DNA of 63,346 bases, counting the filler, from Rhabdomonas costata (Eukaryota), in the NCBI GenBank assembly GCA_019059605.1. It is 53 parts of 53 records of this genome, joined end to end, with 100 filler letters (N's around TTAATTAATTAA, not from the genome) between each part and the next. Parts side by side here need not be neighbours in the genome. Positions count along the whole stretch, not along the records: positions 62,250 to 63,346 come from JAHMHO010028799.1; 52 more parts are not named here. One strand, given 5' to 3'. The translations under genes and the position numbers were made by a program. The notes beneath the pieces were generated by a model. The model was given only the letters and a program-made list of their open reading frames with translations, ran no database searches and had not been told where the DNA came from. The stretch's first letter is position 1. The number at the start of each line of letters is the position of its first letter. This document shows, one piece after another, positions 1-63,346 of the stretch.

Positions 1-352
1 CCCCGTTCAGCAGCAGGTAGCACGTCTCCATGTAATCCGACTTCTCCGCCAGCTGCTCAATGGGGTACCCACGGTGCAGCAGAATCCCGTTGTCCCCGTC
101 GATGTACGTGATCCGGGACTCGCAGCTCCCCGTCGACGTGAACCCAGGGTCGTACGTGAAGTACCCCGTCTGCCCGTACAGCTTCCGGATGTCAATCACG
201 TCGGGCCCAATCGTGCCCACCATCCGAGGGAAGTTGTACGACTTCCCCGTGGCGTTGTCCGTCAGCACGAAACCCTTGGAGGCCTCCGCGTAGCCACGCC
301 GCGACGACACCGCCCGACCCACAGTCTGGGCAGCCTTGCGAACACCTTGCAT
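1..352 (-). CDS. gltA: Citrate synthase, proteobacterial (type II, GltA-like), N-terminal 117 codons with mitochondrial-like presequence; 3' truncated
   Basis: Manual translation from ATG 352 (frame not in the ORF track): [117 protein letters not shown]. The [35 protein letters not shown] block is the GltA N-terminal signature. Confidence 0.95.
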
Positions 353-1098
353 TGTGCCGGGGAATGAGGTGAGAAAGAATGAGCCCTCCTGAGTGGAATT
401 GAGGCAAATTTTTTGTTCACTGAGGATGGGCGCTTTGACGAAATATCTCGCGCTGAAATAGAACGCTTATCTGCACTGCCAGGAGCCGGCCAAGGATGGG
501 AGGGATGCGTCTCACTTATCCACTATGTGCCTCGCTGTGTGGTACATTGGCCTCGCGTGCTACAGTCCGCACATAGACAAAGAAAATAGTGCAAAAGAAT
601 GCACGACATGAAGTCGCAGTTCACATTTGCGTAGGTAAAGTACTTTGACAGGTAAAACGTGTGACTGCTCTCGGGGTATCTGGATGAGCTGCATCTGCGG
701 AATGTCGTTCGCTAAATATGGAATTGCAACTCCTCTGAGAATACCTGAAAAGCAGTCAAAGCAAAGACCACATCTTAAGCTCAGGACTGCAGGGACAATC
801 CACTGCCCGTAAAGTCGGGCCTTCAACTCCGACGTTCAGCAGCAGTTGCTTGCAAAAAAAATATGCGCATACCTCGCCCATTGATCAGTGGTGGGTCACA
901 CCACATTTCAGCCCACTCCACAGCTCCTCACAAAGAAAAAGACACCGTTTATGGGAGCCAATTGGACGGATTGAAAGTTTCACACCAACGCAGAAAATCC
1001 GAATTCTCACCACGTAGCATCAATCCGTTACATTCCAATTCCGTTCGTTTTCTTCACAACCGCTGCTCCCTATTTTCTTCTCTCCTTCCCCACCAACA

Positions 1099-1198
1099 NN
1101 NNNNNNNNNNNNNNNNNNNNNNNNNNNNNNNNNNNNNNNNNNTTAATTAATTAANNNNNNNNNNNNNNNNNNNNNNNNNNNNNNNNNNNNNNNNNNNN
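1099..1198. other. Artificial contig-joining spacer N44-TTAATTAATTAA-N44 (first of about 52, recurring roughly every 1.2 kb)
   Basis: Same 100-nt linker, with stops in all six frames, between contigs of near-identical length (about 1097 nt). Confidence 0.99.
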
Positions 1199-1344
1199 TG
1201 TTTGTGTGCTTCTCTTCACTCCCCTGCGCTCCTTCCCACCTGCGTGGTCTGATCGCCGTGGTCGCTCGCCTCCCTCGTCTCCACTGCCCTTTCCGGGTCG
1301 TCGCTTCCCTTCCCATCCTCCTCAGGTCCTGCTCACCGCTTGCC

Positions 1345-1555
1345 GTCGCTTGGTTTCCACGGCATCTGACCCACCTCTGCTTCACTTGCCAGCCATTTCT
1401 GCCGCTGTAACTTTTCGGCTCCCAATGCTGTCGCCTCCACCGCTGTTCTCCTTTCTCTCTCTTGCTCCTGCTACCATATTCACTGCGCCCCCATTCATGC
1501 CCGTAGTGATCTCCATGGTTTCCCACTGTCGCTTTCTCCACTCTTTCCGTTTCTC
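1345..1555 (+). repeat. Dispersed repeat family B, copy 1
   Basis: Colinear with the reverse complement of 25882-26097, e.g. TTTCCACGGCATC(T/G)GACCCACCT and TCCCACTGTCGCTTTCTCC(A/G)CTCTTTCCGT. Confidence 0.85.
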
Positions 1556-1866
1556 CAACCATTCCCATTCCTCCCTGACTCGGGTCTCCTCCTCACTTCT
1601 GGGGCTCTCTCCGCTCTGCTTGCCATTCCTCTCCCCCGGGCACTTCAGGCGTCGGGCGTCATTCATCGGGGGTGGTGCATAGCGTCTGTCTCGCTCTGGG
1701 TTCTACTGGGCCCTGCCCTCACGAATGGGCGTCGTTTGGGCAGTCTCTGTTTGATGCTTGGATACTTGGGTTCTCGGATCTGGCGTCGATAGGGGAGACT
1801 TGTCGGGGCCTCCCTTCTCCGCCAGGTTTTCCCTTTTACGTCCCCAGGGATGGCTTGCGTCGCTGT

Positions 1867-1879
1867 CGCGCGCGCACGC

Positions 1880-1940
<61 letters not shown>
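1867..1940. repeat. Compound (CG)n/(CGCA)n/(CA)n microsatellite
   Basis: Directly visible. Confidence 0.97.
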
Positions 1941-1941
<1 letters not shown>

Positions 1942-1942
<1 letters not shown>

Positions 1943-2070
1943 GAGCTGGTGTGAAGGGAGAACATTGGTATGGATACTGTCAGGCACCGAGGTCGGCTCG
2001 AATCCATATCATGGTCAAACACGCTGGTGTCGATTAGGCGATAGGATGAAGGCAACTCTGGTCCAACCCC
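1942..2070. repeat. Dispersed repeat family C (SINE-like), copy 1
   Basis: Colinear with 15325-15453 (TGTCAGGCACCGA, GGCTCGAATCCA, AAGGCAAC). Both copies abut a CA-repeat tract. Confidence 0.8.
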
Positions 2071-5000
2071 CCCAACCCCCTTGTGGAACATAGGGGGGGG
2101 GGGGCGAAGCTGCAACTGGCAAAAGCAGAATGCGTGTGAAAAAAACGCACCTTCCTCACGGTCATCCTTGCCTGCCTCGTCCTGAGCGGCAGCCTCGCTC
2201 TCCAGCCGGAAAAGCACAAAGTCCAGAAACACCTGCGCGGGCCCACAGTCAGCAGCAGCAAGAAAAAGTAACAACCACACACCAAACACACCCACCACNN
2301 NNNNNNNNNNNNNNNNNNNNNNNNNNNNNNNNNNNNNNNNNNTTAATTAATTAANNNNNNNNNNNNNNNNNNNNNNNNNNNNNNNNNNNNNNNNNNNNTT
2401 GTTTTTGTATGGGGTGGGGGCAAGTGTACCTGAGATTCCAGAAGAGACTTTCGCAGGGGTGAAGAAGTGAAGCACATGGCCCTTGGCTTGTGCAGTTAGG
2501 TGTCCCGATGCAATGTCACTGGTTTTCCAATAAACCTCATTCAGAGGTTTATGAGGCTATGCGATTGGGATGTTCAGGAGGTCCGCGACCCATGCTATCG
2601 ACGTTATCGATGTTATGTTTTCTTACCTCCCATAAGGAAATCCCCTGGGAGGGAGCAAAAAAACGCTTTCGATCTTTCTCTTTTCGTGTTCTAACCTAGA
2701 TATTAGATCAGCGCGGACGGGGTCTGTAAGCCCATTTTGGTCATCTCGGTGGTTGGGTGTTGCACGTTCGACGCAGGACATGCGTCATGAGCCAACCTGT
2801 GGCACCACTTGCAAGTCCGATGGTTGGAGCCCATCTCAGACTCCTGGCCCTGACCTTAGGGCGGAGTCCCCCGAGAGTACCCGTACGAGCCCCGCAACGC
2901 AGAGTCGCTCGGCATCGCCTGAAAAGGTTGACTCAGCGCTGTCTGCTGAGTCAAACGTGCTCTTGCCGACGCGCCTGCCTCTCGAGGAAGAGGGCTCTGT
3001 CGAGAACACAGCGAGAGATTCCTCGACAACGCCTGCGGAAACATTGAGCTCAGCGCAATCCGCCGCCGTCACCACGCCGCATTCTGACCATCAAGGTCTC
3101 CTCAAGTGATTCTTGTCGCTCTGAAAGTGGGAACAAGAATGCGAGAGAGAATGCTAGAGAGAACGGATACTCTACCATAGCGTGAGCGATGGGGGCACGG
3201 GTTTTCCGACTCAGCATCGAATACAGCTATTGTACCCTGACGTGCAGTGATGATGGCGTCTCTGGGTCCACAGTTCTGTCTTTCAGTTTTATGCCGGTCC
3301 TGAAAAAATGCTCTCGCAAGCCCCTCTGCCATACCCTTGCATGACGCTTTGCTTGATTTGTTTGCGAGGTTTGGTTACAACACGTCTCTAGTCCGCTGAT
3401 GCCCTGCTTCAATTCCGACAGTTCAGTGTGTCACACATTCATGTGAATTTGTCTTTTTTTGTGAAGTCAAGTAGCGAACGAGCCAACCACCACCCNNNNN
3501 NNNNNNNNNNNNNNNNNNNNNNNNNNNNNNNNNNNNNNNTTAATTAATTAANNNNNNNNNNNNNNNNNNNNNNNNNNNNNNNNNNNNNNNNNNNNTTTTG
3601 TGAGCTTTCAAGGCAGCAATCAACACCTGCGGCGGTGGAACGATGCTGATGTTGCTTTCTTCTTGTGCGGTTTGGGTGACGCCGGCTGCAGTGGTACTAC
3701 GAGCACAAAGAGGTCGCTCTGAGCGAGATGGGGGAGGGAACTGACTTATGCGAGCTTGGGAAGTTGATCCGGGAGCTGACGGAGAAGCCCGAGCGAAGGG
3801 TCGACTTCGACTTCCCTCAGACGACTTACTGGTCGAACGTGACCCAGCAGAGCCTTTCAGAGCTCTCCACACAGGTGGGAGCAGGGCCGTGTGTGGGTTG
3901 CCCAAAGCTGAGCGCACTTGGGTGTCTTTCCTGCCCTGTAAGTCCTAGAGTACCATTTCATTCTGCGGAAAGAGTTTTGGTGGGACGGGATTGACCTGTT
4001 TCTCATTTGGTACCCTGCATTAGCTACGGAAGGACCCTCCGAGTAATACCGCTGTCATTCATATCGCTGATGGGGGCTTCACCCCATTTCCCGAGTTTTC
4101 ATACGTTCTCTGTGACCGGGTTCACTAAGGATTGCAGAAATCTTGTCCCGTGAAGGGCGACTTAGTCACTCGCAGAGTGGATGTTGATGCCCGATTGGCT
4201 GGGATGATGTTTCGCTTCCCCTCAATAATCGGCACGTTGTGCGGGTTCATGCATCCATACCGTGCTAGATAACCCCGTGAGCATTGCGTTGCCCACACCC
4301 AAGAGGGAAGGGCAGCTGCAGAGGACAGGGTAACGCCTCGCAGTTGTCGCAGTTGGCAGCCCAATAATAATAGTAATGGTTAGCAGTTCCGTTTGCCGTT
4401 CTAGAAGAGGCGCAACCAGAGGGTAAACATTTATCAACATTTAACTTGCAACAAAACAGCTCAGTGCAGGCGAGGTGGGGTGCGAGTGACCAAAGAAGCG
4501 GGGTACGGCCACACGATACCCAAGGAAACAGTGTGTCATCGTGCACCCAAGCACCATGGAGGGTCCGCGCCAGGTGCTACCACGGAGGAACGCTGGGCCT
4601 ACTGCAAAGTGCATCGACCCAATACAAGACCAGTGGGAAGGCCGCTGGTGTTGGCAGATGGCACTGCCTGGACACATGTGCCACACCAAAACNNNNNNNN
4701 NNNNNNNNNNNNNNNNNNNNNNNNNNNNNNNNNNNNTTAATTAATTAANNNNNNNNNNNNNNNNNNNNNNNNNNNNNNNNNNNNNNNNNNNNCCATCCTG
4801 TTGTTAGGTGGTGTGTCCTACCACTGACTGAGGCCATGAAGCATAGCCCTACGCTAAGGGTTACAACATGGCTCACCTCAGCCCAACCCTACATCAGGTG
4901 GTAACTTAGGTCCTGAGCTCCTACACACACAACATACCCTAGGTTCAACATGGGGCTACCATATCTACTACTATGATACATACGCGTGTGATTCACCGTA

Positions 5001-5681
5001 TGACCTAAGCGCACCCTACCGTAGTGAGTGGTGGCCTCATCCGTGGTTTACCAGCGTGCGTTGCCAGGCGTACCTGATCGACCCGTTCAGTCCAGCGCGG
5101 TCACCTCAACTTCGCATGCGGAACCTCTTCTACGCATGGTACTGGGGCCTGAGCTGCTGTCTGTGATCTATGCACTCGGATGGATGTAAGTGTATTTGGT
5201 GGCTAGACAATCACTCCTCTCGTGGAGGTATTTGCGACGATGAGACCCAAAGCAGAAGGAAGTCATGGACACGGAAGGCACACACAACGCAAGAGACCGG
5301 AGAGATGGTAAAGGCATGGTTGATAGAGACACGAACCGTAAACCCAAGGCATACACGCGAACCCATGAAATCCTCAACTCGCAGACACAAACGCATACAC
5401 CCCCAACCCATACCCTCACGAACCCTGACCCACGAACCCGCTACGCCGACAGACCCAAAGCTAACCGAACCGCTTGACAACCCACGAACCCACACTCAAC
5501 AAGAAACCAGTGAAATTGGGAAAGTGCCTACTAAATCCGTTCATCACTACGTCCCTGGAATAGGCGTTCCACCCCCTAAACCACGGTGATACTTCCGGCT
5601 GGTTTTGGGGTCTCCAGTTCCCTCTGCTCATGATCAGGTTCACCTAACCATACCTTATTTCGCCTTCTCCATGCACGGAAC

Positions 5682-5790
5682 CCCGAATGCCGAATGCCGA
5701 AACCGAATGCCGAAACCCGAACCCAGAAACCCAAAGGCCGAAACCCAAAACCAAATACCGACCCGGAATTCAAAACCCGAAGACCTAACC
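5682..5790. repeat. Degenerate 6-7 bp tandem repeat (CCGAATG/CCGAAAC/CCCGAA)
   Basis: CCGAATGCCGAATGCCGAAACCGAATGCCGAAACCCGAACCCAGAAACCC... Confidence 0.7.
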
Positions 5791-5992
5791 CCCTGAGGAA
5801 TTCTGAGGGTAGGGGTGCACCCCCGGGTAAGGAAATCTAGGTCCCCCTAAAGGTCGATGGAGGGGTGGACGTGAGGTGGGATGGGGGGTGCANNNNNNNN
5901 NNNNNNNNNNNNNNNNNNNNNNNNNNNNNNNNNNNNTTAATTAATTAANNNNNNNNNNNNNNNNNNNNNNNNNNNNNNNNNNNNNNNNNNNN

Positions 5993-6844
5993 CACCGCCA
6001 CAGAGCCGTCTGGCCGCCACTGCAGGTACCGGGACACCCCACGCCCGTGTTCACCGGGATACTTAGTCCCTTGCAACACAAAACCGGACCCGGTGAGTGA
6101 GAAGCGGTCCAGCCAGTCGAACCCGGGAAGGCTTCGCCCCCGAAGCTGCCACCGCGCGGAGCCATCCCAGCCCCGTAACACGGCAACGTTGCCACTACCC
6201 TCTCGCTCTGCCAAAACCAGAACACCCTCGGCGGTCCAAGAGCAGCTCAGAAAGTTCAGCTCAGGCTCCAGCACCCACAGATCCTGTGGCACGGCACCCC
6301 CTTTCAAGGGCAGGGGAAGCCGAACAAACCGCCAGACCTCTTGAAGGTCATGGGGCATGCCCTCTCGAGGGGTCTCCTTCTGCACAAGGTAGAGGTGCTT
6401 GCTGTCTGGGCCCATTTGGACTGGCCCTGCAACAGTCACGCCACCAGCCCACCTGTCCTGGCAAGGCAGCTGCACGGTAACAAGCAGGTCGTCTTCGGAT
6501 ATGAACAGCGTGGACTGTGCGGCTACGATTCTGGCGAACGCTGGGGTCAAGAACTCCAGCACCAGCTCAAAGATGAGCACAGGAAACCGAAGGCGCCTCA
6601 GGAGCATTCGGCAGAGGACCGGGGAGGCACTGGGCCGGGTCCAGGATAAGGTAATGCCTCCGGTGCGGACAACAGGCTCAGCCCATGCCCAGCTCACACC
6701 CAGGGCACTCTCCCTGAACTCCGTGCCATCTGCGAGCACAAAGTGCCGGGCTCCGCTGCGGGAGTGCTTGATCGCGATGACGCGCAAAAATGTGGGACCG
6801 CGCTGGCCAACGGGCAGCCGGTAGACGTAATCTCCTTCCGACAT
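5993..6844 (-). CDS. Hypothetical protein, 3' truncated; possible F-box-like motif followed by a beta-rich region
   Basis: Stop-free frame of about 284 codons from ATG 6844 (MSEGDYVYRLP...), preceded by a pyrimidine tract. RLRFPVLIFELVLEFL resembles the F-box LPxExxxxIxxFL pattern. Confidence 0.55.
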
Positions 6845-9072
6845 GTGCCGATCACCAAAAGCAGAACAAAAGGCTTTATCAAAAATGCAAAAGTGAGAGT
6901 GAGGAAAGCAAACTTGGGCCCCGGGGTCGCAATCAGAGCCGGGTTGCAGAAGAGTTGTGCCGTTGTGAACTTGGGGGCGACGACTTTGCACCAGCAAGTG
7001 CGCAACTTGCGCGGTTGGAAATGGAAACTCTCTGCAGCGGCTGCTGAAGCAAAAAAATGCTGATTCGGAAATGCCTCGAAGAAAACGGTNNNNNNNNNNN
7101 NNNNNNNNNNNNNNNNNNNNNNNNNNNNNNNNNTTAATTAATTAANNNNNNNNNNNNNNNNNNNNNNNNNNNNNNNNNNNNNNNNNNNNAGTGCCGGGTT
7201 TCCTTATGGAGTTCGACAATTATTTCCATGTGGGACTCATGGAGTTCGAGGCCGGCTATTGCGTATGTTCTGACGATATGGCATCGGTCCACCACACATC
7301 AGGAGGCGTGTTGTCGTGGTCCAGTTTTAGGGAATAAGGGTTGTAGTGCCATTTCCCGCCCGTTCAGGCGCATGCTTTTTTTTTTACGTCTTGCTTGCGT
7401 GGTGGTCAGCATGTGTTTCATTTCATGTTCCGAAACGTCCGTGTGATGTCTAAATGGTGCTCACGCAAGTCCCCGAAAATGCTGCTTGGAAGGAAAGTCT
7501 TTGGTGAGGGATTTTGTGGTTTTAGGTTTATCCTTGGTAACCGGAATGTTTTATTATCTCTGTGGACATTGCATGGGGGGGGGGGCGTTAAACGTTTAAC
7601 GGTGTTGAACCTTTAGCGCCCCCCGGAAAAGAAGCCTCTAATATAGTGCACAATACCTCAGCCCATAATCTGTGGGGGCGTGACAGTGCCGTCCCCCACC
7701 CCACATCACGCCCTCGGATCGCAGCTTCACTCGTTTCCGCCCAAACTGAAGCGTGTCCAAGTGATGAGAGAAGTACCCTTTCGCTGTGGACACCGAGATT
7801 TCAACCACTTTTGGATGCATGGGTTTTGTGGCAAAAGCGCGAAACCTTTTTAACTTTAGATTGGTTTTTTGGGAGAAAAGTTGCCTTCACGGATGTGTGC
7901 ACCCATCCGAACAGCTGTGTATACAAAGAGAGTTTACAAGAACGTTTTGAAAATGCTTTGTTGACTCTTAGGGCCACTTGCGGATCGTATGGTCTCAAAA
8001 AGCCAGGGTTGAAGCGCATAAAAGGTAAAATGAGGCATTCACGGGTCTTGGAGTTCCTTCCCGGTGAAGCCACGGCTGCGGGGTGGGTGAAATAGACGTG
8101 TCCATGGCGATGTTTTCTCAAGAAGGTAAAATTCACCTATATAAAGTGTCCGCAAACGAGGGTGGAAGGGCGTTGCTGACAGACCCCTCAGAACGTATGC
8201 GCACGCTAACAAAAAAAACGTGCAGGTTTCCCTTTGGGATCTGCTTCCCACTGCACAACGTGTGTCGGGCAATCACCCCAAAAACCNNNNNNNNNNNNNN
8301 NNNNNNNNNNNNNNNNNNNNNNNNNNNNNNTTAATTAATTAANNNNNNNNNNNNNNNNNNNNNNNNNNNNNNNNNNNNNNNNNNNNGTTTTGGGGTGCAA
8401 AGCGCTCCACCCGTTGTTTGTGGGCACCTTCTCAGCACATCTCGATTAAAAACATCGGGAAAGCATCCCTCCTAATATTCCTTTGGAGGTCAGTTCCTTG
8501 CATTCGAAGTCAACCGGCATTAGTGCGGAATGTTCCACGGGCTTTTTCGCTGTGACAGTTCTGATGTGACTCATCAGTGGCAGAGGTCGGCCTGCTCGCA
8601 TTTTCTAACCGCAAAATATGTTCCGCAGGCCCATTCTTTGTGGCAATGAAAAGTCAGTCGGTTGAGTCCTTACCGCCGCCCACTGCCGCTCTTCGTATCG
8701 CCAGAAGCCTTCCCCGTCTTCCCAGGCTTACTGGAACTCCCAGGCTTAGCAGCCGTCCGGCCGGGCTTCGGTGGCACCCCTTTCGGGGCCACGGGAAGCG
8801 GAGCTAAGTAGGGCTCGTCTGCGGGGAGTCTGCTAAACCGAAGGTCAATGAGGCCCAGCTTGGCACGAATGGTGGGATTCTCAAAAGCAGCCGACTGACA
8901 CGCCATGGCCATGGCCCCGGCAGTCTGCAAAGCACGCCCGCCCCCCCACCATAAACCTGGCAAATTCCCAGAAACAAGCGCGAATTAATGGACTACCGAG
9001 ACATGGCCTGGAGTGGTGGAGATGGTGCAGGCCACAGGAGAAGGGCGAGGGGCTTCGCCACTTCAATGCGAT

Positions 9073-9117
9073 GATATATGACAGATATATGACAGATATA
9101 TGACAGATATATGACAG
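9073..9117. repeat. 11-bp tandem repeat (GATATATGACA) x4
   Basis: Directly visible. Confidence 0.9.
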
Positions 9118-10559
9118 CACGACCTTTTTGCAATTGGTAGCTCACAAGTACAACCACAAATGCAAGGCGTTAATGATGCCCAACAAATGTGTGTGTGCGC
9201 GCCTGCTCAGAGCAGGACAAAAGGAACCCTTCGATGCAGATCACATCAAACAAAAAACGGAAGGAGGCCACATATTCAGGAACCAGGAAGAGCACCAGCC
9301 CTGGGGGCATCTGGGTCGAGCCAAACGCCGTCAATCCTGCAAGCACGTACTTCCACTTCCCCGCGCTGCCACCGTAGAAATTCAGCATCTTCTGGATCTG
9401 CGGGTGCGGGGGGCCGTTCAGCCCGCTCTCCATTCCTCGCACAGCAATCCACAGCTGGGTCGCCACCAGCGCCCCAAAACCACNNNNNNNNNNNNNNNNN
9501 NNNNNNNNNNNNNNNNNNNNNNNNNNNTTAATTAATTAANNNNNNNNNNNNNNNNNNNNNNNNNNNNNNNNNNNNNNNNNNNNCACATTCGGGGTGTCGG
9601 GGAAAAATCCGGAGTGGTGATAGCTGGAGGTTCGCTCATTTCTTCCTGGATTCTTTCTGTTGGCTTTTTGGAAAAGATTTCAGAAAACAAAAGAAATAGA
9701 GAAAGTCGAGAAATTTTCTCCAGTCTTGTTCCAAATGCACTTCTGCAGAACTTCTCGTTCCGCTCCTTCTCACAGCGGTGGTTTCACAGTGCAGTGAGGG
9801 CTCACTGCTTGGGGTGACGCTCCAAGGCTCAGTCACGGTTGAAAAGGGGAGCATTCTGCTATCAGAGTGCGCTGTGAAAAGCGGCAAGCACGGGGTCCGC
9901 ATCTGCTCGTATGCGAGCCCTACCATCAAGTCTTGCGAGTGTACCGAGCAGGAGGTCATTGCCCCATTCATTTTCCTGTCTCTCCTTTACAGAGTCGTTC
10001 ACTGTATGTGCGTGAGACATTCTTTCGACCATTCACCACAAGGCCCCAAAAGTCAGTTGAAGACACGTTCGCCTGTTATCTTTTAACCTCACCTTTTTCC
10101 CTTAACATGTATTCATTGACTTTATTTGCTGCGAGATTGCGTGTGAAAAAGTGGTAATGCATTTCTTCCTGTCTCAGGTTTCCGGCATCTACTGCTTTCC
10201 AAATAGTCGTGGAGTGGTGGAGGGCTGCACCTTGACAGGCACCGGTGCGGAAGGCACCGTCGGAATTTTCGCGGATGACTCTGGTACCATCTTCCGCAAA
10301 AACGTAGTCCGCAAGCAGGCATGTGGGCCATGTTGCTTCTGCTTTCGGCTCGCGTATATGAACCCACTCCACCACTTTTGAACAGACAGGAGTCGGCTGG
10401 TTCTGGGCACACTTCAGCTTTTCACAATCCAGCACGACAACTCTGTCACGACTGTGAGCTTCAAGAGCTTCAAGAGTCCGGCGCAACGTAAAGGGCTGGT
10501 GACATCAGACCGTGCCCCCACAAAAGTGGTCTGTCAAGGAAGAGGTCACACGTAAGTAC

Positions 10560-10678
10560 CAAGTCGCACACGCACGAGCCGTCCGTGCCGTTGCACCGCC
10601 CGTGGCCTGAGCAGTTCACGGCGGCGACGCAGTTTTCCTCGCACAGCCCACCGTACCACGGTGCGGCGCACACACACC
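10560..10678 (-). CDS. EGF-like (tenascin-type) repeat exon fragment
   Basis: VCAAPWYGGLCEENCVAAVNCSGHGRCNGTDGSCVCD: CSGHGxC..GxCxC pattern, followed by a possible GT donor. Confidence 0.75.
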
Positions 10679-12165
10679 ACNNNNNNNNNNNNNNNNNNNN
10701 NNNNNNNNNNNNNNNNNNNNNNNNTTAATTAATTAANNNNNNNNNNNNNNNNNNNNNNNNNNNNNNNNNNNNNNNNNNNNTGTGGTGGTTTGAGTTGGAT
10801 GGGAGGGGGGGCTCTCGGTGCGGCAAAGGACTCATGTTCGGTGTTCGGTAATGCCGCATGCTGTGATGGTCCGATGTATGACGGTAAGTATGGTGTTGCT
10901 TATCGGTGAGGTACGCAACGTTGGTGGATGTGAGGGAAGGCTCCACCGAAGGCCACTCCACCGACCAGAACCCCATTGGTCTCAACCTGCTTCCCCATCA
11001 ATCCTTCTGCCGCGGCGGCTCTGACTTGCGTCTCCAAATCTAACTCATGCGCCGCAGAGGTAATCGCGGTCCACCTCCCTCTCCTTCCCCCAATAGAAAA
11101 TGCATCGCGCGGACCGTGGGGATAATTATTAGGGGTGGGATTGGGGAGACCGCGGCACCCCCTCCATTCATCACTGAGCCTATGTCTGTTATCTCAGGCC
11201 GACGGCGCGGTGGGCTGCCGTGGGTGCCGTGGGTGCCGCGGCTGTGGAGGCTGCCGCGGGTGCGGTGGCTGCCACCACCCCAAGGAGAGCGCCGAGGCCA
11301 CGGAGAAGGTGCCTGCCTGCCCTTGAAAAATGTGGGTTCCAACGATTTGCTTGGTTGAAAGCGCGTCGTCCCGTTTGAAGAAGTCAATCCTCTGCACATG
11401 TGCGGGGTGTGTCAACGGCTTTCCACACCTCTGAACATCTGTTCACTTTCCCACCGCAGCTCACTATCTAGCCCCTTGGTCGTCTTGGACGTAAGCGCTT
11501 CGGACGGCTTTCTTTGCTCCACCGGTACTCCCACTCGGGTAGCTCAACAACACCTTTAAGTGGGGTGGTTTAAAAAGTTACCACCCCACTGGGCAGACCT
11601 TGGTATATACCTGGGGTGTTTGTTTAAGTGGTGTTTTAAACTGGTGCATCCCTGGCCTAGAGTGAAGAAGCTATCACTTGAATACGGTCCAAATCCAGGT
11701 GATCAGGGTGCAACCAGCACCTGGAATGCCTGTCACCGCGCCACGTGCTGCAGAAGAACCAGTGCCAAAGCTGTCTTTTGCTTCCCCCCACCCACCCCAC
11801 CTGCTGCATACAGCTATGGTGTTGTTGTGGGGGGCTGTAAGGGCTGCGGAGGCTGCCGAAGCCGCCACCACACAACCNNNNNNNNNNNNNNNNNNNNNNN
11901 NNNNNNNNNNNNNNNNNNNNNTTAATTAATTAANNNNNNNNNNNNNNNNNNNNNNNNNNNNNNNNNNNNNNNNNNNNCAAGCGAGTCACGGTGTGATACC
12001 TACAACCAGAATTATACAAAAATAGTTCCCGGGATGGGCATAACAGCGAATGAGTGAGTCTTTTCTCCATTTTTGGCTGAAGACAACTGCGCGCTAATGT
12101 GCGTGTGCGTCTGGTAGGGCGGCTGGAGGGGCGAATAGCGTGCAGGCAAGCGGGGACAAAGGTAC

Positions 12166-12328
12166 CCTCTTCGGCGAGCATCCTCATCAGCCGGTCGCAG
12201 TTCGACACGTACACCGATGTTGGTGTGTTGCGGTCGCGGATCGTCGTCAGAAGGCATGTGATGGCCCGGGACTCCAGCAGGACTGCGTTGGGGTGAAGCT
12301 TGCAAATCTCCTCCGCCTTCGTAGACAT
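12166..12328 (-). CDS. UPRT: Uracil phosphoribosyltransferase, first exon
   Basis: MSTKAEEICKLHPNAVLLESRAITCLLTTIRDRNTPTSVYVSNCDRLMRMLAEEG matches the eukaryotic UPRT/FUR1 N-terminus (L.TIIRD..T....F....DRL.RLL.EEG). GT donor at 12165. Confidence 0.85.
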
Positions 12329-13367
12329 CTCTCTCAGTGGTCGGGTGCGGGCGGCAGGGTCGGACACCCAATGTCAGAAACCGTTTCCCTCCTCCGTCTT
12401 TTTTTTTCGGCCTTTCGATCTGAGTTGTATCTCAGACGAAGCACGAAGAACACAGTGGTATTACTTATCCCCCACACACCGATACACCGATATCTATCCG
12501 GCAGGTCGGGTTGCTGTCTACTTCCTGCCTTCTCTCGACTCTATTGATTGGTTCTCTTCAACCGCGACGGTCCCGTGTAGCAGTAGAGTTCAACGGCAAT
12601 GATTAAGGTGCCTCTTCAGAGACGCCTTCAGCGGTCCTTCGAAATGATGTCCAGACCCAAACCATTGGGTGGGGTGAAGCTGCTCCTCAATGGTTCGGAC
12701 CAAGAATTGGCCTTGCACCCGGGAAAAGGACAGTGAGGTGACCTCGGATACAAAGCTACACAGATGTAACTGTGGCAGTTGGGACCATTCTGAGAAAACC
12801 CATAAAAACGCTTCACACGAAATAGTGTGAAACCAGTGGTTGCAATGGAACTCCCTTTCTGATAACGGGCCCGTCGTGGCAGCGAATGAATACCCCAAAT
12901 GACAGAGTCTAGGAGTCGGCAAAGTTTGAACTTGTAAAAGAAAACCTCGCCCACCCCGCCCACAGAAAAAAGCTGAAAGAAGTATTGACGCAAAGCTCAG
13001 GTCAAATTGCCATTCCACATCTTACTAGCGTACGTCTTCCGCGCATGTTCTGCAGTGCAGTGATTATTATACTTNNNNNNNNNNNNNNNNNNNNNNNNNN
13101 NNNNNNNNNNNNNNNNNNTTAATTAATTAANNNNNNNNNNNNNNNNNNNNNNNNNNNNNNNNNNNNNNNNNNNNTTTGTTTTGTGCTGACCAACGTGACA
13201 GCACTGCGGCACAAAGGTTATTGCAGTAGCGGGGGTCAGCACAAAACAGCTTTTACGAGAAGAAACACAGGAAAACCAGTGTCGATGGCAAAAGGTTAAC
13301 ACATAAGGCTAGCTCATCCCGAGAAAACTTTGGGAGCTCGCAAAAACGGTCCCTCCAATCCCAAGAC

Positions 13368-13685
13368 GGCTAGAGTGACGGCTTGGGGCTCATATTGGTT
13401 GGTACGCTAATACTCGTGAGATGAGTTGGTTGGCCGCTTCCCGGCCTTGGACTCCTTTCCTGCGCCGAGATGGCCCCTTCAAGGTCCCATTTTGGCCCTT
13501 TAAGGGCATTTTAGACTTCTAAAATTTTCAAGGGCCCCGGGTGCACTTTTTGGACCTTTTCAGGCCTGCATACGGAGCCCAAGCTTTCGGCCGAGCGTGC
13601 TTTGCATACCTAAGGGTAGAGCCCAGGAGTACTTCCTGCTGGCACCGGAGTGGGCCGGAATGCTTCGGTTTAGACCATTTTGAGG
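13368..13685 (+). repeat. Dispersed repeat family A, copy 1
   Basis: Shares GCTAGAGTGACGG..TGGGGCTCATATT, TGAGATGAGTTGGTTGG, GGTCCCATTTTGGCCCTTT and CTGGCACCGGAGTGGGCCGGAATGCTTCGGTTT with 37707-37892. Shares AAGGGTAGAGCCCA.GAGTACTTC with 47562 onward. Confidence 0.9.
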
Positions 13686-14924
13686 GTTGTTTCTTGTGTT
13701 GCGTTGTGGTGGTCGTCCTCAACAGACGGACTCTCTTGTCAAAAGGTTGTGTGTTTGAGCCTCGCACAACGTGCAACAAAGCACAACGTTCACGGATTGT
13801 GCGATATATGGATCGCAATCATGCACCCGCTGGATCCACCACCCCAGAGACGCAGAGTTTAGTCCGGATTGGTCCACCCAGTTCTTTTGGCAAGCCCAAA
13901 CGCTACAGCCTCAAGTGCATTCAAGTGATGAGAAGATACCTGCTGTTCTTTAGCTCTATTTTCGCCCCCCCCCCCCCGCCACACAGTGGAGAGTGAATTT
14001 CAGTGGCCGAGGATCCCGTGCAAAATCGTCTGTTTCAGCCAGAAGAAGCTCAGGTTTTCTTCCGCTGGTGTTTTGGGTGACCCCCTGCGGGTCATTGCCC
14101 TCAGGACCCTCTCCGGGAGAAACAAAAGCAAAACTCTCTTCTACTCTGGCTTATCAACTCTTGATGTGTACAGCTCACAACCGTTGTCTTCAGTTGCCAG
14201 TGCCCGCTGCCACTTAGCGGGCATACGCAGCTTCAGACGATGCTATTGTTCGGCCTTTCAAAGCACCCCATNNNNNNNNNNNNNNNNNNNNNNNNNNNNN
14301 NNNNNNNNNNNNNNNTTAATTAATTAANNNNNNNNNNNNNNNNNNNNNNNNNNNNNNNNNNNNNNNNNNNNCGCTGAGAATCTCCGCAATGACCTCGTCG
14401 CGAGTGCGGTTGAAGGCCATCAAAGGAATCCCCCGCGACAGGATCCCACTCTCCTGTATCAAAACACCAAGTCTGGGATGTCTGAGTGCAGGGGGCTTGG
14501 AGCACAGGCAAATGCCGCAAGTGGGGTGCTATGTGTGAAGGTCTTGTGAAGGTCTCCCCAGCTGTCGCCACAGCAAACCAAAGGGAAGGGAAAGGGAACC
14601 CAAGGGAAAGGACCAAGCGATGCTGTTTCAATTCCAACGCTAAAAATTGAACAATGCCAACGTGGGGTCTCTTTGCCGCTATGGCTGTCCTCCTAAACCT
14701 CTCCCTTCTATTCAATCCCTTCTGCTTTGAATCATCCCCGTCAACCTTTGCACACACATGTGCAATTTATTGAATTGCCGTTGTGCTGAACAACACGCCG
14801 CTTATGCGGGTATGCCCTGTTGTCGTCACGTTCATCCCTCATTCAAAATCAGAGGCTGGAACTTATCCGTCACATTTGTTTGTGGGGAAAGCCCCACCCT
14901 CACTCAATTCCACCCAACAACATA

Positions 14925-15077
14925 GCCTTTTTCTTGAGCTCCTCCATCTGCACGTCGGCCACGGAGATCAGCGCCTCAGTTGTGGTGGCGAGCTCCGCAT
15001 TGGTCTGTCCCATGCTGCCGCACAGCGTGGGCGTAAACATGGTGTAGATTCTGGGCAAGTCCTTGCGGTGGATCACC
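14925..15077 (-). CDS. Probable internal exon, unknown protein
   Basis: After a CTCCAG acceptor: VIHRKDLPRIYTMFTPTLCGSMGQTNAELATTTEALISVADVQMEELKKK, with GC-rich third positions. No family recognised. Confidence 0.4.
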
Positions 15078-15324
15078 TGGAGACGGAGCGCCCCCCCCCT
15101 TCAGCACACAGCTGCCCCAAGCCGCGCACAGGTGGCCACCTCCGGGATCTATCTGATTGAAATCCAAGTGCAACTCCATATCCAAGGGAACCCCAGTCAA
15201 TGCGTGGGAGTTTTTGAAGCAGAAAAAAAATTCTGGTCCTAAATGCCAAAATCACCCCTCTGAATGTACTTTCAGCATCTGAGAAAGAGAAAGAGCACGT
15301 GTCAGCACACACACGCACACATAC

Positions 15325-15453
15325 TGAGTTGGGTGTACAGGGTAAACACTGGTACGGATAATGTCAGGCACCGAAGTTGGCTCGAATCCACATCGCGGTC
15401 TAAAACGCTGATCTCGATGAGGCGTTAAGATAAAGGCAACGCCGGCTCCACCC
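15325..15453. repeat. Dispersed repeat family C (SINE-like), copy 2
   Basis: Colinear with 1942-2070; preceded by CACACACACGCACACATA. Confidence 0.8.
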
Positions 15454-18362
15454 TAACCAGGACTTCACNNNNNNNNNNNNNNNNNNNNNNNNNNNNNNNN
15501 NNNNNNNNNNNNTTAATTAATTAANNNNNNNNNNNNNNNNNNNNNNNNNNNNNNNNNNNNNNNNNNNNGTTGGTGTGTGGTGTGCTGTGCGAAGTAAAAG
15601 GGAGGCACTCGCCCATAACCCACACTCTGCCTCGTACATTTGCCGTAGTGACGTCCCTCCCCTTGTTTGAACATACAGGATTGATCGCTGATGACTTCCC
15701 CCTTTTTCTCATGCGTTCCTCGATGGCGCAGCGAAACCGTCTAGTGCACTATCTTGAAAATACATTGTCGAACCCGCGGCTGTTGCAGGTGTTTGACCTT
15801 CCCGTGCTGACGGGCTTCAGGTTCCTCGGACAAAAGCAATCTAATAGTCTCCCTCCCTGTTCCCGCCCGGACAGCAAGCAAGTGTGTGCCCACGAATTCA
15901 TCCTTGTATCCTCCGGGGTCTTTCAACTGCACTCTTTCGGCAAGGCGAAAGACCTCCAAAAGTGGATTTATGCGAAATGTACGAAAGCACCCAGCATCTG
16001 GGATCCAAGACATCCTTAAAAAACGCCCGCAGACCAGTATCCCCCGGAAAGCCAACAATTGGAATATTGGAATACCAGGGGACATTTGCATCGCCCTCTC
16101 AGTGGAAACAAAGGACATTTCCCCCCCCCTAAAAAAAACATATGAGAGGGAAGCGGAACACATGACCGGGGGGTGGGGTGACAACCCAGTATGTGGCAGG
16201 CATACTCCAGTTCTTCCAACCACAGCTTGAGCTTGCCGCAAAGCTTGTCCTCGTCTTGCGATTCCAACTGAACGCAAAGCAAAATAAAATCCCTCTTCCA
16301 TCGGATCAGAGCCTTATCCTGATTGCACCAGTTGGCTTCTTTTCGAACTTCTGATGAGTCCGAAAAGCTCGCGTAATGAAAAAAGGCTGTTTAAAGCGAA
16401 GTGAAGAATATTGGTTTTAAACCTTACCTTCCTTGCTAAGATTTCATCGCTTCAGCGCAGCAAAAATACTCACTACACCCAACTATCCAAGAAGGACACC
16501 TTAGCAAGAGCCCATAGACCGAGGTGGTGAGGGTGGCGTCCCTCAACCGACCTCGCTCTAAAGAATTCGGAACAGCATATCTCCCCCACCCCCGGCCTCT
16601 TCATGGACACCTGATACTTCCGCAGTGCTTTGAGCTCCAGTTTGAGTTTCTTCATATTCCACTCCNNNNNNNNNNNNNNNNNNNNNNNNNNNNNNNNNNN
16701 NNNNNNNNNTTAATTAATTAANNNNNNNNNNNNNNNNNNNNNNNNNNNNNNNNNNNNNNNNNNNNCTGGCCTTGATGAAGGTCTCGCAGGGAGGGAAGAA
16801 GGCCATGTTGCGGAGAGCCCTAACCCGGGGCCTTTCCGGGAGATAGGGCTGGCCGTCTCTTTACTGTCCCGCTGCGGGGAACATGTGTGTGTGTTGGGTT
16901 TCCCAGGGACATGTGGAACAGGTGAAGCACAGGTAGATGCATCCAGGTCACGGTTTTTTCTTGCTTCCTGGGCCACTCTGTGAAGTCGACTCACAGGGCT
17001 TTCGGGCGAAAAGGGACACCACCCCGAATTGTGTGGAGGATATTGTTTACGGACTGTCGGCTGCATAAGGGCATTTGCTGTGAGGAACAACCCGGGCGAC
17101 ATCGATTTAAAACACACACCAGGGCCTTCCGCGTGAGATGGTCTGCGTCGTGGTCCCGAGTAATGAAACGGATGTCTGGCCGATGCTTTTGCCTTGGCGG
17201 CGGCGCTCTCGTATTCTTCTCGACAATTATCTCGATTATCGCGATGAGGGGTGTTCAGGGGATGTCAGTTTCCCCCGCTCATATCGGCAGAATACTTCTA
17301 AGTCTCTTACTGCGTTTCGCTGAGTCTGGGGCCTGCTGCCTTTCCATGGAGGGACGCCGCGAATCCTTTGCTTCTCCCTGCCCCGCCGCCCCAACTTGTT
17401 TGCACTGCCATGCGTGTCATAATGGGAGGGACTTCTTGGTGTCACCCTAGCCAGCGCTCCTCACTTGACCGACGGAAAACTGAGTATTTTTTATTAGGAC
17501 GCACGTTTCTGAATGGGACGAAGACACCCACCAGTTGCACAAAAGCGGCGGTCAGCTTATGCCGATAAAGCAAGGACTTCTACCGGTAGTCAACCGAATG
17601 CCTCGCTGATGGACACAATTTGACCACCACCGATGCCGTGAGTGACCTGCTGTTTGACGCCACACCGTACGGACTAATTCACTACATCAATGACATATTG
17701 CACTGAACCCACACGGCTCACTCATACATCTTACGCTAAGGCCGAAAGCCCAAAATAGGGACAGCACCCACCAAAACCGAAGTCGGCATTCCGAGGAAGC
17801 ACCACGAGAGAGAGTGCAACATCAACGGGAGCGAGGGAGGCAGGGAACAAAAGAGATGGGCCNNNNNNNNNNNNNNNNNNNNNNNNNNNNNNNNNNNNNN
17901 NNNNNNTTAATTAATTAANNNNNNNNNNNNNNNNNNNNNNNNNNNNNNNNNNNNNNNNNNNNGTTTTTTGGGTGCAATAGTGCACTTTCGTTTCTTGCGT
18001 GGTGTGTTTTGACGTTTTTTTTTGCGGGCTTTTCAGCACAGCTACGCTGCATTATAGGTTCCAATGGCATGTTTTAACGTGTAGAAGGCCTATTAGCGGC
18101 GGTAATATTGGCTTTTTCAGGCTTATGTGAAGGGCTAGACATTTTCGGCCTGTTTTTGCACGATGCCCAACGTATTTTGTTCGATGCCCACCACGTGGTC
18201 CGTTAGTTTTGACGTTACCCAGCATTATATAAAGGTCTAATTATCTGTAGCCCTTTATACAATACTGCCATTTTTTGTGCAATTTTGGTTTGAGTCCAAG
18301 GTTTTCGTCTTTTGGGGGGGGGGGTTCGTTCTGCAAAATCCATCCATTCACATCCAACTCAG

Positions 18363-18800
18363 GTGAACGATGCCCTGGCATTCCATGAGTTTGGCCGCAT
18401 GAGTTTCCAGGTCGCCGACGCAGCATTGACATTAGGGCTTCTGGAAGGTGCGCCTCGCGGGTTCTCAGGGCTGACGGTGTACAAGTCGTACCTGGTGCTG
18501 CAGATCGAGGCCGCCGCACAGCCCGACCGCATGAGGACCCGCCTGAGGCTTGCGGCCTCTCCTCCCGAGGAGGGCACGGAGCAGGGCCCCAGGGAGGAGG
18601 AGGCCCGCGGGAATCCGGTGGGGGGTACCCTCCCCACCTCTTGCACGGCTGTTTCCTCGGGGGAGCCTCTCCGGGGGCTGCCCTCTAGCTCGGTGGAAGC
18701 CGCGCCCTCGGCCTCAGCGCTGCTGCACCGCAGAGAGTCCATGATCGCTCTTCACCGCGTGGCCAGCCAGCCCTCCATCGCGAAGGCATCCCTTCTTCTA
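18363..18800 (+). CDS. Probable exon, hypothetical protein
   Basis: CTCAG acceptor, then a GC-rich open frame (VNDALAFHEFGRMSFQVADAALTLGLLEG...). 3' boundary uncertain. Confidence 0.4.
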
Positions 18801-20857
18801 CCTCCTTCCCCATGCTCTTGGCAGTGCGCGGAGGGACGGGAGAAATTGGGTATCTTGGATTTCACGGAGGACATTATCATGAGGGTGCGGACCAGTCCGC
18901 ATAACAACTCACCCCGCCCCCTTTTTTTTCCCTTTGCTCCTCATTTAAAAGGAAAATGATCATTCCTGGCGTTCTGGTATGCATTTCTCCATTTCTCTGC
19001 CTTCAACCCTCCACTGCGAACTAGCAGGTCCCATACTCCCAGTACACCCCACCCCACNNNNNNNNNNNNNNNNNNNNNNNNNNNNNNNNNNNNNNNNNNN
19101 NTTAATTAATTAANNNNNNNNNNNNNNNNNNNNNNNNNNNNNNNNNNNNNNNNNNNNGGTTTGTGATGTCAAAAATATGGATAATACCGGATCCTGTATG
19201 GGTTCTGCAGACAAAGCAAATAAAGCGCCTCCAACAAAAAGTATTAGAAAGGAAACTTGACTCTACGTCAAAAGCCCCATCAAGCGGTGATCAGGCGTCC
19301 CTCCGGGGATTCCCACCGGAAGAGGAGTGACACTACCAACACCTTTCTGGGTTCGTGCAACTTGTCCTGATAAGCTGTTGCTCAAGAGTGGAGAAAGCAC
19401 CTGAGTTCGAGCCAATACACCGAAAAGCCGTTGCCATTAAGTGCAAGTATCAGAGCGGTGACCCACACGGAGGGCAAAGGAAACGCAACCAGGGGCACAC
19501 CCGCCTCACCGCAGCGCCCGCAACTCCACCGGAACCACGGAGGCCGTCCTGGGGCCCTCCCACATCGGCTGGAAGGGCGGAGTATCTCCCACCACCCGGC
19601 CCAGAGAGGATCGACCCCACAACCGCTTCATCCTCGTCATCATCCACAGCGTCCAGCTTGACATACTTCCTCCGCAGCATTGGAGTGAGCCACAGACACC
19701 GTATCTACCACCCCTCAAGGAAGGGGAAGGGTGCGGTGGACAAAAAAAGGGAAAAAAAAGAGGCGCCGAATACAAACGAACCCAGCGACCCTCACGAAGG
19801 AGAGCAACCCTATAAGGAAATAGCATGACACCGAGAGAACAGGTGCCCAGTTCGACGAAGGTCATGCACAAAGATGTACAGCCCCCAGCAAAGCGGCGGG
19901 GGTGCAATGGGCTTGCCATCAGGTGCCCGCAGGGCGTGGATGCACATAACCTAAGGCACGCGATTCTCGGATTCTCAGACCAGAACAAGAAGGGCACATC
20001 GTGGATCGTGGATGCCTCGGGATCTGCTAGCACACGCAAGGCCATGACTGAAAACACGTTTACTTACAGCATATTGCCATCGACACATTCAGTCACTTAC
20101 AAAATCGGTTAGCAGATTTGTCGATTCCAGGCATTCTCATCTACATATCGACTGTCTGGCACAAGGAGATTGCCCAGGACTTTCCAGCCGTTAAACAGCG
20201 GGACCCCTTTCCAACAGTTAAACAATGAAACAACCCACCAAACCAAACACACAGNNNNNNNNNNNNNNNNNNNNNNNNNNNNNNNNNNNNNNNNNNNNTT
20301 AATTAATTAANNNNNNNNNNNNNNNNNNNNNNNNNNNNNNNNNNNNNNNNNNNNGGGTGTGGGAGAGGTTTTACCGAGTAGGATGATGCTTTGTTTGCTT
20401 TGGGATTTGGGGTGCAACATCAGGTGCCTTCCTCCGCGCCAAGTCCCTCGAAGAAACTCGCAAACGGTGGGAATACTTGCCAGGTGCTTTGCTTTGCTTT
20501 TGCAATTCTCCTCCACTTTCCATTGTTTCGCCCTTTGCCTTTCTCTGCCTCTGACCTTCGGTAGCTTTCTGCGGTTTCCGTGTATTTTTTTTTTTGGGGG
20601 GGGGCTTGAATGGATGTCTGGTAACAGTAATGAGAGGGTGTGCGTGTATTTGCGGATGTCATGCTAGTCTCCTTCCCCCCTGTTTGCGCTTACCCCTTCT
20701 CCAGCACCACTGCTGCTCCTGCTGCACCCTGGCCCCCTCTGAGCCCACTCCAACCTGCACCCAGTGCCACCACACCCACCACACCTACGCCCACACCCGC
20801 CTGCCCACCTGCGGTCCCGCAGCGATCCCTGTGCCCAGCATCCACCTTCCTCTCCAG

Positions 20858-21232
20858 TTCGACACATGTGCCTCAGGGTGCCACCCCTCCCTGTGTGTGG
20901 ATCCCGGGACCCTCCGAGTGGTCTCCAAGGCCCCGGGAAGCTTCGGCCTGGGCACCGTCCGGGTGGTGCCTGGGGTGCCCCCGGGGGTGCTGTGGCGGGT
21001 AGAGTTCCGGGTGCACCGCGCTCAGAACGTCTTCCTGGGGGTACTTCCCCGGGGGCAGGGGCAGGCCCTGGACCGGTTGGGGATGTGGCCGGGAAGCACT
21101 GCCGCGCCCGAGGGGTGGAGTGTGGACCAGTTCGGGAACTCCTGGACGCAGGGGCGGTGCCAGGCCTTGGAGACCTCCGGAGCCAGCCGATGCGTCTCGG
21201 GGTTCAAGGCCGGGGACCTGGTCTCTGTGGAG
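20858..21232 (+). CDS. SPRY/B30.2-like domain exon
   Basis: 375-nt AG..GT-bounded exon: FDTCASGCHPSLCVD...WRVEFRVHRAQNVFLGV...LG...EGWSVDQFGNSWTQG...GFKAGDLVSVE. Matches the SPRY pattern (WEV, xGV, LG, SW, F..GD.V.V). Confidence 0.8.
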
Positions 21233-21551
21233 GTACGCCCTCGATGTGCACCCGTAGACACACTCCCTCTCATCTAATCCTCATCTGAGTGCATGGAGTG
21301 CATCAAAGCAGCAACAAGAGCCATGTTGGGCAAACAGGTATTGACACGATGGCACCCGCACGTACCCTCCATTCGCAGCAGGCGAAATATTGCTTTATCG
21401 TGTTGAGGACGACTTGACCCCTCGCACCTCCTCGATTACCGAGTCCGATCTNNNNNNNNNNNNNNNNNNNNNNNNNNNNNNNNNNNNNNNNNNNNTTAAT
21501 TAATTAANNNNNNNNNNNNNNNNNNNNNNNNNNNNNNNNNNNNNNNNNNNN

Positions 21552-21971
21552 GGGGTGACGTCAGGAGGAACGTAGCGAGGGACTCGAGCGGAGTGACGAC
21601 CAGGGAACGAGGAACGAACGCAGTGAGTGACGAGAGACAGAAACCCAATACCCAACAGCCGGAGGAACATGAGCGGAGCGAAGCGTAGCGATTGTGACGA
21701 CCAAGAACAGGAGCTAGGAACATGAGCGTAGCGATTGTGACGAAGCGACCAGGATACAGCCATTGAGAACATGAGGACATTGAGGAGCGCAGCGACGATA
21801 GGACGATTGTGAACCGGTGAGTGGAAGCGCGTAGCGGTGGAACGAACCATCATCAGAGGAAGCATTCGAAGGACTGAGAATGCTGACGTCTTGAAGAGGA
21901 GGAACGTACCGACTCATGTCGGGGAGTGACGACGTCTGAGTTCTGAGTTCATGCTGAGTTCTGAGTTCATG
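21552..21971. repeat. Purine-rich region of shuffled short direct repeats
   Basis: GCGTAGCGATTGTGACGA x2, GAACATGAG x3, and a tandem 18-mer CTGAGTTCTGAGTTCATG x2 at 21936-21971. Confidence 0.7.
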
Positions 21972-22749
21972 CATTCACTCTTCCTCTTCTGAGTTGGGTT
22001 GTGAGTGAAGGCACCTTATGGTGGCGGAACGAACAGCATCAACACGTGTCTCTACGTTCGCTTCTCCACCATAGGGTGCTTACGCTCACTCTGACCTTTG
22101 CTTCGGCCATGAACCCACGGGCTGACTTCGGTGGGTTGCTGGGCGTGGATGGCTTGGATGTGCCAATGCCCATAACCACTAGGATGACAGCACACACACC
22201 CTACGCACCAACATCCTCCCTCGACACAAGAAGCGGTGACACTCCTACGCGAAGAGAGAAGAGATGAGGCATTGGGAGTATGCCCTGACACCACAGCACG
22301 GAGGATGGCAACGACAGCATCGGACATACAACAGGACATGCCCTTACTGTGCTGACCACCACACCGGTAGTGGTTGGCTCAACATCAACATCGGGTCACA
22401 ACAACAGCATCCAAGGTTGGGTGTACGAGGGATGATGATGCTATGACCGTTGTTGAAGCCGTCACGAAGGGCAGAGTCCACCACACCATCCTGACCCAAC
22501 GCAGAGGAATTACGTGGTTGTAACGCCACGACCCATGCAGAGGGTTGGATGCCATGGCTTTACCACAACATGACATCACCCCTTGAAGCGGAGGACTGAC
22601 AGGGTTGTAACGCCCATGCCGACTCAACAAGAGATGACACCATGCCATGNNNNNNNNNNNNNNNNNNNNNNNNNNNNNNNNNNNNNNNNNNNNTTAATTA
22701 ATTAANNNNNNNNNNNNNNNNNNNNNNNNNNNNNNNNNNNNNNNNNNNN

Positions 22750-23060
22750 GGGTGGTGGTTGAGAATGCCGCGGATTTTGAAGAAAATTACTTCGAATTGA
22801 ATCTTCCAGACTTTCTAGATCGAGTTGAAGAATCAAAAGGGGCTTTGGATGTGCTTTGTGGCTTCTTAACCTGACGTGTTGGAATAGGAGTTTGATGATT
22901 GCGTAACGCACTGGGTTGAATGGTTGTGTGTTCAATTTCCTCTTTCTTGCATTTGTTTGGTGTTTTGGTTGTACGGGTTGAGTTTGTAGGTTGCCGCGCA
23001 AGATGTGTTGTAAAGGTTTGGGCTGTGGAGCTGTGTATCCTAAGTTGTGCGTGGTTTGGC
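22750..23060 (-). pseudogene. Degenerate non-LTR (LINE) reverse transcriptase remnant
   Basis: NTQPFNPVRYAIIKLLFQHVRLRSHKAHPKPLLILQLDLESLEDSIRSNFL resembles QxGFxPxRS...KPLxILxLDxxKAFDSIxHxFL. Confidence 0.45.
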
Positions 23061-25881
23061 TAGACATTTGCCTTAATTCGTACTGTTTGGCTGTTGCTGT
23101 GCTCACCTTGCTTCTACGCACAAGCCGACAATAATGGAAAGCTTTGAAAGTCCAAAGGGCACACTCACACACCCCTGAAGTGCGCGTGTTTGTTAGAAGG
23201 GGCGAAGCCAAATCACACCACAGGCATCAGGCAGTCAAAAGCACACCCTCCACGCGGAAGGGCAATGCCCACACGCAGGCAATTTGCCAAGAGGGTTGTG
23301 TTTTGGAGTTGAAGCTTGCGCTCTCTCGAACCATTGTAGCCCCGCCACCACAGCAGGAAGAGAAAGCACCACAACCGTCAGGTCACCGAAGAAAAGCGGA
23401 GTCGCGAAGGACCATCTCCGCGCCGCGAAAGGCGGCTGAGTGTAATCAAAGCCAGGTACTTTGTGTGAGCCCCGGCAGCGCCCAACGCGCATCACAGACG
23501 TTCGGGAAGCGGTGAGCCTTAAGCCGGGTCCGCAGTCCTGTGAACCCACCGGGACAGGTAATGTCCATGCAGAAGGCTGGGTGGTAGCAGAGTATTGGTT
23601 GGAAAACACCCTGTGCGGTGCAAAGCCAGTAGCGCTTTTTGTCGCGACACGTCTTCGCGTTGTAGTAGAGTCTATTGTGGAGACGTTTCGTACGAGTCAA
23701 GTTCGTATAAGACCGCATGACGCAGGGAGCCTGCCAGCGAAACGCAAAGCGTTGGTCGCATTGATTGGTATAAGGCGGAGAGAGGACCTGCTCGTACAGG
23801 GTGTGTGTTGTGTACCTGATCCGAATATACCCAACACACACAAACCCNNNNNNNNNNNNNNNNNNNNNNNNNNNNNNNNNNNNNNNNNNNNTTAATTAAT
23901 TAANNNNNNNNNNNNNNNNNNNNNNNNNNNNNNNNNNNNNNNNNNNNGAAGCGGTCAGAGGTAGAAGTGTGGATTTACGGTCTTCAGAGTTCTCTGTGAG
24001 CGTGAGAAATGATTCCTTTGGCTTACATCTCGCGTGATTCTGCAAATCAGTACCCTTGTTGATTACCCTGACTCCTCAATCCCGACCAAGAATTACAGGC
24101 TGGCTGCACTGCTGTTCTTCTTTTCCCACCTGCACGCCTTTTCCCAGGCAACCTTTGCTTTTTCACTCACCTTGTTGCCCCCCTCCCGCTCCACGTTCAA
24201 GGCTTCTGGGCATTTTGCCTGGGCCATGACTGTGAATGTTAGTGTGCTGTGAATGTGGCGTGCCGTGCTGTGAGATGATCGGGGCGACCCGCCATCCGCT
24301 GCCCTAACTGGCACGCTGTGCTGACCGCGAGCGAAGTTTGGAAATTGGGGTTCACCTTTGCTGACCTTCAGTGATCTTGGGACCTTTGATCTGAGCGGTG
24401 GTGCACCGCTTTCCGCTGTGCGGCGAAGAGAGGGTGAAAAATGGCCCACTTGTTCTCGCGCTCGGGGCGCCCCAATGGGGCCCCCGCTCCGCAGTTCACC
24501 CCGAAAATTACTCCCTGGACGGAGTACTACATTGCCAGGTTGCCATTCTCGTTTTTGCGCGTACCTTTGTGTGCTAAGGGGCGTGTCATGTGGTTGCGGT
24601 TATGCTGCAAAGAGACTGCCAACAGGACCCTCAGAGGGCTCAGAGCGCTCACAGGTAAACGTGTGTCTTGATTTTCTCGATTTTACATTGCGTTTTACAT
24701 AGCAATGGCTCAAAACAAGTTTGAGGGCGTTGGGTATTCTTTGGTAAGTTCCTGTAGTTGAGCCTCCTCATTTACCAGTTGACGAGAGATCTTCACGGAG
24801 ACCTGGGACAGGTTCCGGGTCACACAAGAGTTTTGACAAGACAGTGAGTAATAGCAGTATCCTGGTAATAGCAGTATCAGTCTTGGTGCCACTGCTGTTT
24901 TTGAATTTCACTGCCAACGATGATTAATACCGCCCTTGAACTTGAATGACACTTTAAGAACGCTCTTCCCTTGCCGTCCATTTCCGTGCTCGCCCGCGAT
25001 ACCACCCATGTTGGGGAAAACCCTTCAATGTCTGGACTGTTGGGNNNNNNNNNNNNNNNNNNNNNNNNNNNNNNNNNNNNNNNNNNNNTTAATTAATTAA
25101 NNNNNNNNNNNNNNNNNNNNNNNNNNNNNNNNNNNNNNNNNNNNTTGTTGGTGTGTTTGGGGTGGGTGGGTGCCTTTTTTTTTGCTTCGGTCGTGTGTGG
25201 ACTTCATTTTGCGTTGGTCAGGATACTGGGAAGGTACTTTGGGGTAGAAAATGGGTTGGAATGTTCTTCTTCTTCCTTTGAGGTTCGATTTAATTGCTCT
25301 TTCCGTCGTTGTTGTAAAGGGACCGTCAACTGGCTCTGAGCTGGTTGCGATGAACCCCCTTCTTATCAGCAGTGGGCTCATGCTTGCCCCACAAGTGCAA
25401 AACCAATTGTATTCCGGGTGTTTCTTAGTATTCTGGGTAAGGGGATCAGCAACAACCATCCCTTCAAGCAGCTCAAGCCCAGGCCCGGGGATGACGACGA
25501 CCCTCACGTCTTCATTACTGCTCCAACGGAGGAGGTCTCCGCCTTTGCTTTGCTTGCACCGGGATGCGCCGCCGTAGTAGACCTCGTTTGGTTTTCAGAC
25601 TTTATTTTGAGGTGAGTCGCCATTGACCCAAGAGCAAAAAAAATATTGTGCCGAATTCAAGCCGTGCAGGTGACAGCGCAGGTGTGCTGGATTCCAAAAT
25701 GGTTGAAAAACGCAGGTATCAAAATATCAACGATGTACTTTTTGTGTGCTCCATTTCGTCGTTTTCCTGGACAAGCCCATCGGGCAAGTGCGGTTTTGGA
25801 ACTGGTGCTGGCTCTTCTGCACACTGTCTTTGTGTTCCTGTGTGCGTGTGTGTTGTTTCAGCGGAGTGAACTTAGAAGCGA

Positions 25882-26097
25882 GAGACGGAAAGAGCGGAGA
25901 AAGCGACAGTGGGACACCACGGGGCACCACGGGTAAGAATGTGCGCAGTGGACATGGGAGCAAGAGAGAAAAAGGAGAACGGCGCCCACAGCAGCAGTGG
26001 GAGCAACAAAGACGCAGCAACAAAGAGAGGAGTGCAGCCGAAATGGGTGGCGGTAGGTGAGGCACAGGTGGGTCCGATGCCGTGGAAACAAAGCGAC
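25882..26097 (-). repeat. Dispersed repeat family B, copy 2
   Basis: Reverse complement is colinear with 1345-1555. Confidence 0.85.
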
Positions 26098-29000
26098 ACC
26101 AAGCGTGGAACAGGAGCAGCCGGACCATCAATACCGTAAAGGTATCAGTTGAATTGAAATGGATCAGATTTTTAATGAATCAACTCCGTATTTTTTCTTG
26201 TTGAAAAATAATGCATCATCAAAACAATATTCCCACACAACNNNNNNNNNNNNNNNNNNNNNNNNNNNNNNNNNNNNNNNNNNNNTTAATTAATTAANNN
26301 NNNNNNNNNNNNNNNNNNNNNNNNNNNNNNNNNNNNNNNNNGTGTTGGTGTGTTTGGGGTGGGTTGGAAACCCGGAGTGCACGGTTTGCACAAGGGGCAT
26401 GTACCTGGCCAGAACTAAGACGTCCTTGACAATGACTGGCATGAGGATCAAGCTGTCGAAACGCAAATATTTCGTTCGAAAAGGAAGATGAGGGGCACTG
26501 AACACAGAGAAAAGCGTACAACCAGCACTTCGCGCGAGAACGCGAGAACGGCGCTGGAGACTGCCACTTCGGGGCGCCACACAGAAACTCACACAGCAGC
26601 ACTCGCAGATACGCCGCCGCCCACAAGGGGCTCAAGCACACCTCAACTTTGACCTTCGAAGAAGCAATCCATCGCCCCCGGCACCGCGTGGATCGTGCTG
26701 TACCATTGTAAGAAAACCCCATCACCACAACGACCACAACACCGACCGCCACCACTAATCAAAGGGAGCATCGTCCATGGAAACGTGAAAGGTTTTCAAA
26801 AGCCTTTTTCGGTGAAAACGTGCTCATTAAAGACAAGCTTCAACAATCGTGCCTGTTCTTACGGCCACAGGCTCTCGGCTGTGCGAAAACAATAAAAATT
26901 GGCAAAATCCTGGGTGAGGAACATCTTGACCACTTTTTTGTGTGAGTTAATATGCTGGACCCAGAACATGGCCCAGCAGTTCCCCATGAAAAGGAAGTGT
27001 GCCTTCCAAACCCCCGGTACACGCCGTAAATATCCTTTGCAACTGAAACCGCACAACAACAGGGTGCACACACAAAAAACTTGATCCCAAGGTTCCTAGC
27101 GATTCTTGCCACCTGCCGCAATGCCGCGCAGGGGCATTCATCCTCATTCTTCAGAGAAAAGCAATACAGGAGGGGCCAGGGAGTGGGACAGGGGGCACCG
27201 GGCACGTACAAGGGCGACCAGTAAACTCAATAGGAAAACAACACAAAGGCAAAAAGTAAGACGACAAAACAATCGCAGAGTGGTCAAATTACGAATTAGA
27301 CCTAATTAGACTGAATTAGAAACATCTCACACGACAACAGGCGCGTTATGGCGCAGTCGCAGAGGCGACACGGGCGCTCCCCGGGCGCAGTGCAGGTACC
27401 CAACACCGCCGGAGCATCTCGTTGTACCCCAACCCCACNNNNNNNNNNNNNNNNNNNNNNNNNNNNNNNNNNNNNNNNNNNNTTAATTAATTAANNNNNN
27501 NNNNNNNNNNNNNNNNNNNNNNNNNNNNNNNNNNNNNNTACACTATGTTTTGTTGTTAGAATGGTCGCAATTTTTATTACTGTTTTTTGGTTTTTTCATC
27601 ACAAAATTATTCTTATTCGTCCTTTTGTTGACCACGAGGCCAGCGAAACAAGCATAAAAACATAAGAAAGTTATAGTGTTAGCGTTTTAGAGTGCTGCAT
27701 GGTGTAAAGCAAATCTAAAACTGAAAAAATATATGTGCTCTTCTTAAACATTGAGACGCATAAACTTGGATCAAAATACAACGACGCCATAATGGCAAGG
27801 ATTGTTTGAGATTGGATGGAATGGTAGTCACCAAGTTGAACAATGGTAACGATATATGCATTCAACAAGATACTATCAAAGGTAACTTGACAATGTAGTC
27901 ATTTGTTTTTTTGTGTTATCCATGTGCAGTCGAAGTAGCGGGACACAAACCGATAATGTGTGGTTTGGGCCACTTCACGTTGTGCAATCTTTCGTATAGA
28001 TGCGTAGAAAAGAACGAAAAGCACTTCACAGAGACTTTTGAGGAAGCACCAAATCTCAAATTAGATGAGAATCATGCCCACAACAGTGGATTAAAGACGC
28101 ATAACGTCGTCACAATCAACTGTGTAGAACGTATCTTGATTCTTGCACGTTACAGCATATGTGTTACGTGTTACAGTTACTCACGTAGCATGTTTGCGTA
28201 TTGGTACTCGCTACTTTTAACACCTAACTTGTTTCTATGGAAGACAGATTTGTAATATATCACAGCTTTTTCACGTCTCATAATCAACAGAGGTAGACAC
28301 GTTTTCATTCTGTACGCTGTCATATGAAGAGCGTGCAAGACCATCAACAGCAAACTGAGCCATCGGGAAATACATCCCGTTTTGCTGTAATAAATATTGC
28401 ATTTCAATGCTATAAGAACGTCTTACGGAAAGGTATACATGACGTGAATAAAAATACATTTTCAATTGAATGCCATTGCTTTTAGATACTGCAAACTTCG
28501 CTGCTGTGCAGTAGGATATAGTTCCAGTGGCAGCGCATGGACTAGAAAATGGACTGTTCTGTGACTTAGAGCACATTGTTCTAGAGAACAAACCTCCCAA
28601 AACATCGCCGACTAAGATAACTGTTACAAACAACCNNNNNNNNNNNNNNNNNNNNNNNNNNNNNNNNNNNNNNNNNNNNTTAATTAATTAANNNNNNNNN
28701 NNNNNNNNNNNNNNNNNNNNNNNNNNNNNNNNNNNGGTGTTGTGGCAGCCGCAGAGCTGGAACAAGAGCAGCAACAAGCAGCAGCAGCAGCTGCTGCTGC
28801 TGCCTCCATGTCTTCTTCACGGAAAGCCGGTGCGACCCAGTTGTGAAAGGTTGCCCACGAACAGTTTTCCAGTGCAGTGCAGCTGCGTCTGTGTTGGCCG
28901 TCTTGTGGTTCCTTGGGCCGCAATCTCGTGTGAGAATGGCGTGTGCAGATGGGTTGCAAGGAAGGCTCTTCTCCGCACGAGGGATGCATGGCACCACGGC

Positions 29001-30164
29001 ACCACTGCTGGTGAAAGATTTTGCAGAAACTCCCGCGCATACTTGTTGGCAGGAACTGCCAAAAACGGCTTGGTGAGGCTGCCTGGGAGACTCTTTTGCA
29101 ATTCCTGGGACCTGCTGTGATGGTGGATGCGTTTAGCTTCGACAGTTTCTCGGTTTCTTCGGTCGGAAGTCAACCCTGCGGCAGGCTAGAGCTTACAATG
29201 CTGACTCAAGTTACCGGTTCACGGAGTTATAAGGACTTGACAATGGTGTAACACCGTGACAAGGACTTGAAATCAGCTGTGCAAAAATGGATTTAACCTT
29301 AATCTCTCTTTTCGAACTGCCTTTGCGCTGAGCGCGGCAGACTCCCGGTGGGGCTGAGCAGGTCGAGGGGTGCGGATGGGCTGCGCCCTCGGCACGCTGG
29401 CTTGTACCATTCGGGCTGTCTCATTAATTTCCGGAAACTCTCCACCTCTCACCTCATCCACTCCGTTTCAACTTTTGCGGTAATTTCACGTGGTCTGACC
29501 ATTCATATGGCTGGTACGGCTCAACTGCTCATCCCACCCGCAGATCTGGAAACATCATCCAGAAAAAGTAACCTGCACTCAGGAAGAAACAACTCTGCTG
29601 ACCTACTATGCAACCTTATCTGCAACCTTTTTTGCTATGCCCAAACCCTAATAAGGTCAAAAGATATCATTTTCGTACCACTTTTTTTACCTCACACTTT
29701 TAAGGGGGTGCGGGCAAACACATACAGAATGATGCATATTTCATATCGTTTTAGTTCTTTGTCTCGGGCCACATCAAAAGTGAGTAGCGGCAAAACTACT
29801 GTTGAACTGAGTTCAAATCACTCCACCCACCCNNNNNNNNNNNNNNNNNNNNNNNNNNNNNNNNNNNNNNNNNNNNTTAATTAATTAANNNNNNNNNNNN
29901 NNNNNNNNNNNNNNNNNNNNNNNNNNNNNNNNGTATTCCGAGTTCGGCATCTGGGGTTTTAAAGGGCAACGGGTCCCATTCAGGCGGTTGGTCAGTTGCT
30001 ACTCACTGGAGCCAACTCACTAGGAGCTTAAGACCCAACTCACTGCGAATTTCGACAAAGTGCCACCCTTTTTGTCCGGGTTTATAACCCGCTTTCTCCG
30101 TGACTTCTGGTGCAGAGTTTTGTGCGACTTTTCTTTAGCCCCGGAATTTCTTACGCTCCACGCA

Positions 30165-30791
30165 ATGGCCAAGACCTGTGCTCTGCTCGTGGCGGTACTG
30201 CTGGGCCTTGCGATGGTGTCCTGGGGCTGTCCGATACCTCCGTGCAAGTATTGCTGCCCTTGCCGTGGCCAATGGGACCTGTGCCTCAAAAACCGCCGGT
30301 GCTGCCGCCGCTCAGCTGCTGATGGCGGTATGATTCGGTCGAAGCTTCTTTTTTTTTTGCAGGAAATGCGAAATTAGACATCCAAAGAGCCTGTCTTGAT
30401 TGGGTTTGAGCAGGCGGGTGGCCCACCCACAAGTACACCTCCACGGACAGCCGCCCACACGTTCGTACAAAGCACAAACCAGCAGTGTGGGCATGCGCGA
30501 GGGCGAGTGGCCCGATGATCTGTATAAAAGCGCCGATTCCCGATTGGGGACCTCCTGTGGGTACACATGACCTCACCGGATCGAACTGGCTCGCTGCCTT
30601 CCCGTTTGGATTGTGTTGCATTCTGTGCAGCGGACTGGGAGCCGGCGGTTGCGGTTACCGACGCGATTAAGGAGCTGTGCGTGAAGGTCCGGCCCCTGGC
30701 CGAGACGATTGCTAACGAGACCTTCACCCACTTTGCACCCGTCTCGTTCCGCTCTCCCCAGGCCGAAGCCGGGAACCTTTATCTCATTAAG
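30165..30791 (+). CDS. Secreted protein: signal peptide + 8-Cys peptide + stefin (type 1 cystatin)-like domain; exons 30165-30327 and 30631-30791, 3' end unresolved
   Basis: Exon 1: MAKTCALLVAVLLGLAMVSWGCPIPPCKYCCPCRGQWDLCLKNRRCCRRSAADG. A phase-1 GT..AG intron (30328-30630) joins it in frame to ADWEPAVAVTDAIKELCVKVRPLAETIANETFTHFAPVSFRSPQAEAGNLYLIK, which aligns with stefin A/B (PAT.E...I..KVR..LE......F..F.AVSFKSQVVAGTNYFIKV). Confidence 0.75.
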
Positions 30792-31147
30792 GTTGGATGA
30801 AGCTGTGTGCCCTTTCACCCTTCTTTCGCTGATTTTTGCCCCGTGTGACTTTTTTCGTAACTCCCGGAACGAACACACCACAGAACGTATACACAGGCAA
30901 AGATGAGGATGGGAAGGGGGCATATCAACTGCTCAGCCACACGTCGTGCAGGCAACCGGGCAACACCTGTGCTACCAACGGAGCGCTGCGACACAGCCCT
31001 GGACGAACGAAAGGAGTGGACACACCCACNNNNNNNNNNNNNNNNNNNNNNNNNNNNNNNNNNNNNNNNNNNNTTAATTAATTAANNNNNNNNNNNNNNN
31101 NNNNNNNNNNNNNNNNNNNNNNNNNNNNNGTTTTTGTTTTGTTGTAG

Positions 31148-32135
31148 TGATTCCCTGGGTAAGGTGCACGGAATCGCCGATCAGATCATCAGTACTGCTC
31201 AGATGAGCAGAGAGCGTCTGAACCAGCAACGCTCCACCTTCGGCAATATCATGGGTTAACTGTGCATGTGGGCTTACTGTGCTCTCCGTTTTGTTTTAGC
31301 CGCTTCTTTTAAACAGCAAAATACCCCTCTCCTCCCACAATCGCCTCTGAACGGTTGCTTGCGGACCCTGGCTCATTCACAGCGCTCCAGCAGACTTTCG
31401 TTCAATTGGTTCTTTTAGAGGTACACAGTTAAACTTTATTGCGTTGTCATGCAGTTTAATATGTGCTTTCCCTTTATGAACCGACAAGGAGCGCATATCC
31501 GACCATTAGCTTTCCTCATTTGGCGATCCCATTAGGCGGGTATTATGCTTCGCTGGGAGGGGATGACTGCGCACATCCTTTAAGTATCTCGTTTTGGCTT
31601 TTCGGCTTTGAAAAAAGAGAAAATACAATAGGTTGACACACTGAGAACCGGACTCTGGTAATCGTTCGAATATTTCAACTTGCTAAGGTTGGTTGGGTTT
31701 GCTTGCTTGCTTGCTTGCGTGCTAGCTTGACTGTGTCTGTGCAATTCAATTTCCTCTCCTCACACGAATCATCTGGATACTGTGAGCTCTCTTGTTGCAA
31801 CATAGGATTTTCAGGCCCATCAATTATATATGGGGTGTAAGCGCTGTTCCTCCGGAACGTCACGTGGGCTCACTTTCCATTTCTTTTGAGAAAAATACTC
31901 TTTCCACCATTGCAGACAAGACCTCGACTCTCCTGGCCAAGTTTCCAGTGGTGAATGAGCTGATTCAGAAAATTCAGCGCAAGAAGCAGCGGGACATGAT
32001 TATAATAAGTCTTGTCATTGGTAAGTTTTTCTTCTCCACCCGCTTTTTACTTTTGCATCAATCATTTTTTTTACCTTTTCCAACACTCTCTTTGCAGCTG
32101 TGTGCCTCTTCCTCGTCTGGTTGTATTGGAAATGA
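31148..32135 (+). CDS. GOSR1: Golgi Qb-SNARE Gos1/GOSR1, last three exons (31148-31254, 31916-32020, 32098-32135)
   Basis: Spliced translation: DSLGKVHGIADQIISTAQMSRERLNQQRSTFGNIM-DKTSTLLAKFPVVNELIQKIQRKKQRDMIIISLVI-AVCLFLVWLYWK*. SNARE helix plus C-terminal TM anchor; both introns are GT-AG and frame-preserving. Confidence 0.9.
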
Positions 32136-33605
32136 CCCGAAAGTTGACAGCTGTACCCTGATGCCGCGAACGCTGAATAGCGTGCGGTTTCTGGGTACAG
32201 CTGTCAACTTTCGGGTCATTTCCCAANNNNNNNNNNNNNNNNNNNNNNNNNNNNNNNNNNNNNNNNNNNNTTAATTAATTAANNNNNNNNNNNNNNNNNN
32301 NNNNNNNNNNNNNNNNNNNNNNNNNNGTGTGTGTGTTCGTTTCCCGGACATTTCTTTTCCAGAGTATGTATAATACGTTACGTCGAAGCGTTTCGCAGAT
32401 CGACATTGGTGAACCAGCTGAGCCGCGAAAAAGAGTGTCTAGAGAGACACAAATTACTAAGCGGTACACCTCGACTTTGCCCTCATGCTCAGTGGTCCGC
32501 GGCGCCCGAAGTGGTGGTTTTTACCGAAGCACATTCAAGGGCTCAGACTTCCCTTTGCCTTGCTTGCATAGCCGCACGCATATTGGAAAACTGCCGGAGC
32601 TTTCGGGCAGTAAGGGGTTCCGCTCAAGGGAGCAGAGATGTAGAAAAGGTTCGCAGGGGTCCAGCAAACGGAGCCAATGTAGCACAACGAAGGAAAATGA
32701 GCCAAGGAAGGGAAGGGAAGGGAAGGGAAGGGCGATGGGAAATTACAAGCAGCGCGCAAAACTTATGAACAGAACGGGACAGGTGGAGAGAGGGAGAGGA
32801 CGCGATGGAGAGAGGAACCAGAGAAAGAAAACACGCGCAGTACGGATTAATCAAGCATAGCAAGGCGAGGCTTGGGGGAACTGGGGTGTGCAGATTTGCC
32901 AGGGCGTGTCCACAACACCTCATATCCCCCGATCGACACCAAAAAGGAGGCACGGCAATCTTCCGAAATATATCCGTCAAAAAGCGGGAAAGCGTTTGTG
33001 TATTTGCGAGGAAAGGGACTGAGGTAACGGATGAATTCAAGGCCCGGTAGATGGGGAGTGGGGAGGAAAGGGGTTGGCTCCCCAACAAAGCAAAGCTGAA
33101 GAGGAGGAGCCCACGGCAACATACAGTTCCTTCCCTGCACCACTCCCTCCCTTTCTTCTTCGGGGGGATGGGCACCTACACTCTATATTCACGCCTCCTC
33201 TTACACACAAAGGGGGCGCTACACACGCAATCTCATCCATCGTACACCACAGTCGTGCCATCGATTGGCAACGCTTGCCACAACATGACTCATGACTTTC
33301 CTACGGCGATGGACCCGGCGTGGACCCGGAACGGGTCCGGAGCAGCGCAAGCCCCAGCAGCGCAAGCCCCCGGAACTCCCGACGCTGTAGCACTCCGCCA
33401 CACCGAGGAGCAGGGTGCTGCTGNNNNNNNNNNNNNNNNNNNNNNNNNNNNNNNNNNNNNNNNNNNNTTAATTAATTAANNNNNNNNNNNNNNNNNNNNN
33501 NNNNNNNNNNNNNNNNNNNNNNNTATCGCATACTGCACCACCATCACGCAACCCACGGAATTTGACGTGCAGCATTATGATTGTATTATTTTTGTTTTTG
33601 GACAG

Positions 33606-34291
33606 GTCACGGCTGGTTTGGGTTGCTTGCACTCCCTCTCCATGATTCATCGTGACCTCAAGCCTTCCAACATTCTCCTGAACAGGTGTGGTTAGTCTGG
33701 GCATTTGAGTTAGTTAACATGCAGGCGAGGACTTCCGAAGGAGGAGAGGTTCCGCCCCCGCGCATTGCACCACGCGTACGCTTCGTAATCCAGGGAAGGA
33801 TGGGCAAGAGGCGGCACAGTGTATCGTATAGTATCAAGTGGTGCAAGAAAACGAACGGCAGCCTTTTTCTCACCATTTCGCTCATTTAAACGGCGTCCTT
33901 AAATACTTCAGATTTCGCTTTGTCATTCCTCAAGGCACTTCAGGGATGCTTTCTTTCTTTTGCGCTATGGCGGATTCTTTCCCAGGGACGGCCTGGTCAA
34001 GATTGCGGACTTTGGCTGTGCAAAGACAATCACTTCCACTGATCTGATTGCAGAAACCGTCACAGGCACCTACGTTTATCACAGCGTATGCGCCGAAAAG
34101 CTGCTGCTCTTTTTGTAATCGTTTTATGTGAGGACATCTTTTCATTTTCGTGTTCGTACTTTTAAAAGCCGGAGCGGGCCAGAGGCCAGCCACATACCGG
34201 CGCCTCCGACGTCTGGAGCTTAGGTGTTGTCACGGCGCAAGCTGCTTTGGGAGTCTTCCCAATATTCCCTCAGGACTACCTGGATAGTCAG
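33606..34291 (+). CDS. Protein kinase, MAP2K/STE7-like; exons 33606-33685, 33986-34085, 34169-34291
   Basis: Spliced translation: VTAGLGCLHSLSMIHRDLKPSNILLN-RDGLVKIADFGCAKTITSTDLIAETVTGTYVYHS-PERARGQPHTGASDVWSLGV. HRDLKPSN, DFG, SPER and SDVWSLG are present. Confidence 0.9.
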
Positions 34292-35164
34292 GTATGGCAT
34301 TGTTCTTCTCGTTTCTCGGGGTTATGAACCGCTGCTGTTCCAAAATACGGCAGCCCCCTTCTACCCACTTGTTTCGCTCTGTCACAGGAAAACCCCTTTG
34401 AGAAGAAGCCCGTGCCGTTCGGCATTTCTATGTATTTTGCTTGTTTCTTCCGCCGTCACCATACCTTTGTGAAGTTGACTTTTGGGAGGCCGCACACTGT
34501 CTTTTTTGTCATGTCTCTTCAGGGCAATCATTGATGGTTTTGCTGTAGTTGATTTTGATAAGCTTGTCAAAATCAACTACAGCAAAACCATCAATGATTG
34601 CCCTGAAGAGACCAAACAAANNNNNNNNNNNNNNNNNNNNNNNNNNNNNNNNNNNNNNNNNNNNTTAATTAATTAANNNNNNNNNNNNNNNNNNNNNNNN
34701 NNNNNNNNNNNNNNNNNNNNGGTTGGGTTGGATTGGTGGGGATTGATGTCCATCGGGGGAAGGTTTTATTAAAAACTTAACATCAATTTTGGGACAGTGG
34801 AAGCACACAGTGTTCATACAAACACAGCTGCTCGCTTCCTTGTATGAAAATGCAGGCATCTGCAAACCTTGAGGCGGCTCACTAAGTTTCGAAGGGTGAG
34901 GTTCCGCTTCAAATCTTGAATCCCCTGATCACAAAGGAGAAAAAGAATGATTTCCAAGCCATCCAAAGTCCCGCTAGGGCAAAGGTCGGAAAGGCAAAGG
35001 CAGCAAATTGGCTGCTCTTAAGTTTTCAATGAAGCACAAGCGGCGAACAGAAATAAAGGGAACCGCGATGAGGGAAACAATCATGTGAGAGCGTATGTAC
35101 ATATTGTACGTGACCAAATAACCGGCAAGCGATGACAGCCGAGGTGATAGCAAACATCCACACT

Positions 35165-35222
35165 GATGGGGGCACAGCCGTCAGGTGCCTGCACTCAGGA
35201 CAGGAAATGGTCTCAGTGGCTC
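35165..35222 (-). CDS. Possible small exon encoding the end of a RING finger
   Basis: TTTTTTAG acceptor, then ATETISCPECRHLTAVPP, resembling a TRIM-type RING C-terminus. The rest of the domain was not found. Confidence 0.3.
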
Positions 35223-37307
35223 CTAAAAAAGGAGACAAGTGGAGAGAAAAAATTGTGATGGCAACCTTCCAAATCCCCGCATGCGACATACTGCCCTGCG
35301 TGGTAATAGAAAGTTAGTGGTCTTAACTTCACAGCAAAAGACAGGCGCAATGACAACCGTCCACATCAGTTGAAATGACCCAGAGTGCATGCCTGTGGCA
35401 GCCGCCGATGAAGATATGACGGCGTCGGGCTTTAGAGGCTCAGCAGCACTCGAAGCTGCGGTGCACTTCCCCTCAAACGCGTACAGCTGCACCACGCATT
35501 TCATACCTAACACCGCAAAAAAAAAAACTCGATGACAGAAGCGGACCACATCCCGAAAGAAAAATGTTGCTGTAAGTTCCCTGCTTGCCATGCCATAATT
35601 ATTGAACGACTAAAGGTGACGCTGATAAATGTAAAAGTATAATCACATGAAAGTGCACTGACAGTTCCAAGTGGACTTTCCATTTCCGGTTTCAAGCGGG
35701 GAAGGACACTGCCCACGCAAAGCACAGCACAGTAGCCCAATATTTTTAAAATATAGCTACTCACGGATGATGAAGTATGTTATCCGAAGGCCTTGCGCTT
35801 TTACTGTCCAAAAAACCNNNNNNNNNNNNNNNNNNNNNNNNNNNNNNNNNNNNNNNNNNNNTTAATTAATTAANNNNNNNNNNNNNNNNNNNNNNNNNNN
35901 NNNNNNNNNNNNNNNNNTGTGGGGTGGGGAAGTAGCCCGTACAGGGCGAGCCTCCCGCCAGTCCGCTTCTGAGAAGGGACGGGAAACCCGTCGAAGACGG
36001 GCTCCATCCACTCCAATCGAAAAGTGAAAACTAATCGGGAACGATGGGAAAGAAAAAGTTCATGGGGTGAGCTTCCTTCTCCGGACCGGGGTTTGGGCGG
36101 CAAGGAGGGAGGGAAGGAGAAAGCACCTCCATTGCGATGGCGGCGTCTTCCTCAGAAAGCAACAGCTGCAGCATCGGGCCCAGCTCGGAGGCACTGAACT
36201 CCGTCCGGGGAAGCTGTCGCAGCGGGTGGGCGAGAGAATGCGAAGAGTCCCAAATGGAATGAAATCGACCGTCCCCAACACTGCTCCCAGCAAAGGATAG
36301 CCGATTGCCTGAGATGACTGTGTGACATGCTTCGAAGGCTTTTGGGCAGAAGTGTATATGGGTGCGGGTGTTCGTAACCAACGGTGCCCGTTCCAAACCC
36401 AAGCACAGGGGCGATGCGTTTCGAATAGACTTTGAATGTCTTGGGCCTCGAAAGCTCAGCGGTGCGGGCCCAAATCCCGGGGGCTCATCGCAGGGTTGCC
36501 ACACTGTTGCATAGGTTCGCTTCGCTGTGATTCGTCTTTAGAAGACCACTACTCACATGACACTGCACAAGACGCTTGTCCTATGAATGCAAAACCAGCG
36601 TCTTCCTCGTCTGCGCTTTGTGGGACAATACTCCCTTCAGATTGAATGTTCAAACAATGGCAAGCGGCAATTGCCCACAAAAGAGAGTGTTCATGTTCTC
36701 TGCGAGCGACAATAACCACCACCGTGCGAAGGATGTTCATCCGAAGCAGCACATCGGTGACCAGCGCCTCCTCTGGAGAGGCCCGGACGCCCTTAAGCGG
36801 GGCCGCCACAAGCGCCTCTCGGGGCCCCACCTGCAACAACCGAAAAATGGTCCACCATTAAGCGCTCAGCAGAGGACACCTGCAACACCTGCAACCCTGA
36901 ACTGCAACACCGTCGCGTTGTATGTGCTGACCCAACCACTATATAAATGAGCAACAACGGTTACAGTTGACCGCCATTTGGGCAGCGGGATCAATATAAT
37001 TGATCCCCCAAACCNNNNNNNNNNNNNNNNNNNNNNNNNNNNNNNNNNNNNNNNNNNNTTAATTAATTAANNNNNNNNNNNNNNNNNNNNNNNNNNNNNN
37101 NNNNNNNNNNNNNNGTGAATTGGTTGGTGTGGTTGCTTATGTGAGTGAGATAACCGCTTGGTCACAACCGCCGCCTTCCCCTCCCTTCCCTCTGCTATAC
37201 TCAACTATAATCAACTATTGCATCATCTTTGCTTTTGGAAAGCCAAAAAAAGCCTTGCAGCTATCCATTGTCATTGCAGTGTGTGTGATGGCGCCTGGTC
37301 TCTCCAG

Positions 37308-37415
37308 GTCTTCGCTGTTGTCGGAGAAGCCGTGGAGCACGCCCTTGCGCTGCAGCGGGTGGGATGCGTTGCGGCAGGAGTGCCTATCCTTCTCACCGAG
37401 GCCGTGGCGAAGCAG
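37308..37415 (+). CDS. Class III nucleotide cyclase-like exon (degenerate catalytic motif)
   Basis: 108-nt AG..GT exon VFAVVGEAVEHALALQRVGCVAAGVPILLTEAVAKQ, resembling YxVxGDxVNxAxRLE....ILISExV. Confidence 0.55.
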
Positions 37416-37706
37416 GTGTGCTGCAAGAAGGGGGGGGGGATCCGCACGCGCAACGTTTTCCCTCCCAAAATCCCGGTAAACCCTGTTTCGACCCCTGGAG
37501 GACCTTTCTGAAGTACAGTTACAGTTCTGTATCGCTGTTCTGGGGGTTCTACAAGGTGGGCCTATCTAGCCTCTTCAGCCGACCTCTGGAACCTCACCAA
37601 TCATCGGGGGCCTCATCGGAAATGGGGGGGTAGGACCACTTGACATCCGCCATGGTCACTCCCGGACCGGACAGGACCGGAGACCCAACATTGACCTCAG
37701 AACTCG

Positions 37707-37998
37707 AGCTAGAGTGACGGGATGGGGCTCATATTTGGTGGTATGGTAGTACTCCTGAGATGAGTTGGTTGGTCGCTTCCTGGCCTCGGAGTCCTTCTCT
37801 TCGCCGAGATATGGTCCCATCCAGGTCCCATTTTGGCCCTTTTAAGGGTATTTTCGACTGGCACCGGAGTGGGCCGGAATGCTTCGGTTTGGAGGCACGC
37901 TAGAGGCCAATTTGGAGTATTTTTGAGCCCTTTTTTCCCTTTGCACAGGCTTGCAAGGGCCCTTTATGGCCCTTTGCATGCCTGCATACTATTAAGAA
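37707..37998 (+). repeat. Dispersed repeat family A, copy 2 (internally shorter than copy 1)
   Basis: Colinear with 13368-13670 but lacks about 120 nt. Its 3' part resembles 47640-47730. Confidence 0.88.
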
Positions 37999-40049
37999 GA
38001 AGGCTTGGGTTTGAATATTCGAAGGAAGTGTAGGCTGGTGCACCGTCCGCCCACCTGCGCGCCGGTGTGCCGGCCCACAGTTCTTTCGGATATCCAAACC
38101 CAAGCCCAAAATAAAGCAAGGGTAAAAAAACGGTCCTTCCAACCGTATTAAAATGCAAAAAAAAAAAAAGGAGGGGGGGGAAAAACACCCCAAAAATACT
38201 TCAAGGGTGGCNNNNNNNNNNNNNNNNNNNNNNNNNNNNNNNNNNNNNNNNNNNNTTAATTAATTAANNNNNNNNNNNNNNNNNNNNNNNNNNNNNNNNN
38301 NNNNNNNNNNNGTGTGTGGTGCGGAGCTCACTCCCTTGAAGCTACACCTCCTCACCTCGGGCGAAGCCCCCGTACCGCACGCTCCAGGGCCACCCAGACC
38401 AGTGCAGGCAAGTGCCCTTCCCGTCCATGCAGGCACTCGTCCGTTAGTGGAGTCCTCCTCCATGGCAATGCCTCCAATGCCTTCATTGCACTTTCCGACC
38501 CCCTGTGACATCCCAAAGCAGCGCCTTCGTCCCCACGCCCCAAAGGGCTCAAGGACCAATCCCCGCGACAGCTGCGGTGGCCAATTCTCCGTGCGTGCAC
38601 CGGGAGTGTTGGCGGCGGCTTCGCGTGAAAAAGGTTGCATAGGGAGGGGCTCACCTATGAGAACCTTTAAGGAATTGCTTTGGGAGAGGTTGCTGGAGAT
38701 TGATCGATTGTCTGGATCGGGCAGGGTTACGCTGGATTGCTTTCGGATTCGTCTATGACCGGTAAAGTGCATCGAATTTTGACAGATTTGAGAATTGAAT
38801 GAATAGATTGATAACACACATACCTCCCCCACCCCCCTCCGCGTAAGCGAAAGTGCCCGTTGCCGGTTTTTGGGGCCAGAGGGGTCGCGGATTTTACTTT
38901 GAACTGGGACAGTTTTGTCCGGTTTTTTTTTTTTTTGCTTTAGAGCATAAAGGAAACACAGGGAAGGGGAGCGGGGATGAGAAAAAATTGTTCCCTAACC
39001 AAAGATGCGCGCCGCCCAGGAGAATGCTTGGTTAAGTCAGTGAGGAGTGGTGAGCTGAGTGAATCAGGCGTAAGAAGCAAGAAACGGAACCAACCATGCA
39101 GCAGTTCGCGATTCGTTACGGTTTTGCTGCAGTTGCTGTGGTGCGATTTTGGATATCTGGCATTGCCTGCAGTCTATGTGGGGAAGGAATCCCCTTTGGT
39201 GGTGCTCTGCACAAAGGGGATGAGCCAATTCATGTGCTACCAGTGCGGGGCTCGGTGGCGGGCCCGGTGGTCCCGGGAGCTTGTCCCGGACTTCCCCAAC
39301 GCCTGGGCTAATGTTCAGATGGAGGCCAGTGTCGGGGCCGTCGTGGACCCCCACCCTCCAGCTCATCCACCCTCCCTAGGAACCAGCCTCCCCAAACACA
39401 CCCACCACNNNNNNNNNNNNNNNNNNNNNNNNNNNNNNNNNNNNNNNNNNNNTTAATTAATTAANNNNNNNNNNNNNNNNNNNNNNNNNNNNNNNNNNNN
39501 NNNNNNNNGGCCTCCACCAAGCGCTTCACTTGTGGTTTCTCGTGTTCCCTCACCTTGCACTCCTTCTGCAGTGGAGGTGCCTCCACGCTCTTCAACATGG
39601 ACCCCAGGACAGCTCCTCCTGTAGGGACGTTTGATATCCAGTGCCAGAGTGCAACCATGCATCGAGCAATTTGCCCCGCTCCACATCACGCCAACCTCCA
39701 CTATCACGGTATTTACCCATTCCTTCAACACTGTCACAATACCTGCAACCTCACTCAGGCCTCCTCTCCTTTTTCCGCGCACTAATGGATCATCACATCC
39801 ACATCTACCACAATTCCTCCACGAAATATACCCCTGTCAACACTGGCTGGCACTTCGTTTGGACCTGCTCCATACCATCGTCACTGCTCGTCTAAACCCT
39901 ACAATAACGGCATTGCTAAACCAGCTGACAGCTCACCCGACGACTCCACTGGACTCCCTATATACCAGACCAAGGCCACACCGAGCCCCAACCCATCTAA
40001 GCCTGCAGCCGGGGATCGTACTACGAGGGTACGCAAATGTTCCAGACGA

Positions 40050-40300
40050 GTTGTTGAGTAAGCTTTGTTTACCCTAAAGAATTGCTTTTGTTCCATCAAC
40101 CAACATCCATCCGCATCCGGTTTATTTTGCTTTACAGTTGATTCCCACAACGCGGCCACATCATTTTCCACACACGCGCTTCCATTTGGATGGCAGTGGG
40201 GTCCGTACCTCGCACACAATATCGAAACTGTCATTCTGGGCACCAAATTCGAACACCGACCTATTCGATCACGTGTCTCGGGAAGACTATTTCGGCATAT
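40050..40300 (+). pseudogene. Degenerate RT fragment of a DIRS/Ngaro-like (tyrosine-recombinase) retrotransposon
   Basis: LLSKL/(frameshift)TLKNCFCSINQHPSASGLFCFTV...FSTHALPFGWQWGPYLAH resembles KxDLKxxFxxIxxHP....F.F......LPFGWxxSP. Confidence 0.6.
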
Positions 40301-42634
40301 GAAATGGTGACCAACCAACTCCTTCGCATGGGCAAACTCCTCATTGAACTTTGGTTTCTGCGCACACGCCGCTGCACTTTTTGTTCTCTACAACGTGTGT
40401 TTGGTTTGCTGCAAGGATGACATTTCCTTGCTCTCGTGTGGGACCCTGGTTGACTTCAACTCTCTTTTACATCTCCGAGGAGGTTCTCTTTTACATCTCC
40501 GCACCTCCTCTTTCATTCTTACGGCATTTTTTATACACTGATTCGATCCCGTCCCCGACCCGTCCATACACCGGTAACCATGCCTCCAGTTTTTGTGGAC
40601 GCTGCNNNNNNNNNNNNNNNNNNNNNNNNNNNNNNNNNNNNNNNNNNNNTTAATTAATTAANNNNNNNNNNNNNNNNNNNNNNNNNNNNNNNNNNNNNNN
40701 NNNNNTTGTTGTGGGTTTCGACCCTATTTGGATTTTTTGAAGAAAAATTCAAAAAAAAATCAGGAGCTACACGGTTGCTGGAGTTTGCTGGCGATCGTGG
40801 TGCACTATTTTCTTGGAGTCCTGATTTTTTTTTGAATTTTTCTTCAAAAAATCCAAATAGGGTCGAAGCCCAGCTCAACCTGAGGTTTATAACCGTGGAG
40901 CACATGGAGTGTGCGTCTGCGGGGGGAGGAGGTCAAGCAACCTTGTAGGTGATGTACAGCTCCTTCAGAATGCTGGGTAGCACCAAAAGCTTGGCTGCTC
41001 GCTGTTGCACCAGAAACCCTAAGGTACGACAAATTCGAATTTTCCGAAATAATGAAGTAAAGGAATACTGGAGTGGGGTGGCGGCGGCAGCAGCGGGGGC
41101 CATAACAGTTGGGTATAAAACCCCAGACAGTGGATCGAGAGAGAGCTGCAACAGTGATGCTCGAACCTCGATGCGCTTTTTCGCTCAGAGCACCAATGAA
41201 AAACGGGATCGAGGGATACTCAGGGACACTCATTCTACAATCGTGCAATCGTACAACACTCTCGACACCGGTGAAAAAAGAGTGTCTCCTTCTTTTCCCG
41301 TTTTTTCTTCGGTGACGCATGCAGCGCCTTCCCTGGCAGTTTTACGCACCCTTTATATTCTGGTAAATCTGTCTGACTTTTTTCATTTCTCTTGTGATTT
41401 ATTGCCTGCAGCGTTGCCATTACTTTTTAAAATTTAAAAAGTAAACTGAAGACTGGGTGAGATGGGGTGGGAAAATACCAGCATCGTCCACACTTTCAAA
41501 AACCTGCACAGAGGAAAAACGCACACTCAGCATTCACCGGCACACATCTTGCACCTTTTTTGGAAAAAAAAGCCAACATGAATGGAAAATTCTTAGCTGT
41601 AGAGTATTTCCTTTGAGGTCCACATTGGTGCGTAGTGGGGAGATTTTGTACATGAAAGTCCCAGCAGAGGCAAAATACTCCTGGACACTTGGTATGGGGA
41701 AAGAAGGAGAACTTAGGGAGAGAAATCAGACTCATCACGACGGCACATGACGCAAATGGGCCAAGGACGTGACTGACACACACATACTACGTACGTGCGC
41801 AANNNNNNNNNNNNNNNNNNNNNNNNNNNNNNNNNNNNNNNNNNNNTTAATTAATTAANNNNNNNNNNNNNNNNNNNNNNNNNNNNNNNNNNNNNNNNNN
41901 NNTGTTTTTTGGGTTTGTACAGTGCCCCGTCGTCGTGGTCGGTCTTCATCTCTGGTGAACTTCACGGCCTTGTGCTGTGATGGGTCGTGACGAACAGGAA
42001 GAAAGGTGCCTCAACGGTAGGTTTCATCTTAAACCTAACCTAGTACCGCACTGATTGCTCTGTTGTGTTCTTTGCTCATAGAGGATACTTTTGTTGTTCG
42101 TTTCCTTGCTGGAGGATGTTGTTCAATAGTGTTGGTGGTGGACAACCCACGCATCAGCTGTCAGTGTGCAGCTTCGTTTCTGCTTGTTTCTTTGGTGAGG
42201 CCAAGAGACAAAACCTGTCCCAGTTTGTCCCACCCGTGGAGCCTGTCATCAGCATTTTTGCAGAGGGTGACACGACCAATGCTCGGTGTTTATGTTTGTG
42301 AAAGAAATGGCGCTTCGGTCCCCGCAGGTGAGCCATTTCTACACGGCCATTGCGCTAACGTCCCTCTCTTTGTTGACCCACGTCAAAAGGCCAATCAACA
42401 GAGGCATCAGGGAAGAAGACTTCATGTGTGTCTCAGCATAAACGCCTGCCACCGTCTTTAACCCACTCCTCCACCTAAGTCCTAATTTTCCGACGAACCC
42501 GGAATCTGGCAGGGCAACTTCCGCTTCAAAGACAGCTAAACCAGAAAGAAAAGCTGATGCAGCTGAGCTGAACTGAGCTTTTTTTCTCCACTAACTTCCC
42601 TCAGCCTTCTGTGAGGATATCCGCGGCTGACCCA

Positions 42635-42999
42635 ATGTTTCGCGCGGTGGGGTTGGCTCTTGCGCTGAGCCTGTTCATGACAGCAGCGGAAGCCACGGCC
42701 GACGTACTTCCCAAGCGGTACCTGTGTGTGAGCGGAGGGTGTCAGCTGCAGGCCCCGGGGACAGAAAGCGCCGGCACACTGAGCTATGGGCAGTGCGTGC
42801 TGTCGTGCGAGCATGGCAATCTGTGGCCCCGACCCTCGACCCCGCCCACGATTAGCAGCTCGCTGGTAACGGTCAGCCTGAATGCAATTGCCTGCGACAG
42901 TGGCACGAACGCTCTTATGCAGGCCGCCTGTGCGAACTTCGCGAACTCTCTCGCCTCATTGGTGTCAGGCACCTCAATGCCCGGCGCGGTGCGGGTCAG
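42635..42999 (+). CDS. Beta-N-acetylhexosaminidase (GH20) N-terminus with signal peptide; 3' truncated
   Basis: MFRAVGLALALSLFMTAAEA signal peptide, then YLCVSGGCQ...LSYGQCVLSCEHGNLWPRPS...LVTVSLNAI: four Cys followed by the GH20 LWPxP motif. Confidence 0.75.
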
Positions 43000-43206
43000 N
43001 NNNNNNNNNNNNNNNNNNNNNNNNNNNNNNNNNNNNNNNNNNNTTAATTAATTAANNNNNNNNNNNNNNNNNNNNNNNNNNNNNNNNNNNNNNNNNNNNG
43101 TGAAAAAGGTAGCAGGAGTGCGACAGAAGCACAAAAGGTGGTTGAGTTCGGCGAAGAAGTAAATCCGAGAGTCAGCAAGAGAAGGGTGGGGGAACGAGAT
43201 GTAAAC

Positions 43207-44166
43207 CAGTGCAGCATTCGGACTGGGTGCACGTTGCCGAGGAACACGCCGTACTGGAGGTCCTCCGCGTGTAACCCGAGGGGCAGGTGTAGGCATCACA
43301 GTTCGGGTTGGCTTTTTATGGTAAACATACTGTCAGAATCATCCAAATCACAAAGGAAGAAAAGGCAGCTCGAAAAACGACCAAGGAAGAGGCAGAGCGC
43401 CTCAAGATCCTCGTTGTTCGGGAAAGCTACATCTTTCGGCTGCCCATAAAGAGAGATGTGGCGCACACCCGTGCAGCAGTCCGACTGGGCGCACGTCTGT
43501 GTCGCGCAGATGGTGGTGGAGGCCTTGCTGGAGTACCCGCTGGGGCAGGAGTAGCTGCTGCTGCCACACGTCGGGTTACCTGTGTGTGTGTGTGTGTGTT
43601 CATATATTGGGTGCGTGAATGGGCAACTTGTGGGCAACTTGAATAGGATTTGCCCACAAGACGCACACAGACACAGCTTCGGGACGGTCATCTTCGGAAC
43701 GGCAGCCCGCTGGAGGAAATCCGAAGAAAAAAAAGCACCGCTGCCGGCAAGAGTACCAGACGCCGTTCCCCATCGAAAAGTCCAACTTTTTCTCAGAACT
43801 AACGCCCAGGCCTCTCCCATTTTCTGGGTTTCGGCACGTGAGCACTACATCAACGCTTGAGTACAGAAAGTACAGAAAGCGAAAGGAGCCCTGCCCAAAA
43901 GGAGAAACAATTTGTCACGGCACTGCGTAACGTTTTGAAGCGACAGGGGTATAACAGAGAACAGACAACAGAAATGCCCCCTCCAAAAAATGAGAAGAAT
44001 AGAACACCAGGGCAGAATGAGCTCACCCACGCCCAAGTCGACGAGCACGTTCCTGAGGAAGGGCCACTCGAGGTCCCGGTATTGCACGTCAACGAAGAGA
44101 CACACCACCCACAGCTGTTTGCCGCCGTGCAAGTGCTGCAGGTGGTGTAGCTCGAGCACGGGTCAG
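43207..44166 (-). CDS. Cys-rich modular extracellular protein: PSI-domain exon (44166-44008) plus two 6-Cys repeat exons (43579-43469, 43311-43207)
   Basis: DPCSSYTTCSTCTAANSCGWCVSSLTCNTGTSSGPSSGTCSSTWAWVSSFCP (PSI CGWC motif); NPTCGSSSYSCPSGYSSKASTTICATQTCAQSDCCT; NPNCDAYTCPSGYTRRTSSTACSSATCTQSECCT. All three exons are AG..GT bounded and phase 1-1. Confidence 0.85.
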
Positions 44167-44296
44167 CTTCGAAAAAGAAATACGCGGAAAAAACAANNNN
44201 NNNNNNNNNNNNNNNNNNNNNNNNNNNNNNNNNNNNNNNNTTAATTAATTAANNNNNNNNNNNNNNNNNNNNNNNNNNNNNNNNNNNNNNNNNNNN

Positions 44297-45393
44297 GTTT
44301 TTGTTGACATGCACATTACTGCTCAGATGCCAGAGAAAGAGGATGATGCGGAGCTGGTGAGAAGCTACATGGTTCACAGATGCAAGCCACCTCACTGCAA
44401 GCCTGGCATCACGTGCAGTGCTCTGTTTCCAAAGCCGGTTCGGAGCTCCACGTGGTTTGATAGCGCTGGATACCCACTTTACACGCGTGGATTTGCTGAC
44501 AGGTTTGTTGTGCCACACAACATTCCACTCCTTCGCAGGTTTGACTGCCACGTCAATGTGGAGTACGCAGCTGGTGTCAACTCCATTGGGTACCTGTACT
44601 CGTACATCACCAAAGGGCTTGACAGGTCAAACGTGACCATCCACACCAACGACGAGATAGCCGACTTCAGCAAAGTTCGCTACGTTTCAGCGACTGAAGC
44701 TGTTTGGAAGGCAGTGTTTCAATTCAAGGCAAACGTCAGGCAACCGGCTGTTCAGTCCTTTTATGTGCTTTTTAAGCCGGGAACTTCTGAGCCAGCACAA
44801 AACTCAGACGTGGCCAGATACTTTATGCGGCCACTTGAAGACAGATTTGAGAAGTTGCTCATGACTCAGTACTTTGACAGGTACATTTTGACCAAGGAAA
44901 AGCCAAAAAGTTTGGAAATTGAAGTTTGGGTTGATCAGCAGGGATTTTGGGTGAAGACAAGGAGCCAAGGATTTGTATCCAGGCTGGTTTGGATTGATCC
45001 AAGAGCAGGTGATGCCTTCTTTTTGAGGATGCTACTGCTAAACATGCCTGCAAGAAGTTATGCTGAGCTTCTCATGGGTCAGAAGTCTTTCAGAGATGCC
45101 TGCGTTTTTGCTGGTTTTCTCACTGATGACAAAGAGTGGTACCTTGCTTTCAAGGAGGCAGTAGAGCTAAACAACACCCCAAAAATGCTCAGGAAGTTGT
45201 TTGTTACTTGTTGCATTTTCGGAAGCGGGGTATCCACCATTTTTGAGGAGTTTCATGCAAAGATGTCAGCAGATGTCATTCGCAGAGGACAAGTTCTTGA
45301 ATGTGGAATTGATGAAGTTGAACGTTTTTGCAACCAAAAGCTTCTCCTGGAGCTCCGTACTACGCTTCCAAAAATGCAACAAGTAACAAACAA
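44297..45393 (+). mobile_element. Helitron RepHel protein, internal fragment (open across the whole contig)
   Basis: MVH.C...C....C...FPKP, GYPLYTR, VVPHNIPLLRRFDCHVNVE, YLYSYITKG (Rep catalytic tyrosines), DEI....RYVSATEAVW, FFLRMLL and SFRDAC...GFL.DD.EW are Helitron hallmarks. Confidence 0.95.
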
Positions 45394-47559
45394 NNNNNNN
45401 NNNNNNNNNNNNNNNNNNNNNNNNNNNNNNNNNNNNNTTAATTAATTAANNNNNNNNNNNNNNNNNNNNNNNNNNNNNNNNNNNNNNNNNNNNTGTGTGG
45501 TGGACTGGAAGAGGCGATTTGTCAGGCTGGAAGGTTATACAAAACGACTCTTCCGTATATCAAAGACTCTCCATTTCCCATCCACTCTGACAAATCGCCT
45601 CTTCCAGTCCACCAGCACCAAGAGCTGGTAGGCTAACACAATGGTATTTATTCTCTCAAAAACAACTTGACAGGCATTGGTTCAGGCCTCCCCACCAACG
45701 TGACAAAATGCGTCACATCAAGCCCTTCACCATTGGCCACTATACATGCCATCAGTTGCTTCAAAGAGAACTGCTGCAACCCCAGCTATATCACACGTCC
45801 AACCTCACAAAAGAGTCCAACGCCACGAATCCAGGAGCGCTCTCGCATGCTTCTGTCACACATTCATCGGAAAGAAAAGAAAGGTTTGAGGCTGAGGCTT
45901 GTTATCCAAGAACCCGTACCACTCTGGTCCATCTTTTCAAACTGTAAGGCAAACAAAGTGGCAAACAAATTGTCTGCTCTCAAAACGTCTTTTTGCACAA
46001 CTCGGCTCCGCACTGCTCTACTGCTAGACTCCAAGCTAAGCTCTTTGACACACGACTCTACACATTGCGCTCTCTTCACAATGACGGCCCCGTATGACCT
46101 TCGTCTTTGGTCACGAAGGTCCTTCCTCTTTTCTGAAGTACACTCTATTTCACTCTATGTTTCAATCATCAACAAGGATCCGCCTTCATCTGGAAAAGCT
46201 TTCTGAATGGACTCTTTCCCACCACAGGTGAAACCTGAAAGTGCTTTCCTGCACTCAGCTGATCATTCCGTATTGAAATGCGCATTTCCCGCTGAGGAAT
46301 AACTCAGTTTTCACACAATCGGGCCTTCTTAAGCCTGAAAAAATTCTTGGCGAGTACCATTGAGGTAATAGCGGATAAATTCCCGGGTCTTATGGCAAAA
46401 AGATGTGCCTCATTGACGACTCTCCATCTCAAAGGATTTTTGCCTCGCCAAACCTGGATGATCTACTGCATCCTTTCCGTTCCTTAACCAGTTTTGCGTC
46501 ACGATCAACCTGATTGCAAGATTCCTCAACTCTTCGAAAACATTTACTAGGGTAGGCTGCACCTCCAGAAGCACACACGGCTCAACCAACNNNNNNNNNN
46601 NNNNNNNNNNNNNNNNNNNNNNNNNNNNNNNNNNTTAATTAATTAANNNNNNNNNNNNNNNNNNNNNNNNNNNNNNNNNNNNNNNNNNNNCCTTATCCTG
46701 GTGGAGCAGGCGGAGGGTGAGGCGGCACCCACCTGACAACGATACACTGGACACTCCGTGCGAGCACCCAGACTGCGCGCATCTTAGTTAGGGACAGCTT
46801 TTCTCTCCATTGTCTCTCTCCTTCACGTGCGTGTGTGCGTGTGTTTTCTTTTCGTCCTTTCATCGCACTCACATACACAAACGCGATCAAACAAACTCAA
46901 CGTCCCCAATTCAAAAAAGAATTCCTTTTCAAGTTAAATTAGCGTTTCGCTGAGTTTCTGTACCACTCCCCGCCCCCACCTCACCCAATGTCAATTGGGC
47001 CCTTCCTCCGCACGCATTAACCAAGCACCCTTTAAAAACTACTCCCACTCCCACCTGAGCACCATCCGGATTCCTGTATTACATCATCGCACACACGTAA
47101 GCACACACAGAGTGAGCGCATGAGTGAATACTGTTTCCCTTCACGACACCACCTTCCCTGCCCACTGCCAAAGGCCCCTATCCCTCCCAGGGGTTTTGGT
47201 CGAGGTGATCAAAGCACTCACATACTCACACTCACACGAAGTGGGTGCTATGAGTCGCGGACGTTAGCTACCGTTTTTGGCGCATATGCAATGAAAACAA
47301 AAAAGTCCCAAATTATAGCGGCCCTGAGTCACACTGTAGCATACACCCTTCAGCTATTCAGCAGAGATCTACATTGGTCTGTGATATTCCCACAGTGATC
47401 TGATGGGGCCACGACGAAGGGTACGGGGGCACACTTTTAAAGAAAGCTCACGACAGCCTCCACAACTGTGCCCTGAGGGCGGGAAAGCCCGAGACTGACG
47501 AATAGCGCGGAACAGTTTCTTGCAAGACCTTTTGCTGAATTATTCGCTCTTCTCTGAGG

Positions 47560-47735
47560 CGAAGGGTAGAGCCCAAGAGTACTTCATGGACCCGGAGTGT
47601 GCCAGAATTCTTCGGTTTAGAGCTGCGCGAGGCGTTTTTTCTGCCATTTTGGGTCCATATGAGCCCTTTTAGCCCTTTCGAGACCTAAGTGTCATACCCA
47701 AGCTCGAGGCTGCCTGGCATACTTTAGAACTCAGG
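47560..47735 (+). repeat. Dispersed repeat family A, copy 3 (more diverged)
   Basis: AAGGGTAGAGCCCAAGAGTACTTC..CCGGAGTGTGCCAGAATTCTTCGGTTTAGA matches 13612-13674. Confidence 0.75.
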
Positions 47736-48646
47736 AGCACGCTGACCTCGCAATGGGCTAAAAGGGCTCATATGGACCCAAAACAACNNNNNNNNNNNNN
47801 NNNNNNNNNNNNNNNNNNNNNNNNNNNNNNNTTAATTAATTAANNNNNNNNNNNNNNNNNNNNNNNNNNNNNNNNNNNNNNNNNNNNGAAAAGAGAATTT
47901 ATGGGGAAATTTGCGGGAAAACACCCCAAACAAGAGGTTATGCAGATAACGCCTATTGAACCCCGTGGCCCTCGCATACCCATGTGCCTCACGTTTGTCC
48001 CCGGTTCAGAATCTGAAGATCATTTCCGGAATAAAAGGCAGCCTGCTGAGCCAGAAAAACTTTTCGCAGTAGCTTGGAATCATGGTTATGCGCTGATTTT
48101 TGGGGAGACGCTAATTGGAATCGTTTTGCTTATGGCCCCTTCGCCGCTGTTCTTTTCCTTTTTTCCACACCAATGCGCCAGTTACCTTCGAAAAATTATG
48201 CCCTTTCGCCCATCCACCTTCTATTCGCGACCCATTACCGGCAACCCTTGTGATTTTGCGGCTTGATCCTGCCGACACCATGGCCGAAAATCTAACTTTA
48301 AGCCTTTCTTCTCCGTTTTCTTTCTTTCACCCGGTGCGCCTCTGCTACTTCCGCCGCTTGTGGGACAAATGTTTTGGCCCCACCTACCTTCAACGGCAAA
48401 AAAAAACCCCTAGAAAAGCCCATGGCGGAAGCCCTTTTTCCGTTAGAAATTCCGGGTTTTTCAGGTCTGACCCGCGGCCCTGACCAAGCCCTGGACCCCG
48501 ATTTCTGTAACCCGACCCCCCCCTTCTCGGAAAAACAGCCCTGCAGACGGCATCCCACCCCAAAAAGATGCCTTTCTATGCTTTTCTTACCTTTGCTTGT
48601 GGTTTAACCCCACTCTTTTCCCTTCGTTCCATGTTTTGGGTTGTTT

Positions 48647-48802
48647 TAGTCCGGTTTACCCATCGAGTGCATGGTGACCACACCAAAAAGATACATCACC
48701 AAAAGACTGGGTTTGGGACCGGACACTCGGTCCCAAACCCAGTCTTTTGGTGATGTATCTTTTTGGTGTGGTCACCATGCACTCGATGGGTAAACCGGAC
48801 TA
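48647..48802. repeat. Perfect palindrome, 75-bp arms with a 6-nt loop
   Basis: 48647-48721 is the exact reverse complement of 48728-48802; the loop is GACACT. Confidence 0.97.
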
Positions 48803-49149
48803 GGTGAGAGCAAGAGGTGGGAAACGATCTGCCCCCAGCGCAAACCCAATCCAACGGGCAGAATCACTTCCTCGGACCCAATGCTTCAAATTTTGGCCCG
48901 GGTGGATGGAGCGGTCCGGAAACGAGAGCTGATGATAGGGAATTCCTTTTCCTCAATCTTTGCCTCAATTGCGCTTGCGCAATGNNNNNNNNNNNNNNNN
49001 NNNNNNNNNNNNNNNNNNNNNNNNNNNNTTAATTAATTAANNNNNNNNNNNNNNNNNNNNNNNNNNNNNNNNNNNNNNNNNNNNGGGGTGTGTGAGTTCT
49101 CTCACAACCCAGAGGTGTCCGAGGTCACCGTTGCCGTAAAGTGTTCCTC

Positions 49150-50181
49150 GCGCGAGCTTGGACCTTGTGGTGGACTGGTCCTCTTTCACCACCCATTTCG
49201 ATGCGCAGTTGCTGGAGGGTTGGGGCGACGGCATCGGGATCTCTCGCGCGGTGGGCATTGCTATTCCCGCTGCTTTGGCCCTCTTTCCAGCCGGGGAGCT
49301 GCAGATTCCTCCCCGGTGGGAGGTGGGCGCGTTACCCCCGCTGTGTGTAATCTCCATTGCTGTGTGGAAATCCCTCCCGGATTTCGACCTGTCACGGGTG
49401 GCGGACTTGTTGACCCTGGTGGAGGCGGAGGGAACCTGGCCGGCACAGCTTCTCCAGGCCTACGTGGCAATGATTCCCAAGGCCTCTGGTGGTTCGTGGC
49501 CCCAAGACCAGCGCGATCACGGTACTGGATGTGCTCTACCGAATTTGGGCCAAAGGGTATTGCCCAGGTTTGGGCTCCTACTCTTCAGCACTCCTACCTG
49601 GGTCCTACCGCGATGGCCCCTCCCCTGCCAGCACACTTCACCTGGCTCAGCTGCTGTCGGACGCTATTCTTCTTCAGAGGCGCCGGCGCAAGCCCTTGTG
49701 GCTTGTGAAATTTGATGTCGCCAAGTGCTTCCCTTCCCTCCCCTGGTGGGCCGTTTTGGGGGTCATGGAGGCGGCTGGCATCCCCGATACCCTAGTGAGG
49801 TGCTTTCGCTCTTTCTACGTGCACCTCCGGCAGCGGTTCCGCTACGGTCAGGTAGATGGCGCGGAATGGACCATGGCCAATGGGCTGGCCCAAGGCTGCC
49901 CTGCGAGCCCCGACCTGCTCAACCTACTGTTCGAACCTTTTCACCGCTTGGCAGGGGCTCAGCAGGTCGGTGTGGAGCTGGACGGTACTTTCCTGGCCTC
50001 TATTAGCTTTGCTGATGACGTGGCCCTTCTCGCCACCACTCTCCAAGAGGTTGAGCTGCTCGTTGGCGCTTATCAGCGCTGGTGTCAGCTCCTGCGCATT
50101 CAACCACACCTCGGGAAGACGGAGCTTTGGTGTTCCACTCTCCCGGAAGGACGGAAGGTGACAGTGGAACACCAACCCCCC
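49150..50181 (+). mobile_element. Non-LTR retrotransposon reverse transcriptase, frameshifted near 49513
   Basis: WPAQLLQAYVAMIPK..QDQR/ITVLDVLYRIW, FDVAKCF, NGLAQGCPASPDLLNL, FADDVAL and GKTE cover the LINE RT motifs, split over two frames. Confidence 0.93.
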
Positions 50182-50546
50182 NNNNNNNNNNNNNNNNNNN
50201 NNNNNNNNNNNNNNNNNNNNNNNNNTTAATTAATTAANNNNNNNNNNNNNNNNNNNNNNNNNNNNNNNNNNNNNNNNNNNNTGTGGGTTTTGAGCACCTT
50301 CCCCACGAAGAGCTTCCGCGCTGAGGTCCCTCAGGTTGTCCAGCACGGCTGGCAGCGGAGGTGACTCAGGGGTTCCCAAAACCGAGCACAAAAAGCGCTT
50401 GAGCCGAGCCTCGGACCGGCGTGACCGATGGTCGTCGCCGCTGTCGTCGCCCGAACCGCCTTCCTTTTCACCGCTGTCACAGTCGCTGCTGCAACTGCTG
50501 CACCTTGCGAGGATATTACATGCTCGCTGTCTCCAAAAATCCCCTC

Positions 50547-50604
50547 CGCCTGCAAATCTTATGATCCCAACGACGCGCCTGCAAATCTTATGATCCCAAC
50601 GACG
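50547..50604. repeat. Perfect 29-bp tandem duplication
   Basis: CGCCTGCAAATCTTATGATCCCAACGACG x2. Confidence 0.92.
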
Positions 50605-53600
50605 CTTCGAAACATAAACTAAATAACGCGCAGAGTCTAAACCTATGCAGCGTACGGTTAATGCGCACACTCTGGAGAAGGAAACGCCAGGTCCACGAAA
50701 CCCCAGCAAAAATTTCCAATACAAAAACTAGAACGGGCATCCACACCTACCCTTTTTTAATTTTTGTTTTTTCCACAAAAAATGCGGCATTTCACACACG
50801 CACTTCCAGGAGGAACGGACAACACTTTTTCTACTGCAAGCACCAGATGCGTTGAGATTCACCTTAGGGTAGACAAAAACACCGCGCCCCTGCTGACTGG
50901 GGAAGGGGGTCTTTGGTCTATTGGGGGAAAAGGCCTTTTTTTTTTTGCCAATGTAAGGTTTCAGGCAGAACCCAGGTTGGTCTCGGGGTCTTGTCCTTCC
51001 CCAAAGAGCCCGTAGAGCACGTAGAGGTATTCCTCCCTTACCGATGAAGTGCGAAGCGAGCATGCCTTACCGCTTCACAAGGTGCCTCCCCTCCCCTCCT
51101 CAACTGCAAGGCAGCAGTACAGGAGAAGCCCGGCCCACCACGGGCAGCATCTCCGCGGGCACGGCGCTGCGTCCGGAAACGAACCGCAGCAGCGGCCGCA
51201 GCCGGGTCAGGTCCACTGCACGGGGCGACGGACCGGCCAGGGGGAGAAGCCCCACTGCAGACAGGGCGGAGCACTCTTGGGAGGTGTCCACGGCAACCTG
51301 TGAGGAAAAGGGAGGCAGGGAAAAAGGCAGCTCGTTGTGAAATGCGGCCTTATCAAAACGGGGGATGTCGACAAAACCNNNNNNNNNNNNNNNNNNNNNN
51401 NNNNNNNNNNNNNNNNNNNNNNTTAATTAATTAANNNNNNNNNNNNNNNNNNNNNNNNNNNNNNNNNNNNNNNNNNNNGGGTTGTGTGGGCCCGCTTGCC
51501 TTTCTGGTCTGCACGTAATCTGTCACACCATTTGGGAGGCGCAGAATTCCACTCAACAACAGACAGGCATAACTGTTCCTAGGTAAGAGGTAAGACCAAA
51601 AAGGTCTGATTGAAACGACCCCACCCACCGACAGCCTGCCCTGTTGTTTCGACCTTGTGTGGACACACACCGGCTGAGCGGTTCAGAGTCAATCTGGTGG
51701 GACCATTCGTGATTTTGCGCGCGGGTTGGACTGGGAGTGGGTTCTGTTCAAGGAAGCGCTCTCGTTACGCAGCCGCGTTCTGTGCTACTGCGGCAATTCT
51801 CCGAGCGAGTGGGGCCTGCCTTTCTCACTGGCGCAGGCACTTTTTGGTAATTGGGGCCAGCTTTAGGGAAAGACGCTGCGGGGGTGCGTATGAAGTGTGC
51901 GCATTAGTGATGGCTCTGCTTGGGTGTGGGTTGTCAGGTGGTTGGGTACAACTTGCCCAACGCGGTGGGCTCCCTGGTGCTCTCTGTGGAGCTTTTGGCG
52001 AGCATCTGGGCAGGTGATCCCCTGTCTTTTGTTCTCTTGTGCTGTGCGTGCCTGGAGTTGGCAGGCCCGTGCGAGGCACACGCTTCATTGATTGGCATAG
52101 AGTGCTCACCTCCGGAACACAGTGGTGCCACGGGGTTACCGGCTCACCGCCACTGTAACATCGCCGTTGCCCTGTGGGTCCCTGGCTCAGGCGTAGCTTG
52201 TCACTCAGATATACGATGTACAGGGCTTGAATTGGTACTGCCACTACTGTTGCTGCGGCTGACGGGTGCAGAAGCACCCGTACTCCACCGGTATGATGAA
52301 GACAGAGATACCTTGCATTAAAACGGATCGATCTTGCAGATGCAATCCAGCCGAAGGGATAGTGTGCCAGAACAGACGAAAAATACGTGTTCATTGCGTT
52401 TGCGTGTCGCACAGCATACCAGAGGATCGACGTGCGTGGCGCATTTGTTTCATGCATACTCGGGGAGGGGCCCCGATGCCACAATGCCCCCCCCCCTCCC
52501 CGAATCGCCTTTACGAAGTTTCGAAAGAGGCGTTTTCTAAGATATGAGTTACATCAGAAGGGCATCACCCAACCCCNNNNNNNNNNNNNNNNNNNNNNNN
52601 NNNNNNNNNNNNNNNNNNNNTTAATTAATTAANNNNNNNNNNNNNNNNNNNNNNNNNNNNNNNNNNNNNNNNNNNNGTGGTGGGTGTGTTTGGTGGGGTT
52701 GGGGGAGCTAGCATTCAACCCGTCCTCCGCCCTCACGGTCGGAGCGGCTGGGTGGTCCAGAAGACACTACCGTTGTTGTGGACCGCTTCGGTCCATATTT
52801 GATTATTATTAAAAGTAGGTAATTTACAAATCAGGGTGAAAATTATCGGAAACGTCAATGTAAAGAAGGGTTTTGGTTGAATTTAATTGACATATCTCAC
52901 TTTGAACTGAAATGTTTGAACTCGTGCAGTGATACGAATACAACGCGCCGGGGGACAACAAGGAAGGCCGCATGGGGGGGGGGGGAGCGATTTGGCTCAT
53001 GTTTCAAGGGTGCTTGGTCACACGAGTGCCACCGTCACACATGCAACAGTGGTCAAGTAAAATAACATGGAAACACCTCGTTAAGAGTGGCCTCGAAGCG
53101 AGCCACGGCCTCGGTGTGCTCCGCGTCCTTGGCGTGAATGAGTTGCTGACGAGAGCCCACACAAGGTGGGGGTTGGGAAATCGACGCAAATCGACACGGG
53201 TAAGGCGGCGGACGATGGCCAAGCAACCTTCTACCGTTTGGGCAACCCCAGCCAAACTCCGCTGAGTATTGCAATGTACGTATATGGTTTGTAGGTAAAG
53301 ACATGATGGGGATTTCGGGAAATTAGCCCAACTGTGAGCTGATGGGCTGCGATTCATATTCCAGGGGTTTGACGCGACGCATGTTCCAGAGGGTTTTGCA
53401 GCACAAGTTGGAAATGAAAGAGGTAAGAGGGATATTCTGGGGTGGTGGAGAACCCCCCCTACCTCCCCACCGGCCAACTTCACGGGACTCTGCAGACAAC
53501 ACAGAACTTCCAGAAGGGCATCACGGATGCCCCCCTCCCCATGGGGCATACGCTGCGATTCAGAAATCTGGATAAACCACTGGAAACTTCCACTAAATTA

Positions 53601-55463
53601 TTCCCTCAATTCCCTCTGTTGATCTCTGTTTGCACGGGGAAAGGGGCTTGGGGCTTGTTTTATCCAACCAACAACCACCTCACCCACCTCTGTCTGTCAG
53701 TCCTCTCTCACTCCTCACGCTTGCCTTCTTTCTTCCAAAACCATTTCCCCCCCACCCCCAAACACACCAACACNNNNNNNNNNNNNNNNNNNNNNNNNNN
53801 NNNNNNNNNNNNNNNNNTTAATTAATTAANNNNNNNNNNNNNNNNNNNNNNNNNNNNNNNNNNNNNNNNNNNNGGTTGGGTGTAATCAATGTTTATAACA
53901 TCCCGTGGGAAAAAATTCCCCTCTTTTTCAATTCTGCAACGGACACGAGCTTCCGGTTTTGGTCTATGGCACAGGAGTTTGGCCAGCAGACTCAGATGTT
54001 CTGCGGAGTCGCGGGAGACACTGAGGATGCAGAACCTGTGGAAAGCAGCATTACTGAAACCGAGGCGCTGAAGCAGGCGATGACTGAGTTCCAGCTGCTC
54101 CCCAAGTTGGTATTGCATTTCTTAGCTGTTCAGACTTGCTTTTTTTACGCCTGTTTTGCTGCTTTTGTTTGACAGCCTTTCTCAGGATATAATTTGTCCT
54201 GTGTACGTGTGCTGTTTGTTCAGCAAAGTTGGGAAAAAAAGATCAGCTGAAGGGCCTTTTTTGGTCATCCTATTTTATCTGAGCCCATTTTGAACTATTT
54301 TCTCCTGTTGTGTGTCCCTTTCATCTTTTACTTATCTCTTTTCTTTTTGCGGTTCTGCGGGAAACACAAACACAAAGATCAGCACGAAAAAACGAATGGG
54401 AATGCCATTCATGACACCCAACCTTCTCGGTTGTTTGCGCTTCTGGTCACATTGTCTTTTGTTTTTTAATTGTTGTGCTCCTTTTTCTCAGACTGGTCGA
54501 GTTGTTGCTCGTACTGTTCGTCCTGATCAAGAGGCTATAGCTCAACTTTCCAGGAAATATGATGAGCAAACACTGGGCTGCGATGAAGAATTTCAGATAA
54601 GGTTCCCTTTTGTCTGCTGTACCTGCGCCTTCTGTTGGGTGCTCGGGAGTTCACTCTTAATACCAGGTTGGCGAACCCATTTTTGGGGTGGCGTCTACCT
54701 CCGGGTCGCTTTTTATTCTTTGCTGTAGCCAATGCCGAGCAAAAGTTCGAGTTGACAGTTTGACCGTATATTCCGAGTCTTGACATTTTCCTTGTTTTCA
54801 ACAAAAAATTTCTTTTTTCCGCTGATGAACAAACAAGAATGCAAGAGGGCTGGGGTCTGAAATGAAAATATTCACACAATTTTGATGATTTTTATTTTTC
54901 ATCCCGGACAGGGAGAGCTTTTTCTTCCATGTACATCTATTGGTTACGAGGGCACCCCTCCACCCAACCNNNNNNNNNNNNNNNNNNNNNNNNNNNNNNN
55001 NNNNNNNNNNNNNTTAATTAATTAANNNNNNNNNNNNNNNNNNNNNNNNNNNNNNNNNNNNNNNNNNNNGGTTGGGGGTTCTGGACAACGCACTTCCGCA
55101 AGTTTACAGAACTCCCAAAGCCAGCCCTACTTTCTAGGCACCGAAAGCCGCAACAAACGAGGAAAAAGACAAATGAGGGGGAAGGGGCGCGTGTCTGAGC
55201 ATAAAACCGTGAGAGATGGAGATAGGCGAGTGTCAGTAAAAACCTCTCGCAACCAGAAAATCGAACGATGGTCAAGCGGATGGGGGAGAGGAAACGCAAG
55301 TCGGAGGAGTTACCGGAGGCAGTTCCAGTAGGCAGGCAGCTTTTGCGCGCCCATTGCTTGATGGAGGGGGAGGGGTGAGAAGATCGATGGAAATAGGGAA
55401 GTCAAGAAGTGGACGCTGTGTTTCGGTGTGTTGGCAGCAGAGAACTCTACAGGGCGGGTGTAC

Positions 55464-55886
55464 TGATCCCGGTGCCCGGGGGGCTGCTGCACCACGGGCA
55501 AGCCTTGGCTTTGGAGGTGTAGGCGACCCAGTCCGCCTTGTTGCCAGGCACCTTGCACGACGGGCACTGCACCCTCTCCGCCGGGTTCAGAATGGGATAC
55601 CCTTTGAGTCGAAAGCCACACACATATGCCTTCCGTTTCTATAAAAAAAACAGAACAACTGGGAGTTTGTGAACACTAAAGGAGCCTGGGCCTTCGTTTG
55701 CAGCGCCCCGTCAAAGAGCCAATATTTTTGGTTGCCATTACATGCAATGCGGGGGGGGGGCAGAATTTACCAGTGATTGCGCACGTCTCGAAGGACTCAG
55801 AGCACTGCTCGCACCGCAGGGCCCCCTCGAAAATCGCCGCGTTGCACTTCGGGCATGGCACCACAGTCAGCTTGCGCTCAATCGCT
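55464..55886 (-). CDS. IFT172: Intraflagellar transport protein 172, C-terminal exons (55886-55771, 55601-~55464)
   Basis: Spliced translation: AIERKLTVVPCPKCNAAIFEGALRCEQCSESFETCAITG-YPILNPAERVQCPSCKVPGNKADWVAYTSKAKACPWC. Matches the protist IFT172 tail (C..C....FEA.L.C..C......C.VTGYPI ... DW). Confidence 0.75.
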
Positions 55887-56265
55887 CTGTACCGCAAAAG
55901 CCCCAAACACGCACACACACACACACAAAGCAGGGGACAAAGCCAAAGACTGCACGGCGGTCTCAAGCGCAGTCGACAACCAAAGGCGTCCATGTGCGCA
56001 CGCAGAAGAAAATTATTTAGGAAATTTGGATTGGACATGCATTGCAGCATGGGATTGAGGGGAACATGTTCGGAAAAGCCTGGACTTTTGGGACTCAAGT
56101 TGACGTAGTGACCAGGCTTTTCCGAACATGTTCCCCTCAATCCCATGCTGCAATGCATGTCCAACNNNNNNNNNNNNNNNNNNNNNNNNNNNNNNNNNNN
56201 NNNNNNNNNTTAATTAATTAANNNNNNNNNNNNNNNNNNNNNNNNNNNNNNNNNNNNNNNNNNNN

Positions 56266-56665
56266 TGTGGTTGGGTGGTAACCTCGAGCTGGGCAGCTAA
56301 GGCGACAAACCGCTCCACATCCAGCTCTGCCAGTACTAAACTCCGCAGGAGCGGGTGCTGAAGTCGGGGCCCGGGCACACTCTCCGAGGCTTCCACTGCA
56401 ATTTCACGGCAGGGGTCTCTAACCGAAGGATCAGTACAAGAGCTCTGCAGACTATGGCCCTCCTCCTGTTGTTGCTGCTCTAGCTCAGGCGAGACCAAGC
56501 GAAGCAGCTTGGAGCGGACATCGACACAGCTTTGGCGAGAGGGCACTCCGCATAGCAGCAGGACGGGAGCGGCAGAAAGGAGGGTGGGGTGAAGGTTTTC
56601 AGGTCCGAGCTCGATCATCGCACCACGAGGAATCGCAAAAATGAACAAGGTAAACAGCCAATGAC
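56266..56665 (-). CDS. Thioredoxin/PDI-like domain lacking CxxC, with an insertion; 3' truncated
   Basis: Hydrophobic leader WLFTLFIFAIPRGA, then MIELGPENLHPTLLSAAPVLLLCG...LVLAELDVERFVALAAQLEVTTQP, following the Trx-fold pattern. Start not resolved. Confidence 0.5.
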
Positions 56666-59226
56666 TGTTAAGAGTACGCACAGGAGACAACCCATCAATA
56701 AAAAGCAGGAGTATTGTCTGGGTCTGCCCCAGAATCGAGGAGCATACAGTTAGGTCTGATCGTCTCCAAAATGCCATACAAAGTGGGTGCAATTACAGAA
56801 TCCATCGAAGGCAGCCGTGGGGAACAATCTGGTTCACCCACCCAAACTGAAAGCAATTCACAAGGGAGACCCCATCGATAGACCTTCACCCCCAGAATTC
56901 TTGACTGACGACAAGCAGAAGGTTGGAGTTATTTGGAGTAATTTCCGTAGTGCACTTTGCGCGTTCGCACGTCCCGTATAAAATACGGCACATTAGTGCG
57001 TAGGCAGACATAATATAATGCAGCCGAGCCGCATTCTCCGGAAGGAAACACAAAAGCGCCTTCTTCCCCCAAAACAGCAGAAGCCAAAACCGGCACATAA
57101 AAGGCGGCTTGTGCAATAGAAGTGCCTTACCTAACGCCAACAAGCACCAAACATCAGAAACAAAACACTCGAACAATGGACCATCGAGCCGCCACTTCCA
57201 CAAGATAGTCAATGTGTGTGTGGATAGGAGACTCTAAAAAGCAGGCTGGCGGCAGATCCTCCCCCAGAACGATCCTATGCGCCAACCCCAGTGACAGTCC
57301 AGTTCACTTTCACCCTAGAGACGATGGAAGCCAAAAAAGCAAAAACGCTTCTCCCACAAAAANNNNNNNNNNNNNNNNNNNNNNNNNNNNNNNNNNNNNN
57401 NNNNNNTTAATTAATTAANNNNNNNNNNNNNNNNNNNNNNNNNNNNNNNNNNNNNNNNNNNNGTGGTGTTGTGTCAACAGGTCACATTGGGCTATGTGAC
57501 GTGGGACAACACGTTAACAAACCAACCCATGTCAAACGTGTCCTCTGGATCAACGGCGCTTAAGAAACAACTTCACCACTAGCGGCCTTCTACTTGAATT
57601 GGTCCTCCGTTACTTGCTGTATGTGGCTACCGCTGTTGTACACAGGCTGCCACTACATTTACATAAGGTGGACTTGTTTGGTTGTTTGGTTTACCCGCAA
57701 GTTTACAACATTACAGCCGGACATTGCCGTGGTTTCCAGTGACATCCAAAACTTCATAGCCCCATAAATCGCATAAATTCTACACACCACGGGACATTGG
57801 AGCCGCCATAAAAATTTACACCCAGACCATCGTAGCTAAAGTTTCTAACACCATTCCCACTCCAACAGCACCACAGCAATCTACCAACACACACAAAATT
57901 CACAAACTCTGACAACGGCACCAAAATCCAATGCACTGCACTGCACGACTCCAAACCAAAAACATCACCACATCGCAAAAAAAAAACGCAGCCCAACCAA
58001 CAACTACCACCCACAGACCAACACAAACACACAGTCAAGGCCCAAGCACCAGCATCAACAGCAACACAACTCAGACAGTACCAATATCAACTACAACACA
58101 CCAAACTCAAAGCACATAACACCCTACCCACACCACTCTACGAAAAACCACGACAACCCAACAGCAGAGCCAACACAACAAAAACCAACACAACAACGCA
58201 CAACACACCAAACACCAAACACTGACACCACGACAACCATAAAAACTACCACACCAACCAAAAACCAACTACCAAACTCCACCCGATCAGAGACATTACG
58301 AAAACCAAACCCAAACATCCCAACGCCACCACAACACCAATTACAACGATGCCAACACTACAACACCAATTCCAATCACGCCAGGACCAACACAACACCA
58401 GCCAAACACACAATTTCTTGGTTGCAGCGAGAAGGAAAGAATGACGTCCAACTCACTAACATGAAAACAAAGTACAAATCACAAATTCAAAATGTTAACA
58501 ACATGCGACGCAGATATAATATTTGGTTCACACCTTACGCTAAAAATTCACCAACAACCNNNNNNNNNNNNNNNNNNNNNNNNNNNNNNNNNNNNNNNNN
58601 NNNTTAATTAATTAANNNNNNNNNNNNNNNNNNNNNNNNNNNNNNNNNNNNNNNNNNNNTTGGTGTTTGTCCGATAGAGAGTCTGATCAAGACAATAACT
58701 TGTTTCTGTCGGAATATAACTAGTGCGCCCGCTCACTAACTGATTTTATGATGCGGTGGTGTCCTCTCGTGTCACCTTGGATAGACAGGAGAGAGCGTGA
58801 GAGGGGGTTCGGGAGGGGTTGGCGGGAGGAGTGCGTTGCGATTTGTATGGTTTGAAATGACAATGGTTTGCTTTTCCAGTAGAGATGGCACTACAGCGCG
58901 CCCTAAAACTGGCGAAAACGTTAACGGACGAGTTGAACAGAAACCCAGCCCAAGCGTGATTGATGTTCTCAGCTCTTCGGCCTGGCGTAGCCCCTATTGA
59001 TGGTACAACACCGGAATGGATGGAAGGGCACGGCACTCGTTTTTGCTCCCAAACCTGGTCCACACACGAACAACACGGGCATCGTGTGAACCGAAATTTG
59101 TTACAAGTTAGGGATGGAGAATCGGTTGGAGAATGAGAAATGTGCGTGTTTGGTCTCGGGATGTAATGTTCACCCCGATGTTCACCTCCTTTATTTACGG
59201 GTTGGTTCTGATGCACATGCTCTTAG

Positions 59227-59349
59227 TGTCCGTGGACTGCATCGGATGGTTCGGGGCGGGCCATGGGTGCCCAGGCGACTCTGTTATGTCGAACGCCTCC
59301 TCTTCGCCGTGCCCGTCTGGTTCCTGCACTGCCAGGGACTGCTGCGCTG
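59227..59349 (+). CDS. 6-Cys repeat exon of the same module family as 43207-43579
   Basis: 123-nt phase 1-1 AG..GT exon: SVDCIGWFGAGHGCPGDSVMSNASSSPCPSGSCTARDCCA. Confidence 0.7.
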
Positions 59350-60176
59350 GTGCTGTCTTTTCTGCGCTCTTCCGTCGCGTGTCATTTTTGTCCTGCTCGT
59401 CCTTATTTTGGGCTATGGTTTTTGCGCCCTGATGTCATGGACCGCTTCTTCGAGTGCAACCTGCATCGGTGGTTAGTTAGTATCTGGTGGTTGATTACAT
59501 GTTTCCCTCACTTTTTGTTAGCGATGGTCTCCCTCGTTGCTCAATTTTCTCCTTCGTTGAAGGAGATTGCGTATCGACTGGAAAATGCCCAATCCTCTGC
59601 TTTATCTCTTTTGCACTCTCGCACAGTTAGATAAGCTCGCCTGCTTTCTTCTATGCCCGTTGATGCTCTGATGTTGTCTAAAAACTCGCAACGAGAAATG
59701 TTCGGAGTCGCGGTGATCTTGGCAGAGAGTCGCGTATACATGGAAACACACCCCCNNNNNNNNNNNNNNNNNNNNNNNNNNNNNNNNNNNNNNNNNNNNT
59801 TAATTAATTAANNNNNNNNNNNNNNNNNNNNNNNNNNNNNNNNNNNNNNNNNNNNGTTGTTTGGTCGAAGGACCAGTTGCGTTGATTGATGAATGGGCTG
59901 GGGCATACAGTGGTATACAATTCGCAGCGTGCCGTTTGCCGTCAAGGGGAAGGCAAGTGGGGCGGCTTCTCAGCGGGGATGCTTTTGCGCGGCCTCCGCG
60001 GCACTCTTCTGGAGGACTCGGTTGATGGTGGGGATGGTGACATTGAAGGGAAGCTTCCTGTTGAGGACATCCAGGCACTGGACACCGGGAAAGCGGCCAA
60101 AGCCGCGTTCCGAGGAGGAGAGGAAGTACGGATGTATCAATCTACGTATTATTTTATTTCCCTTTTTCTTCCTCCT

Positions 60177-60243
60177 TGTTTGTTTGTTTGTTTGCTTGCC
60201 TGTTTGGTTGGTTAGTTGGTTGGTTGGTTGGTTGGTTGGTTGT
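60177..60243. repeat. (GTTT)/(GCTT)/(GGTT) tetranucleotide microsatellite
   Basis: Directly visible. Confidence 0.9.
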
Positions 60244-61618
60244 TATCTAATAATTTCTCTATTTCAAGAAGAACGCTGCTTTTATTGTGTGCAGGAAAAA
60301 ACCTGTTCTGACTTTTCCATCGTTTTTATCAAATCTGAGGATGCAGAGTTGGGGGAGGGGGTCTAACACCGATGTCGAGCAGTGTTAGGCACTCACTTAT
60401 CCTGCGCAACCTTCACCCCCACAAGTCAAATCGAACACAACTCCAACCTCAGCAGTCCAATGTCGTGGCCCAGCAGCCACAGTAAATGAGTAAATGGAGG
60501 GGACCTCTCCCAAACACACCTGACCCATATTCCCCAAATGAAAAATTCCTGCTCCCCCCTCCCTCGATCTCATGAGATGTGGCCGTTCTTGATGGACTTC
60601 GCACGGCAGGGCCCCGCGGAGGTCATGAAGGGGATCCCACTGAAAGTGGCGACACCACTCTCGTCCGTCTTCAGCCCGTCCAGCACCGGCTGAAACACCT
60701 TCACGATCAATCACGGTCAAGCGGTTAGCACCCAAGCAAACGGGAAATGTGTCATCTCAAGACAAGGGCAACGATTGACTTTCCCTCTTGACCCGACCCT
60801 GGCAAACTAGGACAAGTCCTAAACACAAACTTGGAGTATCACCAATCGAAAAAACGATTTTTGATACTCAGAACAATATCGGTTGACACTCGAGAAGCCA
60901 AACTTTCAGCCAGCAAAAGAACCAGAACCAGAAAGGGTGCACAACCACACAANNNNNNNNNNNNNNNNNNNNNNNNNNNNNNNNNNNNNNNNNNNNTTAA
61001 TTAATTAANNNNNNNNNNNNNNNNNNNNNNNNNNNNNNNNNNNNNNNNNNNNTTTTTTGGGGAGGAGGGATAGATATGGTACCTCACAGAGGTAAAAACA
61101 AACGCAACAAATCAATTATCAAATACGCCGCACCACAGTCACGCACCCTGCAACAACAAAAAAACAAAATATCTCGGCAATAGCTTCGATCACAGACATG
61201 TATCAGCACACGAGAACATCCAAGCACACTTCTTAAACACATGGTTGACAGCGTCCGATAATTGGCGATGCTTTTTTTCAGCTCTTCTTTGCTTTGCCAG
61301 TACCAGAAGCTGGCCCAAATTCGTCATGAATGGTATATGAATGGTATATGAATGGTATATATATACAAAACACGAAGGCACAAGACGAGTTTGGACACCA
61401 TCCATTAATCCGTCTCTGCTCATCAAGTCAAAGCATAATTGACAGAAAAACAAGTTGCGAAGGCTTTGCATTACATATTCGTCTTCACGACGCAACTGGG
61501 TTCGGATAAATGCAGTGGGAAGAACGTCACTGTTGCGAAGAAGTTCCTTTGCTTTTGAGAATCCGGTGTGCGGGAACTGCGCAAAAACCACGACCATCAC
61601 CCGCGGACATGGACATAC

Positions 61619-61732
61619 AATTTCCACATCCTCAAAGCCGGTCAGCACCAGGGTCTTCAGCAATTCACAGCCGATTCCTCCAGCGCCCACCACGAGAACA
61701 CGGGACGTGCTGGTTGAAAAAGAGGAGAGCAT
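61619..61732 (-). CDS. UBA2: SUMO-activating enzyme subunit 2 (UBA2/SAE2-like E1), first exon
   Basis: MLSSFSTSTSRVLVVGAGGIGCELLKTLVLTGFEDVEI, then a GTATGT donor. GAGGIGCELLKxLVLTGF is the UBA2 form of the ThiF motif. Confidence 0.85.
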
Positions 61733-62249
61733 TCGTCATCCTTGGGCGTTTGATTGTCGAATGAGGACATCACAACAAAAAACCCCGGAAAGTCAGTTTG
61801 CTTTATCAATGCACGCAACAAAAAGCCTGCGGAATACCATACCAATACAGCCATACAAAAATTTCAATATAAGGTGATGAACACTATAAACCGATAATAA
61901 CATAAAAATAAATGTCGGGGTGTGGTCAATTTCAGGCCCCCCCTTGGTGTGAGTATTGTAACGAATGTTAAGACGGTAGAAACCGGTTTTTAGGTCTGGA
62001 ATTTCGTTACGTAATCGCTCATGACTAAAATCGTTCCTCATAACATGGATTTGGATTCATTTACCATCAGGGGGGTTGGTTTCCCCCCAGAAAGTTGCTT
62101 TTACTTTGAATTGGGTTAGGTCGGGTGGGTGCTCCCCCCCCCACAAACCNNNNNNNNNNNNNNNNNNNNNNNNNNNNNNNNNNNNNNNNNNNNTTAATTA
62201 ATTAANNNNNNNNNNNNNNNNNNNNNNNNNNNNNNNNNNNNNNNNNNNN

Positions 62250-62725
62250 ACATCTACAAAGCGATGCTCGATGTTGTGCGCTTTTAAAACTTCTTTTAGC
62301 TGTTTATTAATATACTCTTTTCCGTTGTCAGTAGTTATAATTTTTGGGTTATAGTGTTTGATTATGGTTTTCATTCCCTCTGTGACTGTTTCACTTTCCT
62401 TTGTTTTTAATGGAACAACAAAGGCTTTTCTCGTGAAGATATCTATTGCAACAAGTAAATATTTGAAATATGAATTTGTAGTTGAAATGTTCGAGAAATC
62501 CATCAAATCAATCTGCAGGTGCTCATGTGGTTCGAAGCTTGTTATTGGAAAATATTTCTTTGGTTTCACAGCAGGTTTCAAGAGTTGTGCTGTTTCCTGC
62601 TTACCTATAAAATCTTGAACTTGCTTTAATGTTATTCCGTCTTTTTTAACCTTCTGAAATAATTTGTTTGCCGAAATTAAACCAATCTCTGGGTTATAAT
62701 ATATCTCATTCAGTTTTTGGTCCAT
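62250..62725 (-). CDS. Retroviral-like (rve) integrase, Polinton/Maverick/virophage type; 3' truncated
   Basis: MDQKLNEIYYNP...SANKLFQ......ITLKQVQDFI.KQET.QL.K N-terminus typical of Maverick integrases. QIDLMD, YLLVAIDIFTRKAFVVPLKTK and TDNGKEY supply the first two catalytic Asp. Confidence 0.92.
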
Positions 62726-62735
62726 ATAATTACAC

Positions 62736-63346
62736 TCATAAATTTCTTTTTGAGGTATTGCACGATAGACAACATAATTTGCAGTTGGATTTTGAATGGT
62801 AATCACTATTATTTATTCTATATACCGTTAGATTGCTATTTACTTTTGCGTCGACAAGCTCCATATCAAAATATTCTCCACATACATAACATTTAAACTC
62901 TTGGTCTGTTATCCATTGACGGTCTATATAGTCTTCAATGACTGCGTTCTTGTACGTAAGCTCATTGTGTTTGTTCTTTTTTATTCTACCTGCCGTAATA
63001 TCTTGAGTAACGTAGTTTTCAATCTTAAGGTCAAAGTATTGTCGAAATTTACACTTTTTTAAAATTTGACATTCTTTTTGCGAGTGTTCAAAAATTGTCA
63101 CCTGATCAAAATTGACGCATCTAGTAACTGCCGTATATATCCATCGTCTATCTGCATAAGCTATATTTGAATCAAATATGGTGTAGGGTTCACATATTGT
63201 CATTCCTTGGGCGGAATGAGCTGTACTACAGTAAGGCAAAGCCATATATTTTAGCTGGTCATAGTTGATAGTCATTTCATTGTCGTTGTTAATGCTTTTA
63301 ATTCTAATAATAAAATCGTCCTCAACTTTCGTAATTTTCAGAATCT
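62736..63346 (-). CDS. SF1B (Pif1/RecD-like) helicase C-terminus fused to an HNH-like Zn-finger nuclease domain; 5' truncated
   Basis: Frame is open to the window end. YCSTAHSAQGMT (motif V), WIYTAVTR (motif VI), then CYVC...LTVYRINNSDYHSKSNCKLCCLSCNTSK. Confidence 0.88.
   Translation of the reverse strand, partial: ILKITKVEDDFIIRIKSINNDNEMTINYDQLKYMALPYCSTAHSAQGMTICEPYTIFDSNIAYADRRWIYTAVTRCVNFDQVTIFEHSQKECQILKKCKFRQYFDLKIENYVTQDITAGRIKKNKHNELTYKNAVIEDYIDRQWITDQEFKCYVCGEYFDMELVDAKVNSNLTVYRINNSDYHSKSNCKLCCLSCNTSKRNL

Follow-up and report, generated by a model that had tools for sequence, protein, structure and literature searches.

Tlr1-like helicases, as the cited accounts describe them, are pPolB-S1H fusions of polinton-like viruses (PLVs), Tlr1 and transpovirons that carry a C-terminal HNH or GIY-YIG nuclease (PMC5499653, PMC11161782), with a vOTU domain described upstream of the palm domain (PMC11161782). 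Tlr1 itself, a PLV variant from Tetrahymena thermophila, is reported to encode an RVE integrase and a Tlr1-like helicase with a C-terminal homing endonuclease (PMC5499653, PMC11161782). In the PLVs of Bigelowiella natans, an HNH domain is placed at the C-terminus of an SF1 helicase-containing protein (PMC5499653). Among PLVs whose Tlr1-like helicase bears HNH, most are described as being without an RVE integrase and often as having a tyrosine recombinase (PMC5499653, PMC11161782). For cryptophyte PLVs (Rhodomonas lacustris cluster C1; Cryptomonas), the account cited gives an SF1 helicase with a C-terminal GIY-YIG (~1,000-1,400 aa) as well as HNH located N-terminal to the helicase, and this 2025 paper already notes helicase-integrase adjacency in these viruses (PMC12220804). 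Mimivirid transpovirons (~7 kb) are described with a pPolB-S1H helicase (PMC5499653, PMC7031253), and the cited accounts mention no integrase for them.

The contig analyzed here is the last one in the window (i.e., the whole stretch of 63,346 nt under analysis). It resembles Tlr1 in combining an rve integrase with a Tlr1-like helicase that ends in a nuclease, but this nuclease is of the HNH type while that of Tlr1 is, by published description, GIY-YIG; moreover, Tlr1 is described with MCP, mCP and packaging ATPase, whereas none of these was seen on our contig. The C-terminal position of HNH is shared with the B. natans PLVs and, as far as descriptions can be compared, differs from the N-terminal position in cryptophyte PLVs, which recurs in one metagenomic locus (L029). 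Unlike most PLVs with an HNH-bearing helicase, the contig has an rve integrase 10 nt downstream. Its helicase is of the same family as that of transpovirons and the contig sizes of its clade resemble the transpoviron size, but the helicase has an integrase as neighbor. An rve integrase adjoining a replication gene is also found in Polintons/Mavericks and mavirus-type virophages; these however encode a stand-alone pPolB, while the relatives of our contig encode a pPolB-S1H-HNH fusion. Polintons/Mavericks sensu stricto are recognized by a stand-alone pPolB with an exonuclease domain plus an rve integrase; in these relatives a palm-S1H-HNH fusion lies upstream of the integrase.

The contig is probably part of a module for replication and integration that belongs to a Tlr1-type polinton-like element of the phylum Preplasmiviricota. 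The Polinton/PLV affiliation of the original prediction is supported by the Tlr1-like type of the helicase, by the pPolB, A32 and protease genes of an element with a related integrase (L001), and by the A32 genes found with distant relatives of the helicase. Its suggestion of a possibly undescribed lineage was not substantiated: both the pPolB-S1H-HNH architecture and the helicase-integrase adjacency are already in print. Nor did its alternative label of virophage find support, as neither a capsid gene nor a link to a giant virus was seen. The contig adds a further case to a known class of mobile virus-like elements, with a gene pair known from protist PLVs: one more sighting of the Tlr1-type module (pPolB-S1H-nuclease, then rve integrase) and, as matters stand, an ordinary fragment of a known element type.

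Layout of the gene pair

The window consists of ~53 contigs of 1,095-1,100 nt, with spacers of N44-TTAATTAATTAA-N44 between them. The contig under study (62250-63346; 1,097 nt) has both of its edges inside genes. Its GC content of 0.326 is the window minimum, as compared with 0.379-0.609 in the other 52 contigs, and the two co-oriented ORFs, 10 nt apart, are both intact (Table 1); the predicted AT-richness relative to the other contigs and the predicted undisrupted ORF pair were thus both recovered. The genes are both encoded on the minus strand, a detail which the original prediction did not give. As to the intron-richness predicted for the other contigs, a spot check showed one in which a ThiF match ended after ORF residues 8-39.

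Table 1. Positions of genes, predicted domains and motif residues on the contig, counted along the window
Feature	Position	Strand	Basis or remark
Helicase-HNH ORF, last 202 codons	62739..63344	-	5' end beyond contig edge; translation P0002
Predicted C-terminal part of SF1 helicase core	63087..63344	-	motif residues, weak Pfam UvrD_C_2, PHROG
SF1 motif, residues 40-47	63204-63227	-	conserved in relatives
SF1 motif, residues 71-76	63117-63134	-	conserved in relatives
Predicted long helix and HNH (His-Me finger) nuclease-like domain	62739..63047	-	PHROG, fold match, conserved residues
First CxxC pair, HNH-like domain	62880-62891	-	conserved in relatives
Tyr-175, HNH-like domain	within 62808-62822	-	alignment position
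Second CxxC pair, HNH-like domain	within 62757-62771	-	conserved in relatives
TGA stop codon, helicase-HNH gene	62736..62738	-	sequence
Intergenic spacer, 10 nt	62726..62735	-	sequence
rve integrase ORF, first 158 codons	62250..62725	-	3' end beyond contig edge; Pfam rve
Integrase ATG	62723-62725	-	sequence
Integrase N-terminal domain (~60 residues) and most of catalytic core	62250..62725	-	Pfam, relatives
Integrase Asp-73	62507-62509	-	catalytic core
Integrase Asp-133	62327-62329	-	catalytic core

At the same gene boundary, the spacers in four relatives (L009, L013, L015 and L018) were 13-34 nt long, the listed ORFs of L008 seemed to overlap by 4 nt, and in L011 and P0014 the helicase and integrase genes were without an intervening stop. 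A fusion of the two window genes through TGA read as a sense codon was ruled out: stop and spacer together make 13 nt, so the two frames differ. Compared with their relatives, both window ORFs were saturated at synonymous sites (pS 0.73-0.87) while pN was low (0.14-0.26). These values indicate purifying selection and, together with the Pfam rve match (E 2.8e-17) and homologues at up to 78% identity, show that neither ORF is a chance frame.

The helicase-nuclease gene and its full-length relatives

The original prediction of a helicase-HNH gene was borne out in both parts. For the helicase part, Pfam matched UvrD_C_2 at P0002 residues 38-75, though weakly (E 6.7e-4, below the curated cut-off), and the SF1 motif residues were near-invariant in the alignments of relatives (A2 and A3); it is from this weak match and from the intact SF1 motifs, common to full-length relatives, that the helicase identity follows. 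Furthermore, a PHROG search matched this part to a Dda-like helicase, and the family profile matched RecD2 (2.2e-9) and RecD (1.6e-8) among PDB sequences.

For the nuclease part, the HNH identity follows from PHROG matches of the C-terminus (endonuclease VII, 5e-6; HNH, 0.013), two conserved CxxC pairs and a fold match to PacI. Eight residues were invariant across relatives (C152, C155, R176, H183, N187, C192, C195 and N196), forming the pattern CxxC...R...H...N...CxxCN, and the window has Tyr where nine of ten relatives have Asp. The model of P0002 reached pLDDT >90 across residues 100-200. Its HNH-like part found the PacI HNH nuclease as best match in VIA-align (Z 6.5, rmsd 3.2, 82 aligned residues), a modest fold match given that Z <8 may reflect a common structural arrangement; Gme HNH, McrA, ZRANB3 HNH, retron HNH, IscB/Cas9 HNH and Cap5 followed at Z 2.7-4.2. 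The family profile also matched McrA and PacI weakly in the PDB (E 0.4-1). A Foldseek search of the whole 202-residue model against the PDB returned nothing at E <= 0.001; the integrases topping its list (E ~0.06-0.3, low TM-scores) were set aside as noise, the model being two-part and partly of low confidence. The window fragment is thus predicted to comprise the C-terminal part of an SF1 helicase followed by a C-terminal HNH-type nuclease domain.

P0002 was 60-70% identical to the C-termini of the helicase genes in L008, L009, L010 and L011, and its identity to a set of proteins 413-1,483 aa long was 58-72%. Full-length relatives were 1,154-1,483 aa long (P0082, 1,154; P0056, 1,284; P0248, 1,302; P0247, 1,483). 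P0056, from locus L018, was 42% identical to the window fragment, relatives at 58-72% being available, and its residues 185-800 were modelled from a 65-row alignment at pLDDT 86.5. In a fold search of this region against the PDB, all nine matches at E <= 0.001 were phi29 DNA polymerase (best, 1.9e-9). In BFVD the best match was H6WBE3 (E 7.2e-17), an unnamed viral protein of 999 aa, and the second-best was the mavirus DNA polymerase (4.8e-10), with other protein-primed polymerases also among the matches.

In alignment A4, six residues were invariant or near-invariant, and they appear to fit the PolB motifs: D320 as motif A; K437, N441 and G445 as motif B; T553 and D554 as motif C. Upstream of these palm motifs, Cys C3 was near-invariant and His H132 invariant. 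The polymerase was detected by the fold search alone: an HMM profile of the full-length family found no polymerase among PDB sequences, and Pfam gave nothing but a weak C2H2 finger on the N-terminal 640 residues of P0056. The full-length relatives, as modelled in P0056, carry a pPolB palm domain N-terminal to the SF1 helicase and HNH. As the window holds the last 202 residues, the polymerase part of its own gene is predicted from these relatives; judged by its sequence, the window helicase belongs to the Tlr1-like (pPolB-S1H-HNH) type described in the literature.

By analogy with published families, the element would be a linear dsDNA. Its fusion protein would consist of, in order, a variable N-terminus, a vOTU-like region, a pPolB palm domain without exonuclease, the SF1 helicase and the C-terminal HNH, and would replicate the element, with the helicase unwinding and the palm domain polymerizing, probably in a protein-primed manner. 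The integrase would then insert the element into a cellular genome, or possibly into a giant-virus genome. The two genes would be kept adjacent and are probably co-expressed.

The integrase and the recurring gene pair

That the downstream gene encodes an rve integrase, as predicted, was confirmed: Pfam placed the rve domain at residues 66-156, and relatives of 351 aa were found at up to 78% identity (E 7.8e-74). The third catalytic residue lies beyond the contig edge; in all clade relatives that reach this position it is Asp, 36 residues past D133, whereas in L001 it is Glu. The family profile matched the integrases of PFV, HTLV and Ty3, among others. A C-terminal chromodomain is a feature of Polinton/Maverick-type integrases; for P0003, a full-length relative, Pfam gave the rve match alone.

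In IMG/VR, the integrase alignment A1 found a sole relative, L001, at 32% identity. L001 is a 15-kb element in which the integrase is immediately preceded by pPolB; it also encodes an A32 ATPase and an adenain-like protease, along with further ORFs. IMG/VR scans with P0001, P0056 and an alignment of the GIY-clade integrases found nothing, and no close relative of either window protein was seen in that collection. Searched against 185,579 prokaryote species, each represented by a single genome, A1 gave a single match of 24% identity in a cyanobacterial MAG, and a bacterial origin was rejected on this ground. The protein atlas returned unnamed rve clusters only, one of them, at rank 17, labelled Nucleocytoviricota. 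In the collections searched, the exact clade appears only as metagenomic contigs.

With the integrase alignment, 54 JGI loci were collected, 22 of which had a helicase-nuclease gene directly upstream of the integrase. This gene was of the HNH type in nine loci (L007-L013, L015 and L018) and of the GIY-YIG type in 12 (including L027 and L042); in one (L029), HNH was N-terminal to the helicase. An integrase tree was built from 51 rows, all unnamed, without named Polinton, Ginger or LTR references and with L011 left out. The integrase of our contig fell into a 17-row clade (SH-aLRT 99) nested in a 29-row clade (98) that contained all eight of the HNH-context integrases present in the tree, while the GIY-YIG-context integrases formed a separate 10-row clade (100). 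Thus the integrase clade co-segregates with the nuclease type of the helicase, and the gene pair occurs widely across metagenomes as two forms that evolve together, one with HNH and one with GIY-YIG.

Neither the 1,097-nt contig nor its 18 closest loci (L007-L024) yielded a capsid, penton, packaging ATPase, TIR or TSD. A search for TIRs in L018, L015, L008, L006, L027, L029 and L042 gave no terminal pair, and the 52 other window contigs had no match to any ORF of L001-L060. The original prediction had named a lack of linked capsid and ATPase genes as evidence against itself; none was found, but all the sequence examined was short.

Integration, gene content and origin

The element may be integrated in the nuclear DNA of the eukaryote that was sampled, a view we hold tentatively. 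Integrated RVE-encoding PLVs are described with TIRs and with TSDs of 5-6 bp (PMC12220804, PMC7805220), and several metagenomic relatives lie next to GC-richer DNA or are damaged: i) in L007, a 47-residue HNH remnant and an intact integrase sit in an AT-rich stretch (21-32% GC), whose flanks have 40-52% GC and hold a BED zinc-finger ORF; ii) in L010 the helicase gene is reduced to its last 115 codons, directly beside a 58-62% GC flank; iii) L011 and L012 are frameshifted, and L012 also has an in-frame stop. By such damage and flanks, four of the six closest loci (L007-L012) resemble decaying insertions, but disruptions in metagenomic contigs may also stem from errors in sequencing or assembly, or from chimeric joins. 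The window contig, on the other hand, is without a host junction and has both ORFs intact, its GC content is lower than that of all the other window contigs, and the flanks of L007, L009 and L010 have no match anywhere in the window. If the contig is integrated in the sampled organism, a host would be named for a clade otherwise seen, in the collections searched, as metagenomic contigs.

Rather unlikely is a small (~5-7 kb) capsid-less derivative, in essence the pPolB-S1H-HNH gene and the integrase together with some small ORFs; the element would then be transpoviron-like, having kept or gained an integrase, rather than a virus that encodes a capsid. In the three closest helicase clusters, all listed contigs were <= 7.4 kb, many with the full-length gene at 5.1-7.4 kb (for example 5390, 5336, 5869, 5107, 5883, 5417, 5517 and 5201 nt; 6063, 6992, 5887, 6240 and 6752 nt; 5130, 5800 and 5359 nt), and the integrase clusters had the same ceiling (6207 and 7356 nt). 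The helicase and integrase genes alone take up 5.0-5.5 kb. None of the 18 closest loci had a capsid or ATPase gene, IMG/VR was without members of the window's clade, and transpovirons of ~7 kb are described with the same helicase family (PMC5499653, PMC7031253). Short contigs are however usual in metagenomes. Moreover L018 (5.8 kb) was without a TIR (end-to-end alignment score of 19, where shuffled sequence gave a median of 20), and an ORF crosses its 5' edge, so its element must exceed 5.8 kb. Relatives of the helicase also occur on larger contigs: P0197, 47% identical to the window fragment, sits on a contig of 15,991 nt, and the more distant L002, L003 and L005 are IMG/VR contigs of 17-19 kb that encode an A32-like ATPase.

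A broader form of this proposal, which we regard as unlikely, takes the clade as a whole to be a family of small (~5-7 kb) capsid-less elements able to replicate and integrate by themselves, built essentially from a pPolB-S1H-HNH gene and an rve integrase of the D,D,D type. They would be transpovirons with an integrase or minimal PLV-derived self-synthesizing transposons, common in freshwater or other protist communities and leaving decaying copies in GC-richer hosts. Were the clade capsid-less and 5-7 kb in size, it would link PLVs, transpovirons and self-synthesizing transposons.

It is improbable that the contig came from the genome of a co-sampled giant virus (Nucleocytoviricota) or from an episome carried by such a virus. 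Many elements associated with giant viruses are typically low in GC, and the low GC of the contig counts in this direction. Moreover L005 and L006 bear 'GVMAG' in their IMG/VR names, members of the distant helicase cluster P0026 (~30% identity to P0014) lie on contigs of 132-685 kb, and the Nucleocytoviricota label appears at rank 17 in the protein-atlas list. Yet bin labels such as GVMAG are weak evidence, the 132-685 kb contigs belong to distant relatives and could be viral or eukaryotic, and neither the contig nor the window, which was searched with PLV and locus proteins, gave a giant-virus gene.

It is very improbable that the integrase comes from another rve element (Ginger, LTR retrotransposon or bacterial IS) and is paired incidentally with the helicase. 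In favor of this, the rve core is common to these elements, the family profile also picks up the integrases of Ty3 and retroviruses, and there are weak matches to PHROG transposase families. Against it, no RT or RNase H was seen beside any close relative, prokaryote genomes gave the 24%-identity match only, the helicase-integrase order recurs in 22 of the 54 loci, and the integrase clades follow the nuclease type.

Gene content of the AT-rich terminal contig

The window comprises ~53 contigs of 1,095-1,100 nt each, divided by spacers (N44-TTAATTAATTAA-N44), and represents several loci rather than one. The contig at 62250-63346 had the lowest GC content (0.326, versus 0.379-0.609 for the other 52), in agreement with the original prediction of an AT-rich contig carrying two co-oriented ORFs 10 nt apart, an arrangement that was likewise confirmed. 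Between these genes and their relatives, pS was 0.73-0.87 (saturated) and pN 0.14-0.26; thus both genes evolved under constraint.

Gene layout of the terminal contig
Feature	Position	Strand	Remark
Helicase-HNH ORF (P0002)	63344 to 62739	minus	202 codons, open at contig end
Stop codon (TGA) of helicase-HNH ORF	62736-62738	minus	
Intergenic spacer	62726-62735	minus	10 nt
Start codon (ATG) of integrase ORF	62723-62725	minus	
Integrase ORF (P0001)	from ATG (62723-62725) to other contig end (62250)	minus	158 codons

The upstream fragment, P0002, matched Pfam UvrD_C_2 weakly (under the curated cut-off) and, also weakly, the Dda-like helicase and endonuclease VII/HNH entries of PHROG. Its helicase motifs are those near-invariant among the full-length relatives, whose profile matched RecD2 and RecD. 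When P0002 was modelled, pLDDT exceeded 90 across the final 100 residues. Foldseek returned zero matches to the whole model at E <= 0.001; a wider structural aligner ranked PacI, an HNH restriction enzyme, first (Z 6.5, rmsd 3.2, 82 residues), followed at Z 2.7-4.2 by Gme HNH, McrA, ZRANB3 HNH, retron HNH, IscB/Cas9 HNH domains and Cap5. Because a Z below 8 can reflect a common arrangement, the fold match lends moderate support to a predicted HNH identity for the C-terminal domain, and the invariant two-CxxC pattern and the PHROG matches are concordant with it. Within this domain (residues 175-179, 62808-62822, minus) the window carries Tyr-175, adjoining an invariant Arg, in place of the Asp of 9/10 aligned relatives and the Asn of the tenth, which could be either a tolerated change or early decay.

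The downstream fragment, P0001, matched Pfam rve at E 2.8e-17, and 17 longer relatives were found in the protein collection, the closest being 334-368 aa in length and up to 78% identical across all 158 residues. A profile of integrase relatives matched the PFV, HTLV, MMTV, Ty3 and other integrases in PDB. Catalytic D73 and D133 are both present, while the third catalytic position falls past the contig end at 62250. In all HNH-linked clade relatives covering that position it is Asp, 36 residues after D133 (residue 169 of the full-length relative P0003), as it is in loci L028, L029 and L041; Glu occupies it in L001 (an IMG/VR contig), the GIY-YIG-linked clade and other outliers. In one relative, P0012, Ala replaces the first catalytic Asp.

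The complete helicase gene

Full-length helicase relatives are 1,154-1,483 aa long, and their alignment revealed conserved PolB motif A, B and C-like residues upstream of the helicase, with a Cys/His pair farther upstream. Residues 185-800 of P0056, a relative of 1,284 aa, were used as query against 1.84 billion cluster representatives, and 643 clusters reached E <= 0.001; among the best 150 of these, lengths of 1,200-1,500 aa predominated. A model of the same region from 65 alignment rows (pLDDT 86.5) matched phi29 DNA polymerase in 9/9 PDB matches at E <= 0.001 (best 1.9e-9); among viral models, a 999-aa protein ranked first (7.2e-17), ahead of mavirus DNA polymerase (4.8e-10) and numerous further protein-primed polymerases. 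This polymerase model rests on P0056, which is just 42% identical to the window's fragment, closer full-length relatives being at 58-60%.

Such an architecture matches the published one of the "Tlr1-like helicases", which Krupovic, Yutin and Koonin (2016) defined for polinton-like viruses (PLVs), Tlr1 elements and transpovirons: a polymerisation domain of protein-primed DNA polymerase (pPolB) plus an SF1 helicase (S1H), with a C-terminal HNH in PLVs and GIY-YIG in Tlr1 (PMC5499653). A 2024 PNAS study refined it to TP-vOTU-palm-S1H, predicted an active palm domain, and described Tlr1 as additionally encoding an rve integrase (RVE-INT; PMC11161782). The predicted kind of element, polinton-like and integrating, was upheld.

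In the P0247 cluster, the 1,483-aa helicase gene is broken near one site in several independent contigs (~481 aa + ~905-920 aa), which could be a recurrent frameshift, an intron/insert, or a genuine split gene.

The helicase-integrase pair in metagenomes

With the integrase alignment as query, 54 loci were retrieved from JGI metagenome contigs, each <=5.8 kb. An HNH-type helicase gene ends just upstream of the integrase in nine of them (L007-L013, L015 and L018), and a GIY-YIG-type helicase lies upstream in 12, nine identified by Pfam (L027, L032, L039, L042, L043, L044, L048, L051 and L056) and three added by tblastn (L035, L047 and L057). One locus, L029, has HNH N-terminal to the helicase core, and in most of the remaining 32 the upstream sequence is too short. 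Upstream of the integrase, L014, L017 and L019 have in common an ORF without known identity, L020, L023 and L024 carry a 267-aa ORF, and L025 encodes an A32-like ATPase two ORFs away.

The integrase tree contained 51 rows, fragmentary or frameshifted integrases (L011, L023, L031, L034, L035, L040, L043, L046-L048, L051-L054, L056, L057, L059 and L060) being excluded. The window's integrase fell inside a 17-row clade (SH-aLRT 99) nested in a 29-row clade (98); the latter contains 8/8 HNH-context rows of the tree, the ninth HNH locus being the excluded L011. GIY-YIG-context integrases formed their own 10-row clade (SH-aLRT 100). Integrase lineage and helicase nuclease type therefore travel together. 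The helicase-integrase pair forms a conserved module.

A similar helicase-integrase adjacency is described for cryptophyte PLVs, in which, however, HNH is N-terminal to the helicase, whereas the window's is C-terminal (PMC12220804). The pPolB-S1H architecture, both nuclease variants (HNH and GIY-YIG), the co-occurrence of an RVE integrase in Tlr1 and the adjacency are already published, so the window's pair adds to a known kind of element. The suggestions of an endogenous element, of a virophage and of a possibly undescribed lineage were not substantiated.

Several features of individual loci were also observed. In L011 and P0014 no stop separates the helicase and integrase genes, and the integrase portion is then frameshifted or shortened. 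Immediately 3' of the integrase, and co-oriented with it, L011:1576-1899, L019:1312-1641 and L017:1322-1645 each carry a small ORF of ~107 aa (40% identity over 95 residues between L011 and L019; no Pfam match in the three). At L009:2256-2557, 3' of the integrase, a ~150-nt unit occurs in two tandem copies (94% identical), and GC climbs to 38-42%. In L020:1-2819 and L023:1-2931, whose metagenome prefixes differ, the sequence at the contig start recurs as a direct repeat at its end, the two copies lying exactly 2,676 nt apart, thus indicating a circular or tandem 2.7-kb unit. This unit encodes a 357-aa rve integrase, sharing ~40% identity with that of the window, and two further ORFs of 105 aa and 267 aa, the latter without a Pfam match; helicase is absent.

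Virus, integrated copy or small element

In a less probable reading, the clade would consist of transpoviron relatives of 5-7 kb that carry an integrase but lack capsid genes: i) none of the 39 contigs listed for the three closest helicase clusters exceeds 7.4 kb; ii) contigs with a full-length helicase gene are mostly 5.1-7.4 kb, and the gene pair needs 5.0-5.5 kb; iii) a capsid gene is on none of the close loci; iv) the clade is missing from IMG/VR. However, L018 (5.8 kb) is without TIR and an ORF runs off its 5' end, and P0197 (47% identity) is on a 16-kb contig.

Alternatively, the element may be a capsid-encoding PLV. The single integrase relative in IMG/VR, L001 (15,015 nt; 32% identity), encodes pPolB directly upstream of the integrase, A32 ATPase, adenain-like protease, D12 methyltransferase and large unannotated ORFs; moreover, L002, L003 and L005 (helicase 26-28% identity) are 17-19 kb contigs with A32 ATPase.

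The clade may also include endogenous copies, as decay-like features (truncation, frameshift or stop) were found in 4/6 closest loci: L007:1-2455 holds an AT-rich island, enclosed by flanks of 40-52% GC (the downstream one carrying a BED zinc-finger ORF), that retains 47 residues of the HNH part alongside an intact integrase; in L010:1-1355 the helicase is reduced to its last 115 codons and abuts a flank of 58-62% GC; L011:3-1560 is frameshifted; and L012:2-994 has a stop in frame in the HNH part plus an integrase frameshift. These disruptions could, however, be assembly errors or chimeras, and L007 and L010 look like either truncated insertions in cellular genomes or chimeric contigs. In the window, contig 62250-63346 contains no host junction, and the other 52 contigs matched none of the ORFs of the retrieved loci.

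A bacterial source is unlikely, since the sole match among prokaryote genomes (one each for 185,579 species) was just 24% identical. One cluster member bears an NCBI label of alphaproteobacterial MAG, which is taken as a binning label and not as evidence of origin.

L004:10545-16005, a region of a 66-kb IMG/VR contig, may be a decayed integrated element: a helicase of the Tlr1-like family is divided between two ORFs, P-loop NTPase fragments are nearby, and an rve integrase fragment follows ~2 kb downstream in the same orientation.

Elsewhere in the window, contig 27539-28635 is second in AT-richness (GC 0.379); its ORFs are all short (<=120 aa), and comparison with the PLV locus proteins gave no match. 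The ORF at 61190-61732 (minus) matched the ThiF family only at residues 8-39, with similarity lost beyond, a pattern consistent with an exon that gives way to an intron, in a eukaryotic E1-like gene.
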